This document shows positions 1 to 64,000 of a DNA stretch of 64,000 bases, in pieces. Numbering within the stretch: position 1 is the first letter of the stretch; the number at the start of each line of letters is the position of its first letter. The DNA is taken from contig CBDUYR010000006.1 in the NCBI GenBank assembly GCA_965371515.1, positions 1 to 64,000 on the forward strand. Reading direction: 5' to 3'. The position numbers and the translations under genes are program-made. The notes under the pieces were generated by a model. That model was not told where the DNA came from. It was given only the letters and a program-made list of their open reading frames with translations, and did not search any database. Source of the DNA: an uncultured bacterium. Lineage in GTDB: Bacteria > Krumholzibacteriota > Krumholzibacteriia > Krumholzibacteriales > Krumholzibacteriaceae.

Positions 1-53
1 TTCACATGCATGAATAAACAGCCGGGTGGTCTGTATCTGATGACGCTCTGATT

Positions 54-3000
54 TTACCTCAGAAGTACCATCTTTTGGGTGGTCCCGAGCTGACGTCCAT
101 CGGAGAGCACCCTGTAGAAGTAGATGCCGCTCGCTACCGTACTGCCCCTGCTGTTGCTGCCGTTCCAGGGGATCGACACGGGACCGTTCGAGCAGTAGCC
201 TCTGTCGATAGCATTGACAAGAGCGCCGCGCACGTCATAGATACGCAGCTCCACGCTTCCGGGCCTGTCGAGATTGAACCGGACCTCGGTGCTGGGATTG
301 AATGGGTTCGGCCAGGCGCGCATATCGAGAGAAACCGGCTCGTCGGCCTCTGCTACGACTTCACGCGCACCCTCTGCGTTGGCCACCGGCATGACAGGAG
401 GAGGGACTATGTCGACCCATAGTCCTACCCCGATCTCGGGATCGTCGGGATCATCGCTGGATATAGTCAACGCCTCATAGTGTGTGCCGGCAGGTGCACT
501 CGTCAGGAGCTTCACGGCCACCTCGTACGACTCACCCGGATCGACAGTGAATGGTGTGGCCGTTACCACTTCAAACATACTTGGAAGACTCGACTCGAGA
601 TCCGTCACCGTCAGCGTATGTCCCTCGCAGCCGATGTTTTGAACATCGAACATCATTGTAATCGGTTTGAAATAGTACAGGAGGGTGCCCCAGTCGAGTT
701 TATTGACCGATGTAGTGATATGGCTTGCCGGAAGCACCGTCATGCTGAGCGGGAATTCGACCACGTCGTTTTCAGGATCGGTTGACCTGATCGTCAAAAT
801 GCCGGCCAGATCCTCGTTGCAGTAGCCACGTGCATCGAAGGTGACTTCAACGACCAGCGAATCACCAGGCGCGATCGACTCGACCGATGTCGAAAGTGTT
901 GCCCACTCGGGGATCCCGAAATATCCAAGTATGACATTGAGCTGATAACCGCCGTTGTTGTATATCGTCATGGTCTCCTGATGGACGGCTTCTGTATACA
1001 CGAGAGCGCTGAGCTCGGTTGGAACAAGGACCATCTCGGGCGGCGTTACACCCTCTCCTGAGAGTTGGATTACGGTCGTCTCCGGACCCTCGTCGCCGAA
1101 TGTGTTGATGCTCAGCGTCCCGTAGATCTCTCCGTAGCTCGACGGGGCGAAGGTTACCTGCACCGGTATCGTTGCCTCGGCAGGGACCAACGTCAGTTGA
1201 GTAACAGAGAAGTCCGGATTGTCGAGCACCAGACTCATGATCGGGAGAGACTCGCAACCGAGGTTGGTGATGAAGACTAAAGCCTCCTCATTGCTGCCTA
1301 CGATAACCGGCCCGTAGTTGATGTAGGCTGGATCCACGGCCATCTTCGCGTCCCCGGAGACGGTGAGCTCGAGCGGCAGCGTGACGAGGGGATCGCTCTC
1401 GTCGTTGCTCGCGACCTCGACGTACGCCGAGTTCTCGCCGCAGGGAAAGTCGTCGACTCCGACAAAGAGTATTACCGTCCTGCTGTCCCCCGGCTGAATC
1501 GATCCGGAGGTGGGATAGCAGGTGATCGAAGGGAACTCGGCGGGAATAACGACCTCATAGTCCAGTGTGCCCACGCCGTTGTTCTCGATCTCGAAGGGAA
1601 GCTGGTTCAGGATCCACTTCTCCGTTGCTGCAACGATCGTTGTCGGATCCAGCGCTATCTCGGGGGGACCAAGGGTCGTGAAACCCTTGACCTTCGTGAT
1701 GCCTGACACGTTATCGCTGTAATCGCCGCCGAGCCGATAGTAGTAGGAGCCCCATTCATCGAAAACGCGGAAAGCTATGTAATAAGTTGTCCCCTGTTCG
1801 AGGCCGTCGATGACGAAGGTCTCCTTGGTGCCGGCTTGCTGAGGATCGGGGACCGGTTCGATCAACGCAGCCTGCTCGAACTGCTTAGTGTTACGTATGG
1901 GGATGGTCGCGTAGCGGAACTCGTATTCGCTCGCCGTTCCGTCACCGCCGTCGTCGCCCGTGGCCGTCCATTCGAGCTCTATCCAGTTGCTCGCCACTTC
2001 CTTTACCGTCACCCTGCGGATCGTTGCTGGAGCGGCGTAATCGGGATCGGCAATGGCCAGGAATGCGTTGACCCTGCCCCCGGAAACGCACTTGTCCTTG
2101 AGAGATTCGAGAGGGTCGACCATATCGAGCAATCTTGCCTTGAAATCGATGCCGCTTTCAGGGCCTGCCTTGGCAATCATCAGAGCCAGAACTCCACTGA
2201 TATAAGGTGTGGAACAAGAGGTGCCCACTAAACTAGTATAACCGCCGCCCGGTTCGCAGACCCTCCCGGTGATGGGTGCTCCGAGATCGACAGATATAGC
2301 CCCATAGTTAAAGACCTGATCATCTGCTACATTCGTTCCTGTTACACCAATGATCTTATCGTACTCAAAACAAACCGGATACCTTGGGTAGATATCAAGA
2401 TCATAGCTCTGATTATGAGCCGCACAAGCCATATAGATTCCGGCCGCGTCCGCCTGCAGGCACGCCAGAGAGAATAGATCCAGATCTTCTGTTGTGCCAA
2501 AACTCATGTTCAGGACATCTACATCCATACTTATAGCATATTCTATCGCCTCTATAATGTGGCTCGTCGGCCAATCAGCAGACGCGGCGGCAACATCCAA
2601 TGGCATTATACTTACTTCCCAGCACACACCGGAGACACCGATACCGTTATCCGTGTCAGCGCCAATGATGCTGGCACACATAGTCCCATGACCAGAGTCA
2701 TCTACCGGGTGAGGAGAATTGTTCCAGAAATTCCATCCATGGAAATCATCGACATATCCGTTGTCGTCGTCGTCGATATTGTTGCCCGGTATTTCTCCGG
2801 GATTATAATAAATGTTGTCCTCTAAATCGGGATGATAAATATCTACGCCGGAATCGATCACGCCGACGATGACCGTCTTTGAACCACGATGTATGTCCCA
2901 GGCATGCACGGCACGAATATCGATGTTGGGCAGATAGGGCGGCTCTAACGTATTGTGCAGCGGCCACGAAGGAAATAGCGGGTCATTCGGTATCTCCGCC

Positions 3001-3317
3001 GGCTCGAAATAGACATTGGGCTCGATGAACTCGATGTGGGGGTGTCCCCTGAACCGCGAAAGCGCCTCTTCGACCGTCATGCCGTTCAGCCGGTGGTGTG
3101 AGGCACCAATGAACTCGAACTCCTTTATCTTCGTAGCGCCCATCTCCCTCAGCACTCCGTTGCGCTGAGTCGTTGTCGCTGACTCCTTGAACTTGATAAG
3201 GACCTCGCCAGGCGCGTAGCGCGCCTCATCGGCGAAAGCGGGGAACATCGCCCCTATAAGCAGAAATCCAAGGATACAGAAAACAAGAGCTCGAAACTGA
3301 AACCTCATCGATAACAT
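54..3317 (-). CDS. Secreted S8 (subtilisin-like) serine peptidase with FN3/Ig-like domains and C-terminal FlgD-Ig sorting domain
   Basis: Signal peptide; PGEVLIKFK propeptide; triad motifs VIDSG, HGTMCA, GTSCSTP; C-terminal WPNPFNP...GIYFYR; SD GGGGGAGG upstream. Confidence 0.93.
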   Translation of the reverse strand: MLSMRFQFRALVFCILGFLLIGAMFPAFADEARYAPGEVLIKFKESATTTQRNGVLREMGATKIKEFEFIGASHHRLNGMTVEEALSRFRGHPHIEFIEPNVYFEPAEIPNDPLFPSWPLHNTLEPPYLPNIDIRAVHAWDIHRGSKTVIVGVIDSGVDIYHPDLEDNIYYNPGEIPGNNIDDDDNGYVDDFHGWNFWNNSPHPVDDSGHGTMCASIIGADTDNGIGVSGVCWEVSIMPLDVAAASADWPTSHIIEAIEYAISMDVDVLNMSFGTTEDLDLFSLACLQADAAGIYMACAAHNQSYDLDIYPRYPVCFEYDKIIGVTGTNVADDQVFNYGAISVDLGAPITGRVCEPGGGYTSLVGTSCSTPYISGVLALMIAKAGPESGIDFKARLLDMVDPLESLKDKCVSGGRVNAFLAIADPDYAAPATIRRVTVKEVASNWIELEWTATGDDGGDGTASEYEFRYATIPIRNTKQFEQAALIEPVPDPQQAGTKETFVIDGLEQGTTYYIAFRVFDEWGSYYYRLGGDYSDNVSGITKVKGFTTLGPPEIALDPTTIVAATEKWILNQLPFEIENNGVGTLDYEVVIPAEFPSITCYPTSGSIQPGDSRTVILFVGVDDFPCGENSAYVEVASNDESDPLVTLPLELTVSGDAKMAVDPAYINYGPVIVGSNEEALVFITNLGCESLPIMSLVLDNPDFSVTQLTLVPAEATIPVQVTFAPSSYGEIYGTLSINTFGDEGPETTVIQLSGEGVTPPEMVLVPTELSALVYTEAVHQETMTIYNNGGYQLNVILGYFGIPEWATLSTSVESIAPGDSLVVEVTFDARGYCNEDLAGILTIRSTDPENDVVEFPLSMTVLPASHITTSVNKLDWGTLLYYFKPITMMFDVQNIGCEGHTLTVTDLESSLPSMFEVVTATPFTVDPGESYEVAVKLLTSAPAGTHYEALTISSDDPDDPEIGVGLWVDIVPPPVMPVANAEGAREVVAEADEPVSLDMRAWPNPFNPSTEVRFNLDRPGSVELRIYDVRGALVNAIDRGYCSNGPVSIPWNGSNSRGSTVASGIYFYRVLSDGRQLGTTQKMVLLR

Positions 3318-3594
3318 TATGGCCTCCCCCTCTATGCAAACTTACGGGAAACTAACTTAAAACGATTCCTATAATCCTCGTTGCAGACTCGACTACCCCC
3401 TTTCTCCACATAGGGAAGAGACGGAATGGAGACTGTTATTACGAAGATAAAAAAATATTTAAATCAGTTGAAATTACTCGCGTTGCTGAATCGCGGGATC
3501 AATTTTCAGGTGAAGTCCAGGTGATTCCATTTCAGACAATCTCTCGGGGGCTTCGAGAAACGTTTCAAACCCCATGACGACGGGCATTTAATCC

Positions 3595-3623
3595 TTGATG
3601 GAGGGTATATCATCAAATATATT
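3595..3623 (+). promoter_or_regulatory. sigma70-like promoter for glnA, overlapped by palindrome TTGATG-N10-CATCAA
   Basis: TTGATG (3595-3600), 17-nt spacer, TATATT (3618-3623); inverted repeat 3595-3616. Confidence 0.5.
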
Positions 3624-3698
3624 GGAAATCCGCGCCCACGCCCCCGGCCGGGAGTGTGAGGCCATCTCCGAACGTATTGAAAACAGGGGGGTTGTGCT

Positions 3699-5108
3699 AT
3701 TTTTACCTCTATCACGAAACTCAAGTCCGAGATCAAGCGGCAGGGCATCAAGCTCGTCGACCTCAAGTTCACCGATTTTCTGGGCCGCTGGCACCGCCTG
3801 ACCGTCCCGGCATCGAGCGCCGACAACAGGCTCTTCTCAGTCGGCCTCGGATTTGATGGCTCGAACTTCGCCGGCCTCAAGACTGTCGAACTCGGCGACC
3901 TCTCCCTCGTACCCGACCTTTCGACGGGATTCGTCGATCCGTTCAGCGCCATCCCGACTGTCTGCTTCATCTGCGACATCGTCGAGGCCGACTCGAAGAA
4001 ACCCTTCCCCCGCGACCCGAGACATATCGCCCGTAAGGCTGAGGCGTTCCTCAAGAAGACCGCCATCGCCGACCTCTCGCTTTGGGGCCCCGAGTTCGAG
4101 TACTACGTATTCGACGAGGTACTCGTCGACACCTCGAACCTCAGCTTCGGCTACGAGATCGCCCCGTGCGAGGGCGAGAACAAGGGTAGTTTCGGTCTGA
4201 AGACGCACGGCGGCTATCACGCGCTGCCCCCCGAGGACAAGCTCGCCGGGATTCGCGACCGCACCGTCGTCCTGCTCGAGGAAGCGGGCATCGGGATCAA
4301 GTACCACCATCACGAGGTGGGCGGTCACGGCCAGGGTGAGATCGAGGTCGAGTTTGCGCCGCTGACAAAGATGGGCGACATCTCGATGATCGTTAAGTAT
4401 TTTGTGCGCATGGCCGCCGACGAGGCGGGGATGATCGCGACATTCATGCCCAAGCCGATACACAACGAGGCGGGCAACGGGATGCACTTTCACCAGCACC
4501 TGTTCAAGAAGGGCAAGCCGCTGTTCTACAGCAAGTCGGGTTATGCCGGGCTTAGCAGGACGGCGCTTCAGTACATCGCCGGACTGCTCCACCACTCCCC
4601 CGCCCTGCTCGCGCTGACAAACCCAAGCACGAACTCGTACAAGCGTCTGGTGCCCGGCTTCGAGGCGCCGGTCAACGCCTTCTTCTCGCTCGGCAACAGG
4701 TCGGCCGCTATCAGGATCCCGAAATACGCGTCGTCACCGGAGAAGAAGAGGCTCGAGTTCAGGCCCCCCGACGCGACGGGGAACATCTACCTCTCGATGG
4801 CCGCGCAGCTGATGGCCGGCATCGACGGCATCCGCAACAAGCTCGACCCGAAAGAACTGGGATTCGGACCGCTCGAGGTAAACGTGTTCGAGATGACCGA
4901 CAAGGAGCGCGGGAAGATCAAGTCACTGCCCGGCTCGCTCTCCGAGGCGCTGCACGCGCTGGAGAAGGACTACGAGTTCCTCCTGCAGGGCGACGTCTTC
5001 GACGCGACGATGATAGAGGACTGGATCGCATTGAAATTCGACAAGGACGTAATGCCGGTGCGAAACCGCACCCATCCGCTCGAGGTCCAGCTCTACCTCG
5101 ACTGCTGA
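3699..5108 (+). CDS. glnA: Glutamine synthetase type I (469 aa, apparent ATT start)
   Basis: Frame of the 4317..5108 ORF stays open back to TGA at 3678-3680; it encodes IKLVDLKFTDFLGRWH, GFDGS, RDPR, GPEFEYY, HHHEV, FMPKP, NGMHFHQ, NSYKRLVPGFEAP, NRSAAIRIP, RLEFRPPD; SD AGGGGGG lies 7 nt before ATT TTT ACC. Confidence 0.93.
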   Translation: MFTSITKLKSEIKRQGIKLVDLKFTDFLGRWHRLTVPASSADNRLFSVGLGFDGSNFAGLKTVELGDLSLVPDLSTGFVDPFSAIPTVCFICDIVEADSKKPFPRDPRHIARKAEAFLKKTAIADLSLWGPEFEYYVFDEVLVDTSNLSFGYEIAPCEGENKGSFGLKTHGGYHALPPEDKLAGIRDRTVVLLEEAGIGIKYHHHEVGGHGQGEIEVEFAPLTKMGDISMIVKYFVRMAADEAGMIATFMPKPIHNEAGNGMHFHQHLFKKGKPLFYSKSGYAGLSRTALQYIAGLLHHSPALLALTNPSTNSYKRLVPGFEAPVNAFFSLGNRSAAIRIPKYASSPEKKRLEFRPPDATGNIYLSMAAQLMAGIDGIRNKLDPKELGFGPLEVNVFEMTDKERGKIKSLPGSLSEALHALEKDYEFLLQGDVFDATMIEDWIALKFDKDVMPVRNRTHPLEVQLYLDC

Positions 5109-5130
5109 TATTCAGGGAAGGGAGCAACGG

Positions 5131-7047
5131 GTGACCGAATTCCGACAACTTGGCGAGATGACGCTCGAGGACTACCAGGCGATTGGGATGAAGAGCGGCC
5201 TCGAGATACACCAGCAGCTCGACACCGAGAAGAAGCTTTTCTGCCGCTGCCCCATCCTTCCCTACAGCGATAAAGTCGACGCGCAGATCCTCCGGCACAT
5301 GCGGCCCACACTCTCCGAGCTGGGCGAGTACGACGGCACCGCCCTGATGGAGTTCAAGACAAAGAAAAACATCACCTACCAGATAAACAAGAAAACGGTC
5401 TGCACGTACGAGATGGACGACACGCCGCCTTTCGAGCTCAACCAGCAGGCGCTCGAGATCGCGCTCGAGATCACGATGCTGCTCAACTGCAAGCTCGTCA
5501 GCGAGATTCACATCGCCCGCAAGCAGTACCTCGACGGATCGATCCCGACCGGATTCCAGCGCACGACTATACTCGGCGTCGACGGCTGGATACCGTACGG
5601 CGACAGGAAGATCGGCATCATCCAGCTCGGACTCGAGGAAGACGCCTGCCGAGAGGTCAGCGATATCGGCCACGAACGGATTTACATGACCGACCGCCTC
5701 GGCATCCCCCTTATAGAGACAGTCACATATCCCGAGATGCGCACCCCGCAGGAGGTCGCCGACGTCGCCCAGGTCATCAGGTACCTCACCCGCTCGACGG
5801 GCAAGGTCCGCACCGGCATCGGGCGGACGAGACAGGACGTAAACGTGTCCGTCACTGGCGGACGAAGGGTCGAGATCAAGGGCGTTCCGCGCATCCCGAT
5901 GATCCCGCTGCTCGTCCATAACGAGGCGTTCAGGCAGCTCGCGCTTCTCGACATAAAGAAGACCCTCAACGACCGGGGTGTCACAGAAGAGACATTCGAG
6001 TATGACTCGGTAGAGATCACCGACATCTTCAAGGGAACACAGTACTACCCCGTCGCCAAGGCGCTGAAAGACAGCCTCGAGGTCCATGCGGTCGTACTGC
6101 GCGGCTTTCGCGGCATCCTGTCGACGAAGATACAACCGGAGACGACATTCTCGAAGGAGATTTCGGACCGCGTGCGCGTCGTCGCCTGCCTCGACAGACT
6201 GCCCAACATCGCTCACTCGGACAGCGAGGGCGAGACATTCTCGAGCGCCGAGTGGACGAAGATAAAAAAGCATGCGAAAATGGGCAACGACGACGTTATC
6301 GTGATCGTCTGGGGCGGCGAGGACGACGTCAGGATGGGTGTCAGTGAGATCGCGCTGCGCGCGAAGGAAGCGGCGATCGGCGTCCCCGACGAGACGCGCC
6401 AGGCGCTGGCCGACGGGACGAACGGATTCGAAAGGATTCTGCCCGGCCCGAACAGGATGTATCCCGATACCGATCTGCCGCCGATCGCGATCACCGACGA
6501 GCGCATAGAGCGTATCAGATCGACCCTGGCAGAGCTCTCATGGGACAGACAGAAACGGTACGAGGGTATGGGGCTCGACAAGGAAACGGCGCGCAGAATG
6601 AGCATCTCGAAGCGCAGGGATGCCTTCGACGAGGCAGTATCGAAAACAAAGTACGAGCCGGCCACAGTGGCAGAACTGCTGCTCGGCGGACTGCGGAGAC
6701 TGCGACGACGAGACGGCGTGCAGGAATGCAGCGACGAGGTATTCGTCCAGACTCTGGTCGAGGCCGGTGAAAAGAAGCTGCCGAAAACAAGCCTGGAGGT
6801 GCTTCTCGCGAAGACGTGCGGCCCCGACGGAATAGATCCGTCTAAGACAGCAACCGCGTTCGAGATCCTCGACGCGAAGGCGCTGGAGAAAAAGATGAAA
6901 AAGTTCGCGGGCTCCCTCGAGCTCCCCGACATAGAACGAGATAAACTGGTAAGGTACCTGACCGGCCGGATGGCCACCGAGTTCAGGGGATATATCACGG
7001 GCCGTGAGGCATTCGATTTCGCGGGCCGTTTCGTCGCGTCTGAATAA
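5131..7047 (+). CDS. gatE: Glu-tRNA(Gln) amidotransferase subunit E (archaeal-type)
   Basis: GLEIHQQLDT.KKLFCRCP, RKQYLDGSIPTGFQRT, LEEDACR, DRLGIPLIE, RQDVNVS, GVPDETR, RMYPDTDLPP; 638 aa with the central AspRS-like insertion that GatB lacks. Confidence 0.92.
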   Translation: MTEFRQLGEMTLEDYQAIGMKSGLEIHQQLDTEKKLFCRCPILPYSDKVDAQILRHMRPTLSELGEYDGTALMEFKTKKNITYQINKKTVCTYEMDDTPPFELNQQALEIALEITMLLNCKLVSEIHIARKQYLDGSIPTGFQRTTILGVDGWIPYGDRKIGIIQLGLEEDACREVSDIGHERIYMTDRLGIPLIETVTYPEMRTPQEVADVAQVIRYLTRSTGKVRTGIGRTRQDVNVSVTGGRRVEIKGVPRIPMIPLLVHNEAFRQLALLDIKKTLNDRGVTEETFEYDSVEITDIFKGTQYYPVAKALKDSLEVHAVVLRGFRGILSTKIQPETTFSKEISDRVRVVACLDRLPNIAHSDSEGETFSSAEWTKIKKHAKMGNDDVIVIVWGGEDDVRMGVSEIALRAKEAAIGVPDETRQALADGTNGFERILPGPNRMYPDTDLPPIAITDERIERIRSTLAELSWDRQKRYEGMGLDKETARRMSISKRRDAFDEAVSKTKYEPATVAELLLGGLRRLRRRDGVQECSDEVFVQTLVEAGEKKLPKTSLEVLLAKTCGPDGIDPSKTATAFEILDAKALEKKMKKFAGSLELPDIERDKLVRYLTGRMATEFRGYITGREAFDFAGRFVASE

Positions 7048-7062
7048 ACGGCGCGAAGGAAG

Positions 7063-8457
7063 GTGATCGCACTGGGCAGCGATATCTACAAGGGATACAG
7101 TGGCGAAGCGCTGGAATGCCTGAAGAAGTTCGAGGCCGGTGTCTGGTTCGACGTAGAGGTCAACTCGACACGCGGCAATTTCAGGGGGATCATACTCCCC
7201 AGATCCGAGACCGCCGACAACAATCACATAGTGCTCAAGCTCGACACCGGCTACAACGTCGGCCTGGCAGTCGGCACGATCGAGACGATGACAACGCACG
7301 GCAAGCGTGAGGCACATTACAAGATCCCCGAGAAGGAATTCCCTTTCGACCCGAAGAAACCGACGGTCAAGCTCCTCGGCACAGGTGGCACGATCGCCTC
7401 GAGGCTCGACTACCGCACCGGCGCCGTTATCCCGGCGTTCACCCCGGGAGAGCTCTACGGCTCCGTTCCAGAACTAGCCGACATCTGCAATCTGGAGACG
7501 GAGAAGATGTACGGCGTATTCAGCGAGAACATGGGCCCCGAACAGTGGATAGGAACAGCCGAGAAGATCGGCGAGGAGATCAAGAAGGGTGTCAGCGGAG
7601 TCGTGATAGGCCACGGCACCGACACGATGCACCACACCGCGGCGATACTCTCGTTCATGGTGCAGGACTCGCCGGTACCGATCGTCATGGTCGGTTCCCA
7701 GCGCTCCAGCGACCGCCCGTCGAGCGATGCGGCCTTGAATCTGATACATGCGACGCGCACCGCCGCCTACAGCGACTTCGCCGAGGTGATGGTCTGCATG
7801 TTCGGCCCGACGAGCGACCAGTACGCCCTGCTCCACAGGGGAACACGCGTACGCAAGATGCACTCGTCGTACAGGTCTACATTCAGGACGATCGGCGACA
7901 TCCCCCTGGCGATGGTCGACCGCAAGAAATTCACGCCGCTGCGCGACGACATCAAGAAGCGCCGCAGCGACAGGAACGTGACGATCAACACGGCATTCGA
8001 CGACCGCATCTCGATCGTGTACTACTACCCCGCCATGAAACCGGACATCATCGATTCGCTGATCGACAACGGGTACAAGGGAATCGTTATCGCAGGTACT
8101 GGACTGGGGCATGTCAACAAGCCCCTCTACCCATCGCTCAAAAGAGCGTTCGACGAGGGGATCCATGTATACATGGCCGTTCAGACGCTCTGGGGGTACG
8201 TGCAGATGTACGTATACGACACGGGGCGCGACATGATGGATCTCGGTGTCATACCCGGCGCCAACATGCTGCCCGAGGTAGCGTACATGAAGCTCGGATG
8301 GGCGCTCGGCCAGAGCCAGGATCGCGAAGAAGTGAAGAAGATCATGCTGACCCCGATCGCAGGCGAAATCACCGAGAGGGAGCCACATAATGGCTACCTG
8401 ATCTACCAGGGCGGCATTCCCGAGGTCGAAGAGTTCATCAGCCAGTACAAAAAATAG
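7063..8457 (+). CDS. gatD: Glu-tRNA(Gln) amidotransferase subunit D (asparaginase-like glutaminase)
   Basis: GatD-specific N-domain (GIILPR...HIVLKLDTGYNVG) plus GTGGTIASRLDYRTGAV, HGTDTM, GSQRSSDRPSSDA, RKMHS. Confidence 0.93.
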   Translation: MIALGSDIYKGYSGEALECLKKFEAGVWFDVEVNSTRGNFRGIILPRSETADNNHIVLKLDTGYNVGLAVGTIETMTTHGKREAHYKIPEKEFPFDPKKPTVKLLGTGGTIASRLDYRTGAVIPAFTPGELYGSVPELADICNLETEKMYGVFSENMGPEQWIGTAEKIGEEIKKGVSGVVIGHGTDTMHHTAAILSFMVQDSPVPIVMVGSQRSSDRPSSDAALNLIHATRTAAYSDFAEVMVCMFGPTSDQYALLHRGTRVRKMHSSYRSTFRTIGDIPLAMVDRKKFTPLRDDIKKRRSDRNVTINTAFDDRISIVYYYPAMKPDIIDSLIDNGYKGIVIAGTGLGHVNKPLYPSLKRAFDEGIHVYMAVQTLWGYVQMYVYDTGRDMMDLGVIPGANMLPEVAYMKLGWALGQSQDREEVKKIMLTPIAGEITEREPHNGYLIYQGGIPEVEEFISQYKK

Positions 8458-8470
8458 GTACAGGCGGCAT

Positions 8471-10066
8471 ATGGATCGAAACGATTCTTCAGATCAGGGC
8501 AACGGGCTGCGCAGCGGCCCGGTAGACCTATCTACCTCAAAGGTTATCTCCGACACGTTCTTCGTCTCAGCCTCGAAGATAGCCATCACCCTGATCAAGC
8601 CGATCCGCAGTGTGATTCTCGGCAGGCTCCTCGGCCCGGCCCTCTACGGGCTGCTCAACATTCCTGTATCGTATGTCCAGCTCCTCGTGATCTTCTCGAA
8701 CATCGGCTTCAACACCGCGATTGTTAAGCTGATCCCCGAGTATCTGCAGAAGGGGCGCAAAGACATGGCCGCGATGATCTACAACGCGGCCGTATTCCTC
8801 ACCCTTACCCTCTCAACCTTATGGTGCATCCTGCTTATCGTGTTCGCCCCGTGGATCGCCGAAAACATCGCCCATCAGCCTGAAGCTGCCGGGCCGATAA
8901 GGATATACGCCCTGATCATCCCGTTCCTCGCCCTCAACGCCTTCTACGCGGTCGCGTACCTCGCAATCCAGCGCGGCAAGCTGCGGGCCGGCATCACGCT
9001 GGTACACGGCCTGCTCAACGTCGCCCTCCCGATTGCGGCAGTCCTCTGGCGCCGGGATGTCGTGGCGGTCATAGCTGGATTTCTCACCGCAGAAGTGATC
9101 GGCGCGCTGCTCTTTACAATCTACTTCCACCGGAAGGCGATCCGGCACTGGACATCCGGATCGGGCCCACTCGTTCAGGGGATCAGGGAGGTATCCGGAT
9201 TCGGATTCCTCTTCTTCTTCGCGAACCTCGGGTGGAACCTGATCAACACCGTCGACCGCATCATGGTCAAGTACTACCTCCCCGCCGAGCAGCTGGGATT
9301 CTACGCGATGGCGGCGATCGTTATAACAGCGCTGAGCATCATCTCCTCTACGGCGGGAACGGCGCTCATCCCCTCTCTCACAGCGACCCGCGTGTCCGGC
9401 GACATGAAGGCCTTCCGCAGGCAGATAAGAAGCACGGCGCGGATCGCCCTGATGGTTATCGCGCCTGTCGTCATGATGATCTGGTCGCTGGCCGGCGACA
9501 CGATCTCGATCGTGCTGCCGAAGTTTCTTCCATCCGCGGGCATTGTAAAGATCCTGGTCTTCATCGGGATCGCCGACATATTCTGCCGGACAGCCTGGGC
9601 CTCCCTCGCGGCATACGCCAAGGGCGGCCTGTCGGCGAGCGCCTACCTCTTTGCCGCTATACTTAACATAGTTTTGAATATGGTTCTCATTCCGCGGATG
9701 GGAATAACGGGCGCGGCTGTCGCGACCCTCGCCACCTTCATAGTCCTGGCGATTATACTGCAGACTATGATGTGGTCGATCTCGAGGACGAGGATATCGC
9801 CTCTCTCTTTGATCCACCCCGCTCTTCTCGCATCGGTCTATCCCCTGCTGTCGCTGGCAACCGGCTCCCTTCCCTCCTGGGCCCGTGTCGTAATAGTACT
9901 GGTCGTCGGGTCGGCCGCATACAAGCTCCTCGCCGCTCTCACAGGGCTCATCAGAAAAAGCGACCTCGAGACAGCCGCCGCAACGCTGCAGCAGCGAAGG
10001 CACGTGCCCCACGTCAGGCTCGCCCTGATAGGAATCTCCTTCCTCGACAGGATAACGAGGCGCTAG
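8471..10066 (+). CDS. MOP-family polysaccharide flippase (Wzx-like)
   Basis: About 14 hydrophobic segments; LGRLLGPALYG, DRIMVKYYLP..LGFYA, LIPRMGITGAAVAT. Confidence 0.85.
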   Translation: MDRNDSSDQGNGLRSGPVDLSTSKVISDTFFVSASKIAITLIKPIRSVILGRLLGPALYGLLNIPVSYVQLLVIFSNIGFNTAIVKLIPEYLQKGRKDMAAMIYNAAVFLTLTLSTLWCILLIVFAPWIAENIAHQPEAAGPIRIYALIIPFLALNAFYAVAYLAIQRGKLRAGITLVHGLLNVALPIAAVLWRRDVVAVIAGFLTAEVIGALLFTIYFHRKAIRHWTSGSGPLVQGIREVSGFGFLFFFANLGWNLINTVDRIMVKYYLPAEQLGFYAMAAIVITALSIISSTAGTALIPSLTATRVSGDMKAFRRQIRSTARIALMVIAPVVMMIWSLAGDTISIVLPKFLPSAGIVKILVFIGIADIFCRTAWASLAAYAKGGLSASAYLFAAILNIVLNMVLIPRMGITGAAVATLATFIVLAIILQTMMWSISRTRISPLSLIHPALLASVYPLLSLATGSLPSWARVVIVLVVGSAAYKLLAALTGLIRKSDLETAAATLQQRRHVPHVRLALIGISFLDRITRR

Positions 10067-10109
10067 AGCAGCGTGTCCCAGGAATAACTCGCATATATAG
10101 CATCTGATC

Positions 10110-10835
10110 TTATGGTTTTAATAGAATATAAAATACTGCCATGTGAAGGAATCCAAATCGCTTCTCAAGCATTTGATAGTTCATCTTGTGAATAAATTCT
10201 TCAGTGATGAACTTCTCTAGTCTTCTATAGTCAAAACCTAAATGTGGCCCATACCCTTGTTTCTGCGGATCTCTAAATATATCAATGCTTTTGTTAAACA
10301 TGAGATGCGAAAAATATTTAAACTTTGATTGGTTCTGGAAAAAATCCTCGTAAGGGTTTCGACGCACTAACTGTCTGCCTAAGAATTTCACTAGTCCAGG
10401 CATTCCTATCTCATTCGGAATACCAATTACCAATATCCCCCCGCTTGCCAAATGATTATTTAGGTTAATCAGTGCTTCCTTATATGAACCTACATGCTCC
10501 AGTGTTTCAAAGCATGTTACCAATTCAAATTCTTCTTTGGGCCGCTCAATATTATTAAGGTTGTACTTAATAAATTCTGTCGATGGAAGATTCTTCTCCC
10601 TGCCCAGATTTAACAATTCTTCCTTATGGTCATATCCAACGATTCTCGAGAAATCACAATTGCCACTCCGGATCATATATTCGATGATATATCCATTTGA
10701 ACAACCAAAATCCGCCCAGCTTGTCTTAGTAAATGCTCCGTGATGTAAAAGTATTCTTAGAATAGATTTTAATCTAGCCCTGTGGGAGAATGATACAAAT
10801 CCCCTTCCCTTATATGAGTTCTCATGGATAATCAT
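10110..10835 (-). CDS. Class I SAM-dependent methyltransferase (AT-rich)
   Basis: DFGCSNG motif I, CFETLEHV, LASGGILVIGIPN. Confidence 0.85.
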   Translation of the reverse strand: MIIHENSYKGRGFVSFSHRARLKSILRILLHHGAFTKTSWADFGCSNGYIIEYMIRSGNCDFSRIVGYDHKEELLNLGREKNLPSTEFIKYNLNNIERPKEEFELVTCFETLEHVGSYKEALINLNNHLASGGILVIGIPNEIGMPGLVKFLGRQLVRRNPYEDFFQNQSKFKYFSHLMFNKSIDIFRDPQKQGYGPHLGFDYRRLEKFITEEFIHKMNYQMLEKRFGFLHMAVFYILLKP

Positions 10836-10994
10836 CGGCTGCCAGTTTCCTGTAGAATAGAAGCTTTGTCAAGGCGGGTGACATTTCAGCTTCTCTCTCA
10901 AGAGTTCAGAAGGGGTTTTCCCCTTCCTTCAGTGGATGACCATTTAAACGCCTTAAAGGCACATTACTTCGATCTATCCGAAACACCCCATTTT

Positions 10995-11099
10995 CGTAAA
11001 TTTCTGTTTACATTCAGGTAACCTATCGTTTACATAATAACCATCAATTTATAAAGATGTTACGGGGATTCGCAAAATGTACGTAAAGAAACGTTTACA
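10995..11099. promoter_or_regulatory. Three copies of imperfect palindrome SGTAAM-N6-TTTACA (candidate enhancer-binding-protein sites)
   Basis: CGTAAATTTCTGTTTACA (10995-11012), GGTAACCTATCGTTTACA (11017-11034), CGTAAAGAAACGTTTACA (11082-11099). Confidence 0.6.
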
Positions 11100-11217
11100 T
11101 TTCTCATTTTCCGTTTCGCTCGAATCGTGCTGTTCGGCGAAAAATATAAATTTTTATCTCCTTATAATACAATAAGTTAAAACTTTTAAGGGAACGATGA
11201 GGAACAATAGGGAATTA

Positions 11218-11233
11218 TGGCACGTCACTGGCT
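11218..11233 (+). promoter_or_regulatory. sigma54 (-24/-12) promoter
   Basis: TGGCACGTCACTGGCT, one mismatch from TGGCACG-N4-TTGCW, exact GG-N10-GC spacing. Confidence 0.75.
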
Positions 11234-11305
11234 ACTACAAGTAAGCGTGAGCAAGAACAATAAATACGAAGAAAGTTTTGGGAGTCTGAACGAAAGGGGT
11301 TGAAA

Positions 11306-11386
11306 ATGCTGCACTTCACAAGCATCGCGATGATCATAGCCCTTATGATCGCTGGCAAAAGTGTCTGGGGCAAGAGCGTCTGGTAA
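11306..11386 (+). CDS. Unannotated 26-aa peptide MLHFTSIAMIIALMIAGKSVWGKSVW
   Basis: SD AAGGGGT just upstream; hydrophobic N-half; GKSVW twice, with only synonymous differences (GGC AAA AGT GTC TGG / GGC AAG AGC GTC TGG); flanked by sigma54 promoter and terminator. Confidence 0.8.
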   Translation: MLHFTSIAMIIALMIAGKSVWGKSVW

Positions 11387-11402
11387 ATCCCGGAGACTCC
11401 AC

Positions 11403-11435
11403 AAGGCGGGGCACGAAAGTGTCCCGCCTTTTTTT
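11403..11435 (+). terminator. Rho-independent terminator
   Basis: AAGGCGGGGCAC-GAAA-GTGTCCCGCCTT followed by a T run. Confidence 0.9.
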
Positions 11436-11507
11436 ATACCCTCCCCGATGAAAATCTGCGTATATTCGTCCCCCGGGCATCGTTGACCACAAGAAAGGAT
11501 CGATAGA

Positions 11508-12413
11508 GTGAACAGGCTGCAGGCATACCTCATCGAGCTGAGGGCCCCGTTCCTCACAGTCAGCATCCTCCCCGTCATACTCGCCACGGCGATAGCGCGC
11601 TGCGATACGGGAATCTGGGATCCCCTTCTTTTCTGGCTGACGCTAGCCGGTGCTGTGCTCCTGCACCTCGGCTCCAATACGATAAACGACTGGTTCGATC
11701 ACAGGTCGGGCAACGACGAGGTCAATGTCGAGTTCGTCAGCCCCTTCACAGGCGGAAGCAGGATGATCCAGGCGGGATTCGTAACGCCTCGCGGGGTCCT
11801 CACTCTCTCGATAGCCCTGTTCACCCTGGCAACGCTTATCGGGATATATCTCTACACCGTCAGGGGACCGGCGATCATCCTCTTCGGGATCACCGGCCTC
11901 GTTCTCGGGATCCTCTATACCGCGCCGCGGGCGATGCTCGCCGGCCGGGGCCTGGGCGAGATCGTGATCTTCCTCGCATTCGGACTGATAGCCGTCGGAG
12001 CGTACTACGTACAGACCGGATACATATCGCGCCATATACTTGTCGCGCCGCTGCCGCTTGCTGTCTTCACAACGGCGATCATCATCGTCAACGAATTCCA
12101 GGACGCAACCGCAGACGGAATGACGGGCAAGAACACACTGATCGTTAGACTCGGTCGAAAGAGAGGCGTAGTCCTCTACGCGACAGTCATGCTGTCGGCG
12201 TACATCCCGATACTCGCCGGTGCCGCCGCCGGCCTGATGCCGCGCTGGACCTTCCTGGGCCTCGCCACACTCCCCGTGGCGCTCAAGGCGATCCAAGTCG
12301 CAGCGAAGAAGCACGACGACCCGCGCGCGATGACGCCGGCGAACGCCTCTACGATCATCGCACATCTGGCCACAGGAATTCTGCTGACGCTGGTCTATAT
12401 TCTGTCGGGATAA
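11508..12413 (+). CDS. menA: UbiA-family prenyltransferase, 1,4-dihydroxy-2-naphthoate octaprenyltransferase-like
   Basis: ELRAPFL, NDWFDHRSGND, YTAP...GLGE, NEFQD...D...GKNTLIVRLG; multi-TM. Confidence 0.8.
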   Translation: MNRLQAYLIELRAPFLTVSILPVILATAIARCDTGIWDPLLFWLTLAGAVLLHLGSNTINDWFDHRSGNDEVNVEFVSPFTGGSRMIQAGFVTPRGVLTLSIALFTLATLIGIYLYTVRGPAIILFGITGLVLGILYTAPRAMLAGRGLGEIVIFLAFGLIAVGAYYVQTGYISRHILVAPLPLAVFTTAIIIVNEFQDATADGMTGKNTLIVRLGRKRGVVLYATVMLSAYIPILAGAAAGLMPRWTFLGLATLPVALKAIQVAAKKHDDPRAMTPANASTIIAHLATGILLTLVYILSG

Positions 12414-12438
12414 CCCAGCTCCTGCAGGCCGCTCATAC

Positions 12439-13122
12439 TCACTGCCCGAAATCGACGCCCTCGAGCAGCTTCGATATCCCCTCTGTCACTTCCTCGACCG
12501 AATCGACAAGCTTGACGATCTTCAGGTCCTCTGGCAGGATCTTGTCCTCTGCGAGCATCTTGTTGTTGATCCAGTCACCAAGCCCGCCGTAGTAGTCCTT
12601 TCCCACAAGATAGACGGGGAAAGGCGCGATTTTGTGCGTCTGGATCAGCGTGAGCGCTTCGAAGAACTCGTCCATCGTGCCGAATCCGCCCGGCATGATA
12701 ACAAACGCAATCGAGTGCTTCATGAACATCACCTTGCGCACAAAGAAGTAGCGGAAGGTGATCAGCCTGTCGATGTAGGAATTGGGCTCCTGCTCGAAGG
12801 GCAGGTCGATGTTCAATCCAACCGAGAGCCCCCCTCCTTCCTGCGCACCGCGGTTGGCCGCTTCCATAACGCCGGGGCCTCCGCCTGTGATGATAGAGCA
12901 ACCTCTCGACGAGAGGGCCTTGGCGATATTCCTCGCGTCCGTATACGCCTTGTCGCTCTCCTTCGCCCTCGCGGAGCCGTAGATGCTCACTCCCGGCGAA
13001 ACATCGGCCATGTTGTCGACTCCGTCGACGAATTCGGAGAGGATCCTGAAGAGCCTCCAGCTCTCCTGGGTGGTGAAATCGTCTATGAGGTATCTCGTGC
13101 TCTGGTCCTTCTTCGTCCCCAT
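12439..13122 (-). CDS. LOG family (TIGR00730) Rossmann-fold nucleotide-binding protein
   Basis: ESWRLFRI, GSAR, TGGGPGVMEAANRGA, FRYFFVRK, PGGFGTMDE. Confidence 0.92.
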   Translation of the reverse strand: MGTKKDQSTRYLIDDFTTQESWRLFRILSEFVDGVDNMADVSPGVSIYGSARAKESDKAYTDARNIAKALSSRGCSIITGGGPGVMEAANRGAQEGGGLSVGLNIDLPFEQEPNSYIDRLITFRYFFVRKVMFMKHSIAFVIMPGGFGTMDEFFEALTLIQTHKIAPFPVYLVGKDYYGGLGDWINNKMLAEDKILPEDLKIVKLVDSVEEVTEGISKLLEGVDFGQ

Positions 13123-13303
13123 CGCGTCTACCGTCCTTCTTGTATGTCCGGTGGGATTTCTACTATCTGCCTGCAGGTTAAGACAGGATCCCCCTGATGT
13201 TCAAGGATAAACGGGGAAAACCCTGTTATCTCTACCAATTTTCCGCCGGATGAGATATCCTTATGTCAGGTCCTTTGCACCATTCTCGAGATCCGGAACT
13301 GCC

Positions 13304-14260
13304 ATGATAGCCCTTCACTTCGAAAACGGACATCTCGTCGAGAAGGAAACGGACAAGCCTGAGGTCCGCCGGGGAGAGGCCCTCGTGAAGATCCGCTATG
13401 CAGGGATATGCTCGACCGACCTCGAGATCCTCAAGGGGTACATGGACTTCAGCGGTATCCCGGGCCACGAGTTCATCGGGACTGTCGAGACACCCCGCAG
13501 CCTCACGGGCAGGAGGGTCACCGGCGAGATAAACGTCAGCTGCGGCAAATGCCCGATGTGCAGACGAGGACTTGGCAAGCACTGCAGGGAAAGGACCGTC
13601 CTCGGCATTGCGGGCCGGGACGGCGCCTTCGCCGAATACATCACCCTTCCCATGTCAAATCTCCATGTCGTTCCCGACAGCGTCAACGACGAGGAAGCAG
13701 CGTTTACCGAACTCCTCGCTGCAGCTTGCGAGATACCCGAACGGGTATATATCAGTCAGTCGTGCCGGGTAGCGATCCTCGGAGACGGAAGGCTCGCCGC
13801 CATGGTCGCCCAGGTGTTGAGGCTGAAGACGAGGGGACTCATTGTCCTGGGTGTCGAACCGGAGAAGATGCGCGTGATCGCCGGCCTCGGAATCGACACG
13901 GCAAATGCGGCGACTATCCCCAAGATGAAGGGGACCTTCGACGTCGTCGTAGAGTGTACGGGAAGCAGGGTGGGACTGCCCGACGCCGCCGACCTGGTCA
14001 GGCCGCACGGAACGATCGTCCTGAAATCGACCTTCCACGCTCCGCTTAAATGGAACCCGTCGAGGATCGCCGTCGACGAAATAACGGTCGTAGGCTCGAG
14101 ATGCGGACCGTTCGAGACTGCACTCGGTCTGCTGGAGAAGAAGAAGGTCGTGACCGCGCCGTTCCTGACGGCGATCTACCCATTCGAGAAATGGGAGACG
14201 GCATTCCGGCGCGCGAGACGGAAGGACAGCTTCAAGATCCTGCTCGATATGCAGGCCTGA
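13304..14260 (+). CDS. Zn-dependent alcohol dehydrogenase (MDR family)
   Basis: GICSTD, PGHEF, CGKCPMC...HC structural Zn site, GDGRLA; start taken at the MIALHF ATG. Confidence 0.88.
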   Translation: MIALHFENGHLVEKETDKPEVRRGEALVKIRYAGICSTDLEILKGYMDFSGIPGHEFIGTVETPRSLTGRRVTGEINVSCGKCPMCRRGLGKHCRERTVLGIAGRDGAFAEYITLPMSNLHVVPDSVNDEEAAFTELLAAACEIPERVYISQSCRVAILGDGRLAAMVAQVLRLKTRGLIVLGVEPEKMRVIAGLGIDTANAATIPKMKGTFDVVVECTGSRVGLPDAADLVRPHGTIVLKSTFHAPLKWNPSRIAVDEITVVGSRCGPFETALGLLEKKKVVTAPFLTAIYPFEKWETAFRRARRKDSFKILLDMQA

Positions 14261-14308
14261 CAGAGAATTTCACTTTCCTCGGCGCTCTCCACGATATATA
14301 ACTGGAAC

Positions 14309-15043
14309 ATGCTGTTCTTACCTCTGAAAGATATCAATCCCACGCGCAGGAGACCCGTCATCACGTGGACGCTGATCGCGATGAACATCCTCGTCTTCTT
14401 TTATCAGTTGTGGCACGGCAACAGCGGCGCCAGTCTAGTCGCCTCTCTCGGCGCTACGCCTTTCGAGATAACGAGGATGACCGACCTCACAGGTCCGATA
14501 GCGGGTATCCTCCACGCACCGGGACCGAAGCCGATCTTCATGACCCTCTTCACCTCGATGTTCCTGCACGGCGGTTTCCTCCACATCGGCTCCAACATGC
14601 TCTACCTCTGGATCTTCGGCAACAACATAGAGGACGTCCTCGGTCCGATGAAGTTCATCGTATTCTACTTTGCCTCAGGGCTGATAGCCCACGCGATGCA
14701 CATCGCCGCCGATTCCGGTTCGATTATCCCGACGATAGGGGCGAGCGGGGCTATATCGGGCGTCATGGGGGCCTACCTGGTCCTCTATCCGCAGGCGAGG
14801 ATCATGACCCTGCTGTGGATATTCATATTCATTCAGTTCCTCTACATCCCCGCCTTCGTGATAATCATCTACTGGTTCGTCATCCAGCTTGTAAGAGGAT
14901 TCGTGTCCCTCGGCGGTCAGTTCGGCGGAGGAGTGGCCTGGTTCGCGCACATAGGCGGTTTTCTCGGAGGGGTGTTCCTCATATTCCTGATGGCCGGCGG
15001 CCGTATCTACTGGCTGCGCAGAGGTGGCAGCAACAGGTACTAG
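14309..15043 (+). CDS. Rhomboid family intramembrane serine protease
   Basis: SMFLHGGFLHIGSNMLYLWIFGNNIED, GASGAI, AHIGGF. Confidence 0.95.
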   Translation: MLFLPLKDINPTRRRPVITWTLIAMNILVFFYQLWHGNSGASLVASLGATPFEITRMTDLTGPIAGILHAPGPKPIFMTLFTSMFLHGGFLHIGSNMLYLWIFGNNIEDVLGPMKFIVFYFASGLIAHAMHIAADSGSIIPTIGASGAISGVMGAYLVLYPQARIMTLLWIFIFIQFLYIPAFVIIIYWFVIQLVRGFVSLGGQFGGGVAWFAHIGGFLGGVFLIFLMAGGRIYWLRRGGSNRY

Positions 15044-15053
15044 GCAGACTGAA

Positions 15054-16076
15054 ATGATCCCCGTGTTTACAAGACTCATCATAGACAAGCGGGCTCTCGA
15101 CGATCCCCTGACATGCAGGATCAGGAGCGTCCTCGGCGACATAGAGGAGATCGTGACCGGCGATACAGGCGATCATCCCGGCGCGGGGTCTCTCGTCCTG
15201 AAATTCCACGAGGGCCGCTTCGTCAAGGACTTCCCCGTCACGCCCGGCGCTCCCCCGTGCGGAGAGAAGTATATAGCCGCTCTGCAGGGATGCCTCTACG
15301 ACTGCTCGTACTGCTATCTCAGGTCGTACCTCTCCCACAGCACCATCACCCTGCTGGTAAACAGCGGGAAGATGGAGAGCGATATCAGGGAAGCTCTGGA
15401 TGCGGGAACGGTCCGTCTGACGACCGGCGAGCTGAGCGACAGCCTCGCGCTCGACCACATCACCGGGCTGACCTCCTCGATCCTCCCGCTGCTCGAGGGA
15501 ACATCGGCTGTGATCGAAGCGAGGACAAAGAGCGCCAACGTCGATCACCTCCCCGGATTGAATGGAAGCGATGCAGAGCTTGCCCGGAAGCATCTGCTCG
15601 TCACGTGGACGATCTCTCCTATGGAAGCGATGAAGTCCGAGGAGCCTGGAGCCGCCACGCTCGACGAACGTCTCGGGGCGATTTCGAAGGTAACGTCGGC
15701 AGGCATCGGGTTCGCCCTGCGGCTCGACCCGATAATCCCGTTCTACTGGGATGCAGGTTCGTATCGTGAGCTGCTGCAGCGGGTGAAGGATGAAGCGGGA
15801 GATGCGCCGCGAAGAATAGAGATGGGCCTGCTCCGCTTCCCTCCCGGCTTGATCGAGAGCGTCAGGAAGGTCTTGCCGTACAGTCCGATCCTCCAGGGGG
15901 AGTACGTTCGCGATCGCGAGGGAAAGATGAGACTCTACCGTCCGATGAGGGTGGGAATATACCGCGAGGCGGCCGGCATGATCGGGGAGTTATTCCCCGA
16001 TACGGAGATCGAGCTGAGCCAGGAGGACCGGACCGTGTGGGAGGACGCAGACCTCGAACCGCCCGTCGTATGCTGA
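15054..16076 (+). CDS. Spore photoproduct lyase-like radical SAM protein
   Basis: GCLYDCSYCYL, TGELSDSLALD, RTKS, EEPGAATLDERL, GKMRLY. Confidence 0.8.
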   Translation: MIPVFTRLIIDKRALDDPLTCRIRSVLGDIEEIVTGDTGDHPGAGSLVLKFHEGRFVKDFPVTPGAPPCGEKYIAALQGCLYDCSYCYLRSYLSHSTITLLVNSGKMESDIREALDAGTVRLTTGELSDSLALDHITGLTSSILPLLEGTSAVIEARTKSANVDHLPGLNGSDAELARKHLLVTWTISPMEAMKSEEPGAATLDERLGAISKVTSAGIGFALRLDPIIPFYWDAGSYRELLQRVKDEAGDAPRRIEMGLLRFPPGLIESVRKVLPYSPILQGEYVRDREGKMRLYRPMRVGIYREAAGMIGELFPDTEIELSQEDRTVWEDADLEPPVVC

Positions 16077-16083
16077 CCGCTGG

Positions 16084-16740
16084 TCACTTCTCTACAGGAG
16101 ACGGCATCCCGTCTAATCCCAGCGTCTTCCCGTCGAGATGGGAGACGTCCCCGAGCAATCTCAGGCGCGGCCTGAAATCTATCATCACCGTTGTCAGAGA
16201 GGTGTTCGGCAGGGAGAACGACCAGATGTCGTCGGGGGACATGCCGAGGATATGCGTCAGCCAGGCGCATATGATCCCGCCGTGCGAGACGATGAGTATG
16301 TCGCCCTTGGAAGAGTCGATGATCCCGTCTACCGTACGGCTGGCCCTCTCGTGGAATTCCATGAAAGGTTCGGCGCCCTCGATGGCGACCTTGGACGGGC
16401 CGCTGAACCACAGCTCGAGCTCCCCTGGGTATCTCTCCTTGACCTCGCTGACCAACAGCCCCTCCCACTCACCAAACGAGATCTCCCGCAGTTCGTCCAT
16501 GAACTCTATCGAGCGATCGTCGCCGAGGGCGATTCGAGCCGTCTCGACGGCGCGCTCCGCGCTGCTGCAGTATATCCGCGAGAATTCCATCGAGCGCAGC
16601 CGTTCACCAAGCAGCCCTGCCTGGGCTCTTCCCAGCTCGCTCAGGTGGACATCTCCGTGGTTTCCCTGTACCCTGCGAACGCTGTTCCAGGTCGATTCGC
16701 CGTGCCTTACGAGGTCAATTCTCCTGATACTGTCGCTCAT
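16084..16740 (-). CDS. Histidine phosphatase family protein
   Basis: LVRHGES, LREISFGEWEG, VSHGG. Confidence 0.93.
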   Translation of the reverse strand: MSDSIRRIDLVRHGESTWNSVRRVQGNHGDVHLSELGRAQAGLLGERLRSMEFSRIYCSSAERAVETARIALGDDRSIEFMDELREISFGEWEGLLVSEVKERYPGELELWFSGPSKVAIEGAEPFMEFHERASRTVDGIIDSSKGDILIVSHGGIICAWLTHILGMSPDDIWSFSLPNTSLTTVMIDFRPRLRLLGDVSHLDGKTLGLDGMPSPVEK

Positions 16741-16864
16741 GCTCCTCCTCTTTGTGAGAGACTGAATCTACCAGACGGAGCGATTTATCTCAAGATGCCT
16801 TGCGGTAACCGGAACTTTTTCTTACTCTTTACCTACCTGATATATACCGTTTCATGACAGGATC

Positions 16865-18721
16865 ATGCGGATGCTAAGGATCATGCTGAGAAGCCTGTTT
16901 ATAATTCTAGTTCTGGCGGCCACTGCGACGTCATGCACCTCGGCGCCCGAGTTCAAGCTCCTCTCGAGAGACTTGTTCGAGAACCCCGCACGGGACGCGG
17001 CCTTCTTCGACGGGGGAACGATCCTTGCGGCCGGCGGAGCGACCGTGGTGATCCCCGACGGGACCCGGCCTGAAGAGGGAATCCTGGTACTCCTCGACGG
17101 TGAGCCGATGGACATCGTAACCACGGGATCGACCGCATGGATCGCGGTGAAAGACCTGGGCCTCGTGGCGATCGACCTCTCCGATCCCGCCCGTCCGGTG
17201 GAACGGACAATCTACGTGATAGAGGATGCCAATTCCTGCGCGGCGAATGGGCGGTTCCTGATGGTAGGTGGAACCCGGTCGGGCCTCTATCTCTTCGACA
17301 TATCCGATCCGGACACGCCGTCATTCGTCTCCTCTCTCGAGAAAACGGCGCCGGGAGCCGCGCTGGCGGCATCTGACAAACTCTTCGCTGCAGCTTACGA
17401 TCACACTGTGATCCTGATGGCTGTCGGTGATAGCGGCATAAAAGAGATCTCACGACTGGAGGCGCCGTCAAGGATCGCCCGGGCCGAGCTGGCCGGAACG
17501 ATCCTCCATCTACTCTCATCCGATGGAAATGTATACAGATATAACGTGAGCAAGCCTCGCCTGCCCGAACCACACTCTTCCCTTCCAGAAAATAATATCA
17601 GCGATTTATGCACGGGGGCAAACAGCGGACTCGCTCTACTGAAGACAGGTCTCATCGTTCCGTTCCCGATCCCCGGGACGAATGATACATCGAGCGAGCC
17701 TCGCTTTCCCGATCCGCGTTACTCCCTGATACACGGTGAGGGGATGACGAAGTCCCCGAGCTTCCCCGGCACATCGATCAGGTGTTCCGGAGACAGGCTG
17801 ATCATCTTCGGGCCGGTGACGGGATTTCATTTCTACAGGCTCGGCACGGAATACACGAGGGCTGAGGGCGAGGTTACCACCAGGGGGTTCGCGCTAGACC
17901 TCGTCGTCATTGGAGAATATATTTATCTGGCAAACGGCAGGGACGGACTGAGGATCGGCCGCGTGGCCGGCAACGGATCGGTCGAGTGGACAGGACACGT
18001 CCCAACTACAGAAGCCAGGGACATCGCGATAGAGGGCGACATACTAGTGATGGCCAACGGCATGGACGGCGTGAAGTTCTTTCGTAATACTGTCCCCGAC
18101 TCCCCGGTCCTCCTCTCGACCTACAAGTCTCCGTCATACCTCTCAGCCGTCAGGGTGCAGGCGGGCAGGGCGTACCTCGCCGGCGGGTTCCGCGGCATTG
18201 AAGTCGTCGATTTCACCGATCCGGCCAGCCCTGTACTCGTATGGAGAGAGGACCTCTCCGAGGTCAGGGGGGTCGACGTGGACGACGGATATCTATACGT
18301 CGCCGACGGGTTCAACGGATTCAGGATCTATTCCCTCGCTGGAGACCTTCCGGAGTTGATATCGACCATGGACACTCCGGGCTGGGCCAGCGACCTGTTC
18401 ATCTCCGGCGACATCCTCCACATCGCGGACGGCCAGAGAGGCTTCATGACGATCGATGTCAGCGACCACTCTGCTCCAAAGAAGCTCGGCCGCATCGAGA
18501 CAGGGGCGCTCGCCAGGACGATCCACGCTCGAGGCGACATCGTATTCATCGCCACGCAGATACTCGGTATCACCGCCATCGATATCTCGAATCCAGGGAA
18601 ACCGACGATCGCGGCGAGGTACAAGACAGTAAATGACGCCAGAGGAATCTTCGCCGACGACAGGTTCGTTTATCTGGCGAGCGGCTCGGGCGGACTGTAT
18701 ATTTTCAGGTACGAAAAATAA
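16865..18721 (+). CDS. LVIVD-repeat (beta-propeller) lipoprotein
   Basis: Lipobox-like ATSC; repeats of YxA.g..Gl..iDvsdP..P. Confidence 0.8.
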   Translation: MRMLRIMLRSLFIILVLAATATSCTSAPEFKLLSRDLFENPARDAAFFDGGTILAAGGATVVIPDGTRPEEGILVLLDGEPMDIVTTGSTAWIAVKDLGLVAIDLSDPARPVERTIYVIEDANSCAANGRFLMVGGTRSGLYLFDISDPDTPSFVSSLEKTAPGAALAASDKLFAAAYDHTVILMAVGDSGIKEISRLEAPSRIARAELAGTILHLLSSDGNVYRYNVSKPRLPEPHSSLPENNISDLCTGANSGLALLKTGLIVPFPIPGTNDTSSEPRFPDPRYSLIHGEGMTKSPSFPGTSIRCSGDRLIIFGPVTGFHFYRLGTEYTRAEGEVTTRGFALDLVVIGEYIYLANGRDGLRIGRVAGNGSVEWTGHVPTTEARDIAIEGDILVMANGMDGVKFFRNTVPDSPVLLSTYKSPSYLSAVRVQAGRAYLAGGFRGIEVVDFTDPASPVLVWREDLSEVRGVDVDDGYLYVADGFNGFRIYSLAGDLPELISTMDTPGWASDLFISGDILHIADGQRGFMTIDVSDHSAPKKLGRIETGALARTIHARGDIVFIATQILGITAIDISNPGKPTIAARYKTVNDARGIFADDRFVYLASGSGGLYIFRYEK

Positions 18722-18748
18722 ATGGTTCCAGGGAAGGATAGATAACGT

Positions 18749-20587
18749 ATGAGAACCCCACCGATCTTAAGGACAGCTGCCCTTATAATGCTCCTCGTTG
18801 CGGCCGCCGCTGCGCCATCTCTGGCCCAGCTCTTCTCGCAGTCCGGCAACCTCGTCGACACGGACGGATACGCGTCGCTGACCGTCTTCCATCCCGGCTC
18901 GACCGGATTTATAGCGGTCAAGGCCGTGATCAAGGACGAGTGGCACATAAACTCCGACTCCCCCCTCGACAAGTACCTCATCCCGACCACGCTGTCCGTC
19001 TCCGCTCCGGAGGGCATCGTCGTAAGGAGCATTCTCTACCCCGTGCCGGAGATGCTCAAGCTCGAGATCAGCGACAGGAAGATGCCTCTCTATCACGGGA
19101 CGGTCAACTTCGGTGCGATCATCGAATGCTCCGAAGAGATCGAACCGGGCGAATACACGATCCGGGCGGCGCTCAAATACCAGGGATGCAACAACATGAC
19201 CTGCCTCGAGCCGGCCACCGCCATCGAAGAGATCACGATAAGAGTCGGTACGATGGAGGAGCTCGGAGAGATAGCGCATGAGAATATCTTCCTCGCTCCG
19301 CCCTTCATCGACGGCAGGGGCACACCGGTCACCGCCGGAACTGAAGAGGGCGACAACAGCTTCGGTGACCTGCTCGAGGAACACGGATTGATCCTTGCGT
19401 TCATATTCATCTATCTCGGGGGTCTGGCGCTGAACCTCACTCCATGCGTCTATCCCCTCATACCGATCACGGTGAGCTACTTCGGAGGCCAGGCGGGCGG
19501 AAAGACATCGCGCACCTTCGTACTCACCCTCTTCTATGTCCTCGGGATGTCGATCACCTACAGCATCCTCGGGACAATCGCCGCCACGACGGGCGGCCTG
19601 TTCGGTTCGGCTCTGCAGAACCCGTGGTTCATCCTGTTCATCGCCGCCGTCCTCGTGGGGCTGGCCGCATCGATGTTCGGCCTCTGGGAGTTTCGGATGC
19701 CGACCTTCCTCTCCCGCAGGACCGGACAGGCGAAGCAGGGGCGCTGGGGCGCCATGATGATGGGACTCACGGTGGGCATCGTCGCCGCACCCTGTATCGG
19801 CCCATTCGTCCTCGGGTTGCTCACGTACGTCGGAGAGACGGGCAAGCCGGCGCTCGGCTTCCTCATGTTCTTCACCCTCGCCTGGGGCATGGGCACACCG
19901 TTCATCGTACTCGGTACGATCTCGGGAAGCATATCTAAACTCCCTCAGTCGGGGCACTGGATGGTCTGGGTAAAGAAAATATTCGGGTTCATCCTCCTTA
20001 TGATGGCCCTCTACTTCGCCAGGCACATCCTCGGATCGACAGTAACGAATATCGGCTACGTGATCCTCGCCCTCATCGCGGGACTCGTGCTGTGGCCGTT
20101 CGACCGCACCCCCCAGAGGGGCAGGGGTTTCATTATCCTCAAGACGGTCGTCGGTGCGGCCTGGCTGATAGCCGCGGTCGCCATACTCGCAATGCCGGGC
20201 GGTCCGTTCAGGGCAGCCCTCGAGCATGAAGGCATCGAGTGGGAACCGTTCACCGAGGAACGTATCGCCGGGGCTAAGGCCGAAGGCAGGCCGGTAATGA
20301 TCGACTTCTCCGCCGACTGGTGCATCCCGTGCCGCGAGCTCGACCACAAGACCTTTACCGATGATGCCGTGATCGAATATGCAGAGAATTTCGTCAGGCT
20401 GAAGATGGACCTGACCACGATAGACGGCGACAAGAAACGTATAAAAAAGGTCTTCGGCATCAGGGGAGTGCCCACAATAATATTCCTCGACACATCGGGA
20501 GAGGAGAAGTCCGGAGCAAGAGTCACTGGATTCGTCGGACCCGACCGTTTCCTCGAGCGGATGAAGGGCGCCTACAAGAAAGAATAG
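18749..20587 (+). CDS. dsbD: Thiol:disulfide interchange protein DsbD
   Basis: N-domain QGC...C; TM domain LTPCVYPLIPIT and AAPCIGP; thioredoxin domain ADWCIPC. Confidence 0.92.
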   Translation: MRTPPILRTAALIMLLVAAAAAPSLAQLFSQSGNLVDTDGYASLTVFHPGSTGFIAVKAVIKDEWHINSDSPLDKYLIPTTLSVSAPEGIVVRSILYPVPEMLKLEISDRKMPLYHGTVNFGAIIECSEEIEPGEYTIRAALKYQGCNNMTCLEPATAIEEITIRVGTMEELGEIAHENIFLAPPFIDGRGTPVTAGTEEGDNSFGDLLEEHGLILAFIFIYLGGLALNLTPCVYPLIPITVSYFGGQAGGKTSRTFVLTLFYVLGMSITYSILGTIAATTGGLFGSALQNPWFILFIAAVLVGLAASMFGLWEFRMPTFLSRRTGQAKQGRWGAMMMGLTVGIVAAPCIGPFVLGLLTYVGETGKPALGFLMFFTLAWGMGTPFIVLGTISGSISKLPQSGHWMVWVKKIFGFILLMMALYFARHILGSTVTNIGYVILALIAGLVLWPFDRTPQRGRGFIILKTVVGAAWLIAAVAILAMPGGPFRAALEHEGIEWEPFTEERIAGAKAEGRPVMIDFSADWCIPCRELDHKTFTDDAVIEYAENFVRLKMDLTTIDGDKKRIKKVFGIRGVPTIIFLDTSGEEKSGARVTGFVGPDRFLERMKGAYKKE

Positions 20588-20618
20588 TTGAATGTCAGGA
20601 TAATGGAGGGATAGAAAC

Positions 20619-21848
20619 TTGGGCAGCCTTAAGAAACTCCTGGTACTCTCCATCTGGAACGATCCATGGTCGCTCGGCGAAGGAAGCGGGGTCCCCGACG
20701 AGATACATTTCATACACAGGCTCAGGGACGCCGGCGTCGAACTTCACTTTCTTATCCCCGAATCGGCAGACGGAAAGACACGGCGGGGTGAGAACGGCGT
20801 TCACTTCCATACATACAACAACATCTTCCACAAGTCGCGCATTCTCCCCTCTCCACTGAGAAGGCTTACGATCCCATATATATATACCTGCTCAGTCTAC
20901 AGAGAGGTCCGCCGCGTAGTCGAGCAGGTCGAACCGGACGTCATTCTTGGCTTTTCCCATTTTGCTATCGAACCACTCAGCAGGATCGGCAGGCAGAAGG
21001 GAATTCCCACGGCGGTCAAGCTGTTCGGCGTGATGTACCTTGCGTGGAAGGACCTTCCGCGGCTGAAGCGCTGGTGGCTCAACTTCGATCAGGAAAGGGC
21101 GCTGAAGTACCCCCTCGATAAATATATGGTGCTCAACGACGGCACGATGGGCGACCGGGCACTTGCGGCTAACGGCATACCAGGAGATAAGATCGAGTTC
21201 CTTCCTAACGGCATGAACATGGAATGGGCAGGGATAGAGATCGATGTCGCCGCTGAGCGCAGAGGGTTCGGCCTCCCTGTCGACAAGATCCTCATCGTCA
21301 CCATGTCGCGACTCATCAAGCTCAAGCGGGTCGACCTGCTGATAGAGGCCGTCTCGAAGATGAGCGACGAGGCAAGAGACAGAGCATCCCTCGTCATCAC
21401 GGGAGACGGAGCAGACAAACCGGCGCTCGAAGAGATGTCCCGTACCCTCGGACTTGCCGGCATGACTCATTTCACTGGTGCGATACCGTACGATGAAATG
21501 CCGCGGCTGTTGAAATCGTGCGATATCTTCGCCGCGACGAGCGAACTGACCAACATGTCGATGCCACCGTGCGAAGCGATGCTCTGCGGGCTCCCCGTAG
21601 CGGCCTTCGACGTGGCCGGAACGTCAGAAGCGATCCGCGACGGTGAAACCGGGCTGCTCGTGGAAAACGGCGACACCTGCGCAATGGCCTCGACTCTAGA
21701 CAGGCTCGTTCTCGACTCAGGGATAAGAGAGAATCTCGGAAGGGGGGCCGCCGCGTACGCAGCGGAGAATTTTATGTCGTGGGACCGGCGGACGGCCAGG
21801 GAGCTCAAGGTCCTCGAAGAACTCGCCTCAAGAAACAACCCCGGATAA
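20619..21848 (+). CDS. Glycosyltransferase family 4
   Basis: LPNG, SRLIKLKRVD, EAMLCGLPV, GETGLLV. Confidence 0.9.
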   Translation: MGSLKKLLVLSIWNDPWSLGEGSGVPDEIHFIHRLRDAGVELHFLIPESADGKTRRGENGVHFHTYNNIFHKSRILPSPLRRLTIPYIYTCSVYREVRRVVEQVEPDVILGFSHFAIEPLSRIGRQKGIPTAVKLFGVMYLAWKDLPRLKRWWLNFDQERALKYPLDKYMVLNDGTMGDRALAANGIPGDKIEFLPNGMNMEWAGIEIDVAAERRGFGLPVDKILIVTMSRLIKLKRVDLLIEAVSKMSDEARDRASLVITGDGADKPALEEMSRTLGLAGMTHFTGAIPYDEMPRLLKSCDIFAATSELTNMSMPPCEAMLCGLPVAAFDVAGTSEAIRDGETGLLVENGDTCAMASTLDRLVLDSGIRENLGRGAAAYAAENFMSWDRRTARELKVLEELASRNNPG

Positions 21849-21854
21849 CAAAGC

Positions 21855-21893
21855 GCGCCACGGGTTCACAAGCGATTTGCAAATCCGTGGCGC
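21855..21893. terminator. Hairpin between convergent genes
   Basis: GCGCCACGG...CCGTGGCGC inverted repeat just after the GT4 stop. Confidence 0.5.
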
Positions 21894-22036
21894 CTCAGAA
21901 ATATGAGTATTACTGGAGCGAGATACCCCGGGAACCCGGACTCGATACCGCCTCACCTACGGGACGGCACCATAACATTTAATCCCCCGGGACTTTTCCT
22001 CGACCCGTTACAATTCTATCCCGCTTTTCGCGTCTG

Positions 22037-23128
22037 TCAAGCCCTGCTGGAAGATATTATCGAAGTCAATGCAGAGATAAATGATCCGGTCTCGTACGTC
22101 CCCTTGAACATCTGATCCTTTACGTCGATCCTGCCGCCGATCGTCATCATTCTCATCGGAACACCGATGCCGCTCATCTCGACAAGATCCCGGCCGAGAG
22201 TATTGCCGCCGAAGATCCATTCGATCGCTCGCTCCACCTCGGAATCATACGTGCGCTCGCCACCGGCTTCGTAGTAATGGTAAACGGCGTTGACGAAAAA
22301 GGCCTGGTGACATGTATAGAGGTATTCCCAGTAGTCGGGCGACTTGCTGATAATCTTTTTCTTCAGCTTACTCACCGCTGAGAGATCCTCCCAGATGAAT
22401 GCCCCGTTATCAAGCATACGAACGCCGATCGTGTAATCGAGCGTTCTCTCGATGTTCAGGAGATATTCTGTCCGCCCGGTGACACCGATCGCCTGCCCGA
22501 TCCCCCAGAGGATGTACATCTGGTTCTGGTGACGTCTCGTCGTCGAATTTGAGAATTCAAATATACCGTCATGGTCCTGTTTCCCGATGAACGTGTCGAA
22601 AGCGGCTGTGATATCATCCAACAGCCCCCGGTCCTCATCCACACTATAGAGGCAACACCAGCCACTGAGTACGTGGCTGTCCTCACTGCCGTCGAACCTG
22701 AACCTCTCCTTCGAAACGGAATGCAGCATCTTCGCGGTATCGAGGTACGCGGTATCGCCGAAGACCTGGAAGGCCATGCTGAACACCGAGATTAACGGAC
22801 CCATGCCGATGCCCGGCATCGACCGCAGGATTTTTTCCTTCTCCAGGTTGCGCGTTTGAAAGGCGAGTTCGGACCTTATCCTTCCGTCGTACGAATCGTC
22901 CCCAAGCCCGGAGCTCCTCCAGTTCATCACACCCGTCATCGCAAGGGGGACATACCTGTAGATATAGGTATCGTCCAGCGACCAGACCGGCCTGCCATCG
23001 CAGGAGAGCCTGAAGTCCAGACCCCTTACGACCTTTCCATCTTTCTCATCCCAGAAGCCGTTCTTCCCGACGGGGCGGAAGATCGCGTCCAGGGCTGACC
23101 TTAGATATGTATGTCTTTCTTCGCTCAC
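22037..23128 (-). CDS. Hypothetical protein, probable alpha/alpha-toroid fold
   Basis: 363-aa ORF overlapping the upstream stop (ATGA); helical repeats such as FGDTAYLDTA and TGRTEYL. Confidence 0.7.
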   Translation of the reverse strand: MSEERHTYLRSALDAIFRPVGKNGFWDEKDGKVVRGLDFRLSCDGRPVWSLDDTYIYRYVPLAMTGVMNWRSSGLGDDSYDGRIRSELAFQTRNLEKEKILRSMPGIGMGPLISVFSMAFQVFGDTAYLDTAKMLHSVSKERFRFDGSEDSHVLSGWCCLYSVDEDRGLLDDITAAFDTFIGKQDHDGIFEFSNSTTRRHQNQMYILWGIGQAIGVTGRTEYLLNIERTLDYTIGVRMLDNGAFIWEDLSAVSKLKKKIISKSPDYWEYLYTCHQAFFVNAVYHYYEAGGERTYDSEVERAIEWIFGGNTLGRDLVEMSGIGVPMRMMTIGGRIDVKDQMFKGTYETGSFISALTSIISSSRA

Positions 23129-24060
23129 GAATCGTCACCTGCAACATGTGTTCGTTTGTACTCTTCCTCTGTCGTATATATCGTCACTGCATCCCTGATC
23201 AGCTCTCCCTGCACCTGGTAGAGGTCCTCCGCCTTTACCGTCCAGGCCGTCGTGTCGCCGAATTTTCCGTACCTGATCATTTCTCGTCCGGCGAGAATAT
23301 CGGTAAAGAATCCCCTTATCCAGTCACCTTCAGGCCTGTGGTCAATCCGGGTCCTCGCCACCTCGGGGTCCTGCGGACTTACCTTCATCGTGCTGGTCCT
23401 GCCGCTCCAGTCCTTCACCTCTACTTCGTATTCCTTGTGGTAATAGACATCGACGGGGAAATCATCCACAACATCCTCGATGATGTGATAGAAGGTCACA
23501 GGACCGATATCTATCCCTATCCCCACAAGCTTGCCACCAGCCTTCAGGAAGTTGTGAAAAGGAGTGCCCTCGCCGAATGTAGTCGGGCTGAGATGATGGC
23601 TGCCCGTGACTTCCGTTGCCATCTTCCCCATTGCACTGACCGAGCTCGTGGGATGTATGCTCCTGACCGCACCTTCTCTCTTTCTGAATGTGTCGGGAAG
23701 GAACCCGACGGTGGCCGGGGTCGTCAGAGGATCGAAAGTACTGTAATTCTCGAGGGTGGCGACCTGGCTGCGAAGCGGCATCGAGTAGGCGGGCATCATA
23801 ACAGTCCCTTCCGGCCCGACTGCTTTAAGAAGAGCGTCGATCACGGTATGAGCGCTGTTCTTCACATTTCCGATCTGCTTCATCGAGCTGTGGACAAAGA
23901 TGACGTCACCCTGCTCGATCCCGAGATCCGCGAGGTTACGGTAGAGCTCATCTTCGCCTATCTTCCTCTTGAACAGCCTGAGGAAGCTGTTTTTCCTCTT
24001 CTTGACGACTTTCTTGAAACCGGGAGGTGCATTATTCTCGTAGAAATTCTTAAGGCTCAT
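23125..24060 (-). CDS. AAC(3)/Antibiotic_NAT family acyltransferase
   Basis: LGIEQGDVIFVHSS, VGPEGTVMMP, RSIHPTSSVSAMG, TFYH. Confidence 0.9.
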   Translation of the reverse strand: MSLKNFYENNAPPGFKKVVKKRKNSFLRLFKRKIGEDELYRNLADLGIEQGDVIFVHSSMKQIGNVKNSAHTVIDALLKAVGPEGTVMMPAYSMPLRSQVATLENYSTFDPLTTPATVGFLPDTFRKREGAVRSIHPTSSVSAMGKMATEVTGSHHLSPTTFGEGTPFHNFLKAGGKLVGIGIDIGPVTFYHIIEDVVDDFPVDVYYHKEYEVEVKDWSGRTSTMKVSPQDPEVARTRIDHRPEGDWIRGFFTDILAGREMIRYGKFGDTTAWTVKAEDLYQVQGELIRDAVTIYTTEEEYKRTHVAGDDS

Positions 24061-24476
24061 GATTCCTTTTCACTCCTGTAGAGCACGAGGGCCTCACCGT
24101 CCAGCTTTACCTCATCGTTCACCCTTGAGATAATAAGCGTACGGATCGTGTACTTCCCCGACCCTGTTACATCGAGCACTTCGAACTGAGCAAGCAGCTT
24201 CTCGCCGGGAAATACCGGCGCCCTGAAGCTGAGCGACTGGCTCAGATAGATCGTGCCCTCGCCGGGGAACTCGGTGCCGAGGACCTTTGATATCACGCTC
24301 CCCGTCAGGAAACCGTGCACGATAGTGTCCGCAAACCCGAGCCCCGTCGCGTACTTCTTGTCGAGATGTATCGGGTTCGTGTCGCCCGAGAGCTCAGCGA
24401 ACTGCTTGACCTGCTCGAAAGAGAAGGAAAATTCCTTCGAGTATTTATCGCCCTTTTCAATCTTCATCAGTATCAC
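24057..24476 (-). CDS. MaoC-family (R)-specific enoyl-CoA hydratase
   Basis: FAELSGDTNPIH, IVHG, PGEGTIYLSQSLSFRAPV. Confidence 0.92.
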   Translation of the reverse strand: MILMKIEKGDKYSKEFSFSFEQVKQFAELSGDTNPIHLDKKYATGLGFADTIVHGFLTGSVISKVLGTEFPGEGTIYLSQSLSFRAPVFPGEKLLAQFEVLDVTGSGKYTIRTLIISRVNDEVKLDGEALVLYRSEKES

Positions 24477-24566
24477 TCCATTTATCGGGATACGGTCCGA
24501 AATACCGACTTTGAAGGATAACGGGGCCGGCCAGGCACTTCAAGTTTAAAGCACCCCTCTTCCACA

Positions 24567-24596
24567 TTGACAGGGCTTACCCGATAAATGTATTGT
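24567..24596 (+). promoter_or_regulatory. sigma70-like promoter
   Basis: TTGACA-N18-TATTGT upstream of the OMP pair. Confidence 0.5.
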
Positions 24597-24647
24597 CTGA
24601 CATACAATTGGGGGACAAATAACCATAAAAGAGGGAAGGAGCCCGGC

Positions 24648-25361
24648 ATGAAGCAGATGGGATCGAGGACCGCAGCCGTCATCCTCATAATGACGGCCCT
24701 CTCGGCTTCACTCGCCTCCGTTCTTCCCGCCCAGACGCCCGAGCCCGAAAAAACCCACTGGGGGATATTGCGGGTGCAGGGAGTGATGACCCTGCCGGTG
24801 GGCAACGACCACGCCGAGATCTGGAACAACTGCGGAGGCAGCTGGTTCGAATTCCTCGACTTCTCCGCGTCGATCAACGTCAATACCTCTGGAGGGGTCC
24901 TCGGAAGCTTCGAATATGTACTGAAGCGGAAATACGGGATCGAACTCGCGTTCAACTGGTGGCGACAAATCATCGACATCAAGTTCGAGACAGACGACAT
25001 CACCATAGAAGGAGCGCCCAACTTCATCCTGCCGACCCTCGGATTCAACTACCATTTCCTGACCGACTCGAAGGCGGACCTCTACCTAGGCGCCTTCGCC
25101 ACCCTGGGCGTGTTGGCCACGGGCATGGGAACGAATGTAGATGTCAGCAAGGATTTCGCGCTGGGACTGAATTTCGGTATCGACTACTACGTCTCCAGAT
25201 CGTGGAGCATCGGCGGAACCGTCAAGTATCTCGACTTCGGGCAGATGGACTTCTCCCTCCTGCCCCCGGGAATCGACGGCATCGTATGCGACAACGGATT
25301 GTTCGGCATCGGAGACATGAACACGATCTCCCTCACATGCGGGGCCGGTTACAGGTTCTGA
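24648..25361 (+). CDS. OmpW-like outer membrane beta-barrel protein
   Basis: SD AAGGAG, signal peptide, alternating beta strands, C-terminal GYRF. Confidence 0.8.
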   Translation: MKQMGSRTAAVILIMTALSASLASVLPAQTPEPEKTHWGILRVQGVMTLPVGNDHAEIWNNCGGSWFEFLDFSASINVNTSGGVLGSFEYVLKRKYGIELAFNWWRQIIDIKFETDDITIEGAPNFILPTLGFNYHFLTDSKADLYLGAFATLGVLATGMGTNVDVSKDFALGLNFGIDYYVSRSWSIGGTVKYLDFGQMDFSLLPPGIDGIVCDNGLFGIGDMNTISLTCGAGYRF

Positions 25362-25378
25362 GAGAAAAGGAGCAGGTT

Positions 25379-26053
25379 TTGAAATACCAGCACCTGATTA
25401 TCATGATAGTTCTGCTGACAGTGGTATCCACCTCCCCGGCATACGCCGGGAAGACGACCATCGGCGTAAAGGCGGGATTCAATGTGTCTAATGTCTACGG
25501 GGCTCCCGAGTACTGGGATGAAGCCACCGAGGGGAAGGCGGGATTCACGGGGGGAGCATTCCTCAACTATGCCTTCAACGACAACTTCAGTCTCCAGCCC
25601 GAGCTCCTCTTCACACAGAAGGGATTCGGGGGCACACTGTTCGATGATATCGAATTCTTCGAAATCGACATGCAGGTGAGCCTCGACTATTTCGAGCTGC
25701 CTGTGCTTGCAAAATACGCCTTTTCCGCCGACAAAAAATTCAGGCCGACGCTGTTCGCCGGACCGAGCTTCGCCTACTGTTTCGGTTCCGAACTGGCTGT
25801 CTCGTGGTGGTTGTTCTCGGGGAATGTCGACTTCTCGTCAGTAACTCACGTGACCGATTTCGGCGTCGTCCTCGGCGGTGGGTTCGACTACGTCCTGAGC
25901 AGAGGAACCGTCGTGTTCGACGGGAGATTTACTTACGGATTCACCAACGTGATCGTGAGCGGTGATTTCGAGATCAACGGCGACACCGAGACGATCGAAG
26001 AGGACGACTTCAAGAACTACGGCCTCTCCTTCACGCTCGGATACGTCTTCTAG
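25379..26053 (+). CDS. Outer membrane beta-barrel (PorT/porin-family) protein
   Basis: TTG start after SD AAGGAG; GVKAGFNVS, SLQPELLFTQKG, LDYFELPVL, C-terminal GYVF. Confidence 0.85.
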   Translation: MKYQHLIIMIVLLTVVSTSPAYAGKTTIGVKAGFNVSNVYGAPEYWDEATEGKAGFTGGAFLNYAFNDNFSLQPELLFTQKGFGGTLFDDIEFFEIDMQVSLDYFELPVLAKYAFSADKKFRPTLFAGPSFAYCFGSELAVSWWLFSGNVDFSSVTHVTDFGVVLGGGFDYVLSRGTVVFDGRFTYGFTNVIVSGDFEINGDTETIEEDDFKNYGLSFTLGYVF

Positions 26054-26061
26054 GAAGGCTG

Positions 26062-26466
26062 CTATTCCTCTTTCATCTTTATCCCGATCACGAGCTTCTC
26101 GAGGCCTATCTTCTTCGCGATATCCATCACCCTGATGACTGTGCCGTGCTGCACCGACTTGTCGGCATTGAGCACGAGCGTCCTGTCCTCGATATCGGAA
26201 AGGGCGGCGAGCATCGTTTCCTCGAGATCGTCGAGTGCGACGGGCATACCGTTGAATACGACTTCGTTGTCCGAGCTGATATAGAGAACCAGCTTCTCCA
26301 CCCTCGCCACCTCGGCGCTCTCGGCCGACGGGAGTTCGAGCTTCATGCCCGGCTGATCGAGGAAGGTCGAGGTGACCATGAAAAAGATAAGCAGCAGGAA
26401 CATAACGTCGATGAGCGACGTGACGTTTATCATGACCCGGCGCTTCTTCTTCGGGTTAAACTCCAC
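26062..26466 (-). CDS. exbD: Biopolymer transport protein ExbD/TolR
   Basis: NVTSLIDVMFLLLIFFMV, AD.SV.HG. Confidence 0.93.
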   Translation of the reverse strand: MEFNPKKKRRVMINVTSLIDVMFLLLIFFMVTSTFLDQPGMKLELPSAESAEVARVEKLVLYISSDNEVVFNGMPVALDDLEETMLAALSDIEDRTLVLNADKSVQHGTVIRVMDIAKKIGLEKLVIGIKMKEE

Positions 26467-27100
26467 TGCCCGTCTCCTCCCGGCACTCGGTCATGACCCG
26501 GATACTGTGCAGAAGCGAGGCCGAATACTTCTCGATGTCCATGACGATACCCTCAGCCTTGCTCGTGAAAAAATTGTAGGCGATGAACGCGGGTATGCCT
26601 ATAACCAGGCCTGTCACTGTCGTGATCAGCGCCTCGGATATCCCGCCGGAGAGGACGTTCGCCTGCCCCAGACCCTGCTGGGAGATCACGTTGAAAACCT
26701 TGATCATTCCGAGGACCGTACCCATCAGACCAAGAAGGGGAGCGACGCCGGCAACCGTCTCCAGCCCTACGAGCCCTCTCTCGAGAGTCCTTACCTCCTG
26801 CCTCCCCTGGTCGATAATGAATTCCTTCAGCTCTTCCCTGTTCAGATCCTGGTTCCGGAGTGCGGGAAGCATAACGTTTGCGAACGTCCCCGGGTAGGTC
26901 TCGCAGATGCTTTCGGCGACCCTGATGTCCTCTGGGCACTTGATTCTTTCGACCGCCGTGACGATCTCGGGAATAATTATCTTCTTCGCTCTGAGATTGA
27001 ACGCCCTCTCGATCACGATCGCGAGTGTGAATATCGAACCGATAAGCAGGGGTATCATCACAATACCCCCCTTTTGCAGTTCAGAAATAATTTCCGTCAT
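26456..27100 (-). CDS. exbB: MotA/TolQ/ExbB proton channel
   Basis: GGIVMIPL, APLLGLMGTVLGMI, GISEALITT. Confidence 0.93.
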   Translation of the reverse strand: MTEIISELQKGGIVMIPLLIGSIFTLAIVIERAFNLRAKKIIIPEIVTAVERIKCPEDIRVAESICETYPGTFANVMLPALRNQDLNREELKEFIIDQGRQEVRTLERGLVGLETVAGVAPLLGLMGTVLGMIKVFNVISQQGLGQANVLSGGISEALITTVTGLVIGIPAFIAYNFFTSKAEGIVMDIEKYSASLLHSIRVMTECREETGSGV

Positions 27101-27121
27101 ACGGCCTCTCTCCTCCCTGGA

Positions 27122-28012
27122 TCATCGTCTTGTGTAGTAGAAAAATGTCCATCTCAACTCAAGGTACTCTTCGGGGAAATTATCAGGCAGCGGGCGGAAA
27201 GGCGAAGACTTTTCCACTGCCGTCACACTTGTCTCCATCAGCGTCTTGTGTCCGTTATAATCGATGACGTCGAGTCCGGTCATCGTCCCGTCCGGCCACA
27301 CCCTGAAAATCAGCGTAGTCTCCCCCCTGATACCTCCCATGTATGTGAATATCGCAGGCGGAAAGATGTTCGATTTGAGTTTCCTCTTCATGTGGAAGAT
27401 GTAGGAGGCGTAATCCCATTCGTACGTGTTGAGCGATATGCTTCCCTTGGCATCGGCTCCGGTCAATCTCTGCTCGTAGTCGAGATCGTCGGTGAACCGC
27501 CGCTGCGGTGAAGGCGGACCGACCTGTAACTGCCTCATGGAGGATTCTCCGTCTCTCACGTCCTGAACCCTGCGTCGATCCGAATTGAAATACGAGCCCG
27601 CCCAATCGAGTATAGGGTTCCATGGCTCCGATTCAGCGTCATCCTGCTGCTGATTCCGCTGATCCTCGGCCTGAGCCTGTTGGACCCCGCCGGCATCGGG
27701 ATCGCCGGCGAATACCCGGTGCGGGACTTCACCATCGCTGTAAGCTTCTCCCAGTTCCAGGTCACCCTCATGTTCGTCCCTAGCGAGAGCATTCTTGTCC
27801 GAGAGCAGGTGCGCATTCTCCGGCTCCTGCCGAATGGCGTCGTCCGGGGTCTCCACCAGCTCGAAGATGAGCGGGGTTGAGGCCGCGGGTTCAGACTCGC
27901 TCTTGTCTGGGAAAAGGTCTATCCGGGACAGGGGACGATAAACGATCAGGATGATCAGATGAACGAGCACCGATACGGCAATGGCGATTCGTTGTGACCG
28001 GTATTTAAACAG
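27122..28012 (-). CDS. TonB-like energy transducer (start uncertain, probably CTG at 28012)
   Basis: N-terminal anchor RIAIAVSVLVHLIIL with S-x3-H; TonB_C-like C-terminus (PFRPLP); precedes exbB/exbD. Confidence 0.75.
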   Translation of the reverse strand: MFKYRSQRIAIAVSVLVHLIILIVYRPLSRIDLFPDKSESEPAASTPLIFELVETPDDAIRQEPENAHLLSDKNALARDEHEGDLELGEAYSDGEVPHRVFAGDPDAGGVQQAQAEDQRNQQQDDAESEPWNPILDWAGSYFNSDRRRVQDVRDGESSMRQLQVGPPSPQRRFTDDLDYEQRLTGADAKGSISLNTYEWDYASYIFHMKRKLKSNIFPPAIFTYMGGIRGETTLIFRVWPDGTMTGLDVIDYNGHKTLMETSVTAVEKSSPFRPLPDNFPEEYLELRWTFFYYTRR

Positions 28013-28491
28013 ATCGATAACCTCTTGAAAATGCTATGCCTGTAACAATCCATAATATAGATATATCGTCGCAGTATAACACTATTAAGTTACAACCGTT
28101 CTCGATGTTCCAGTTTTTTCGCCTGTCGCCGGCGGAAGAGACGGAACGCCTTTACTTTCAACATACTGCCGGCTCAAGGCGACATACGTCTGGCAACTCC
28201 AGGTCCTCTCCGCCCCGAACCGTTCCATATGTTCAAAAAAGTGTTCCACCTGTTCCAAAGTGTCCCATCGTTCGTGAGACAATAATCTAAAAGACTTACA
28301 GCGAAAGTGTTCAAAAATGTGTTCTACGCGATACAACTGCGATACACAAAGATTCGCTTCTGGAACAGTCTGATTTCAGAAAATTACTATCGGGAATCAA
28401 AAATCGAATCTCCTGTATTCATTAATTCAGAAGGGATTACAAATGCGCCATGAAAATATCAAATGTCAGGGATAAGTCCAGTTCATGTGAA

Positions 28492-28507
28492 TGGAATCGA
28501 TAGTGCA
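28492..28507 (+). promoter_or_regulatory. Candidate sigma54 promoter
   Basis: TGGAATCGATAGTGCA with GG-N10-GC spacing; TGT-N10-ACA at 28320-28335 upstream. Confidence 0.5.
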
Positions 28508-28646
28508 ATATAAAACGATTTAGATCCTGCACTGATCCGAAGAGCTGCAACGTCAGGGGATATTTCAATGAAAGGAGGGTGGCTTTCTAACAGGCGCTTG
28601 CAGCATTAGAATCTGGGAACGCTTACATTTCAACAGATAAAGGAGA

Positions 28647-29513
28647 ATGATGATGTTCCATAGAAAGCATATCAAGAAAGCGCTACTGTTTTTAATCATT
28701 GTTGCATTCTTCAATCTCGTTTCATGTACTGAACAGGGTATTGTGAATACAGACAAAAAGGAGGTTGCTTCAAATGAAACGATAGATATTGAAAACGACA
28801 TCGAAATATCAGTTGATCCAGAAATGGCAGGAATATTACATAATGAGATTCTATCAGAATTCAATAATAGGCATACTATACTGAGTGGTCCACTTGATGA
28901 AGATACTTTCATAAGATATTATCAGGAATCAGTAAATACAGTTTTTAAAAGAAATGGGATTCGGATTATCGTTTCTAAAGATGAAATTCGATCTGATTTA
29001 TTAATGCTGCGCGAATTTACTGAAAGTGGTGTTTTTAACTTCTTCTCACCTCCACGAGAAACAAATATAGAACCACTCATTTCACATGGAATAGTTACGG
29101 GTAAATTGACACAAGCTGAATCTGAATATATCAGAAAACTATTTAATTCTTTAAAAAATGGCGTTCTTTTTTCAAAAGATAATGCACAGGATCAATTATT
29201 CAGTTCAGAATTTGAATCAATCGAGGATATAGACAAAGATATGTTGATTTCTATAGAATGTATTGCTCAGAGCACCTCTGAATTCTGGAGTGACTTTCTG
29301 ATCCATTCACTGCCGGATGGAGAAATATATATCCTGTATAAGGATGATGAGTACGTATGGCGTAAAACGTGCGACATATGTGGTGGAATAATGGGGATAT
29401 GGGCAGGAGGGCCTGGCGGCGCCATTATATTGGGAGGATTAGCTTCAATAGCTTTTCATGTAGTATATAATGATGGACAAGGCTGGTGGGATACAGTTAC
29501 AGGTTGGTTTTAA
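28647..29513 (+). CDS. AT-rich lipoprotein with Gly-rich hydrophobic C-terminus (candidate toxin/bacteriocin precursor)
   Basis: SD AAGGAG; lipobox LVSC; C-terminal GGIMGIWAGGPGGAIILGGLASIAF...GWWDTVTGWF. Confidence 0.75.
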   Translation: MMMFHRKHIKKALLFLIIVAFFNLVSCTEQGIVNTDKKEVASNETIDIENDIEISVDPEMAGILHNEILSEFNNRHTILSGPLDEDTFIRYYQESVNTVFKRNGIRIIVSKDEIRSDLLMLREFTESGVFNFFSPPRETNIEPLISHGIVTGKLTQAESEYIRKLFNSLKNGVLFSKDNAQDQLFSSEFESIEDIDKDMLISIECIAQSTSEFWSDFLIHSLPDGEIYILYKDDEYVWRKTCDICGGIMGIWAGGPGGAIILGGLASIAFHVVYNDGQGWWDTVTGWF

Positions 29514-29532
29514 AAGGTATTGTCTTGATTGT

Positions 29533-29563
29533 GGGAAGAAATTAAAAAGGTTTTCTTCCCACT
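29533..29563 (+). terminator. Hairpin after the lipoprotein gene
   Basis: GTGGGAAGAAA...TTTCTTCCCAC inverted repeat followed by TTT. Confidence 0.6.
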
Positions 29564-29592
29564 TTCGGGACACAACTAAAAAGGAGTAGCTG

Positions 29593-29847
29593 ATGCTTAG
29601 TGATTATAAAGAAATAATAGGAATCATACTAGTACACGTAGTTATTTATGCTATTTATAGAATTATATCATGGAAATTCATCAAGCTGAGTTCAAAAGGT
29701 GTATTTGGCCTGTATTTAATACTCATGCCTGCATTCATGTTGAACATAAGGTCAAGCTCAGGAGCATCAGAGATTTATTCTGCGGCTATTACAGTTGTTG
29801 GAGTATTTATTTATTCTGCCTATGCAGGGAAAAAATCTTCAGGTTGA
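29593..29847 (+). CDS. Small 3-TM membrane protein (candidate immunity protein)
   Basis: SD AAGGAG, 84 aa, three hydrophobic segments, same AT-rich composition as the upstream gene. Confidence 0.7.
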   Translation: MLSDYKEIIGIILVHVVIYAIYRIISWKFIKLSSKGVFGLYLILMPAFMLNIRSSSGASEIYSAAITVVGVFIYSAYAGKKSSG

Positions 29848-29861
29848 CTTTAGTTGCAACA

Positions 29862-30098
29862 CACTGCCGCCTCGGGGCGACATACATCTGTAAACGCCAG
29901 GGGATCTCCTGACTAGAAGATACCGATACTCAGGCCGGCGGAGCGAGGCTCTCGAGAACTTCGAGCTCTGTTTCAGTGATTATCCCGATTACCACTACGC
30001 CCTCTACCAGGTCGGAAAGACAAATCTTATCGGAGAAGTCGATCTCGCCCGGGCACAGGGAAGCGAAGAAGCTCTACAAGAAACTCAAGCGAAAGTAA
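29862..30098 (+). pseudogene. Degraded remnant of a TPR-like gene
   Basis: Fragments in different frames: HCRLGATY, ALENFELCFSDYPDYHYALYQVGKT, EAKKLYKKLKRK*. Confidence 0.35.
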
Positions 30099-30108
30099 TC
30101 GCTGAGGC

Positions 30109-30711
30109 CTATTTCTCGACCGATCTCCTGATCGCCCGCAGCTCTTCGAGCATCGACGTCATCACGTCACGCTGAGGTGATTCTCGAACAGTATCATTCT
30201 CGGCCGTCGTCGGCGACATCGCGCCTCTGAATGCGCGGAGTTTCTTCACGACATCGTCGTAGATCCCATTTACGTCTTCGAGCCCGACGAGGCTCTGCTC
30301 TGCGCCGGTTGTGCCGCTCATACCCGCAGTCTGGATGTTGAGCGTGCCTATGTCGAACATGAACCTGTCGAGGATCCCCCTCTTGATCGAGATGTTTGTG
30401 ACGGTCCTGTAAGGCACGTGCTTAACCGACTTGGTGACTATACCGACGCGCAGGATCACCTCGTCATCCTGGATCTCGTAGCTGAGACTCCTGTAATAGA
30501 ATACAGACAGAATTGCGGCTATGATCCAGAAAAGGCCAGCGATCAGCGCCGTGTATATCGTAATCTCGATCGTAACGTGGGCTCCCTCGTCGATCCCGAC
30601 GAGCAGACCGAAAAGGTACCCCACAAGCACCGTCAGCAGGGCTATGATCGTGTAGGTAACCCACAGCTTTCTCAGATAACTTTTACCCGGCTTGATATGC
30701 AATGTCTGCAT
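30109..30711 (-). CDS. Bacterial PH-domain (bPH_2/YdbS-like) membrane protein
   Basis: Two TM segments, then YEIQDDEVILRVG...VPYRTVTN...GTLNIQTAG; SD GGGAGG. Confidence 0.85.
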   Translation of the reverse strand: MQTLHIKPGKSYLRKLWVTYTIIALLTVLVGYLFGLLVGIDEGAHVTIEITIYTALIAGLFWIIAAILSVFYYRSLSYEIQDDEVILRVGIVTKSVKHVPYRTVTNISIKRGILDRFMFDIGTLNIQTAGMSGTTGAEQSLVGLEDVNGIYDDVVKKLRAFRGAMSPTTAENDTVRESPQRDVMTSMLEELRAIRRSVEK

Positions 30712-30798
30712 GACGACCTCCCCTATGTTCTTCACTCTGATCGTGATTCTCGCAGTTAATACATTCGATTGCACGGATTTATTCGAAATACATTTTGA

Positions 30799-30827
30799 TT
30801 GACTGGTATCACATCAGGCGCAATAAT
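30799..30827 (+). promoter_or_regulatory. sigma70-like promoter
   Basis: TTGACT-N17-AATAAT. Confidence 0.45.
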
Positions 30828-30863
30828 CGTTTTGAATTTCAGCTTTTACAGGAGGTCGTTCGT

Positions 30864-31436
30864 ATGCGCAGATTCTTACTGGTCTTTTTTGCTCTTGTAC
30901 TGCTTTCAGGCGTCGCCTTTGCCCAGCAGCCCGACAGTACCGCTTATGAGGCCCCGGAGACACCACCGCCCGCGAAATCCAGCTCCGGACCCAGTAAGAT
31001 CTATTACGGAGGCACCCTCGGCTTCAGCTTCGGCGACTACACGCGCTTCAGCATCGCGCCTCTGGTCGGATACAGGCTCGCGAAGAGGTGGTCGGTCGGA
31101 GGCAAAGCAGTGTATGAGTATATCAAGGACAAGCGGTATGCAGAGGACATAACCTCGCACAACTACGGGGGCAGCCTCTTCGCGCGCTTCCGCCCCCATC
31201 CCCGTTTCTACCTGCACGGCGAATACGCCTACATGAGCTACGAGTGGCAGACAGCGAATCTGACCTCAGAACGAAATTGGGTCCCCTTCCTCCTTCTCGG
31301 AGGAGGGTACGTACAGCCGATATCACCCCGCGCCTCCCTCTTCGTCGAGGTGCTGTTCGACGTGCTGAATGATGACGGTTCCCCATACGAGGAATGGAAT
31401 CCCTGGATCAGCATAGGCGTCGCGGCCGGATTCTAA
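30864..31436 (+). CDS. Outer membrane beta-barrel protein
   Basis: SD AGGAGG, signal peptide, IAPLVGYR, terminal Phe. Confidence 0.8.
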   Translation: MRRFLLVFFALVLLSGVAFAQQPDSTAYEAPETPPPAKSSSGPSKIYYGGTLGFSFGDYTRFSIAPLVGYRLAKRWSVGGKAVYEYIKDKRYAEDITSHNYGGSLFARFRPHPRFYLHGEYAYMSYEWQTANLTSERNWVPFLLLGGGYVQPISPRASLFVEVLFDVLNDDGSPYEEWNPWISIGVAAGF

Positions 31437-31451
31437 CGAATGGAGATTGAT

Positions 31452-32486
31452 ATGAAGTCATCGTCGAGATGGATCGTGTTCCTGATTATCCTGATTCTTA
31501 CAGCTGCCATCCTGCTGCCGGGATGCTCCCAGTTCAAGAGCTCCAAGCGGATGGACCTGACCCCTTTCGCCGAAAACATGATAGCCATGGCCGGAGATAT
31601 CCAATACGGCCTCGCACAGAAAGAGGTCATATATCTGCGCAACTACATGGACATTCCGGAAGTCAACAACCTCAATATCTATCTGGATAAGATGAGGACC
31701 GTGATGCGGGGCTCAATCGCCTATTCAATAGAAATCGTCACGCTTTCGAACTCTACCCTGTCAGGACCGGAGCAATGTATTGCACTGGCCGATTATCTCG
31801 ACAGCCTGCTGCGGCCTGTGCTCGAGGCTCCAGTTCCCCCCCTGCATATCACGATCGCCCAGCTTGATACGATCCTTTACAACGCGCGCCAGCAGACAAA
31901 TATTCTCGACGCTCTGGGCACAACGCAGCCGATCGTCAACGAGATCGCGCGAACAACGAGCGAGATCATCGATGATTCAAACCTTGCCGTAGATACCGCG
32001 GCCGATGCGATCAGGGAAGTATTACTCGGAAATAACAAGATGCTGCTGAAAGGCATCAGGACAATGCGCGAATTTCAGCTGAACACCGTGATAAGCATTG
32101 AGTATATCGCCAGATATCGCAGGGGCGAAAAGGCGGCGTTAGATACGCTTCTTGCCATGCAGCCATCGCTGAAAGAGATCATAAGCTCAACAACCAGGCC
32201 CACGTCCAAGGACATGCTCGCAATCGAGGACCGGCTCCTCTATCTGCTTAAAAACATGCACGACGTCAGGACACAGATGATGCCGGACCTCGAGTTATAC
32301 TGGAAGCAGCAGCGTGAACTAGACGAGCTGAACAAGATGTACAAGGGTGCTCTCCGCAAGGCGAATGTGACGATGATCGCCTGGTCGAGGGCTCATCAGA
32401 GGCTCGCTGCCGGTATCACCGATCCGGCGAAGATCGACGTGCTTGGGCTGGCAAGGAAGGCAGCGGGAGCAGCGTCACCGCTGTAG
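31452..32486 (+). CDS. Hypothetical alpha-helical lipoprotein
   Basis: SD GGAG, lipobox LPGC. Confidence 0.75.
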   Translation: MKSSSRWIVFLIILILTAAILLPGCSQFKSSKRMDLTPFAENMIAMAGDIQYGLAQKEVIYLRNYMDIPEVNNLNIYLDKMRTVMRGSIAYSIEIVTLSNSTLSGPEQCIALADYLDSLLRPVLEAPVPPLHITIAQLDTILYNARQQTNILDALGTTQPIVNEIARTTSEIIDDSNLAVDTAADAIREVLLGNNKMLLKGIRTMREFQLNTVISIEYIARYRRGEKAALDTLLAMQPSLKEIISSTTRPTSKDMLAIEDRLLYLLKNMHDVRTQMMPDLELYWKQQRELDELNKMYKGALRKANVTMIAWSRAHQRLAAGITDPAKIDVLGLARKAAGAASPL

Positions 32487-32504
32487 GCATCCGCTGGGAC
32501 CGGA

Positions 32505-33482
32505 TCAGAAAAAGTAGTCCATCGCGATCGTAGCGGTGAAAAATTTCGCGGGGGTATCGAGTCCCTTTATCGGCACCCTCTGGAATTCAAGGTCAACTCC
32601 GATACTGAAATCTGGCCTGCCCACATAAGAGAAACCAACCAGGACCGCTTGGATGTTATCAGCGATCTCGTCCCCCCCTCCCGGAATAGTCGAGTACTTG
32701 TAACCCAGGGCAAGGCCGAGAGGAGTACCTGTTTTCGGTGTCAGGTCGAGGCTTACCAGGCCACCGAGACCGTAGTACCATTCATTTCCAAGGAGCCTGT
32801 CAATAGCCTCGCTGTATGATAGCTGCCCGAGGGCCTGAAGTGCCGTATATTCGTTTACGGCATATACATAACGGACATCTCCTACAGTCCCCAGTGTCGG
32901 CGCTTTTCTGATAAGCCTGACTTCCTCGCCTTCGATGACACCATTTGCCCAGCCGAGGATATCTACAAGGGTTGTGCTGCCGCTTCTTACCGATATCCCC
33001 GTTGACAGGAGGTGCCTTTCGTTTTCATACAGACGGACGAGCCATCCGAGCTCGAAACCGGTTGCTGCGCTTATTCCCTGTGCCAGCATCGACTGCAGCT
33101 CGTTTCCAAGCCGGGCCGTGATTTTCAGCTGCGCCCAGACGGCCACCCAATCCCTGACGGCGTACATGTATTCAAATCCGAGGATCGCATAGAGCAGATC
33201 CCCCTCCAGGCCCAGGATAGGTTCGCCTTCTATCTCGAGAAGAGGAGTTACTATATTCGTGGACTTTCCATATCCGAGCGCTATGCTTGCCTCAGTATTG
33301 ATGAAGGGAGCGGGCAGAAATGTCGTCGACACTACCCTCGTTTTCCCGACCCTGGGAGCGGTGATATTATTCAGAATGACACCACCCGGTTCATCGTGGC
33401 CGGCTGCCCCGACAGGGCAGGTACAGATCAGAATCACCGGTATGAGCAGGATGGATATGGTGATTGTCATCCGCACTTTCAA
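32505..33482 (-). CDS. Probable outer membrane beta-barrel protein
   Basis: Signal peptide, amphipathic strands, C-terminal DYFF. Confidence 0.7.
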   Translation of the reverse strand: MKVRMTITISILLIPVILICTCPVGAAGHDEPGGVILNNITAPRVGKTRVVSTTFLPAPFINTEASIALGYGKSTNIVTPLLEIEGEPILGLEGDLLYAILGFEYMYAVRDWVAVWAQLKITARLGNELQSMLAQGISAATGFELGWLVRLYENERHLLSTGISVRSGSTTLVDILGWANGVIEGEEVRLIRKAPTLGTVGDVRYVYAVNEYTALQALGQLSYSEAIDRLLGNEWYYGLGGLVSLDLTPKTGTPLGLALGYKYSTIPGGGDEIADNIQAVLVGFSYVGRPDFSIGVDLEFQRVPIKGLDTPAKFFTATIAMDYFF

Positions 33483-33490
33483 GAGTTCTC

Positions 33491-34144
33491 CTAGAGCTGA
33501 AACAGGAATCCGACATATAACAGCAGTCCGCTGTTCTTGATACGGAGACCGTAGAGCTCAGCTTCCGGATCGTTGTCCGAGACCACGTTCAGGATGCTCT
33601 GCGTGTATCTGCCCTCGATAAAAAACTCATACCGTCCGACCGGGATGATCCTGCCGACCCCGAAATGAATAGCGAGGTCGAACTTCTCCATGTCGTCCTT
33701 TATATCACAATCTTCTGTCGATGTAACGTATTGTGCGTTGACGAGCCATGCGAATTCAAGCCCGCTCGAGACGAACCAGCGCTCGCCGCCCGTAAAGATC
33801 TTCACCATTACAGGTATGGAAAAATAACCGGTATTCACCGAAACGCTGTCGACCCTCGCCTTCTGCCCCGCCACCTCGTAGGCTATCCCCGTCCCCTTCT
33901 GGATGAAAGAAGGCTGTATGCTGAGCCTTACACCCTTATAGACGTCCAGTTCGAAAACGCCGCCGAATGACGCCCGGTTCTGCGTCGAGTACGCAGCCTT
34001 GGGGGGCTTGTCGCCGGAATAGCCGTACCGCGCCAGCCCGCCCGTGACGCCGAGCCGCACCTCGGACGAAGCATCAGAGGGCCATACCGATACGAGCAGC
34101 GCCGCAATCAGCGGCAGTATTGATAAACAGGCTTTATTCCGCAG
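33491..34144 (-). CDS. Outer membrane beta-barrel (porin-family) protein, start uncertain
   Basis: QPSFIQKG, YFSIPVMVK, FFIEGRY; an in-frame signal peptide LRNKACLSILPLIAALLVSVWPSDASS lies upstream of the called GTG at 34060. Confidence 0.75.
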   Translation of the reverse strand: MRNKACLSILPLIAALLVSVWPSDASSEVRLGVTGGLARYGYSGDKPPKAAYSTQNRASFGGVFELDVYKGVRLSIQPSFIQKGTGIAYEVAGQKARVDSVSVNTGYFSIPVMVKIFTGGERWFVSSGLEFAWLVNAQYVTSTEDCDIKDDMEKFDLAIHFGVGRIIPVGRYEFFIEGRYTQSILNVVSDNDPEAELYGLRIKNSGLLLYVGFLFQL

Positions 34145-34820
34145 TTTCGGGATCGGTCCAGTCCTTTCTGTTATGCAGCCAGCCCAGTATACGTGAGATC
34201 AGCAGTCCGCTCAACCAGGCAAGCGCCCACGCCGTGGAACTCACCCATACGAACGGGATCGTAATAAGGGCCGTGACGGGCTCGTTTAGAAACTCGATGC
34301 GCAACTCGGCCGCTTCCTTATCCGTGATGCTGTCCGACAGGAGCTTGCGGTCCTTCAAAGCATACGACCAGGCCGCCACACCGAGGAACCCGACGAGAGC
34401 AAGGGTTATGCTCTGCAGCAGCAGGGGCAGGAGCTCGCCCTTGAAGACTAATTCCATTCTGACGAAGTAGAGAAAGATCAATAACATGAACAGCTGCAGG
34501 AAGGACAGGGAGGCATGCATGCCGTCGGTGTGATCGAGGTTCCCGAAGGCCTTGATCGTGTTGCTCCAGTAGATCAGCACGAGAAGCACTCCGATGAAGA
34601 TGATCTCGATACCGTCGAGGTTCTCCGAGAAGAATCTCGTAATGGAGATCCCCTCGCCCGATCCTATTTTGCCGAGACTCGGCAGGATCATGAAGATACG
34701 AAAGAGGACCAGGGCAAAGAGCACGTCTGTCAGTGTCTCGAGTCTTCTGAGCTGCCTGTTATCGCGTTCGATGACGGCCTTCGTCCTAGGCCCTGTTTTT
34801 CGCTTCAGAAAACCCATCAA
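34134..34820 (-). CDS. TMEM175-family K+ channel
   Basis: RRLETLTDVLFAL (RLxxFSD-like motif), YW motif, about 6 TM. Confidence 0.75.
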   Translation of the reverse strand: MMGFLKRKTGPRTKAVIERDNRQLRRLETLTDVLFALVLFRIFMILPSLGKIGSGEGISITRFFSENLDGIEIIFIGVLLVLIYWSNTIKAFGNLDHTDGMHASLSFLQLFMLLIFLYFVRMELVFKGELLPLLLQSITLALVGFLGVAAWSYALKDRKLLSDSITDKEAAELRIEFLNEPVTALITIPFVWVSSTAWALAWLSGLLISRILGWLHNRKDWTDPETAE

Positions 34821-35500
34821 CCCTCCTGTCTGTTGCTGAGGAATTTACCCACAAGCATAGCGATAATTACAGTGAGGTATATCTGGCCCGTGACGCTGGC
34901 CATAACGGCGATCGACCTCGAAAAGGGGAGCAGAGGAACAATGTCCCCGTATCCAAGGGTAGTGTAAGTGGTAAATCCATAGTATATGAATTCACTCAGC
35001 TGCCATCCCTGCACACCGGCCTCACGTACAACACCGCCGAAGGAATAGGCAGCGGAAACATTTCGCGCCAGGACCATGATAATCAATGAGAATACGATTC
35101 CCATCAGCAGGTAGCCCGTGATCGATTCGACGATGACCCTCGCCGTTACTTTCTTTGTAATCGCGACCTGGATTATCAGGCCGATCACGATGCGTATGAA
35201 AAAGAGAAACAGTACGGTCTGGGACAGGCTGAGAATAACAGGCAGATCGAGGAAATAGGCGATCCACTCGAACCCGATAGCCAGGATGGCGATGATAAAC
35301 ATCTTCTTTCTCGCTCGATCCATCGAGACCGCGGCGAATACCAGGATTACTGTCAGCATGGTATTATACACGACCTTGTGAGTGCCCGGGGGGAGCGCGG
35401 GCACTATGAACAGGAAGGCCAGGACGAGTGCCAGCAGGATCGTGCTGTATTTCGATCTTTTCGACTGCTCTGCAGCAGTGACCTTTTCAACCATTTCCAT
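34817..35500 (-). CDS. Potassium channel family protein (Ion_trans_2)
   Basis: Selectivity filter TTLGYGD; GQIYL..IAMLVG. Confidence 0.92.
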   Translation of the reverse strand: MEMVEKVTAAEQSKRSKYSTILLALVLAFLFIVPALPPGTHKVVYNTMLTVILVFAAVSMDRARKKMFIIAILAIGFEWIAYFLDLPVILSLSQTVLFLFFIRIVIGLIIQVAITKKVTARVIVESITGYLLMGIVFSLIIMVLARNVSAAYSFGGVVREAGVQGWQLSEFIYYGFTTYTTLGYGDIVPLLPFSRSIAVMASVTGQIYLTVIIAMLVGKFLSNRQEG

Positions 35501-36431
35501 TCTTCTCCTGTGGGGATTCCGGAACCCTTTCGCTGTCTCCGGTAAAGAGCGTATCAGCGATTATCTCCGGGTGCAATCCCGTTAATTCCCTGTCTATCCT
35601 CTGCCTTATGCCGTCGAAATCCGCCATTGATGATATCGGGGCGCCGTCCGGCAGAAGAACGTTGACACTTACGAATATGTGCCTGCCGACCTTGACCATT
35701 CGGACGGAATGTCTCTCCATCGGAAACCCCGACAGCACAGCGGAGACCTTCTCTTTGATCCCGGCCTGCATATCCCCGGGAGGGGCACCGAGAAGAAGGT
35801 CGCCTATCCCCTCCCTCAACGCCGACAGTGGAAGTCTTATCATCACAAGTATCAGGACGATCACCATGACCGGATCGACGTAGGGTACTATCCATGAGTA
35901 TTCCGTACGGGAGAGGAGATACGCACCCCCGAATCCTACGGCTACCGCCGAACTTATAAAACCGCTTATCTTCCATGTAGCGATATCCAGGGCGAGAAGA
36001 GGTGAATCCACCTTCCGCGCGTACTGCTTCTGGATGAAAAAAACGATAATGCACCCGCTTGTAGCGATCACGCTGTAGATCACAGCGACTCCGGGGCTGA
36101 GCTCCCTCCCGCCGTCGATCAGGGCGTCTATCGATGAAACGAGCGCGAATCCGCAGACCACGAGGATTATCAGGCCCTTGACCACGTTCACGAAGGGCTC
36201 GAACGGCATGAATCCGTACTGGAAATGCCTGTCGTAAGGGATGCGGAGAAGATTCGAGACATGAAGGGTGACGAGGCTCATCACGAACGAGACGAAATTA
36301 AAGAAGCCGTCGAGCATGATCGCTTCCGACTGGCTCTTCAGGGCGAACACCACGGCGAGGACTCCGAGCAGAGAATACCCGAATATCGATATCCGGAGCA
36401 CTTTTCTCTCCAGGGCCTCTTCTTCCGCCAT
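35487..36431 (-). CDS. Cation diffusion facilitator transporter
   Basis: SEAIMLDG, FQYG...EP, YVDP, C-terminal cytosolic domain. Confidence 0.85.
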   Translation of the reverse strand: MAEEEALERKVLRISIFGYSLLGVLAVVFALKSQSEAIMLDGFFNFVSFVMSLVTLHVSNLLRIPYDRHFQYGFMPFEPFVNVVKGLIILVVCGFALVSSIDALIDGGRELSPGVAVIYSVIATSGCIIVFFIQKQYARKVDSPLLALDIATWKISGFISSAVAVGFGGAYLLSRTEYSWIVPYVDPVMVIVLILVMIRLPLSALREGIGDLLLGAPPGDMQAGIKEKVSAVLSGFPMERHSVRMVKVGRHIFVSVNVLLPDGAPISSMADFDGIRQRIDRELTGLHPEIIADTLFTGDSERVPESPQEKNGNG

Positions 36432-36435
36432 ACTG

Positions 36436-38589
36436 TCAGTCCACCCATCCGAGCACGTCACGGATCACGCACCACCTCTTGCCGCCGGCCTTCACTTTCT
36501 TTCCCGCAATCCAGTAATCAAAAAGGCTCGCAACGGTCCTGTCATTCTTCTTCAGCGCTATCCACGTATTGAGGAACTCCGCCGTATCCCTGTCACCGAA
36601 TGCCACGGCAAACGACATAGGCACCGATCTGACCATGGGGAAAGGTACAGCGACTGTATACTCGGGGTAGATCAGGCACCACGAGGATCCCATCTCGGCG
36701 CTCATCACCAGAGCATCGAGATCACCCTTCTCGCCACGGAAGAACTCCCTTGGTGATTCTAGGGTGACTATCTCCGCGTCGGGGAGGTATTCCTGGAGCT
36801 TCTTGAAATAGTATTTGTTGTCCTTGAGCCCTATCCTCAGCCCCTTCTGCTTCTGAAGGGCCTTGTCAGTATTGAAATCATCGCGCCTGTGATCCCTGAC
36901 TATGAACGCAACGGTCACTTCTATATAAGGATCGGTGAACGTCACCTTCTTCATGTCCGTCGTAGTTATCACAAGTCCGCCTATCATCAGGTCTATGGCG
37001 CCGTTATTGAGGAGATCGGGCGCGTTTTCATATTCTGTAAGGACAAACTCGATCTCCAGACCCAGCTCACCGGCAAACTTGTGCATCAATTCCACGTCTA
37101 ATCCCACCAGCTCAGCATTGTCGTTCTGAAAGGCCCAGGGGAGTGCGTCCCTCGTGTATCCGACGCGGATGATCCCTGTTTCCTGGATCCGAGCCAGAGC
37201 GGATCCCGGCCTGCCGGCCGGGATGGCTGCCTCTTCGGAATCGATGACCCTGTGCTCGACCGTCTCGAAGAGATTTGATCTTCCGATGAACAGCTCGTAC
37301 TGATCGACTTTCGAGCCGATGCTCGTGAATGCAAGACGGATTCCCACGAAAGTGCCGATCACGATAAGCACGGTGACTATCAAATACCTCCCCACCTTGA
37401 CGGGGCGGACCCTGATCAGCCCGCCTACAGCGGCGGAGCCGAGAACAGCGAGCGTCCCGACATGGATCACGGCGACCATCACACCGAACCGGCCGAAGAT
37501 ATTATCGATGACGATGAAAAGCTGGAACGCATCGGCCGGGATCCTGAACAGGTCCAGCATAAAGGGAACGGATACATAAGTGCTGCCGAACCATGTAAAG
37601 AAACCCGTAATGGCAAACATCGGATACCTGGCGATCGATAAGGGGAATCCTGTCATCCAGCCTGCAAAGAGGATGAAAGCGAGGGCGAGAAGCTTTCCCG
37701 CGGTTGGAAATGAATACGATGTAGGGGTGATGATATCCACCATCCCGGCGCTCTCTTCCGACGATCCCTCGATGTTCTGCACGAGATCCCGGCTTCTCCT
37801 GGACAGCAGCGGAAGCACAACGAAGAGGTTGCCTGTAGCGAATCCCGTCACCAGGGCGTCCCGCATGCTCATAATAACATCCCTGTACCGGATCGGGGTG
37901 AGCGCAGCGATCAGGCCCGGCATGACCCAGAAGGTGATGATCACGGCTGCCGCAAGGTAGGTAACGACATATACCTGCAGTCCCTGGAGGCTTGAAAACT
38001 CGATCGTGCCGGCAGCCTTTGCCATGAGGGCGAATACACCGTAAGGCGCAAGACTGACAACGAATGTCGCGACCCTGCCGAGGGCATCCCCGGCAGTATC
38101 AAAAACATCGAGAAGGCCCTGCTTCTTCTTTATCCCGATAAGCGCGATCCCGAAAGCGACGCTGAAAAGGACTACGCCGGGAACAACGTTCTCCGCCAAC
38201 GCTCCGAATGGATTTGCCGGGATGAACATCGAGACAAAATCGAATTCTTCCGCGGATTCGACGAGCGTCGAACTGAAATAAGAGGCGGACTCCCAGTCCG
38301 GGAAGGCGATGGGAAAGAGCATGACGACAGCCAGGGTGAGCACCCATATTATGAGCAGGATCGACCCTGCTTTCCTGGCCAGCAGCTTGGCCATATCGAA
38401 ATCCAGGCTGCCAATGCCCCTCATTAGGGCGACAACGACGTACGGCAGGACCGTCATCTGCAGAAGGAGCAGAAACGCCCGGCCGGCCATCCCCAGAAAC
38501 GCGACCTTCTCACCGAAAAACAGGCCGGTCAGGATGCCGAGGACCAGCCCGATCAGGATCCTTGTCGAGAGGCTCATTTTTTTCTTCAT
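36436..38589 (-). CDS. Dicarboxylate/amino acid:cation symporter fused to a family-3 substrate-binding domain
   Basis: N-terminal DAACS-like TM region (LLQMTVLPY, FIPANPFGAL, APYGVFAL); C-terminal RIQETGIIRVG...GLDVEL...FTDPY. Confidence 0.88.
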   Translation of the reverse strand: MKKKMSLSTRILIGLVLGILTGLFFGEKVAFLGMAGRAFLLLLQMTVLPYVVVALMRGIGSLDFDMAKLLARKAGSILLIIWVLTLAVVMLFPIAFPDWESASYFSSTLVESAEEFDFVSMFIPANPFGALAENVVPGVVLFSVAFGIALIGIKKKQGLLDVFDTAGDALGRVATFVVSLAPYGVFALMAKAAGTIEFSSLQGLQVYVVTYLAAAVIITFWVMPGLIAALTPIRYRDVIMSMRDALVTGFATGNLFVVLPLLSRRSRDLVQNIEGSSEESAGMVDIITPTSYSFPTAGKLLALAFILFAGWMTGFPLSIARYPMFAITGFFTWFGSTYVSVPFMLDLFRIPADAFQLFIVIDNIFGRFGVMVAVIHVGTLAVLGSAAVGGLIRVRPVKVGRYLIVTVLIVIGTFVGIRLAFTSIGSKVDQYELFIGRSNLFETVEHRVIDSEEAAIPAGRPGSALARIQETGIIRVGYTRDALPWAFQNDNAELVGLDVELMHKFAGELGLEIEFVLTEYENAPDLLNNGAIDLMIGGLVITTTDMKKVTFTDPYIEVTVAFIVRDHRRDDFNTDKALQKQKGLRIGLKDNKYYFKKLQEYLPDAEIVTLESPREFFRGEKGDLDALVMSAEMGSSWCLIYPEYTVAVPFPMVRSVPMSFAVAFGDRDTAEFLNTWIALKKNDRTVASLFDYWIAGKKVKAGGKRWCVIRDVLGWVD

Positions 38590-38853
38590 GAATCATTCCT
38601 TTGCAGAGAGTTCTTCATGAAGGTAAACGCAACCTCTGTTCGGTTCAATTCTTATTTATAGATGAACAGGATATAGCCTGTTCACTACATGCCAACCGGG
38701 ATCTGGTATTGCACGTTGACTCTGATCGAATGTCCCGCGACAGGCCCGGGCCAGTCGTCGTACATTGCCAGCGCTTGTTTTTCAACGGTTAACGGGAGGC
38801 GTTCGTCAATCTGCGTATGATAATCGAGTAACTAAGCGACTCGACCATCCGGT

Positions 38854-39852
38854 CTATTCAAGTTCGAAAGGATAAACCGTATTCCAGTCGTTTTTCATAT
38901 CGACTACGGTCCACCCCTTCTCTCCCGCCTCATCTAGCGCCTTGTCGAGCCGGCCGATGTGTGATTCCCTGTCGTAGGCCCATTCTCTTTCGGCATCGGT
39001 ATGATGCACGAGGACCATCAATCTCCTGCCGCCACCGGCACCGGTCCACTGGAGCATCTGCAGGTCGCCGTCCGAGTTCCCGAAGGCGGCGATCGGCCTG
39101 CGCCCGATGAACTTGTGGATTCCGACCGGCTTCTCATCCTTGTCGTCAATAAAATCGAGCTCGGGGAGCCGGGTGAGGACCGGAACGTCGCCGCGCATCT
39201 CGAACTTCGTCTTTATACTGCTCCCAATCACATTCTCGGGTGGGATACCGTATATCTCTTCGGTCCATGGCCGCATGAACTCGATGCCGCCGCCGGAGAC
39301 GATGAATACCCTGAAATCGCTGGCGCGAAGATATGACAGCAGTTCGAGCATAGGCTGAAAGACCAGGTCGGTATATGGCCGGTCGAAACGGGGGTGCCTG
39401 GCGGCGGCGATCCACTTCTTTACTATCCGTTCGAATTCGGCTGTGGTATTCCCCGCATGAGTCGCCATGACAAGCTCTATCAATCCCTTTTCCCCGTACT
39501 CCGCCAGTTTGTCCATATCATCTTCGAGTACGGCCTTGAAGGGCTGCATCGTCTTCCATTCCGGATGCTGCGGGGCAAGGGCCCTGACACGGTCTATGAC
39601 GAAGAAAAGCTGGAAATAAACGGGGCGCTCCGACCACAGGGTGCCATCGTTATCGAATACTGCAACGCGTTCGGCAGGCACCACATAGTCAGGCCCTGTC
39701 TCGTCTGTCACGGCATCCACGAAATCGACTATCGCCTGTCTGGACTCCCCGTCGTTCCACGAGGGCAGGGGATCGACGGCCGAACATCCGGCTACGAACA
39801 AAATTGCCGGAAGAAGCAACATTCCCTTGAATCCCCTGATGCGGCTGGTCAT
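38854..39852 (-). CDS. HAD-family hydrolase lipoprotein
   Basis: Lipobox VAGC; PLPSW, FDNDGTLW, VSGGG, GNSDGD. Confidence 0.9.
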   Translation of the reverse strand: MTSRIRGFKGMLLLPAILFVAGCSAVDPLPSWNDGESRQAIVDFVDAVTDETGPDYVVPAERVAVFDNDGTLWSERPVYFQLFFVIDRVRALAPQHPEWKTMQPFKAVLEDDMDKLAEYGEKGLIELVMATHAGNTTAEFERIVKKWIAAARHPRFDRPYTDLVFQPMLELLSYLRASDFRVFIVSGGGIEFMRPWTEEIYGIPPENVIGSSIKTKFEMRGDVPVLTRLPELDFIDDKDEKPVGIHKFIGRRPIAAFGNSDGDLQMLQWTGAGGGRRLMVLVHHTDAEREWAYDRESHIGRLDKALDEAGEKGWTVVDMKNDWNTVYPFELE

Positions 39853-40027
39853 CGAAATCCTCCTTATATTGTCCGGGGCGAACATCAGAGATGACATCCG
39901 CCCCGACCATTCTATTTCATCATTGCCTCACGACAATGCTAATGAGCACCTGACCATACTGATTAATGAGATATCCTAGTATTCCAGCATTCTCTCTTTT
40001 CTTCCTCAATCAATCAATCGAAAATGG

Positions 40028-40792
40028 CTATCGTTCACTTTCCCCGTTGATGTCAATCAGGTAATCCAGGGTCTTCTCAGCCAGGATGAATCCCGAGAGT
40101 CTCGACATGCTTCCGTTTCGCAGCATGAATTTCCTCAGCGAGGAAACATCCATCTCCTGGGCCCGGGCGATCTGCTCGATCCGTTCATCCATCTCTCTGT
40201 CATCTGCCTCTATGCCGTCCCTGCTGGCGATCTCGCCCAGGATCATAAGCAGTTTTACCCGGTTTCTGGCGACGTCCCACTCTTCTCCTCCCGGCCCCGA
40301 CCGATCGTCTCCTCCGAACAGGAGTTCCTCCCTGACCATCTCGTCCGGTATATCGATCACGGTCTCTTCGAGCAGACGCATCGATATCTCGTCACGCATC
40401 CCTTCGTCAGAATCGGACGAAAGGCTCAGCGAATCGTACGCCGGAAGCTCGAACCCCGGCAGTTCGGTGAACTCGGCCGTAAAACTGAGCAGCCCGCCGT
40501 GTTCTATCGAGATATCGGTAATCGAGATCGGATCGGTGACCGGGACACCCCCCTCCTCCAGGGCCATCCTGCTCAACCTGCGCACACACCTCACGCCAGT
40601 GTCGTCGAGAAGCGGACGCTCGTAGTGCTTCTCCACCATCGACCTGGGGGCTTTACCCGGCCTGAATCCCGGGACGGGAAGTCCTGAGTATCCGGAGAGC
40701 AGATCGTCGTAATCCTTCTGCACATTCTCCCACCCAACCTCGATCCGGGCCTCTTTCCTGTGGTCCCCGATATCACTGATAGTCACCTTCAT
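40028..40792 (-). CDS. Trigger-factor-like chaperone lacking the PPIase domain
   Basis: Ribosome-binding signature PGFRPGKAP; C-terminal IA..DGIE...EKTLDYL; only 254 aa. Confidence 0.8.
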   Translation of the reverse strand: MKVTISDIGDHRKEARIEVGWENVQKDYDDLLSGYSGLPVPGFRPGKAPRSMVEKHYERPLLDDTGVRCVRRLSRMALEEGGVPVTDPISITDISIEHGGLLSFTAEFTELPGFELPAYDSLSLSSDSDEGMRDEISMRLLEETVIDIPDEMVREELLFGGDDRSGPGGEEWDVARNRVKLLMILGEIASRDGIEADDREMDERIEQIARAQEMDVSSLRKFMLRNGSMSRLSGFILAEKTLDYLIDINGESER

Positions 40793-40796
40793 CGGA

Positions 40797-42059
40797 TCAC
40801 ACCACTCCCTCAACAGGTTCCTTGCCCATATCACGGATGATCCTCTGGACGTGCGGATCGATATGCCTGAAATACTTTTTCAGGCCGGAACAGAGGTAGT
40901 TCAGGCCTCGCTCACCCTCCGGGGTGCGTATGAACCTGTTCTTCGGACACTCACCGGCGCATGCGAAGAGATAATCGCACCGGCGGCACTGGCCAGGCAG
41001 GAAGATATCCTTCGCGTAGCCGAAAGCCTCCTGCCGCTCGGACAGCACCATCCCGCTGATCGCCTCATCGTGTATGTTGCCCAGCCTGTACTCCGGATAG
41101 ACGTAGTGATCGCATGAGTAGACACTGCCATCGTGTTCGATAGCGACACCCTTCCCGCAGATCGGCCCGAAGATACAGAGTGGGGATATCTTTCCCATCC
41201 ACTGCCCCACTGCCGATTCGAAGAATGTGACGAAATGTCTTCCGATATCATTCGTGCGCCATTCATCGAATATCGCGATAAGAAAATCGCCGTAGTCGTC
41301 GGGATCGACGCACCAGTCTTCCACGACTGATTCAGGCGTACCGGGCCTCGCCCGCGGGTCGTCCATATCGGGCATCAGGAAATCGGGCCATCTCTGCGGC
41401 GCCGTCTCCCTGAAGATCCTCGGCTCTACTATCGGTATGAACTGCATCCTCTCGGGGCCGACATCGTCGCGCAGGAATCTGTAGACCTCAAGAGGATGCT
41501 TACCCGTGATACGGTTCACGCAGCTCAGTGTCGCGAACCTGACCTTGTGCTTTCGAAGAAGTTTCGACGCTCGAAAGACATCGTCGAATGTCCCGCGCCC
41601 GTCCTTGTAGACCCGGTAGTGGTCGTGCAGCTCCTTCGGTCCGTCGATGCTCAGGCCGACGAGAAAATTGTTCTCGGCGAGGAACTCGCACCACTCATCG
41701 TCGAGCAGGGTGCCGTTCGTCTGAAGGTCGTTCTCGCATCGCATCCATGACGGTGCGTACTTCTTCTCCAGTTCGACGACCCTGCGAAAATAATCCAGTC
41801 CGAGCAGGGTCGGCTCTCCCCCCTGCCAGGAGAAGACGACCTCCTTGAAGTTCTGCCCTTCTATGTACTGACGGATAAAGGTCTCGAGGATTTTGTCACT
41901 CATGCGCCACTGGTTGTCTGTAGAGAGCAGTTTCTCTTTGCTCAGGTAGAAACAGTAGGCGCAGTCGAGGTTACAGACCGGCCCGAGGGGCTTCGCCATC
42001 GCGTGCATCCTTACGACGGGTTTCCCCCTGAAAAGGCGTTTCTTTCTGCCTTCGTTCAT
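40797..42059 (-). CDS. Anaerobic sulfatase maturase (radical SAM/SPASM)
   Basis: KPLGPVCNLDCAYCFYL, WQGGEPTL, QTNG, YSCDHYVYP, C..C.....C.GECPKNR, NYLC. Confidence 0.95.
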   Translation of the reverse strand: MNEGRKKRLFRGKPVVRMHAMAKPLGPVCNLDCAYCFYLSKEKLLSTDNQWRMSDKILETFIRQYIEGQNFKEVVFSWQGGEPTLLGLDYFRRVVELEKKYAPSWMRCENDLQTNGTLLDDEWCEFLAENNFLVGLSIDGPKELHDHYRVYKDGRGTFDDVFRASKLLRKHKVRFATLSCVNRITGKHPLEVYRFLRDDVGPERMQFIPIVEPRIFRETAPQRWPDFLMPDMDDPRARPGTPESVVEDWCVDPDDYGDFLIAIFDEWRTNDIGRHFVTFFESAVGQWMGKISPLCIFGPICGKGVAIEHDGSVYSCDHYVYPEYRLGNIHDEAISGMVLSERQEAFGYAKDIFLPGQCRRCDYLFACAGECPKNRFIRTPEGERGLNYLCSGLKKYFRHIDPHVQRIIRDMGKEPVEGVV

Positions 42060-42290
42060 ATACCCGTGCTCCGGGAAGCAGGTAGATTAATGATTTGAGA
42101 GCTTGATTAAAAGCGTTCTGATTCTGAACCGGTTCCGGCGATATGTCAATGAGGAATCCTCCTGCTGCGTAGAGACCCATCCATTTTTCTCGAACTCCAT
42201 AAAAATATTTCATCGGAATCGATTTTGATGTAAAATCAAATCCTAATCTTATCCATAGAATCGGCTTCACCCTTGGGGGAGGGTCTCAAC

Positions 42291-44246
42291 ATGCACAAAT
42301 GCTTGAGGATCTTTGTGACTGCGCTCTCGATAGTCTCGGCCATTTATATAACCTCTTCGTTTGCGGGATGGACGACCGACGGAGCTCCCGTATGCGTATA
42401 TACCGGCGATCAGGAATATCCCGTTATATGTTCCGACGGTTCGGGCGGAGCCTTCATAGCGTGGGAGGACGGGCGCGAATACCGGGATATCTATGCACAG
42501 AGGGTAGACGAAATGGGCAGGAGACAATGGCCGGACGAGGGCCTTGCTGTCTGTACCGCATCTTATAATCAGACTGGACCTCGAATATGCTCCGACGGCT
42601 CGGGAGGCACGATCATCGCATGGACGGATCCGCGTGCCAGCAATGTGAGGGATATCTACGCGCAGAGGATAAGTTCCGACGGCACTCCGCTCTGGACATC
42701 GGACGGTGCGCCGGTGTGCACGGAAACCGCCAACCAGTATCTCTACGGTATGTGCGGAGACGGGTTCGGCGGCGCGCTCCTCGTCTGGCAGGACGAACGG
42801 GTGAGCAGCGACCACGACGACATATACTGCCAGCGGATAGACCCGGACGGCAACGTCCTCTGGAGCGCGGGAGGTGTTCCCCTCAGCACGGGGATTTCTT
42901 TTATGCGTGAGCAGCCGCAGGTGGTGGCTGACGGATCAGGCGGCGGCATATTTACATGGATCGACTGGGGAAGCGGAGGGATATTCGCGCAGCGCGTGAA
43001 CTCCACCGGCGAAGTTCAGTGGGTCATGAACGGAATAGCCATATGCAATGCTTCCGGATACCAGTATGAACCGAAGATCACCACTGATGGATACGGCGGA
43101 GCTCTTATAACCTGGTACGATCACAGGTCCTGGTACGATATATACGTCCAGCGGGTCGATTCACTCGGAAACATGATGTGGACTGCGAACGGAGTTCAGC
43201 TTACCGACGACGGCGCGGAGGATATCTGGCAGGCATATGCCCGCATCTGCCCGGACTACGACGGTGGTGCCATGATCACCTGGGTCGACCAGAGAGTCGG
43301 CGATTTCGATTGTTATGCTCAGCGCGTCAACGAAGCCGGGATACCGCAATGGTCTGCCAATGGAATCCCGATCTGCACTGCTTCAGGTGGGAGTGGCGAG
43401 ATCACGATGGTGCCCTGCGCCGACAAGAGCGTCATCCTGGCCTGGGAAGACTCCCGCTCCGGGCTGGGGAAGGATATCTACGTCCAGCGAGTCGATTCGC
43501 TCGGTGCAATGCAATGGGATATCGACGGCATCGTTGCCTGTGCCGCGGACGGGTATCAGTTTTTACCCCAAATTGCGAGCGACGGCGCTGACGGCGCCAT
43601 CATAACCTGGCAGGACGAGCGGGTCTTCATGGACCCCGATATCTACGCCCGCCGGATAACGGAGGCAGGCGAATACGTCGCCACTCTGCTTCATAGCTAT
43701 TTCACCGAACCCCGTCAAACCGGAATTGCCGTCGAATGGAGGCTTTCCGAAATCGATGCCGGTGACTGTTTCAATGTAAAGAGGGCGGAGCTCGGAACCG
43801 GTGAGTATATTTCACTGCCTGACGGACAGCTCGAGCGAGACGGACTTGCTTTCTGTTACCTGGACACCAGCTGTCTTCCAGGCACGACTTACATATACCG
43901 GGTCGAGATCGAAACACAGGAAAACTCGTTTCTGCTTTTCGAAACAGATCCGGTAACCCCTGATGCTTCCGATCTGTTGCTTTATCAGAACTATCCGAAC
44001 CCCTTCAATCCGGTAACATCGATCGGTTACTTCCTTCCGGCAGATTGTCACGTAACCCTTGTCATATACGATATTTCCGGAAGGGAAGTGTGCCGGATAT
44101 TCGACGGTGATCAGACAGCCGGAACGCAACTGGTTACCTGGTCGGGAATCGACAAGAGCGGCAACCCTGTCCGGTCTGGTGTATACCTGTATAGATTGCA
44201 GGCGGGCAAGGATACGATATCGAGAAAGATGATACTCCTCGAGTAG
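42291..44246 (+). CDS. Secreted repeat (probable beta-propeller) protein with FlgD-Ig sorting domain
   Basis: About 7 repeats of DG.GGAII.W.D.R...DIYAQRV...G...W...G..IC; C-terminal QNYPNPFNP...SGVYLYRL. Confidence 0.88.
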   Translation: MHKCLRIFVTALSIVSAIYITSSFAGWTTDGAPVCVYTGDQEYPVICSDGSGGAFIAWEDGREYRDIYAQRVDEMGRRQWPDEGLAVCTASYNQTGPRICSDGSGGTIIAWTDPRASNVRDIYAQRISSDGTPLWTSDGAPVCTETANQYLYGMCGDGFGGALLVWQDERVSSDHDDIYCQRIDPDGNVLWSAGGVPLSTGISFMREQPQVVADGSGGGIFTWIDWGSGGIFAQRVNSTGEVQWVMNGIAICNASGYQYEPKITTDGYGGALITWYDHRSWYDIYVQRVDSLGNMMWTANGVQLTDDGAEDIWQAYARICPDYDGGAMITWVDQRVGDFDCYAQRVNEAGIPQWSANGIPICTASGGSGEITMVPCADKSVILAWEDSRSGLGKDIYVQRVDSLGAMQWDIDGIVACAADGYQFLPQIASDGADGAIITWQDERVFMDPDIYARRITEAGEYVATLLHSYFTEPRQTGIAVEWRLSEIDAGDCFNVKRAELGTGEYISLPDGQLERDGLAFCYLDTSCLPGTTYIYRVEIETQENSFLLFETDPVTPDASDLLLYQNYPNPFNPVTSIGYFLPADCHVTLVIYDISGREVCRIFDGDQTAGTQLVTWSGIDKSGNPVRSGVYLYRLQAGKDTISRKMILLE

Positions 44247-44265
44247 ACGATGCCGGCGGTTCGAT

Positions 44266-44820
44266 CTATCTGCCTGAAATCAGAAGTGCGATCGCCGTCT
44301 TGACCAGATCAGCGAGGATGAACGGTACTACCGCCATCGCAAGAACTCCCGTCAGAGACTGACCGCTGAGAAGATACAGGTACAGTGTGCCTCCCAGGAG
44401 GATCGTAGCGGATCCAACGAGGGAAGCGATCAGAACTGCGGGTTTGCCGCCGCCGAGAGACCTGGTCAGAACACCTGCGAGAAGAGCCGCAGCCGGGAAA
44501 GCCACTAAATATCCGCCCGTCGGGCCGAACAGGACGGCGGGACCGAACGTCAGGCCGGCGAACACAGGCGCGCCGGCTGCGCCGATAGCGATATATGCGA
44601 TCATCGCGTAGAAGCCGTCGCGCGGGCCGAGAACGATGCCTGCGAGCAGGACGAAAAGCGTCTGCATCGTGACGGGAACGGGCGTATAGGGAAGACGGAC
44701 CGCGAACTGGGCTGCAAGAGCGGTGAAGCCGACGAAAGCGGCGATCCCCGCAACGCGCCTGAGCGATCCTGCCATATCCATCGATATACCTGTATAGATC
44801 GTCGTTCTTTCGCTTATCAC
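44266..44820 (-). CDS. bioY: Biotin transporter BioY
   Basis: PVPVTMQT, GAPVFAG, GPTGGYL, PFILADLVK. Confidence 0.93.
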   Translation of the reverse strand: MISERTTIYTGISMDMAGSLRRVAGIAAFVGFTALAAQFAVRLPYTPVPVTMQTLFVLLAGIVLGPRDGFYAMIAYIAIGAAGAPVFAGLTFGPAVLFGPTGGYLVAFPAAALLAGVLTRSLGGGKPAVLIASLVGSATILLGGTLYLYLLSGQSLTGVLAMAVVPFILADLVKTAIALLISGR

Positions 44821-44886
44821 ACCGTTCTCCTTTTTTTCTCGTTACTCCGCATGGCTTCTGGAATCTATCCCTTCCCGCCCGATTTT

Positions 44887-45525
44887 TCAAGCGGAAGGTG
44901 GAGAATCGTCGACGACCTCGCCGACTGATATATTACCGAGATAATAATTCGCCGTCATCTCAATATTGCTGTGGACGAGGCCGAAAGCCGCCTCGTCGAC
45001 CCTTTCTATCTCGTATTCTTCCCTGACGGCTGCCAGCACACCGAAAAATTCGAAGAGCAGCATCCGGAAAGCCATGAAATATATATAATTGAACTCCAGT
45101 TTCTCGACATACGCCTTTTCGTCCTTACCCCTGAGCGCAACGAGCTCCCCGAACTCCTCCCCACCACTGCCCCCGAGCAGCTCCTCCACTCTGCCGAACG
45201 TCCCGGTCTTGACCTTCTCTTCCATGCTTCCCAGTGCCCCGTTAATCTCTTCTGTAGTCGGCTCTTTATCATTGATCCGTTCGAGCAGGTACTCGAGGTA
45301 CGCCTCGCCCTCCGTGACGAGGTCCTTGAGGAAGACGAGGTTCTTCTCGAGGGACTTGACGTACTCCCCGCTCTCCATTCGCTCCTTCTTGGCGGCAAGC
45401 ATGCTCGAGATGTTCTTCCTGTATACATCCGGAGCGGGGTAGTTCTCGCTGACGTGTTCCGAGAAGGTCGCGATCAGCGCCTCTATGTCGGCCTTTTTCT
45501 TCGTCTTCTTTGTCTTCCCCGCCAT
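44887..45525 (-). CDS. Hypothetical acidic helical protein
   Basis: 212-aa ORF with SD, 3 nt after the upstream stop, typical codon usage. Confidence 0.7.
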   Translation of the reverse strand: MAGKTKKTKKKADIEALIATFSEHVSENYPAPDVYRKNISSMLAAKKERMESGEYVKSLEKNLVFLKDLVTEGEAYLEYLLERINDKEPTTEEINGALGSMEEKVKTGTFGRVEELLGGSGGEEFGELVALRGKDEKAYVEKLEFNYIYFMAFRMLLFEFFGVLAAVREEYEIERVDEAAFGLVHSNIEMTANYYLGNISVGEVVDDSPPSA

Positions 45526-45528
45526 CGT

Positions 45529-47322
45529 TTATCTCTTTCTCTTCTCTTTCTTCTCAGGCACGCCGTACGGTGTCCCGACACCTACAGGAACAGTCACAGC
45601 CCCTCCCTCGTCCAGGGGCTCGGGCACGATACTGCCGAGCCTGAACGAGTAGAGTCTCATATCCTCCGAGACGAGCGTCACGATATCGCCCGACCTGCCC
45701 GAATACGAGGCGAGGACGGGTATCCAGCCCGCTTCGTACGTGCTGTACTCACCCTCCTCCCTGGCAATCCTCATTATTGTGCCCCCGGTCATCTGCACGA
45801 TGACACTTTCGCTGGACATATCGATGATGTCGAGGCGCCCCGGGAAGGGCTGCCGGGCGATCTCCTCGAGGCTTTCCGGATCGTAGAGCACCAGGGTATC
45901 GCCGTGAGTGCCTCTTCCCTTATGTGTAACGACCACGCCTTCGCTCGCGATGCCGGCGTCGCTCTTGTCGGACGACAGTATCTCGATCTGCCTCAGCCGC
46001 TGCGGCTTGTGCCCTGGCCGGATCTCGTACTCCATGGCCGTCTTCTTGCCGAAAGTGAGAAGTCTGCCGCCAGTCATGATTATATCGGAGACCGAATTCC
46101 CCATGCTGACGTAGCGCTTCGTCTTCAGGCCGTCGTATTCGTAGGTATGGCAGAAACCGTTGGTGGTGGTCACGTATATGGCGTCTTCGGCGGCGATCAC
46201 GCGCATGATCTTCTTGTCCAGCAGCTCCTCGCCGGTGAGGACAGGCTTTCCGTCTACCCATTCGACGAGATAGAGCCTTGATTTCTTCTTGAAGTTCGCG
46301 GCGCATACCGCCCTTCTCCCCCATCTCGAAGCGTCGACCAGGTCGGCTTTTTTGCCGGTGAGCTCAGCGACCATGGTGAACCCGTCTGTCGATCTGTTTT
46401 CGAACACGTCCTCTGAGTTGCCCAGCACCAGGTCGAGTTTCGTGTCGCGCCCCTCGTTCGCGATGAGCGCGAAGAACTCTCCCGAAGAGGGACCGCCGGC
46501 CGTTTCCGCCGGACTCCCGTCCTCACCGCGAAGGAACTTCAGCCCGCGCACGGTCAGCATCGAATCCACCGGAATCTCGCAGTCGCCGTATGAGGAAGAC
46601 CTGACGGTCGGGTTGACTCTGATCCTGAGTTCCTCTCCGCTCTTCACCTTGAGCGAAGGTTCTATCTTGCCCCGCCTGTCGACGTCGGGATCGCCGGCGT
46701 CCCTGTAATACGGATTGTCCTCCGGCATAAGAGCGAAGTATATGAACCCCGACGCCACCTCCCCCGGCTCAATTGTAACCGGATCGAAGTTCCCCCCGCG
46801 GCCGGCGGGAAAGAACGAGTTCCGCAGCAGGGGCTTGTACTCCCTCGAGTACTGTACACCCGTTATGATGTAGTAGATGCCGAGCGGCCATATGATAATG
46901 CCCCCTACGACATGCTTCGCGCCGATCTCCTTGTAGTTGGGGATATCGGCCTTCCCCTTGATATACATCACCGCTTCGATGGGATGGATCGGATCGAGAC
47001 TGTTGTCACCCAGCTCGAGAGTGAAACCCCTGAACGTCTCGCTGAGCGGAAGATAGTTGAGGTTGTGGATCTGGACCGGTTCTGTATCTACATTCTTCAC
47101 CGTGATGTATACCGGAACGACTCCGCTGTCCGGGGGATAGCAATTCAAGAGCGACTTGAATACCAACGGGTCGTCGATCAGGGTTGCGGCAGCCTCGACG
47201 CCGGTGCCGGAGACAAGATGCTCGTCACCGATGTCGGTGAGAACCACCTTCTTGCTGCATGATAGTGAGAAAACGGCCAGAGCGGCCGCGAGGAACAGAG
47301 CGCCAGATCTAGCTGATATCAT
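45529..47322 (-). CDS. Hypothetical lipoprotein, probable beta-rich C-terminus
   Basis: Lipobox SLSC; long ORF in operon. Confidence 0.75.
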   Translation of the reverse strand: MISARSGALFLAAALAVFSLSCSKKVVLTDIGDEHLVSGTGVEAAATLIDDPLVFKSLLNCYPPDSGVVPVYITVKNVDTEPVQIHNLNYLPLSETFRGFTLELGDNSLDPIHPIEAVMYIKGKADIPNYKEIGAKHVVGGIIIWPLGIYYIITGVQYSREYKPLLRNSFFPAGRGGNFDPVTIEPGEVASGFIYFALMPEDNPYYRDAGDPDVDRRGKIEPSLKVKSGEELRIRVNPTVRSSSYGDCEIPVDSMLTVRGLKFLRGEDGSPAETAGGPSSGEFFALIANEGRDTKLDLVLGNSEDVFENRSTDGFTMVAELTGKKADLVDASRWGRRAVCAANFKKKSRLYLVEWVDGKPVLTGEELLDKKIMRVIAAEDAIYVTTTNGFCHTYEYDGLKTKRYVSMGNSVSDIIMTGGRLLTFGKKTAMEYEIRPGHKPQRLRQIEILSSDKSDAGIASEGVVVTHKGRGTHGDTLVLYDPESLEEIARQPFPGRLDIIDMSSESVIVQMTGGTIMRIAREEGEYSTYEAGWIPVLASYSGRSGDIVTLVSEDMRLYSFRLGSIVPEPLDEGGAVTVPVGVGTPYGVPEKKEKRKR

Positions 47323-47971
47323 CTTTGAGTCCCTCCAGGGGCACCGTCCTGCCAAGCGGGGTTACGCTACAATACTTCTCCATCGTCTGCAAGAAACACT
47401 TATTCTCGCAGAAACCCCCGGAGAGGTAAAGATTTTCCGGCCTGCCGCTGAAATCGAAGACGTTCCGGACCATGCCGTGGAGGAACATCGCCACCGCCTC
47501 CTCCGGCGGGGTGCCGGTGGAAACATGCTCGAGGACCTTTTCCATTCCGAAGACGCCGCATGTGACGTTGATCCACTTCCCCATCGCGGGAAGCCCGTCG
47601 AAATCGACCTCGTAATAGCTGCCGAGCAGTTCTATGGTCGCGCCTGTCGAAGAGCCGCAGGCGAGGTTCCAGTCAAGTTTCTTGATCTTGCGGCCGGCGA
47701 AGCGGACGAACTTCACGTCCCTGCCGCCGACATCGACGATCGAGAAATCATCCTCCTCCACGAGGGCGAGGCTGCCCTCGGAAAGAGCGATAAGCTCGTT
47801 TTTGTAAACATCGCAGCGTTTCTTGCCGCTGTGACCCGTGGCGACCTCGAAGAAGAGGTCGTCGCGGCGCACCAGTTCCCTCGTTGAGATGATCTCCAGC
47901 TCGCCCGAGCCGGTCTCGAGTATCTTGGTCCACGAGCTGCCGCAGTCGGCAATCAGCACCGGATCCTCCAT
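47309..47971 (-). CDS. Short BadF/BadG/BcrA/BcrD (CoA-dehydratase activase-like) ATPase
   Basis: ADCGSSWTK, ATGH, DVGGRD, CGSSTG, TCGVF, LSGG. Confidence 0.85.
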   Translation of the reverse strand: MEDPVLIADCGSSWTKILETGSGELEIISTRELVRRDDLFFEVATGHSGKKRCDVYKNELIALSEGSLALVEEDDFSIVDVGGRDVKFVRFAGRKIKKLDWNLACGSSTGATIELLGSYYEVDFDGLPAMGKWINVTCGVFGMEKVLEHVSTGTPPEEAVAMFLHGMVRNVFDFSGRPENLYLSGGFCENKCFLQTMEKYCSVTPLGRTVPLEGLKDDIS

Positions 47972-47992
47972 CGGACGCCGTAAAGCGTCACT

Positions 47993-48736
47993 CTATGACA
48001 ACTTTATAAAGGCCTCGACCTTCGCGAGGATCGAATCGTTGATCTCACGGTGACAGTCAACAGCGATGCCCCCGTACCTCTCGGCGAGGTTGTGCGCGAG
48101 GTCCTGCTTCGCGCAGAAACTCTGGTGAAAGAATACCGTCGGAACGCCATCGTCGACCATGCACTCGAGTTCGAGGTCGGCAGGCCTCCCCGCCTCGACA
48201 CACCTTATCCAGCCGTATATATGGGTCGTATCGGGAAAGAGCTCGAGGAGCCTGAAATCGTTCGGCGGCACCCCCCAGAAACCGTGCGTCGGCTCGCACC
48301 TTTCGGGAGGATCTTCGGGCGGTGACGGATCGACGACCGTCTTCATGATCCTGTCGACGCGGCCGGGGAGCGGGCCGTGGCCGGTCGACCATACGAGCGG
48401 CCTATCCTCGAACTCCTCCTCGGGGAACCTCGATTCGATGACCTCGAACCCCATCCCCTCGAGGATCCAAGCGGCGTGCCTGCCCCGGTCGCACTTGTCC
48501 TCGCCTACTGCGGCAACCACGGCGGCCAGCCTGTCGCCGAGCTCTGCCGCATTGTCGACGATGTTCGCTATGATCCGGCATGTCGCCCTCGGCAGGAGCC
48601 CCGAATCGGACGCGCCGGAGTGAACGTCGAGGTCTATCAGCGGCAGGTCTGCGCCGTAGCGTTTCCTCACCTCGCGCAGAAGGGATCTTCGCGGAAAGCC
48701 GAAATACCCGATTAGTTTTTCCTGATTGTTTTTCAT
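47993..48736 (-). CDS. Cys-containing hypothetical protein, possibly related to 2-hydroxyacyl-CoA dehydratase subunits
   Basis: TCRII, KCDRG, RCVE, FCAK, C-terminal KVEAFIKL; adjacent to the activase. Confidence 0.6.
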   Translation of the reverse strand: MKNNQEKLIGYFGFPRRSLLREVRKRYGADLPLIDLDVHSGASDSGLLPRATCRIIANIVDNAAELGDRLAAVVAAVGEDKCDRGRHAAWILEGMGFEVIESRFPEEEFEDRPLVWSTGHGPLPGRVDRIMKTVVDPSPPEDPPERCEPTHGFWGVPPNDFRLLELFPDTTHIYGWIRCVEAGRPADLELECMVDDGVPTVFFHQSFCAKQDLAHNLAERYGGIAVDCHREINDSILAKVEAFIKLS

Positions 48737-48817
48737 GGACGTACCAGATCGAGCAGGGGGCGCCGATGTCCGGGAGGCATGGACATCAGGGAGGCTGCGC
48801 TCCGCAGGAGCCGGGGG

Positions 48818-49282
48818 CTATTGATCGCCGTTTTCCACCCGCTCCATCAACTCGATGACCTGCTCTGGACGCTCGGCCTTCAGGAGCTTCTCCCGGAATC
48901 CGTCGACCTTGATCATCTTGACTATCTTGGCGATTGCCTGGACGTGGGGTCCCGACTCATTCGTCGGCGCGATCATCAGGAAGAAAAGATGCGAGGGCTG
49001 TCCGTCCTGGGCCTCGAAATCGACGCCTTCCTTCGATATGCCGATCACGATGCGGAGCTTGTCGACCGCGTCGCACTTCGCGTGAGGTATCGCGATGCCC
49101 TTTTCCAGGCCGGTGCTTCCGTCGCGTTCCCGGTTCATGACCGCCTCGAGTATCGTGTCGGCGTCGCAGCTGCCGCAGTACTCCGACATGTACTCGACGA
49201 GCTCCTCGATGACCTCCTGCTTGTTGGCTCCCTCGAGGTCGAGTTTGACATGCTCGGGTCCGATATAATCAGTAAGCCTCAT
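48818..49282 (-). CDS. PTS EIIA (Ntr/fructose-type) domain protein
   Basis: RERDGSTGLEKGIAIPHA, GVDFEA.DG. Confidence 0.92.
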   Translation of the reverse strand: MRLTDYIGPEHVKLDLEGANKQEVIEELVEYMSEYCGSCDADTILEAVMNRERDGSTGLEKGIAIPHAKCDAVDKLRIVIGISKEGVDFEAQDGQPSHLFFLMIAPTNESGPHVQAIAKIVKMIKVDGFREKLLKAERPEQVIELMERVENGDQ

Positions 49283-49331
49283 CTCAATACGCCTCCCGTG
49301 ATGCATCCTCCGGACACCCCGGCGATGGGGT

Positions 49332-49360
49332 AACATAACCAACCCCGGTCCGGATGGCAA
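49332..49360 (-). promoter_or_regulatory. sigma70-like promoter for the EIIA gene
   Basis: TTGCCA-N17-TATGTT on the minus strand. Confidence 0.55.
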
Positions 49361-49385
49361 GACCCGCCGCGCGACGGGGCCGCGG

Positions 49386-49871
49386 CTACAGGTCGTCGAA
49401 CATCTTTTCTATCCGGTCCGCGCCCCGTACGACCATCACGGGGCATTTGACCTTCCTCAGTATCCTCTCGCCCTCCTCGTAGAACGAATCCCTCAGGCTC
49501 AGCACCTCGCCCAGTTCCCCCTGGACGAGAAGGTCGGCGGCACAGTCTTCCGCCTCGCGGGCGACCTCCTCGTGCACGACTCCCTTCCTCAGGATCGTCT
49601 CGATCTGTAAGCCCTTCCTGTCGGCGAGCTTGACGATATAGTTGAGGTATCTCTTGCCGTCCTCCTCGAGGTCCCTTTCGTAGTCCATCTTCTCCATCTG
49701 TACAAAGATCTTCGCCTTGAGCAGCTCGGTCAGGAGGTTCTCGTTGACCACGTATATCACCCTCAGCGAGCAGCCATATGCCTTCGCCATCGCTATACCC
49801 AGCTGCGCGGCGGTAATACAGGATTCGCTTCCATCGACATAGAGAAGTATGGTTTTGAGCGGATTACTCAT
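49386..49871 (-). CDS. Universal stress protein
   Basis: ILLYVDGS, ADLLVQG, VKCPVMVVR; ATGA overlap with subunit D. Confidence 0.9.
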   Translation of the reverse strand: MSNPLKTILLYVDGSESCITAAQLGIAMAKAYGCSLRVIYVVNENLLTELLKAKIFVQMEKMDYERDLEEDGKRYLNYIVKLADRKGLQIETILRKGVVHEEVAREAEDCAADLLVQGELGEVLSLRDSFYEEGERILRKVKCPVMVVRGADRIEKMFDDL

Positions 49872-50506
49872 GGGGCTACTCCTTTTTTCCGCAAGAGGCG
49901 GTCCTTGACGAGCTTCAGGACAAAGAACGCCTCCCTCTCGGATTCCTCGAGCGCCATCTCGATATATTTCAGTGTCTCGTCATAGTCCGGTATGAATATC
50001 TTCTCGAGGGCGTTCACCCTCCTTATCGTCTTTCCCACCTCTCGCGAGAGGCGCATAAGCGATATCCTTGCTTCGGCGAGCGTTCCGAGGAGCCGCAGGA
50101 CCTCGCGGAACTTCTTGATCGCCTCGTCTATCCAGATGCTGCTCTCCGCGGCGGCGAAGTAGGGCGAGCGGTCGTCGAACCGCACCTTGACGCGCGGCAG
50201 CGAGACTCCCATCACCCTCTTCTCGGAGAACGATATGTCCGATTCGATGTTCATCCCCAGGGCGATCATATTGATCTCCCTGCGCCCCATCCTGAGGATT
50301 GCCTGGTCGAGGGCCTCGAACGCCTCGCCGAGCTTCGCCTCGACCTCTTCCTGCGCCTCGACGGCCCTGTCGATAAGGCCCATCAACTCGACGATAAGGA
50401 TCTTGCGCTTCTGGTCGAGCAGCTCCCATCCCTCGCGGGCGAAGCCGAGGTCTTGCTTGACCTTCATAAGATTCGTCTTGGTCGGAGCCATCTCGTAGCG
50501 AGCCAT
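49868..50506 (-). CDS. atpD: A/V-type ATP synthase subunit D
   Basis: PTKTNL, LLDQKR, RRVNALE, LEESERE. Confidence 0.95.
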   Translation of the reverse strand: MARYEMAPTKTNLMKVKQDLGFAREGWELLDQKRKILIVELMGLIDRAVEAQEEVEAKLGEAFEALDQAILRMGRREINMIALGMNIESDISFSEKRVMGVSLPRVKVRFDDRSPYFAAAESSIWIDEAIKKFREVLRLLGTLAEARISLMRLSREVGKTIRRVNALEKIFIPDYDETLKYIEMALEESEREAFFVLKLVKDRLLRKKGVAP

Positions 50507-50510
50507 GCCG

Positions 50511-51905
50511 TTATTCCTTGCCGTAGTACTTGGCGATCTCTTCCTCGCTGATGCGGTAGAGTTCTTCCTTCGGCAGCGTGGAGATCACATTCCATCCAAT
50601 ATCGAGAGTCTCAGTGATAGCACGGTCCTCATACTCGCCCTGGCTGAGGAACTCGCGCTCGAACCTCTCGCCGAACTCGAGGTAGATCTTGTCCAGGGGA
50701 GTGAGCTCCTCCTCGCCGATCACGGCGGCAAGTGCCCGCACGTCCTTGACGTGCGAGTAGGCGGCGAAGAGCTGGCTTGCCACATGCGCGTGGTCTTCCC
50801 TCGTCATCCCCTCGCCGATGCCATCCTTCATCAGGCGCGAGAGGGACGGCAGTCCCGCTATCGGCGGGTAGATGTTCCTCTGGTCGAGCTCCCTCTCGAG
50901 AACGATCTGACCTTCGGTTATGTAGCCGGAGAGATCCGGTACAGGATGCGATATATCGTCGTTGGGCATCGTCAGGATCGGCATCTGGGTAATCGAACCT
51001 TCGATTCCCTTCACCATCCCCGCGCGCTCGTAGATCATCGAGAGGTCGCTGTACAGGTAGCCGGGGTATCCCTTCCTGCTGGGAATCTCCTCGCGTATCG
51101 TAGAGATCTCGCGGAGCGACTCGCAGTAGTTCGTCATATCGGTCAGGATCACCAGCACGTGCATGTTCATGTCGAAGGCGAGGAACTCTGCGGCGGTCAG
51201 CGCCGTACGCGGCGTCACGAGCCTCTCGACCGACGGATCGTCGGCGAGGTTGAGAAAGAGAACGACCTTCTCGAGCACGCCCGATTCCTCGAAGTTCCTG
51301 ATGAAATATCTCGCCACGTCGTGCTTTATCCCCATCGCGGCGAACACTACTGCGAACTGCGTGTCCTCCCCGATCAGCTTCGCCTGTCGGGTGATCTGAG
51401 CGACGAGCCTGTTGTGAGGAAGGCCCGTTCCGGAGAATACAGGCAGCTTCTGGCCGCGCACGAGGGTGTTCATCCCATCGATCGCCGAGATGCCGGTCTG
51501 TATGAACTCTTTCGGGTACTCGCGCGCCGTCGGGTTGATCGGAAGGCCGTTGACGTCCATCCGCTTCTCGGCGAGCGGCGGCGGGCCGTCGTCTATCGGC
51601 TGGCCGAGCCCGTTGAAGACGCGCCCGAGGATCTCGGCGCCCGCCCCGAAGTGGAGCGGCTCTCCCTTGAAGCGTACTCTCGTCTCGGGTATGGAGAGCC
51701 CGGAGGTCCCCTCGAATACCTGGATGACGGCGGCCTTCTCGCTGCTCTCGAGGATCATCCCGAGCCTGACGTGCCCGTTCGAATCGACCACTTCGGCGAG
51801 CTCGTTGTAGCCGACATTGTGGATGCCCTTTATCGCGACCAGAGGGCCCGAGATACTGGCGATCCCGATGTACTCCCTGCCCTCTTTCAGATTTCTTTCT
51901 GCCAT
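50511..51905 (-). CDS. atpB: A/V-type ATP synthase subunit B
   Basis: [38 protein letters not shown]. Confidence 0.97.
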
Positions 51906-51920
51906 TCAGATCACCATTCT

Positions 51921-53682
<1,762 letters not shown>

Positions 53683-53690
<8 letters not shown>

Positions 53691-54342
53691 TTCCCGTCTC
53701 CCCGTCGTCTTCCGGGTAGAAGACCTCGTCAAATATCGCCATCCTTATATCGTCGCGGTACCTGAACATCCGCGCCTCGAACGTATTGTCGTATATCACA
53801 TTGCCGCCAGGGTGGCCGGCCCGGGCCCCTCCGGCCGAAGACTTTTCGAGCGGCCGCGCCTGCAGTGAGCTCACCGGCGCCGACTCAGCCGCCATCGTCT
53901 CCTTGACGCGGGGGAATATCTTCTCCTCGAGCAGCTTGAGGTCCTTTTTGTCGACGTAGATAACGAAAGATTTTCCCTCGAGCCCGCGCACCGCTTCGAC
54001 GACCAGGCCGGTGAGGATGTCCGCGTACCCGGCCGACGATCTTATCCCGGAGAGCTCCTCCTCGACCTTCTTCGTTATCACGCCGACGACTTCCTCTCGC
54101 GCCTTGAGCTTCGTTCGCCTGACCTCGATGTTGACACTCGACAGGAGGCGCCTGTTTTCTGTCTCGCCCTTTTCCTTCGCGTCGCGCATGATCATCTCTG
54201 TCGCCTCGTCGCGTTTCGCCTCAGCCTTACCGAGGATGTCGGCGGCGGTGCTTCGCGCCTTATCGAGGATCGAGGCGATCTCCCTGTCGCCGTCTTCCCT
54301 TATCTGTCCGCAGATCTTTTCTACCGATTCCTTGTCGACCAC
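53683..54342 (-). CDS. atpE: A/V-type ATP synthase subunit E
   Basis: Coiled-coil N-terminus, GG...YDNTFEAR; operon position. Confidence 0.88.
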
Positions 54343-54378
54343 TTTAACCGCTCCCTGCCGCGCGCGGGGCGCGCTGCG

Positions 54379-54684
54379 CTATATCTTTATCCCCACCGCG
54401 GTGTTTACCATCTCCCTGATCGAGACCCTTCCCTCCACCGGGCCCTCCCTGTCGGGGACTTCGATGATCAGAGGGAATGCGTGCCCGAAAGTGAAGTCCT
54501 CGATCTCGTCACGTATCGAGTCGGCGATCCTCTCGGTGATGATGATGATGCCGATCTCACCCGATTCAAACACCTTGGCAAGCGCCTCCCGGGCGCCATC
54601 GGGCGATTCGACGACCTCGCCCTCGAGGCCGACGAGCTTGAAGCCCGTTACCGTGTTCTCGTCCGCTATGACGTAGAACTGCAT
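54379..54684 (-). CDS. atpF: A/V-type ATP synthase subunit F
   Basis: IADENTVTGFKLVG, PLIIEVP, AVGI. Confidence 0.92.
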   Translation of the reverse strand: MQFYVIADENTVTGFKLVGLEGEVVESPDGAREALAKVFESGEIGIIIITERIADSIRDEIEDFTFGHAFPLIIEVPDREGPVEGRVSIREMVNTAVGIKI

Positions 54685-54725
54685 CGTTCACTCTCTCCGC
54701 GTTGTCCGATCCGCTGCCGTCCCGG

Positions 54726-55145
<420 letters not shown>

Positions 55146-57143
55146 TCACTTTTTCCGGCCCGGATCTCCCCCCAGGCCGATCGGTTTATACGCAGTCCCG
55201 CCACCCATGAAGAACTTGCCGAAGAACTCGTAGTACTCCAGTCGGATGGCCTGGATAGTTACAACCAATCCCTCGAGGGCAATGATCACCGCATTGCCCA
55301 GGATAAATATCAGCGCCGCCCAGATCACCCCGCCGCTCTTCCCCTTGACGAGATCGACCATGTTGAAAACCGCTATGAAGAGGCCGGCGTGCGCCAGCGC
55401 GAATGCTGCGACGCGGATGAACGAGACGGTGTTGCCGAGATATCCCGTGATTATCTCGATGACCTCTATCACCGATTCCATCACATAGGTAGCCACGCCT
55501 GTCTCGAACCTCATCTTCCGCCTCCCGAACATCGCCGAGAGGGGCTCCCTGAGGAAGAAAAGCAGGATGGGCAGCACGATCCCGAATGCGACCAGCTGCA
55601 GTGGTACGGGCCTGTTCCTCATGAATATGGCTACCGCGCCTATCCCGCACCAGTACAGAATGGCGCTTATCAGTCCTGCGTGATCGAAGAAGGTCGCCTT
55701 GAAGTCACGCGCCCTGATCGCGTTGATCATGTTGAGCAGTATCCCGACCGAGATCATCCCCACCCCGAAGAAGATCGCGAACTTGAAAAACCTTCCTATC
55801 TCGTGCATCGGAGAGAGCCACAGGTGCGGTATCCACGTCTCGACGCCGAAAATGCTCCCGTAGAGGAACCCGAAGACTATCGACGCGAGCCCGCAGTAGA
55901 AGCCGAGCTTGCCGACGAGGCGCACTCCTTCGCTCCGGTCGCCCCTGCGGAAACCTAGCAGCCAGCCTATCACGCAGAGCACTAACCCGTGCCCGACGTC
56001 GCCGAACATCATACCGAACATTATCAGGAACGATATCGCCACAAAAATGGTCGGATCGATGAACTTGTATTCGGGCAGGCCGTAACTCGAGACGAGCATC
56101 TCGAACGGCCTGAAGAAACCGGGGTTCTTCAGCATAACGGGGACCTTCAGGGCACCGCCCTTGACGCCTGTGATCTCCTCCGGCGGGACGATCTCCACTA
56201 TGGCCCGTCCCCTGGCAGCCCTCAGGATCTCAGTCTCGACATCGCGCTTGCGGTCGCTCGGCACCCACCCGGAGAAAATGTACGTCTTGCGCGTCTTCTT
56301 CAGGTAGCTCTTGACCTTCAGCAGCATCTCGGCGACCCGCAGCGACCTGTTGAACTCGGTCAGCACCGGTGCGTTCTCGCGCCTTACCTCGGCGAGCTTT
56401 TCCTTCAGATCGGCGATCTGATCCTTTATCTTCTCGATCCGCTCCTCGAGCTCACCGGTGACCAGGCCTGCTTCTTCCCTTGCCTCCTCACCGGCCGGCA
56501 TCTCTATATCGTCGAAGGCCGCGTCACGCAGGATGCGCTTGAGCTTGAGACGGTCCGTCTTGAGGCCGATCAGCAGAACGAGCTCCCGGCCTTCACGCTG
56601 CGTCAACTGTATGACTATGGCGGCGAGCGGAGCGATCTTCTCGCGGATCAGCTCGAGGCTCTCGCCGCTTACATGACCGTACCGGACCTCGAGGAATGTG
56701 TAGGGAGCCTTGTCGGGCGGCAGGCCTAGCTCGGTCAGCGGGGAGACCTCGTTGAGTATTCCCTGCATTCGCTCGAGGTGCACCTCGAGTTCCTTGCGGC
56801 GCAGGACAAGTCCCTCGACCTTTTTCTCAAGCTCGGTTATTTCATTTTCCATCTCGTCGAAATCAGCAATCGAGGTCTCGAGCAACTTCGTGTCGCCCTC
56901 CTCGAGGGGAAGTTCGCGGATACCGAGGTCCTTCATCAGATCGGTCACCCTGTTGTAGAGCCTGTCGATCTTCGATGAGGCCTTGCCCGCCTCGAACTCT
57001 CCGAGCTCCTCCACCCATGGCTGGGACGCATCGAGCTGGACGAGATGGAGGATACCGAGCCGAACAATCGTCTTGGCGACATCATCGACCTCGGTCTCGA
57101 AGACCATCACATTGATCTGGTGCATTCGTTCGGGCGTAAACAT
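55146..57143 (-). CDS. atpI: A/V-type ATP synthase subunit I/a
   Basis: YGLPEY..IDPT, FGMMFGDVGHG, NTVSFIRVAAF, IQAIRLEYYEFFGKF. Confidence 0.95.
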   Translation of the reverse strand: MFTPERMHQINVMVFETEVDDVAKTIVRLGILHLVQLDASQPWVEELGEFEAGKASSKIDRLYNRVTDLMKDLGIRELPLEEGDTKLLETSIADFDEMENEITELEKKVEGLVLRRKELEVHLERMQGILNEVSPLTELGLPPDKAPYTFLEVRYGHVSGESLELIREKIAPLAAIVIQLTQREGRELVLLIGLKTDRLKLKRILRDAAFDDIEMPAGEEAREEAGLVTGELEERIEKIKDQIADLKEKLAEVRRENAPVLTEFNRSLRVAEMLLKVKSYLKKTRKTYIFSGWVPSDRKRDVETEILRAARGRAIVEIVPPEEITGVKGGALKVPVMLKNPGFFRPFEMLVSSYGLPEYKFIDPTIFVAISFLIMFGMMFGDVGHGLVLCVIGWLLGFRRGDRSEGVRLVGKLGFYCGLASIVFGFLYGSIFGVETWIPHLWLSPMHEIGRFFKFAIFFGVGMISVGILLNMINAIRARDFKATFFDHAGLISAILYWCGIGAVAIFMRNRPVPLQLVAFGIVLPILLFFLREPLSAMFGRRKMRFETGVATYVMESVIEVIEIITGYLGNTVSFIRVAAFALAHAGLFIAVFNMVDLVKGKSGGVIWAALIFILGNAVIIALEGLVVTIQAIRLEYYEFFGKFFMGGGTAYKPIGLGGDPGRKK

Positions 57144-57156
57144 AGTCTTCCCCGGC

Positions 57157-58218
57157 TCAGAACGAGACCCTGAGGTGGCTCTCGATGGCGGCACGGTCCA
57201 TCTTGTAGACCTTGCCGTTCAGTATCGTGATTATGTTGCGTATCTCCGTTCGCTTCAGTATGAGGTACGACAGTACAGTCCCTATTGTAAAGGGAAAACC
57301 TCCCAGCGTGCGTTTCGCCTCGGCGATAAGGTAGTTCCACAGGAAGATCTCGAGCAGGTAGAGTTTGCTCAGCTCCTCTCCTTGCACGAGTATCTCCGAG
57401 GCGTTCTTGAGCGACTTCTCGAGAGCGAGGCTGAGCACTTCATTTATCGACTCGGCCTTGAAAGACTGGCGGAGCCTGTCGGTCGTCATCCTGTACCCGC
57501 CTGGTATGTTGTATTCGAAAAGGTCGCCGGTCGGAACGTCATAGTAGAACTTCAGCCGGATCAGCCATGCGAGGTTCTTCCTGTCGATCTCGAGGCCGAT
57601 GAGCTTGCGCGCTATCTCTCTGTCCCTCTTCCCGAGAGCCGCGACCTGATCTTTCAGCCGCCTGTAGTAGTCGATCTCGAGGTTTATCTCCACAGGGAAG
57701 AGGGTCTTCTTCTCCATGTAGTCGTCCATCACGGAGTATATCGCGTCGTGATAGGGCGTCCCGGTCATGTAGGAGACCGCGTCCTCCAGGGAACCGGCCT
57801 CGGTGATCGCCTGATATGGCAGCGAGTGGGGCAGCCTCTTGCGCACCATGTATTTCATCTCTTCGAGGTCGCGGCGACCCTCCCGTATCCTCAGCGCCGT
57901 CTTGAGGTTTTCAATCTCGTACTTCTCGAGAAAATGCGAAACGAGCGCCTTCTCGGCGCCCTTCAGGTCCTTAAGAAGCTCCGAGTGCCATTCGATCTCC
58001 CGCTCGAGGAGGAGGCGCTCGCCTACGCGCGCGTCGAACGCGATCTCGGGCTGCTCGAATATGTCCTCGTAGATCGTTCCCGAGAGGGCCGAATAGAACT
58101 CGGCGAGGTCCCTCGCATCGGCCAGCCGGTCGATCTGCTCCGGACCGAGCAGCGTGCTGAGCCTCGCGCGCACCTTGGCATTGACTAGAGAATACTTGCT
58201 TAACGGCCTGAATATCAT
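57157..58218 (-). CDS. atpC: A/V-type ATP synthase subunit C/d
   Basis: NAKVRA..S.LL, YEIENLK, LKRTEIRNI. Confidence 0.88.
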   Translation of the reverse strand: MIFRPLSKYSLVNAKVRARLSTLLGPEQIDRLADARDLAEFYSALSGTIYEDIFEQPEIAFDARVGERLLLEREIEWHSELLKDLKGAEKALVSHFLEKYEIENLKTALRIREGRRDLEEMKYMVRKRLPHSLPYQAITEAGSLEDAVSYMTGTPYHDAIYSVMDDYMEKKTLFPVEINLEIDYYRRLKDQVAALGKRDREIARKLIGLEIDRKNLAWLIRLKFYYDVPTGDLFEYNIPGGYRMTTDRLRQSFKAESINEVLSLALEKSLKNASEILVQGEELSKLYLLEIFLWNYLIAEAKRTLGGFPFTIGTVLSYLILKRTEIRNIITILNGKVYKMDRAAIESHLRVSF

Positions 58219-58243
58219 CGCGCTGTTTCCGTGAGGGAGAAAC

Positions 58244-58561
58244 TTACTGGTCCGCGCCCTTTACGATATCGAGGACCTTCGCCGCGGCTGCCTCGATCTG
58301 GACCGATTTGCTGGCGAGGAGTTCCCCGCTCCCGCCCTTGACCGCATCGACCTGCCGCTTCCGTTCGTCCTCGGCGTCTTTTCGGTATTTAGCGACGAGC
58401 TCCTGGGACTCTCTTATCGCGTCCTGGCGCCCCTTTTCGATGACGTCCCTCGACTGGGTCTCAGCCTCGCGCACGATCTTCTGAGCCTCGGCGCGGGCGT
58501 TGTCGATCGACGCGCGGACCTCCGTCTCGGTCTCCATGATCTGCTTGACTATCTCTTTCAA
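58244..58561 (-). CDS. A/V-type ATP synthase subunit G/H
   Basis: 105-aa charged coiled-coil protein, first gene of the operon, TTG start after SD GGAG. Confidence 0.75.
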   Translation of the reverse strand: MKEIVKQIMETETEVRASIDNARAEAQKIVREAETQSRDVIEKGRQDAIRESQELVAKYRKDAEDERKRQVDAVKGGSGELLASKSVQIEAAAAKVLDIVKGADQ

Positions 58562-58614
58562 GACCGCTCCAAGTCATTGAGTTTCAGCAAGTCCTGATCA
58601 GTGAATAATCGGAG

Positions 58615-58643
58615 AGTATAAAGAAGCACTATGGCAGTGTCAA
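58615..58643 (-). promoter_or_regulatory. Near-consensus sigma70 promoter of the ATP synthase operon
   Basis: TTGACA-N17-TATACT; -35 box overlaps the stop codon of the upstream gene. Confidence 0.8.
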
Positions 58644-59776
58644 CCGGCTAAAGGGGCCGTTGCCGGCCCTTTTCGCACCAGTTCTTCGATTACCGAGTCA
58701 TATTCGCCCGCCATGATACTCCAGTCGAAGCGGCGGACATGTTCGCGCAGGGCCGGAGCGGGGCGAATAGATCGATCCTCCAGGATACCGCGGAGTCTGG
58801 CAGTCATGTCTTCCTGGTCGTTGTAGACGTAAACGGGATTAAGATCCTCGGGAACGTGTCCCGGGAAGGCCAGCCTGCCGGGAAGAAGGGGATAGCACCC
58901 GCAGCAGATCGCCTGGACAGTGCTCGCTCCGAAGAAGTCGTGGTTCGAGGTCACCGGCAGGATGTCGGCCCTCCAGAGCCAGCTGGCGTACTCGGCGAAG
59001 TCCGCAGCGAAGCCGAACTGAACGATTCTCTTTCCGAGCCGCTGTTTTGCTTCATCGAATACCGGCGGATATTTCGAGAACGATTCGCCGAGAACGGCGA
59101 CCTCGAACTCAAGGCCTTCATCCGCGAGAACGAATAGTGCTTCGAAGAAATCTTCAGGGTTCTTGTCGTACTCCCAGCGGTGATTCCAGAGGATCAGGGG
59201 AAGCGCGTTCTCTCCACCTGCCATCCTGTGACTGTCCAGAGCCGTGAGGTCGACACCGAGCGAAAGGACCGAACTCTTCTCCCTTATCTTCTCTATCGAT
59301 CCTTCCTCGTTATGATCGGGAAACGCATCGATGAATCCCGGCAGCTCGGATAGAAAGGAATCCATGTGATACTGCGAGTTGAACAGTACCGCGTCGGCGA
59401 CAAGCGCCGATGTGTAGTTGATGAATCCGTAGTGGACGTCGCGCTCGAGGCCGGGATCGGGATCACCGTCAGACCATGGATACGACAACTGGTTCTCGTG
59501 GAAGTAGATCGCGACAGGGGTCCCTGACGTCTTTTCCTTCGTAAGTGCGAGAAAGGTCGTCAGGTCGAGCATGTCGGTGGCGAGGATCAGATCGGGGGCG
59601 TGCCCCTCCTCGAGAAAGCGCCGTGCGAGAGTCACCGCCCCGCCGTGCATCCTCCACTTCCAGTGTCGGCCCTCAAGCCCGAGGATCTCGACCTCGTGCG
59701 CCGAGTACTTTGCGTACTCTCGCGCCCAGGCTTCATGAGAGCCGGTCAGAAAAGGTTCGACGATCAGGATCCTCAT
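58640..59776 (-). CDS. DUF3524/GT4 glycosyltransferase, homologue of GTDC1/QTMAN (tRNA-queuosine mannosyltransferase)
   Basis: EPFLTGSH, WKWRMHGGA, YFHENQLSYP, WNHRWEYDKNP. Confidence 0.85.
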   Translation of the reverse strand: MRILIVEPFLTGSHEAWAREYAKYSAHEVEILGLEGRHWKWRMHGGAVTLARRFLEEGHAPDLILATDMLDLTTFLALTKEKTSGTPVAIYFHENQLSYPWSDGDPDPGLERDVHYGFINYTSALVADAVLFNSQYHMDSFLSELPGFIDAFPDHNEEGSIEKIREKSSVLSLGVDLTALDSHRMAGGENALPLILWNHRWEYDKNPEDFFEALFVLADEGLEFEVAVLGESFSKYPPVFDEAKQRLGKRIVQFGFAADFAEYASWLWRADILPVTSNHDFFGASTVQAICCGCYPLLPGRLAFPGHVPEDLNPVYVYNDQEDMTARLRGILEDRSIRPAPALREHVRRFDWSIMAGEYDSVIEELVRKGPATAPLAG

Positions 59777-59780
59777 TATC

Positions 59781-60248
59781 CTACTTCATCAGCTCCTTCA
59801 GGTCGGCCAGGACCTCGGACGAATGCTCGGGCGGCTTCACCTTCGGGTATACCTTCGCGACCTTCCCCTTCGGATCGATAAGGTACGAGATCCTTACGAT
59901 CCCCATATACTCGCGGCCGGCCATCTTCTTTTTCTGCCAGGCGCCGTACTTCTGTATCATCCCGGTACTCTCGTCAGATAGCAGTGTGAACGGCAGCGAG
60001 TGTTTGTCGGCGAAGTTGCGGTGGCTCTTGACCGAGTCCTTGCTCACGCCGAGTACGACGGCGCCGAGTTTCCTGAACGCGGACCAGTCGTCGCGTATCG
60101 CGCAGGCCTCCTTCGTGCACCCCGAGGTGTTATCCTTCGGGTAGAAGTAGACGAGCACCCACTTGTCCGCGTAATCGGAGAGCCTGTGTTTCTTTCCGTC
60201 CTGATCCGGCAAATTGAACGCCGGCGCCTTCTTGCCGACCTCGAGCAT
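59781..60248 (-). CDS. bcp: Peroxiredoxin BCP/PrxQ
   Basis: YFYPKDNTSGCTKEAC; SD GGAGG. Confidence 0.95.
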   Translation of the reverse strand: MLEVGKKAPAFNLPDQDGKKHRLSDYADKWVLVYFYPKDNTSGCTKEACAIRDDWSAFRKLGAVVLGVSKDSVKSHRNFADKHSLPFTLLSDESTGMIQKYGAWQKKKMAGREYMGIVRISYLIDPKGKVAKVYPKVKPPEHSSEVLADLKELMK

Positions 60249-60262
60249 TGTCTTTCCTCCTT

Positions 60263-60616
60263 CTATACGTCTTTTCTCGTAAACACTTCGCTCCTGCCAC
60301 CGGGTTCCTCCCCACCCATCGGAACGACGTGTATGTGAGCGTGCATCACAGTCTGGCCCGAAGACCTGCCGATGTTTATCCCTATCCTGTACCCGCCGGG
60401 AGAATATTTTTCGTCCAGGCTGCCCTTCGTTTTCTTTATCAGATCGAAACATGCCGCGACCTCTTCTTCGGTAAGATCGAAGAAAGATGCGATGTGCCGC
60501 TTCGGGATGACCAGCGTATGCCCCGGCCGGACGGGGTACTTGTCGGGAATCGCACGAGCCAGTTCGTTCTCGAACAGGATCTTATCCGGCGAGCAGAACG
60601 GGCAGCCTCTTTCCAT
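60263..60616 (-). CDS. HIT family hydrolase
   Basis: CPFC, PGHTLVIPKRH, GQTVMHAHIH. Confidence 0.92.
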   Translation of the reverse strand: MERGCPFCSPDKILFENELARAIPDKYPVRPGHTLVIPKRHIASFFDLTEEEVAACFDLIKKTKGSLDEKYSPGGYRIGINIGRSSGQTVMHAHIHVVPMGGEEPGGRSEVFTRKDV

Positions 60617-61350
60617 TACCGGATCACCACCGAGGCCTCGCCGTCGAACGGATTCATCCGAACGGCGAGAGAGAACAGGTATGGATACCTGTTCTTGAGG
60701 TGTTTCATGTACTTGATCCACTCTACGAGCAGACTCGAACGGGCCCTGCGGATGTCGCCCTTCAGATGCTGGATATCCTTCTCCGGAAGATCCTCGAATC
60801 CCGGTCTGTTCTCGAGCTCCTCGGCGAGGTGAAGCAGCGCCCACAGCAGATCGGTGAACGTCTCGTGCTCGAGAAGGTTCTGGTTCTGCAGCAGAGCCAG
60901 AAGAAACGATTTCTTCGACAATAGCAATTCTGAGAGCTCGACAAGGTCCTCTGGCCCGACCTGCGGTTCGAATCCCGACGTGGAGAGCTCAGCGACCAGC
61001 CCGTCGAACCTGCTGTCCGGCCATTTCGCCGACAGCATCAGCTTTTCATCCGGCATCGATGTATCCAGCCTGGAGAATATCCTCAGCAACTTCGTCCCCA
61101 CTTCGGTGTAAAACGCCCCGATCACCATGTTGAGCTTCTTCATCATCGCACGCTTCTCCCTGTAGGAAAGAGCGCTGTGTATGATGAGCGTCACGATAAG
61201 GACCTCGATCGGGACAAAGGCAAGATCGTGAAGCATGAACAGGAAAATATGGTGCTTGTCGTGAAAGACAGCGTAATGCAGAAGATAGAGAGCCGCCGAC
61301 AGCACTATCAGAAACAGCCCGAGGAATATCTGCCACCGGTACTTCTTCAA
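60616..61350 (-). CDS. Conserved hypothetical membrane protein
   Basis: Two N-terminal TM segments; [34 protein letters not shown]. Confidence 0.75.
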
Positions 61351-63407
61351 TCTTTTCTCCTCTCGATCTCTTCGAGTCGTTTTTTCATGTCGGCCATTCC
61401 GACGGCCGGCGCGGCGCATCGGAAGTTCTCGCATATGTACGCCGTCGGCTTCCCGTCTACAGCAGTCATACCCTCGAGCATCGGGGCGATCGCGGTGATC
61501 TCACTCGCTCCCTCTCCCACAGGCCTGAAGAGCGTCACCGATCTCGGCATGAAGCGTTCGGCCAGCATGCGGATCATTGATTCCGTATCGTTCGTGCTGC
61601 GCTCGCCGGCGATCACGTACTCCCTGCCGGGACCCAGTGCGAAGTCGAGGGCGATCAGCACCTGCGTATAGGCTGTCGGTGACCCGGAGACCGGCCCCGA
61701 AAACTCCTCGAGAAGGGCGTCCGCGACCGATTCCAGATCGGTCCTGCCCGTCATCCTTCCGAGCCTCAGGAGACAGAGCGCAGCGACCGAGTTTCCAGAT
61801 GGGACGGCGCCGTCGTAAATTTCCTTCGTTCTCACGATGAGCTTTTCCGCGTCGCTGCCGGTGAAGAAGAATCCGCCTTTTTCATCGTCGCTGTCGCTGA
61901 AGAGTTCGATCATCCCGCCGGCCAGCACCAGTGCTTCGGACAGCCACTTAGCCTCGAATGTCGCCTCGTACAGCTCTATCAGTCCCCATATGAGAAAGGC
62001 ATAGTCGTCGAGATATCCCGGGATGGCCGATTCCCCGTCTCTGTAACGATGCAGCAGCCTGCCCTCGGAGGTCCGCATCCCGCCGAGAATAAAATCGGCC
62101 GCCTTCGCCGCCGCCTCAGCGTAATCGGTCTGGCCTGTGACCCGCGCTCCCCTCGCCAGCGCGGCGATCATCAGCCCGTTCCAGTCGGCAAGGACCTTGT
62201 CGTCGAGCATCGGCCGAGGCCTCTTCGAGCGGATCTCGAGAAGCTTCGCCCGCATCTCGCCGAGCGATTCCTCGCCGGTTTCTACTTCGCTCGCTATATG
62301 CAATACGTTCTTCCCCTCGAAGTTGCCGTTGCCGGTGACGCCGTACCGCATGCAGAAGATCTTCCCGTCCTCCTTCCCGAGCGCCTCCATGATCTCCTGC
62401 TTCGTCCAGACGTAGAAGGTTCCCTCTTCGCCCTCGCTGTCTGCATCCTCCGCAGAGTAGAAACCAGCCTCCGGTGAGGTCAGGTCACGAAGCACGTACG
62501 CAAATATCTCCTCCGCTACGGCGCCGTAGAATCTGTTCCCCGTCGCCTGCTGTGTCTCGAGATACGCCATGGCGAGCATCGCCTGGTCGTAGAGCATCTT
62601 CTCGAAGTGGGGCACGAGCCACATCGCGTCGGTCGAATACCTGTGGAATCCCTTCCCGAGATGATCGTATATACCGCCGCCGTACATCTTCCTCAGGGTA
62701 GTCCCGACGATGTCGAGCGCCTTCTCATCGCCCGTCCTCTCCCAATACCTTAAAAGCAGAGACAGCTGGTGCGGCGTGGGAAACTTCGGCGCTCCGCCGA
62801 AACCGCCGTGGACCTCGTCGTATGAAGCCTCGAGTCTTGAGTATGCCGTCGCGAGAGTCTTCTCCGAGAGATTCTTCTCGTCGCCGGTGAACGAGAAGCT
62901 CTCCAGCGCCGCCGCCGCGTTGTCGCCTATGTTCTCGAGCCTCTCTCGGTCGTTCTTCCACAGCGACGCCATGTGGGGAACAAGTTCGAGCATACCGGGC
63001 CGGCCGTACTTCGATCTCTTCGAGAAATATGTACCCGCGAAGAAGGGCTTTCCCCCGGGGGTCATGAATACCGTCAGCGGCCATCCCCCCGAACCGGTCA
63101 TCGCCTGGCAGACCTTCATGTAGATGTTGTCGATGTCGGGGCGTTCCTCGCGGTCGACCTTAATGGAAATAAAATCCTCATTGAGCAGACGGGCTACCGT
63201 CTCGTCCTCGAACGACTCGTGCTCCATCACGTGGCACCAGTGGCATGACGAGTACCCGATCGAGAGGAAGATCGGTTTGTTCTGCTCCCTGGCCGCGGCG
63301 AAGGCCTCGTCTCCCCACGGGTACCAGTCGACCGGATTGTCGGCGTGCTGAAGAAGATAAGGACTCTTTTCACCGGCCAGCCTGTTCCTGCCGGGGCTGT
63401 CTTTCAT
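61347..63407 (-). CDS. YyaL/SPATA20-like thioredoxin + alpha/alpha-barrel protein
   Basis: [41 protein letters not shown]. Confidence 0.95.
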
Positions 63408-63422
63408 ATGCGGATCTTCCCT

Positions 63423-64000
63423 TCAGAGCCCGTCGAAATCGGCTCCCCTGATCACCCTGCCCGCTCCGAGTCTCACGTAGCGGTCGCCGTAACGTTCCAT
63501 AAAATACTCGATGCTCTCGTCGCCGGTGCAGTGCGAGGCACCGCAGTACCTGACCCCGTTCTTCTCGAACACGGAGACTATTTCGTCCAATCTCGTCTTC
63601 TCCGCACCTCGCAGATGGAACCCTCCCATAACAAACAGGGCATTCTCTCCCGTCACATCAACGGCCTTTTCCATGATCCTGTCTATTCCCGGATGGGCGC
63701 ATCCGGCGATGACAACGGCACCGCTATCTGTGACAAGCGCGAGTGACTGTTCCCTTACGGGGCCGGCCATATCGCCGGTCGAGTACACGCCGGGAATGAT
63801 CTCCACCGAACCCTTCACCTCTATGAGGCCGGAACATTTTCCCTTCACGCCCTCCTTGAACTCCTTCGAGAACGATGCGGGGATGTATACTTCCACTTCG
63901 GGGTTCTTCTCGAGGAATGCATCGAGGCCGCCGATGTGATCCCAGTGCTCGTGCGAGATCACGACGATTTCTATATCGGACGGTGAAATGCCGGCCTCCG
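63423..64000 (-). CDS. MBL-fold metallo-hydrolase (5' end outside the window)
   Basis: SHEHWDHIGG, GCAHPG, GGFHL, SHCTG. Confidence 0.9.
   Translation of the reverse strand, partial: EAGISPSDIEIVVISHEHWDHIGGLDAFLEKNPEVEVYIPASFSKEFKEGVKGKCSGLIEVKGSVEIIPGVYSTGDMAGPVREQSLALVTDSGAVVIAGCAHPGIDRIMEKAVDVTGENALFVMGGFHLRGAEKTRLDEIVSVFEKNGVRYCGASHCTGDESIEYFMERYGDRYVRLGAGRVIRGADFDGL

Follow-up and report, generated by a model that had tools for sequence, protein, structure and literature searches.

Within the window (the whole 64,000-nucleotide stretch of DNA analysed), two adjacent genes of a bacterial genome encode true GatE and GatD proteins, neither GatB nor a plain asparaginase. We put the chance at about one in two that the pair is a functional GatDE, one of a large clade with mostly bacterial members, and that it acts on Glu-tRNA(Gln) as an amidotransferase retargeted to bacterial tRNA, leaving GatCAB for asparagine. 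As judged from sequence and structure model, the active sites of both proteins are intact, and the insertion domain and a tail appear to be present. Reviews up to 2022 describe GatDE as exclusive to archaea, a restriction that they attribute to co-evolution with A1-U72 tRNA-Gln. This rule is broken by a bacterial clade that is conserved and faces U1-A72 tRNA. The weight of the finding is tempered by the locus being an ordinary member of a large clade already labelled in the databases. NCBI annotation names the bacterial proteins GatD/GatE, and a literature search at title and abstract level found no paper describing bacterial GatDE. New here are the putative glnA-gatE-gatD operon, the predicted ATT/ATC start of glnA and a GluRS2-like second synthetase.

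The gene gatE (5131..7047, plus strand) encodes the tRNA-dependent kinase/amidase subunit of 638 aa, and gatD (7063..8457, plus strand) follows after a gap of 15 nt (ORF coordinates) and encodes the glutaminase subunit of 464 aa. GatE scored 536 bits with NF003107 (cut-off 456) and 465 with TIGR00134 (cut-off 320), and all six GatB models remained under their own cut-offs. GatD reached 519 with NF003217 (cut-off 310) and 517 with TIGR02153 (cut-off 324). It also passed TIGR00519 (388 vs. 260.5), which is unsurprising, since GatD is expected to match this broad type I asparaginase subfamily model. The top PDB matches of both chains were 1ZQ1 and 2D6F. Residues H27, E169 and E196 of GatE align with the metal ligands His15, Glu157 and Glu184 of M. 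thermautotrophicus GatE, and T110, T186, D187 and K265 of GatD lie at the asparaginase catalytic positions, each at least 90% conserved among 65 aligned GatD; for the catalytic residues of archaeal GatD we assumed the usual numbering. The three M. thermautotrophicus GatE residues and the Thr nucleophile with Thr-Lys-Asp chemistry of GatD are given in PMC2330236. The initial annotation had proposed adjacent, full-length genes with intact catalytic motifs, and both points were borne out, as the proteins exceed curated family cut-offs and all these residues are present.

It had also ascribed subunit-specific domains to both proteins. For GatD this was supported by Pfam (GatD_N, PF18195). For GatE, Pfam at E<=1e-3 detected neither the insertion (GAD) nor the Yqey tail, and both were seen in an AlphaFold model (pLDDT 94), which matched 2D6F_D with Z 40.7 and rmsd 3.4 over 511 residues and aligned on GatB 3IP4_B as far as residue 638. 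The GatE-specific AspRS-like insertion (residues 286-417; 5986..6381, plus strand) matched AspRS 1C0A in the model (Z 14.8, rmsd 2.9, 121 residues aligned) and was aligned with 1ZQ1 and 2D6F by sequence. The divergent tail (6928..7044, plus strand) has only ~14% identity to sequences beyond its own subclade; it is modelled as helices (pLDDT ~91), aligned to the GatB tail and keeps the GXXAXGX motif in part.

The cradle loop predicted to lie at the tRNA's first base pair (residues 227-236; 5809..5838, plus strand) was placed through the GatB 3-10 turn, to which it corresponds (PMC2811023). At position 233, 76 of the 84 sequences outside the bacterial clade have Ile, and the 130 within it mostly have Ala, Thr or Gly. 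G217 occurs in 83/84 outside sequences vs. 17/130 of the clade, and Q253, present in 81/84, is mostly Pro or Ser in the clade (P253 in the query). The residue equivalent to P253 in M. thermautotrophicus GatE, Gln240, may contact A1-U72. No variation is seen in the cradle arginines or the metal ligands, and the cradle halves show 85-88% identity inside the subclade and 68-76% over the bacterial clade.

The contig is bacterial and its host, a member of the Krumholzibacteriota, has a genome (G000; other G numbers denote further genomes compared) that is 99.6% complete with 0.03% contamination. The bacterial context noted earlier was confirmed, and the base composition is host-like: gatE and gatD have a GC of 0.60 and 0.59 and a GC3 of 0.80 and 0.82, values also spanned by the aaRS and gatA/gatB genes of this genome (GC3 0.71-0.83), and in tetranucleotide distance the locus ranks at the 68th percentile among 832 genome windows. 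Synteny is shared with relatives over ~12 kb. Compared to two same-genus genomes, dN/dS was 0.12-0.14 for gatE and 0.06-0.07 for gatD. GatD was found in 138 of 201 sampled Krumholzibacteriota genomes (101 of the 125 high-quality ones), and gatE in 32/34 genomes of the host order, 28 over the cut-off and four as contig-end fragments. A chimeric contig, archaeal contamination, recent transfer or gene decay has nothing in its favour except textbook expectation; the synteny, the phylum-wide distribution, the composition and the purifying selection refute it and leave it a negligible probability. Because most of the phylum carries both genes, the acquisition is old, and at least 303 confirmed relatives among 600 candidate stretches listed mean that bacterial GatDE is no rare oddity.

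In phylogenetic trees the host GatE fell outside GatB, in a single large clade spanning many bacterial phyla. The sister group was labelled Heimdallarchaeota (support 100/98 in a careful tree of a 49-row subset, with 40 of 89 rows excluded), and a quick tree of the 89 rows also recovered the bacterial clade plus this group with a support of 96; only some members carry a database name that supplies the Heimdall or Asgard label. Of the old archaea-to-bacteria transfer suggested initially, the age held and the nearest outside relatives are Asgard-labelled. Transfer in either direction would be compatible, as the AU test did not reject a tree with monophyletic archaeal GatE (p=0.256), and so would ancient vertical retention in bacteria. 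Heimdall-labelled GatE (e.g., TET29438.1) shares cradle signatures including Tyr133, Pro139 and Asp446 with the bacterial proteins, but has kept Gly217, Gln253, the loop in its archaeal form and the canonical motif of the tail. Tyr133 and Pro139 are common to GatB, bacterial GatE and Asgard forms; since GatB has both, they may be ancestral rather than derived bacterial/Asgard traits.

The gene complement of the host did not support an archaeal route to Gln-tRNA, as the initial annotation had worded it. The genome encodes GlnRS (TIGR00440, 745 bits), GatCAB (contig C33), AsnRS and two bacterial-type GluRS (contigs C22 and C28), and an archaeal GluRS was not found. Both tRNA-Gln begin with U1-A72; A1-U72, the pair recognised by archaeal GatDE, was found in neither. 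Another A1-U72 substrate was rejected, as among the 37 tRNAs found, which lack tRNA-Asn, -His, -Cys and -Ile, only tRNA-Trp has this pair. Across 54 gatE genomes, 47 gave 75 tRNA-Gln matches with A72, and U72 occurred in only 2; G079 had no tRNA-Gln match. If GatDE acts on Glu-tRNA(Gln), it is therefore necessarily retargeted to U1-A72 tRNA.

Under the retargeting reading, the GluRS2-like synthetase on C22 would charge tRNA-Gln(U1-A72) with Glu, and GatD would free ammonia from Gln made by the co-transcribed GlnA, or from Asn. GatE would phosphorylate and then amidate the tRNA-bound Glu, accepting U1-A72 through its remodelled acceptor-stem loop. GatCAB would chiefly make Asn-tRNA, since no Asn synthetase was found in the host (no AsnA, and only three weak partial matches to PF00733), resulting in an archaeal-style split of two amidotransferases. 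GlnRS would be a patchy, dispensable extra in this order. This reading is supported by the intact catalytic residues, the identity levels of the cradle halves and the dN/dS values, by the retained insertion, which in archaea blocks ND-AspRS and favours GluRS binding (PMC2943598), and by GatE being near-universal in the order while glnS is patchy (20/34; 0/8 in family f3 and 0/1 in family f2). Two or more gltX matches were present in 34/34 genomes of the order. The reading is weakened because the host GlnRS or GatCAB could each supply Gln-tRNA, and because glnS exceeded the cut-off in 42/50 gatE genomes outside the phylum (one more partial). As of 2014, no bacterium was known to use both Gln-tRNA routes (PMC4206432). 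All GlnRS-less f2/f3 genomes have gatB, so GatDE is never strictly required there. Also against it, G007 and G025 possess an AsnB-family gene. The draft genomes G043 and G079 speak for the reading, as GatDE and two GluRS were found in them and glnS, gatB and gatA were not.

The presence of glnS over the cut-off in 19 of 25 gatE genomes without gatB would fit an occasional rescue enzyme that repairs Glu-tRNA(Gln) made by a leaky GluRS, with most of the charging left to GlnRS. Such a role is very improbable, given that GatDE is kept, or probably so, in the order's 14 GlnRS-less genomes and that GlnRS bacteria without any amidotransferase are common (PMC3927822).

Co-occurrence with GlnRS would also be accounted for if bacterial GatDE were an Asp-tRNA(Asn) amidotransferase, or a dual one, for tRNA-based asparagine biosynthesis. 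We regard this as unlikely: the host has GatCAB for that job, no tRNA-Asn is in its assembly, and its AspRS is without the His/Gly that we take to be the non-discriminating marks. The insertion, which in archaea keeps ND-AspRS from binding, is also retained, and an AsnB-family gene is present in 37/50 gatE genomes (some may be polysaccharide amidotransferases). For this role speaks that bacterial tRNA-Asn is U1-A72 as well (PMC2811023, PMC4206432). The gatB-less genomes G076 (complete chromosome), G083, G088 and G089 also support it, as neither AsnA nor AsnB exceeded the cut-off and no other Asn route is seen; they could, however, be Asn auxotrophs.

The C22 GluRS has Asn at the Arg358-equivalent and Gly at a second anticodon-domain position; in the C28 copy these are Arg and Ser, and this split recurs in 8/8 other class members examined. 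The Arg358 mapping was tested on 1G59, and the H. pylori Gly417 mapping is putative. The C22 pattern resembles H. pylori GluRS2 (PMC2978374). It is a lead and not diagnostic, because the same Gly is common among single GluRSs and present in T. maritima GluRS1, whose genome's duplicate is called non-functional (PMC3927822). Most single GluRSs checked outside the phylum keep the Arg, so no source of Glu-tRNA(Gln) is evident there. Only tentatively can a fuller scenario be drawn: an ancient GatDE gain from an Asgard-related archaeon would have been rewired to U1-A72, Krumholzibacteriales would use GluRS2 plus GatDE for Gln-tRNA and GatCAB for Asn-tRNA, beside GlnRS in some lineages, the co-transcribed glnA would supply the amide and be throttled in translation by its AUU/AUC start, and G043-like bacteria may rely on GatDE alone.

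The pair resembles archaeal GatDE (M. thermautotrophicus, 2D6F; P. abyssi, 1ZQ1) in its two subunits, GatD_N, asparaginase active site, cradle with metal ligands, AspRS-like insertion, helical and tail domains (model) and NCBIfam equivalog matches. It differs in its bacterial host with U1-A72 tRNA-Gln, bacterial GluRSs, GlnRS and GatCAB, in the changed loop, G217 and Q253, in the divergent tail and in the glnA operon. With GatCAB it shares a homologous kinase subunit and, as far as the genes tell, the overall chemistry; GatCAB reads U1-A72, and so would GatDE in the preferred reading. GatCAB, however, has an amidase-type GatA plus GatC, no insertion, and is encoded separately. Like GluRS1/GluRS2 systems (H. 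pylori, A. ferrooxidans), the host has a duplicated GluRS with split anticodon-domain residues, and like GlnRS+AsnRS+GatCAB bacteria (Bdellovibrio, Thermus) it retains GatCAB beside AsnRS, no Asn synthetase having been found; all these have one amidotransferase type, whereas the host adds GatDE. With its natural variants, the clade lends itself to tests of first-base-pair reading by GatE and of the reason for keeping two amidotransferases in a cell, which PMC2330236 describes as an open question. Neither GatD nor GatE is a safe archaeal marker in metagenomes, and GlnRS without gatCAB is no longer proof of a discriminating GluRS.

Upstream of gatE lies glnA (3699..5108, plus strand), the first gene of the putative operon, encoding a type I glutamine synthetase of 469 aa (TIGR00653, 482 bits, cut-off 429). 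It was immediately 5' of gatE in 18/19 related-genome loci, the one miss being a contig end, which points to a conserved, probably co-transcribed operon. Outside Krumholzibacteria it was directly upstream in 0/72 loci and within 8 kb in two. This operon, the redundancy with GlnRS in most hosts, the poorly conserved tail and the changes at archaeal-invariant positions near the tRNA path (G217, Q253) would suit a GatDE that left translation to serve, co-expressed with GlnA, as a nitrogen-metabolism amidotransferase or regulated glutaminase/asparaginase on a non-tRNA acceptor. The restriction of the glnA linkage, the lack of any other neighbour shared across phyla, the persisting helical domain, tail fold and tail motif remnant, and the invariant cradle arginines and metal ligands make this doubtful.

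From the upstream stop to codon 207, glnA has no in-frame ATG, GTG or TTG. The predicted start is an ATT (3699-3701) preceded by a Shine-Dalgarno site (3686-3692; together 3686..3701, plus strand). At this position, each of the 18 distinct loci whose 5' end is visible had ATT (8) or ATC (10), preceded by GGAGG or GGGGG, with predicted proteins of 468-469 aa. Among 4315 frames, 20 SD-plus-ATT/ATC candidates turned up in a crude scan of the genome, with the conservation check limited to glnA. The gene infC has an AUU start codon. AUU initiation led by a Shine-Dalgarno site would be common to both; the difference is that here the gene is glnA and ATT and ATC alternate over an order. No literature on a glnA AUU start was found at title and abstract level. 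Gene callers restricted to ATG/GTG/TTG will truncate such glnA genes. Rfam gave 0 matches in the 64-kb window, hence no known glnA riboswitch, and a promoter/terminator scan was not discriminating (4 and 8 sites vs. 2.3 and 5.2 expected).

A third partner gene common to phyla was sought across 100 loci and not found, and an apparent GatE-GatD fusion in G034 (1172-aa frame) was rejected, as the two genes occupy different frames. Located 13 nt 3' of gatD is a gene for a MOP/Wzx-type flippase-like membrane protein (8471..10066, plus strand; PF01943, 107 bits). It adjoins gatD in five other loci of 99 compared, all from close Krumholzibacteria, and is probably a local passenger.

The gatE gene (5131-7047, + strand, 638 aa) adjoins gatD (7063-8457, + strand, 464 aa). 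GatE scored 536 and 465 bits with two curated GatE models (cut-offs 456 and 320) and GatD 519 and 517 bits with two curated GatD models (cut-offs 310 and 324), while in the profile search all six GatB models stayed below their own cut-offs for the product of 5131-7047. Both archaeal GatDE structures were the best solved relatives of GatE and GatD in a sequence search of the structure database. H27, E169 and E196 of GatE align with the three archaeal Mg ligands named in PMC2330236, and T110, T186, D187 and K265 of GatD are kept at 90% or more among 65 homologues. The adjacent full-length genes and intact catalytic motifs claimed in the initial annotation were thus confirmed. Of the subunit-specific domains also claimed, the GatE insertion and tail were missed by the Pfam search, but the predicted GatE structure (pLDDT 94) matched 2D6F_D (Z 40.7, rmsd 3.4, 511 aligned) and fold comparison placed the AspRS-like insertion at residues 286-417.

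The host genome, G000, is 99.6% complete with 0.03% contamination. The nearest named record among the matches listed (89% identity) is labelled Krumholzibacteriota; its dN/dS values equal those of the same-genus genome G005, with which it is probably identical. Labels at 45-65% identity among these matches include Ignavibacteria, Calditrichota, Marinimicrobia, Cloacimonetes, Bacteroidota, Planctomycetota, Aminicenantes and others. The base composition of gatE and gatD, earlier described as like that of the flanking genes, indeed resembled the rest of the genome. Surrounding genes recur in close relatives out to about 16.7 kb, and a flippase-like gene 3' of gatD is common to close relatives only. 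Against two same-genus genomes, dN/dS was 0.12-0.14 for gatE and 0.06-0.07 for gatD. gatE exceeded the cut-off in 33 of 41 relatives and gatD in 138 of 201 genomes sampled from the phylum; gatD matched at E≤1e-90 in 101 of its 125 high-quality genomes, and in a control set (n=14) only in the 4 archaea. A chimeric or contaminating locus was rejected because of the host-like composition, the shared neighbours, the low dN/dS and the phylum-wide gatD, which make an artefact extremely improbable.

GatDE is called archaea-only in PMC2811023 (2009), PMC8762117 and PMC9499178 (2022), and PMC9976931 adds no information on bacterial GatDE. Literature searches by title and abstract listed no paper on it; genome tables or supplements of other papers may already record bacterial gatDE, and in NCBI one or more bacterial proteins, MBN1551266.1 among them, already bear the name GatE.

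All 88 locus-derived GatE proteins fell within one clade of 130 (support 1.0; FastTree, 215 rows). With IQ-TREE (49 rows) this bacterial clade had support of 100/100, and its sister (100/98) was a group in which most of the proteins with a taxon name are labelled Heimdallarchaeota or Asgard, so that the window protein is placed in GatE rather than GatB. "Bacterial clade" is a working name only, since most database homologues carry no taxon and UCE36696.1 (P0266; labelled Thermoplasmata archaeon, 5.16-Mb contig) nests near its base, as a back-transfer, a donor relative or a mislabel. For the old archaea-to-bacteria transfer proposed initially, the sister group speaks in favour; its direction is less well supported, as archaeal GatE monophyly was not rejected (p-AU 0.256). 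The tree is based on GatE alone, its root rests on the long GatB branch, and archaeal sampling is biased because it was drawn from matches to the query and one homologue (P0038). We regard transfer as probable and deep retention in bacteria as the less probable course.

Both tRNA-Gln of G000 begin with U1-A72, whereas archaeal GatDE recognises A1-U72 and bacterial GatCAB U1-A72 (PMC2330236, PMC2811023). Among 54 gatE genomes scanned, the tRNA-Gln pattern gave 75 A72 matches in 47 genomes; ARAGORN called tRNA-Gln in 29 of 30 A72 loci checked, every one starting with U. The 2 U72 matches, tRNA-Gln(TTG) at L113:1479-1550 (genome G050) and L114:1134-1208 (G075), are archaeal-type A1-U72 per ARAGORN. 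Cradle signatures are common to the Asgard group and the bacterial clade, but the Asgard group retains the archaeal loop (227-236), Gly217 and Gln253, which are mostly changed in the bacterial clade. In GatB, the 3-10 turn equivalent to this loop recognises the first pair (PMC2811023), so the changes may fit retargeting to U1-A72. A simple one-to-one reading is weakened, since GatE of G050 and G075 shows no reversion to archaeal residues.

A search of G000 for glnS and gatCAB found both (GlnRS on contig C36, gatC-gatA-gatB on C33), along with AspRS and AsnRS; no AsnA and no convincing AsnB match were found. Its two GluRS, both of bacterial type (L003:5123-6568 on C22; L004:3315-4883 on C28), are about 40% identical, with anticodon-domain residues split between them. 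The C28 copy is about 520 aa long, contains an insertion and neighbours tRNA-Gln(CTG) and tRNA-Glu(CTC). The Arg358 equivalent, located by mapping onto T. thermophilus 1G59, is kept in the paralog adjoining tRNA-Gln/tRNA-Glu and replaced by Asn, Asp or His in the other, which also has a Gly; this split is present in G000 and 8/8 other class members examined. This second paralog recalls H. pylori GluRS2 by a residue pattern (PMC2978374, PMC2777447) that is non-diagnostic (PMC3927822). G000 also carries tRNA-Sec (C12:40847-40944); ARAGORN at default settings detected no tRNA-Asn, -His, -Cys or -Ile.

We favour, at a probability of about 0.5, GatDE as a Glu-tRNA(Gln) amidotransferase, all functional steps of which we infer. 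The GluRS2-like enzyme would form Glu-tRNA(Gln), GatD would free ammonia from Gln or Asn, and GatE would phosphorylate and then amidate the tRNA-bound Glu. GlnA would supply Gln, and GatCAB would make Asn-tRNA, as shown in Bdellovibrio (PMC4206432). The retained GatE insertion favours GluRS over AspRS as partner (PMC2943598); action on Asp-tRNA instead is unlikely.

In the host order (34 genomes), gatE occurred in 32, two or more gltX matches in 34 and glnS in 20 (families f3, 0/8; f2, 0/1); asnS exceeded the cut-off in 39/41 relatives. Outside the phylum, 50 gatE genomes (50/72 such loci) held gatB in 25 (23 full, 2 broken or partial), glnS in 42 plus 1 partial, an AsnRS-like match, by score class and length only, in 48, and an AsnB-family gene in 37. 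Five had neither gatB nor glnS: G081 (gatA present), G050 (lacking even GluRS), G078 (1.8 Mb), and G043 and G079, with two GluRS and no gatA found. By these counts GatDE is redundant in most hosts; a case in which it is the only route is suggested. A nitrogen role away from tRNA is unlikely, and rescue as the only function very unlikely. G043 (L037, L187, L190), a Marinimicrobia-labelled draft with AsnA and AsnRS, is a candidate for GatDE as sole route to Gln-tRNA. On the complete chromosome of G076 (L087), GatDE occurs together with GlnRS and an AsnRS-like gene, but gatA, gatB, AsnA and AsnB are all missing; G076 is either an Asn auxotroph or makes Asn by GatDE.

The type I glutamine synthetase gene glnA stops 22 nt 5' of gatE and probably forms an operon with gatE and gatD. 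It is immediately 5' of gatE in 18/19 related-genome loci (the exception being a contig end) and in 0/72 loci outside Krumholzibacteria, where some flanks are short; 2/72 have it within 8 kb. The first 206 codons contain no ATG, GTG or TTG. At 3686-3701 a strong Shine-Dalgarno site precedes ATT at 3699, with an in-frame stop upstream. All 18 distinct related loci with a visible 5' end have ATT (8) or ATC (10) at this position and none ATG, leaving out 3 loci cut at the 5' end, 1 without the anchor motif and 4 duplicates; glnA thus appears to use a conserved AUU/AUC start. A second glutamine synthetase-family gene (C24:34366-35379, L145) is unlinked to gatDE. Elsewhere in the window, 54-3317 (-) encodes a subtilase (S8) of 1087 aa that carries Ig-like repeats and, at its C terminus, a FlgD-Ig sorting-type domain. 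Low-GC patches lie at 10110-10835 (-; 0.46), holding a methyltransferase gene missing from related loci, and at about 28000-31000 (0.39), against 0.57.

Follow-up and report, generated by a model that had tools for sequence, protein, structure and literature searches.

Bacterial regulators can induce a product that feeds back on the regulator at the membrane, as in the PspF/PspA and MgrB systems. Systems of the RRNPP type are recognised, by the criteria given in PMC10075063, from a propeptide of 10-100 aa, Sec or SHP export, a TPR receptor of 250-500 aa, adjacency and receptor switching. In the Rgg/SHP and ComR/ComS systems of streptococci, as presented in PMC13361665, the gene for a short hydrophobic peptide, active through its C-terminal part, is induced by a cognate cytoplasmic regulator that is often adjacent, and Rap/Phr systems have a leader followed by repeated short units (PMC11343458). 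PEP-CTERM genes under PrsR form single-gene units with a sigma54 box and a repeated upstream enhancer, and their activator was found by shared distribution (PMC1569441). Several of these features recur at the locus described here, the likeness to PEP-CTERM/PrsR being one of layout. We report a peptide family of Krumholzibacteriota which, on comparative sequence evidence, appears to be the dedicated, main detectable product of a GAF-domain sigma54 activator.

Organization of the peptide gene

The features below were located in the window (the whole stretch of DNA analysed, 64,000 nt) and, for the likely activator, elsewhere in the same genome (G000).

10110-10835, - strand: AT-rich methyltransferase gene, between flippase gene and peptide promoter
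10995-11012, + strand: enhancer palindrome 1, TGT[A/C]AA-N6-TT[T/G]ACA type, 18.5 bits, 223 bp before the -24 box
11017-11034, + strand: enhancer palindrome 2, 14.7 bits, 201 bp before the -24 box
11082-11099, + strand: enhancer palindrome 3, 19.6 bits, 136 bp before the -24 box
11218-11233, + strand: sigma54 -24/-12 promoter TGGCACGTCACTGGCT, GG-N10-GC
11294-11299, + strand: Shine-Dalgarno sequence AAGGGG, 6 nt ahead of the ATG
11306-11386, + strand: peptide gene, 26 aa MLHFTSIAMIIALMIAGKSVWGKSVW and stop (ATG at 11306, TAA at 11384-11386)
11306-11353, + strand: hydrophobic N-terminal segment, residues 1-16, predicted single membrane helix
11354-11368, + strand: GKSVW unit 1, GGC AAA AGT GTC TGG
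11369-11383, + strand: GKSVW unit 2, GGC AAG AGC GTC TGG
11403-11438, + strand: intrinsic terminator, 12-bp stem (8 G-C) and T-run
C91:378-2081, - strand: GAF-AAA+-HTH sigma54 activator, about 550 aa, sole clear orthologue in this genome

The earlier note had described the sigma54 promoter, Shine-Dalgarno sequence, 26-aa ORF and terminator as a self-contained unit, and all four elements are in place. The GG/GC box has the sigma54 pattern given in PMC1569441. A sigma54-like box lies 74-152 nt ahead of the start codon in homologues, and those homologues displayed also have a purine-rich Shine-Dalgarno sequence. The terminator sits between the peptide gene and a menA-like gene that follows at 11508. 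Read in all six frames, the 3.08-Mb genome contains GKSVW only at these two places, and the two copies differ only synonymously, as had been stated, at two sites.

Distribution and selection of the peptide family

By profile search the peptide is carried by 76 of 208 Krumholzibacteriota genomes, in five families and three orders: this genome, 35/42 genomes of family f1, 1/1 of f2, 8/8 of f3 (f1-f3 forming order 1), 20/23 of f6 and 11/13 of f9. A 17-sequence profile gave 76 genomes at E values up to 0.1, one of which (G129) was spurious on inspection, and a wider profile added G185, leaving 76 true carriers. The profile search found no convincing peptide in the genomes of f4 (91), f5 (7), f7 (12) and f8 (10); weak matches outside the five families (E 0.02-0.9), of which G129 and those near L183 and L186 were inspected, were dropped as chance. 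At the DNA level the gene has matches in 23 of 41 relatives, and an exact DNA pattern run over the GTDB collection gave 46 loci, 43 being the peptide gene. Titles of these loci that name a taxon mostly read Candidatus Krumholzibacteriota or Latescibacterota, and three non-Krumholzibacteriota loci (L083, L084 and L091), which have no hydrophobic leader or no frame, were dropped. Protein searches returned 191 matches of 13-104 aa, and all of the 120 matches listed belong to the family. Among 1.84 billion representatives 53 matches were found, 46 of them shorter than 100 aa; of the seven longer ones (HMMER), those inspected are simple repeats without a leader, and a search of longer proteins found no longer fused forms of the peptide.

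The earlier note had proposed a search for conserved repeats in related genomes and held that a non-conserved reading frame would speak against the gene; the distribution above answers the former, and the frame is conserved across the five families. As figures that describe rather than test selection, since related genomes are not independent, pS is 0.52 and pN 0.07 (pN/pS 0.14) over 13 gap-free 26-aa genes, and identity at codon positions 1, 2 and 3 is 0.88, 0.95 and 0.67, compared with 0.61 in the 5'UTR and 0.50 in the 3'UTR (10 genes). The 116 GKSVW units of 72 distinct genes use all four Gly and all four Val codons, with Ser codons AGY in 105 and TCG in 11. Selection on the peptide, claimed from the two copies alone, is thus supported by the low pN/pS, by the use of both Ser codon families and by the higher conservation of codon positions 1-2 over the UTRs. 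These sequence comparisons confirm a genuine, protein-selected peptide gene under its own predicted sigma54 promoter.

Second copies, in tandem or dispersed, occur in G010, G015, G016, G023, G081 and several f9 genomes, the f9 copy being usually a single-unit form with its own promoter. At L146, L147 and L096 the second copy looks frameshifted, with the tail GKSVWMP kept and the leader out of frame.

The peptide family is previously undescribed. It had not been recognised as a described family at first reading, and no family match was found in Pfam (best DUF2897, E 0.19), no match better than E 0.62 among PDB sequences and no usable peptide match in ESM Atlas. Two NCBIfam matches, to CcmC (E 0.001, 10 of 43 members) and to a transporter suffix (E 0.006, six members), are read as chance likeness of the helix and W-G words. 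The family is undescribed in the literature searched, where small-protein catalogues within supplements could hold it. The idea that the units are Trp-Gly tails as in subtilisin-like proteases found little backing; only one match (135 aa) was found among five longer candidates, and none of the long HMMER matches inspected resembled such a protease, a weak negative.

Peptide anatomy and membrane topology

Members of the family are 21-59 aa long. After Met comes a short aromatic start, then a conserved Asn, replaced in some members by Ser or His, and a stretch of 11-12 hydrophobic residues; the units that follow have the consensus G-[K/N/Q]-[S/A]-[V/I/T/M]-W. Nine of 87 peptides have one unit, 57 have two, 19 have three, and one each has four and seven. 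Linkers between units (0-3 residues, mostly hydrophobic) and C-terminal extensions (0-3 residues) are both variable, and the range of 1-7 units with such linkers suggests that each unit behaves as a module. Many members continue beyond the last Trp, so that the earlier description of the peptide as Trp-terminated does not hold as a general trait. The first unit has the same G, K and W in 43/43 aligned members, rarer members have an altered unit G, and GKSVW is almost constant over the three orders.

The hydrophobic segment is itself conserved in sequence, with Asn and Ile nearly invariant. Such conservation is unlike a mere export leader. The best 15-residue Kyte-Doolittle mean is 1.2-2.7 (median 2.24, 60 peptides), and a predicted model of a 59-aa homologue has a helix at residues 4-31 (pLDDT 71-83 at residues 1-20) followed by a long, low-confidence, unstructured tail. 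The hydrophobic N-half reported at first is therefore general, but its A-G ending is found in only 15/60 distinct peptides. Likewise, of the suggestion that this half is an export leader or a membrane anchor, the anchor agrees with the hydrophobicity, and two features speak against a classical leader: K and R are absent from the first five residues in 34/60 peptides, and L, F or W stands at -3 of a presumed cut after Gly in 19/60. The 16-19 residues that precede the first unit are short for a helix. In 77/87 peptides the tail is the more basic end, in 10/87 the two ends are equally basic, and in none is the N-terminus the more basic. By the positive-inside rule a basic flank favours the cytoplasmic side, and a cytoplasmic tail is accordingly favoured.

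Enhancer sites and the likely activator

The peptide promoter is preceded by three 18-bp palindromes, on which the earlier note had not remarked. Upstream of 54 peptide promoters, 145 such palindromes form three clusters near -220, -200 and -125/-135, with palindrome 1 at -215 to -230, palindrome 2 at -185 to -210, and palindrome 3 at -120/-125 and -135. The matrix was built from these 54 homologous promoters, and 10 further promoters with a missed or incomplete box pattern stand outside the set. The peptide promoter thus has a -24 GG/-12 GC box with palindromic sites 100-250 bp upstream, the arrangement of a sigma54 enhancer-dependent promoter. An AT-rich stretch at 11167-11179 of the window, about 45 bp before the -24 box, resembles an IHF site, judged by eye against the consensus; a similar stretch is seen in many homologues.

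Of the sigma54 boxes of this genome, only those of the peptide and the activator have three palindromes (with the 45 most AT-rich of 394 sigma54-like boxes listed). The activator promoter has sites at -124, -194 and -214 and a fourth at +31, over its own start. Genome-wide, 29 single sites of at least 12 bits were found, most without a sigma54 box. At least two palindromes lie upstream of the activator in 15/16 f1/f2 loci, and none or one in 4/4 f3 loci; in G201 an activator with its own triple-site promoter lies behind the peptide. A strict enhancer-plus-promoter pattern gave 16 matches in 10 near-complete genomes (nine peptide, four activator, two mglA-like and one other), and its reversed control gave none. 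The peptide is the sole target detected in f3 and most f6 genomes. Other targets can exist, since the matrix was trained on peptide promoters and applied to this genome alone, and the strict pattern failed to pick up known sites, including the G007 peptide promoter. The mglA-like GTPase gene has one site at -122/-123 in 7/26 readable loci (of 30), weak in this genome; with its conserved sigma54 box (L220, G000:C19:51575-51872; L221-L227, L242) it is a possible third target.

The earlier note expected an activator encoded elsewhere in the genome, and the likely one is at C91:378-2081, which scores 674 bits as orthologue against 382 for the next protein. It consists of GAF, sigma54 AAA and Fis HTH domains, with neither a receiver domain nor a TPR family match. 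In 31/31 peptide-bearing f6 and f9 genomes, the activator follows a peptide copy on the same strand, no more than about 0.9 kb away, while in order 1, including this genome, the two genes do not adjoin. With activator presence taken as a GAF region at E below 1e-50, the 208 genomes divide into 70 with both, six with the peptide only, seven with the activator only and 125 with neither; as the five families may amount to no more than one or two clades, this shared distribution may reflect one or few events. All discordant genomes are drafts inside the five families, two of which (G072 and G073) hold fragments, and both genes are missing from all 120 genomes of f4, f5, f7 and f8. A whole-protein activator search gave the same families as the GAF-region search. 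Around more distant GAF-AAA proteins, the peptide lies beside 0/15 loci and at most one palindrome is present in 15/15.

From adjacency, shared sites and shared distribution, we strongly infer that the activator binds the palindromes, and it would thereby drive the peptide promoter; PrsR of the PEP-CTERM genes was identified by the same reasoning (PMC1569441). The three-palindrome promoters, together with adjacency and shared distribution, suggest that peptide and activator form a near two-gene regulon. Between orders the GAF region is 33-45% identical; GAF/AAA divergence ratios and a quick tree gave no clear sign that GAF and motif co-evolve and revealed no GAF-specific acceleration tracking the GNSTW lineage, and a fold search with the GAF model and ESM Atlas gave generic GAF domains only, with no ligand clue. 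A TPR-containing activator was also considered as partner and rejected, being present in 0/23 f6 genomes and weakly in 1/13 f9 genomes, a mismatched distribution.

Genomic neighbourhood

The peptide gene is flanked by the AT-rich methyltransferase gene on the opposite strand and the menA-like prenyltransferase gene, with a Wzx-like flippase gene and gatDE upstream. The methyltransferase gene (10110-10835) has no counterpart at the corresponding position in the mapped relatives and is likely a recent insertion. Positions 5131-8457 of the window encode a GatE-like protein (GatB_N and GAD) and a GatD-like protein (asparaginase and GatD_N), syntenic in relatives. The GatD/GatE pair is known as archaeal, and is here in a bacterium. 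The gene downstream of the peptide is menA-like in order 1 and the GAF-AAA+-HTH activator in f6 and f9; among 43 parsed of 44 metagenome loci, which overlap the genome set, the next gene is menA-like in 24, the activator in 13 and unknown in six.

In order 1, a gene divergent from the GAF activator encodes a 110-140-aa protein that starts like a signal peptide and contains a conserved (A)DPGEDPHL motif. It is followed by a TPR-sigma54 activator of about 820 aa at L117 (G000:C91 about 2580-5416), L118-L120, L125-L129, L132 and L134-L136. By sequence the two have the look of another peptide/TPR-receptor pair, RRNPP-like and working on sigma54; the small protein of the present genome seems by eye to be shorter and to be without the motif. 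In several genera (L121, L125, L130, L135 and L136), the gene for a HATPase-domain protein with no obvious sensor separates the GAF activator from the enhancer promoter. Many f6/f9 loci (L085, L101-L103, L105-L111, L054 and L076) have peptidase genes (M16 pair, PfpI, M2) immediately upstream of the peptide, which may be plain synteny. In genus g69 (L105-L110), a long 3' UTR ends in a conserved GCCGGGGAGA..CCACG before the terminator, a possible RNA element. At L250 (G000:C89:5414-7953), a PqqD-like protein is encoded directly behind an OPT-like oligopeptide transporter, with no adjoining radical SAM gene.

Possible function of the peptide

Tentatively, we favour a reading that is plausible though short of probable: the peptide would remain uncut and anchored in the membrane as a microprotein, with GKSVW units that face the cytoplasm and dock on a conserved partner, which may be the activator GAF domain. 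The activator, gated by its GAF region, would bind the palindromes and turn on the sigma54 promoter, so that a monocistronic mRNA of ~190 nt is made in a switch-like burst; it would also raise its own expression in f1, f2 and some f9. The peptide would insert uncut into the inner membrane as one helix, N-out/C-in, and each of its tandem units would dock independently on one and the same conserved protein. The acidic GAF region of the activator is the first candidate for this partner and would bring about membrane tethering and feedback on the loop; the second is another membrane or cytoplasmic target.

The charge bias, the conserved helix sequence, the fixed motif and the absence of a linked exporter or protease argue for this reading, and because GKSVW is near-constant across three orders a fixed partner is expected rather than a kin label. 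However, the helix is short, and repeated units with variable linkers fit a released peptide at least as well. In addition, the divergence of the GAF region between orders beside a nearly fixed motif argues against GAF as the partner, and the activator as only partner would leave a loop without output, which counts against pure feedback by an anchored microprotein and by an autoinducer alike.

A doubtful but close alternative is that the peptide is an autoinducer: the leader would be exported, a protease would cut before each Gly, and GKSVW with 0-3 further residues would be re-imported and read by the GAF domain or another receptor, giving a positive loop of the Rgg/SHP, ComRS and Rap/Phr kind. 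The anatomy of leader, 1-7 repeated units and variable linkers fits, the gene is duplicated in several genomes, and the residue before the unit is W, L, F, A, M, Y or V in 190/191 cases, a count that is largely built in by the Trp of the preceding unit and the helix end. Induction of the peptide gene by its own regulator follows the logic of Rgg/SHP and ComRS (PMC13361665), and tandem pheromone copies in one propeptide are described for Phr (PMC11343458). General uptake and protease routes are present in the genome, namely three family-5 solute-binding proteins, M50 peptidases and the OPT-like transporter, but C39 peptidase was not found in it, and the loci mapped have no conserved exporter or protease beside the gene. 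Moreover, lineage-specific pherotypes are missing over most of three orders, and the absent basic N-region and poor signal-peptidase -3 residues weigh here as well. Apart from the single mglA-like site, a density signal would have hardly any targets, and no peptide-binding GAF activator was found in the literature searched. The specific form in which cut GKSVW units bind the GAF domain of the sigma54 activator and drive its own gene and the peptide gene, with neither TPR protein nor histidine kinase, we consider unlikely.

Less probable again, and in our view improbable, is a metabolite-sensing activator that drives mass production of a peptide acting itself in or on the membrane, by self-assembly, surface coating, membrane-stress relief or antibacterial action; the Trp/Lys units would bind at lipid interfaces, where these two residues are typical. 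Three enhancers, a strong Shine-Dalgarno sequence and terminator, repeated gene duplication and the peptide as sole detected target in f3 and most f6 would all suit such a product. However, the near-invariance of the exact motif exceeds the needs of lipid binding, single-unit forms exist (9/87), and the long tail is unstructured in the model.

The earlier note also raised a RiPP-like precursor, modified in trans for example by linking Lys to Trp, as happens in the WGK (tryglysin) and KxxxW (streptide) families (PMC13361665). W-G-K at unit junctions and the invariant K and W speak for the idea, but it is very improbable: neighbour clusters and gene maps have no conserved radical SAM/SPASM, RRE or other modifying gene near the peptide gene, the sole nearby radical SAM gene is spore-photoproduct-lyase-like and confined to order 1, the one PqqD-like match of the genome adjoins the OPT-like transporter, and linkered and single-unit members are without W-G-K. 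Finally, although Trp codons lie just ahead of the terminator, a same-strand gene (menA-like or activator) comes next and 5'/3' UTR pairing is present in the own genus, a cis-acting Trp-sensing attenuator leader for that gene, or an sRNA with an incidental ORF (for the earlier note a refuting outcome), is barely credible, as the downstream gene varies by lineage, extra copies lie in unrelated contexts, selection is fully at the protein level with UTRs far less conserved than codon positions 1-2, family-wide UTR pairing above controls was not found (z below -2 in 9/105), and Rfam gave two chance-level matches (20 and 18.6 bits versus gathering scores of 36 and 58.7).

Comparison with known systems

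In an uncultured phylum, the locus adds an undescribed small-protein family that spans three orders, and its likely activator, enhancer and promoter are identified. It suggests a circuit of a new kind, in which control or signalling would be based on a peptide. Every part is short enough for the system to be reconstructed in a laboratory strain, so that it is directly testable outside its host. Gating of the GAF domain by the peptide would take peptide signalling past the RRNPP and two-component types known from Bacillota and would be a categorically new input for sigma54 activators; if the peptide is a pure effector, a whole activator would be devoted to one 26-residue product.

The likeness to PspF/PspA and MgrB lies in the presumed membrane feedback, and there is no sequence relation. 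As in the WGK/tryglysin and KxxxW/streptide peptides, a motif of Lys and Trp is present, with W-G-K at junctions, but the unit spacing is KxxW, in contrast to the KxxxW of the streptide family. No radical SAM maturase was found among 31 neighbour-cluster proteins, 10 window proteins and the gene maps, the rarer clusters being partly scanned; since there is no linked maturase and WGK is not kept in all members, the family is not a RaS-RiPP.

PrsR is a receiver-domain activator with the kinase PrsK and many large targets, whereas here a GAF activator has essentially one tiny target. The peptide has no match of PEP-CTERM type (PEP motif, TM helix and basic tail) in Pfam and NCBIfam; this, together with the lack of longer fused forms and of a receiver domain in the activator, indicates that it does not belong to the PEP-CTERM proteins.

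With regard to RRNPP systems, the length of the peptides falls within the propeptide range. The hydrophobic core would suit export, but the basic N-region is often missing and the -3/-1 pattern is mixed, and no SHP profile match was found in Pfam and NCBIfam. The GAF activator adjoins the peptide in f6 and f9 and not in order 1. The linked regulator has no TPR and, at about 550 aa, is too long, and for these reasons the peptide system is not of the RRNPP type; the nearby TPR activator is 819 aa, restricted to order 1 and nearly missing from f9. Unlike Rap/Phr, there is no co-distributed TPR receptor, the N-terminus looks unlike a typical Sec signal, and the motif is nearly invariant. Compared with Rgg/SHP and ComR/ComS, the regulator is a GAF-AAA+-HTH protein for sigma54, the host belongs to Krumholzibacteriota and no PptAB/Eep-type partner is linked. 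The peptide may still work like SHP or ComS.
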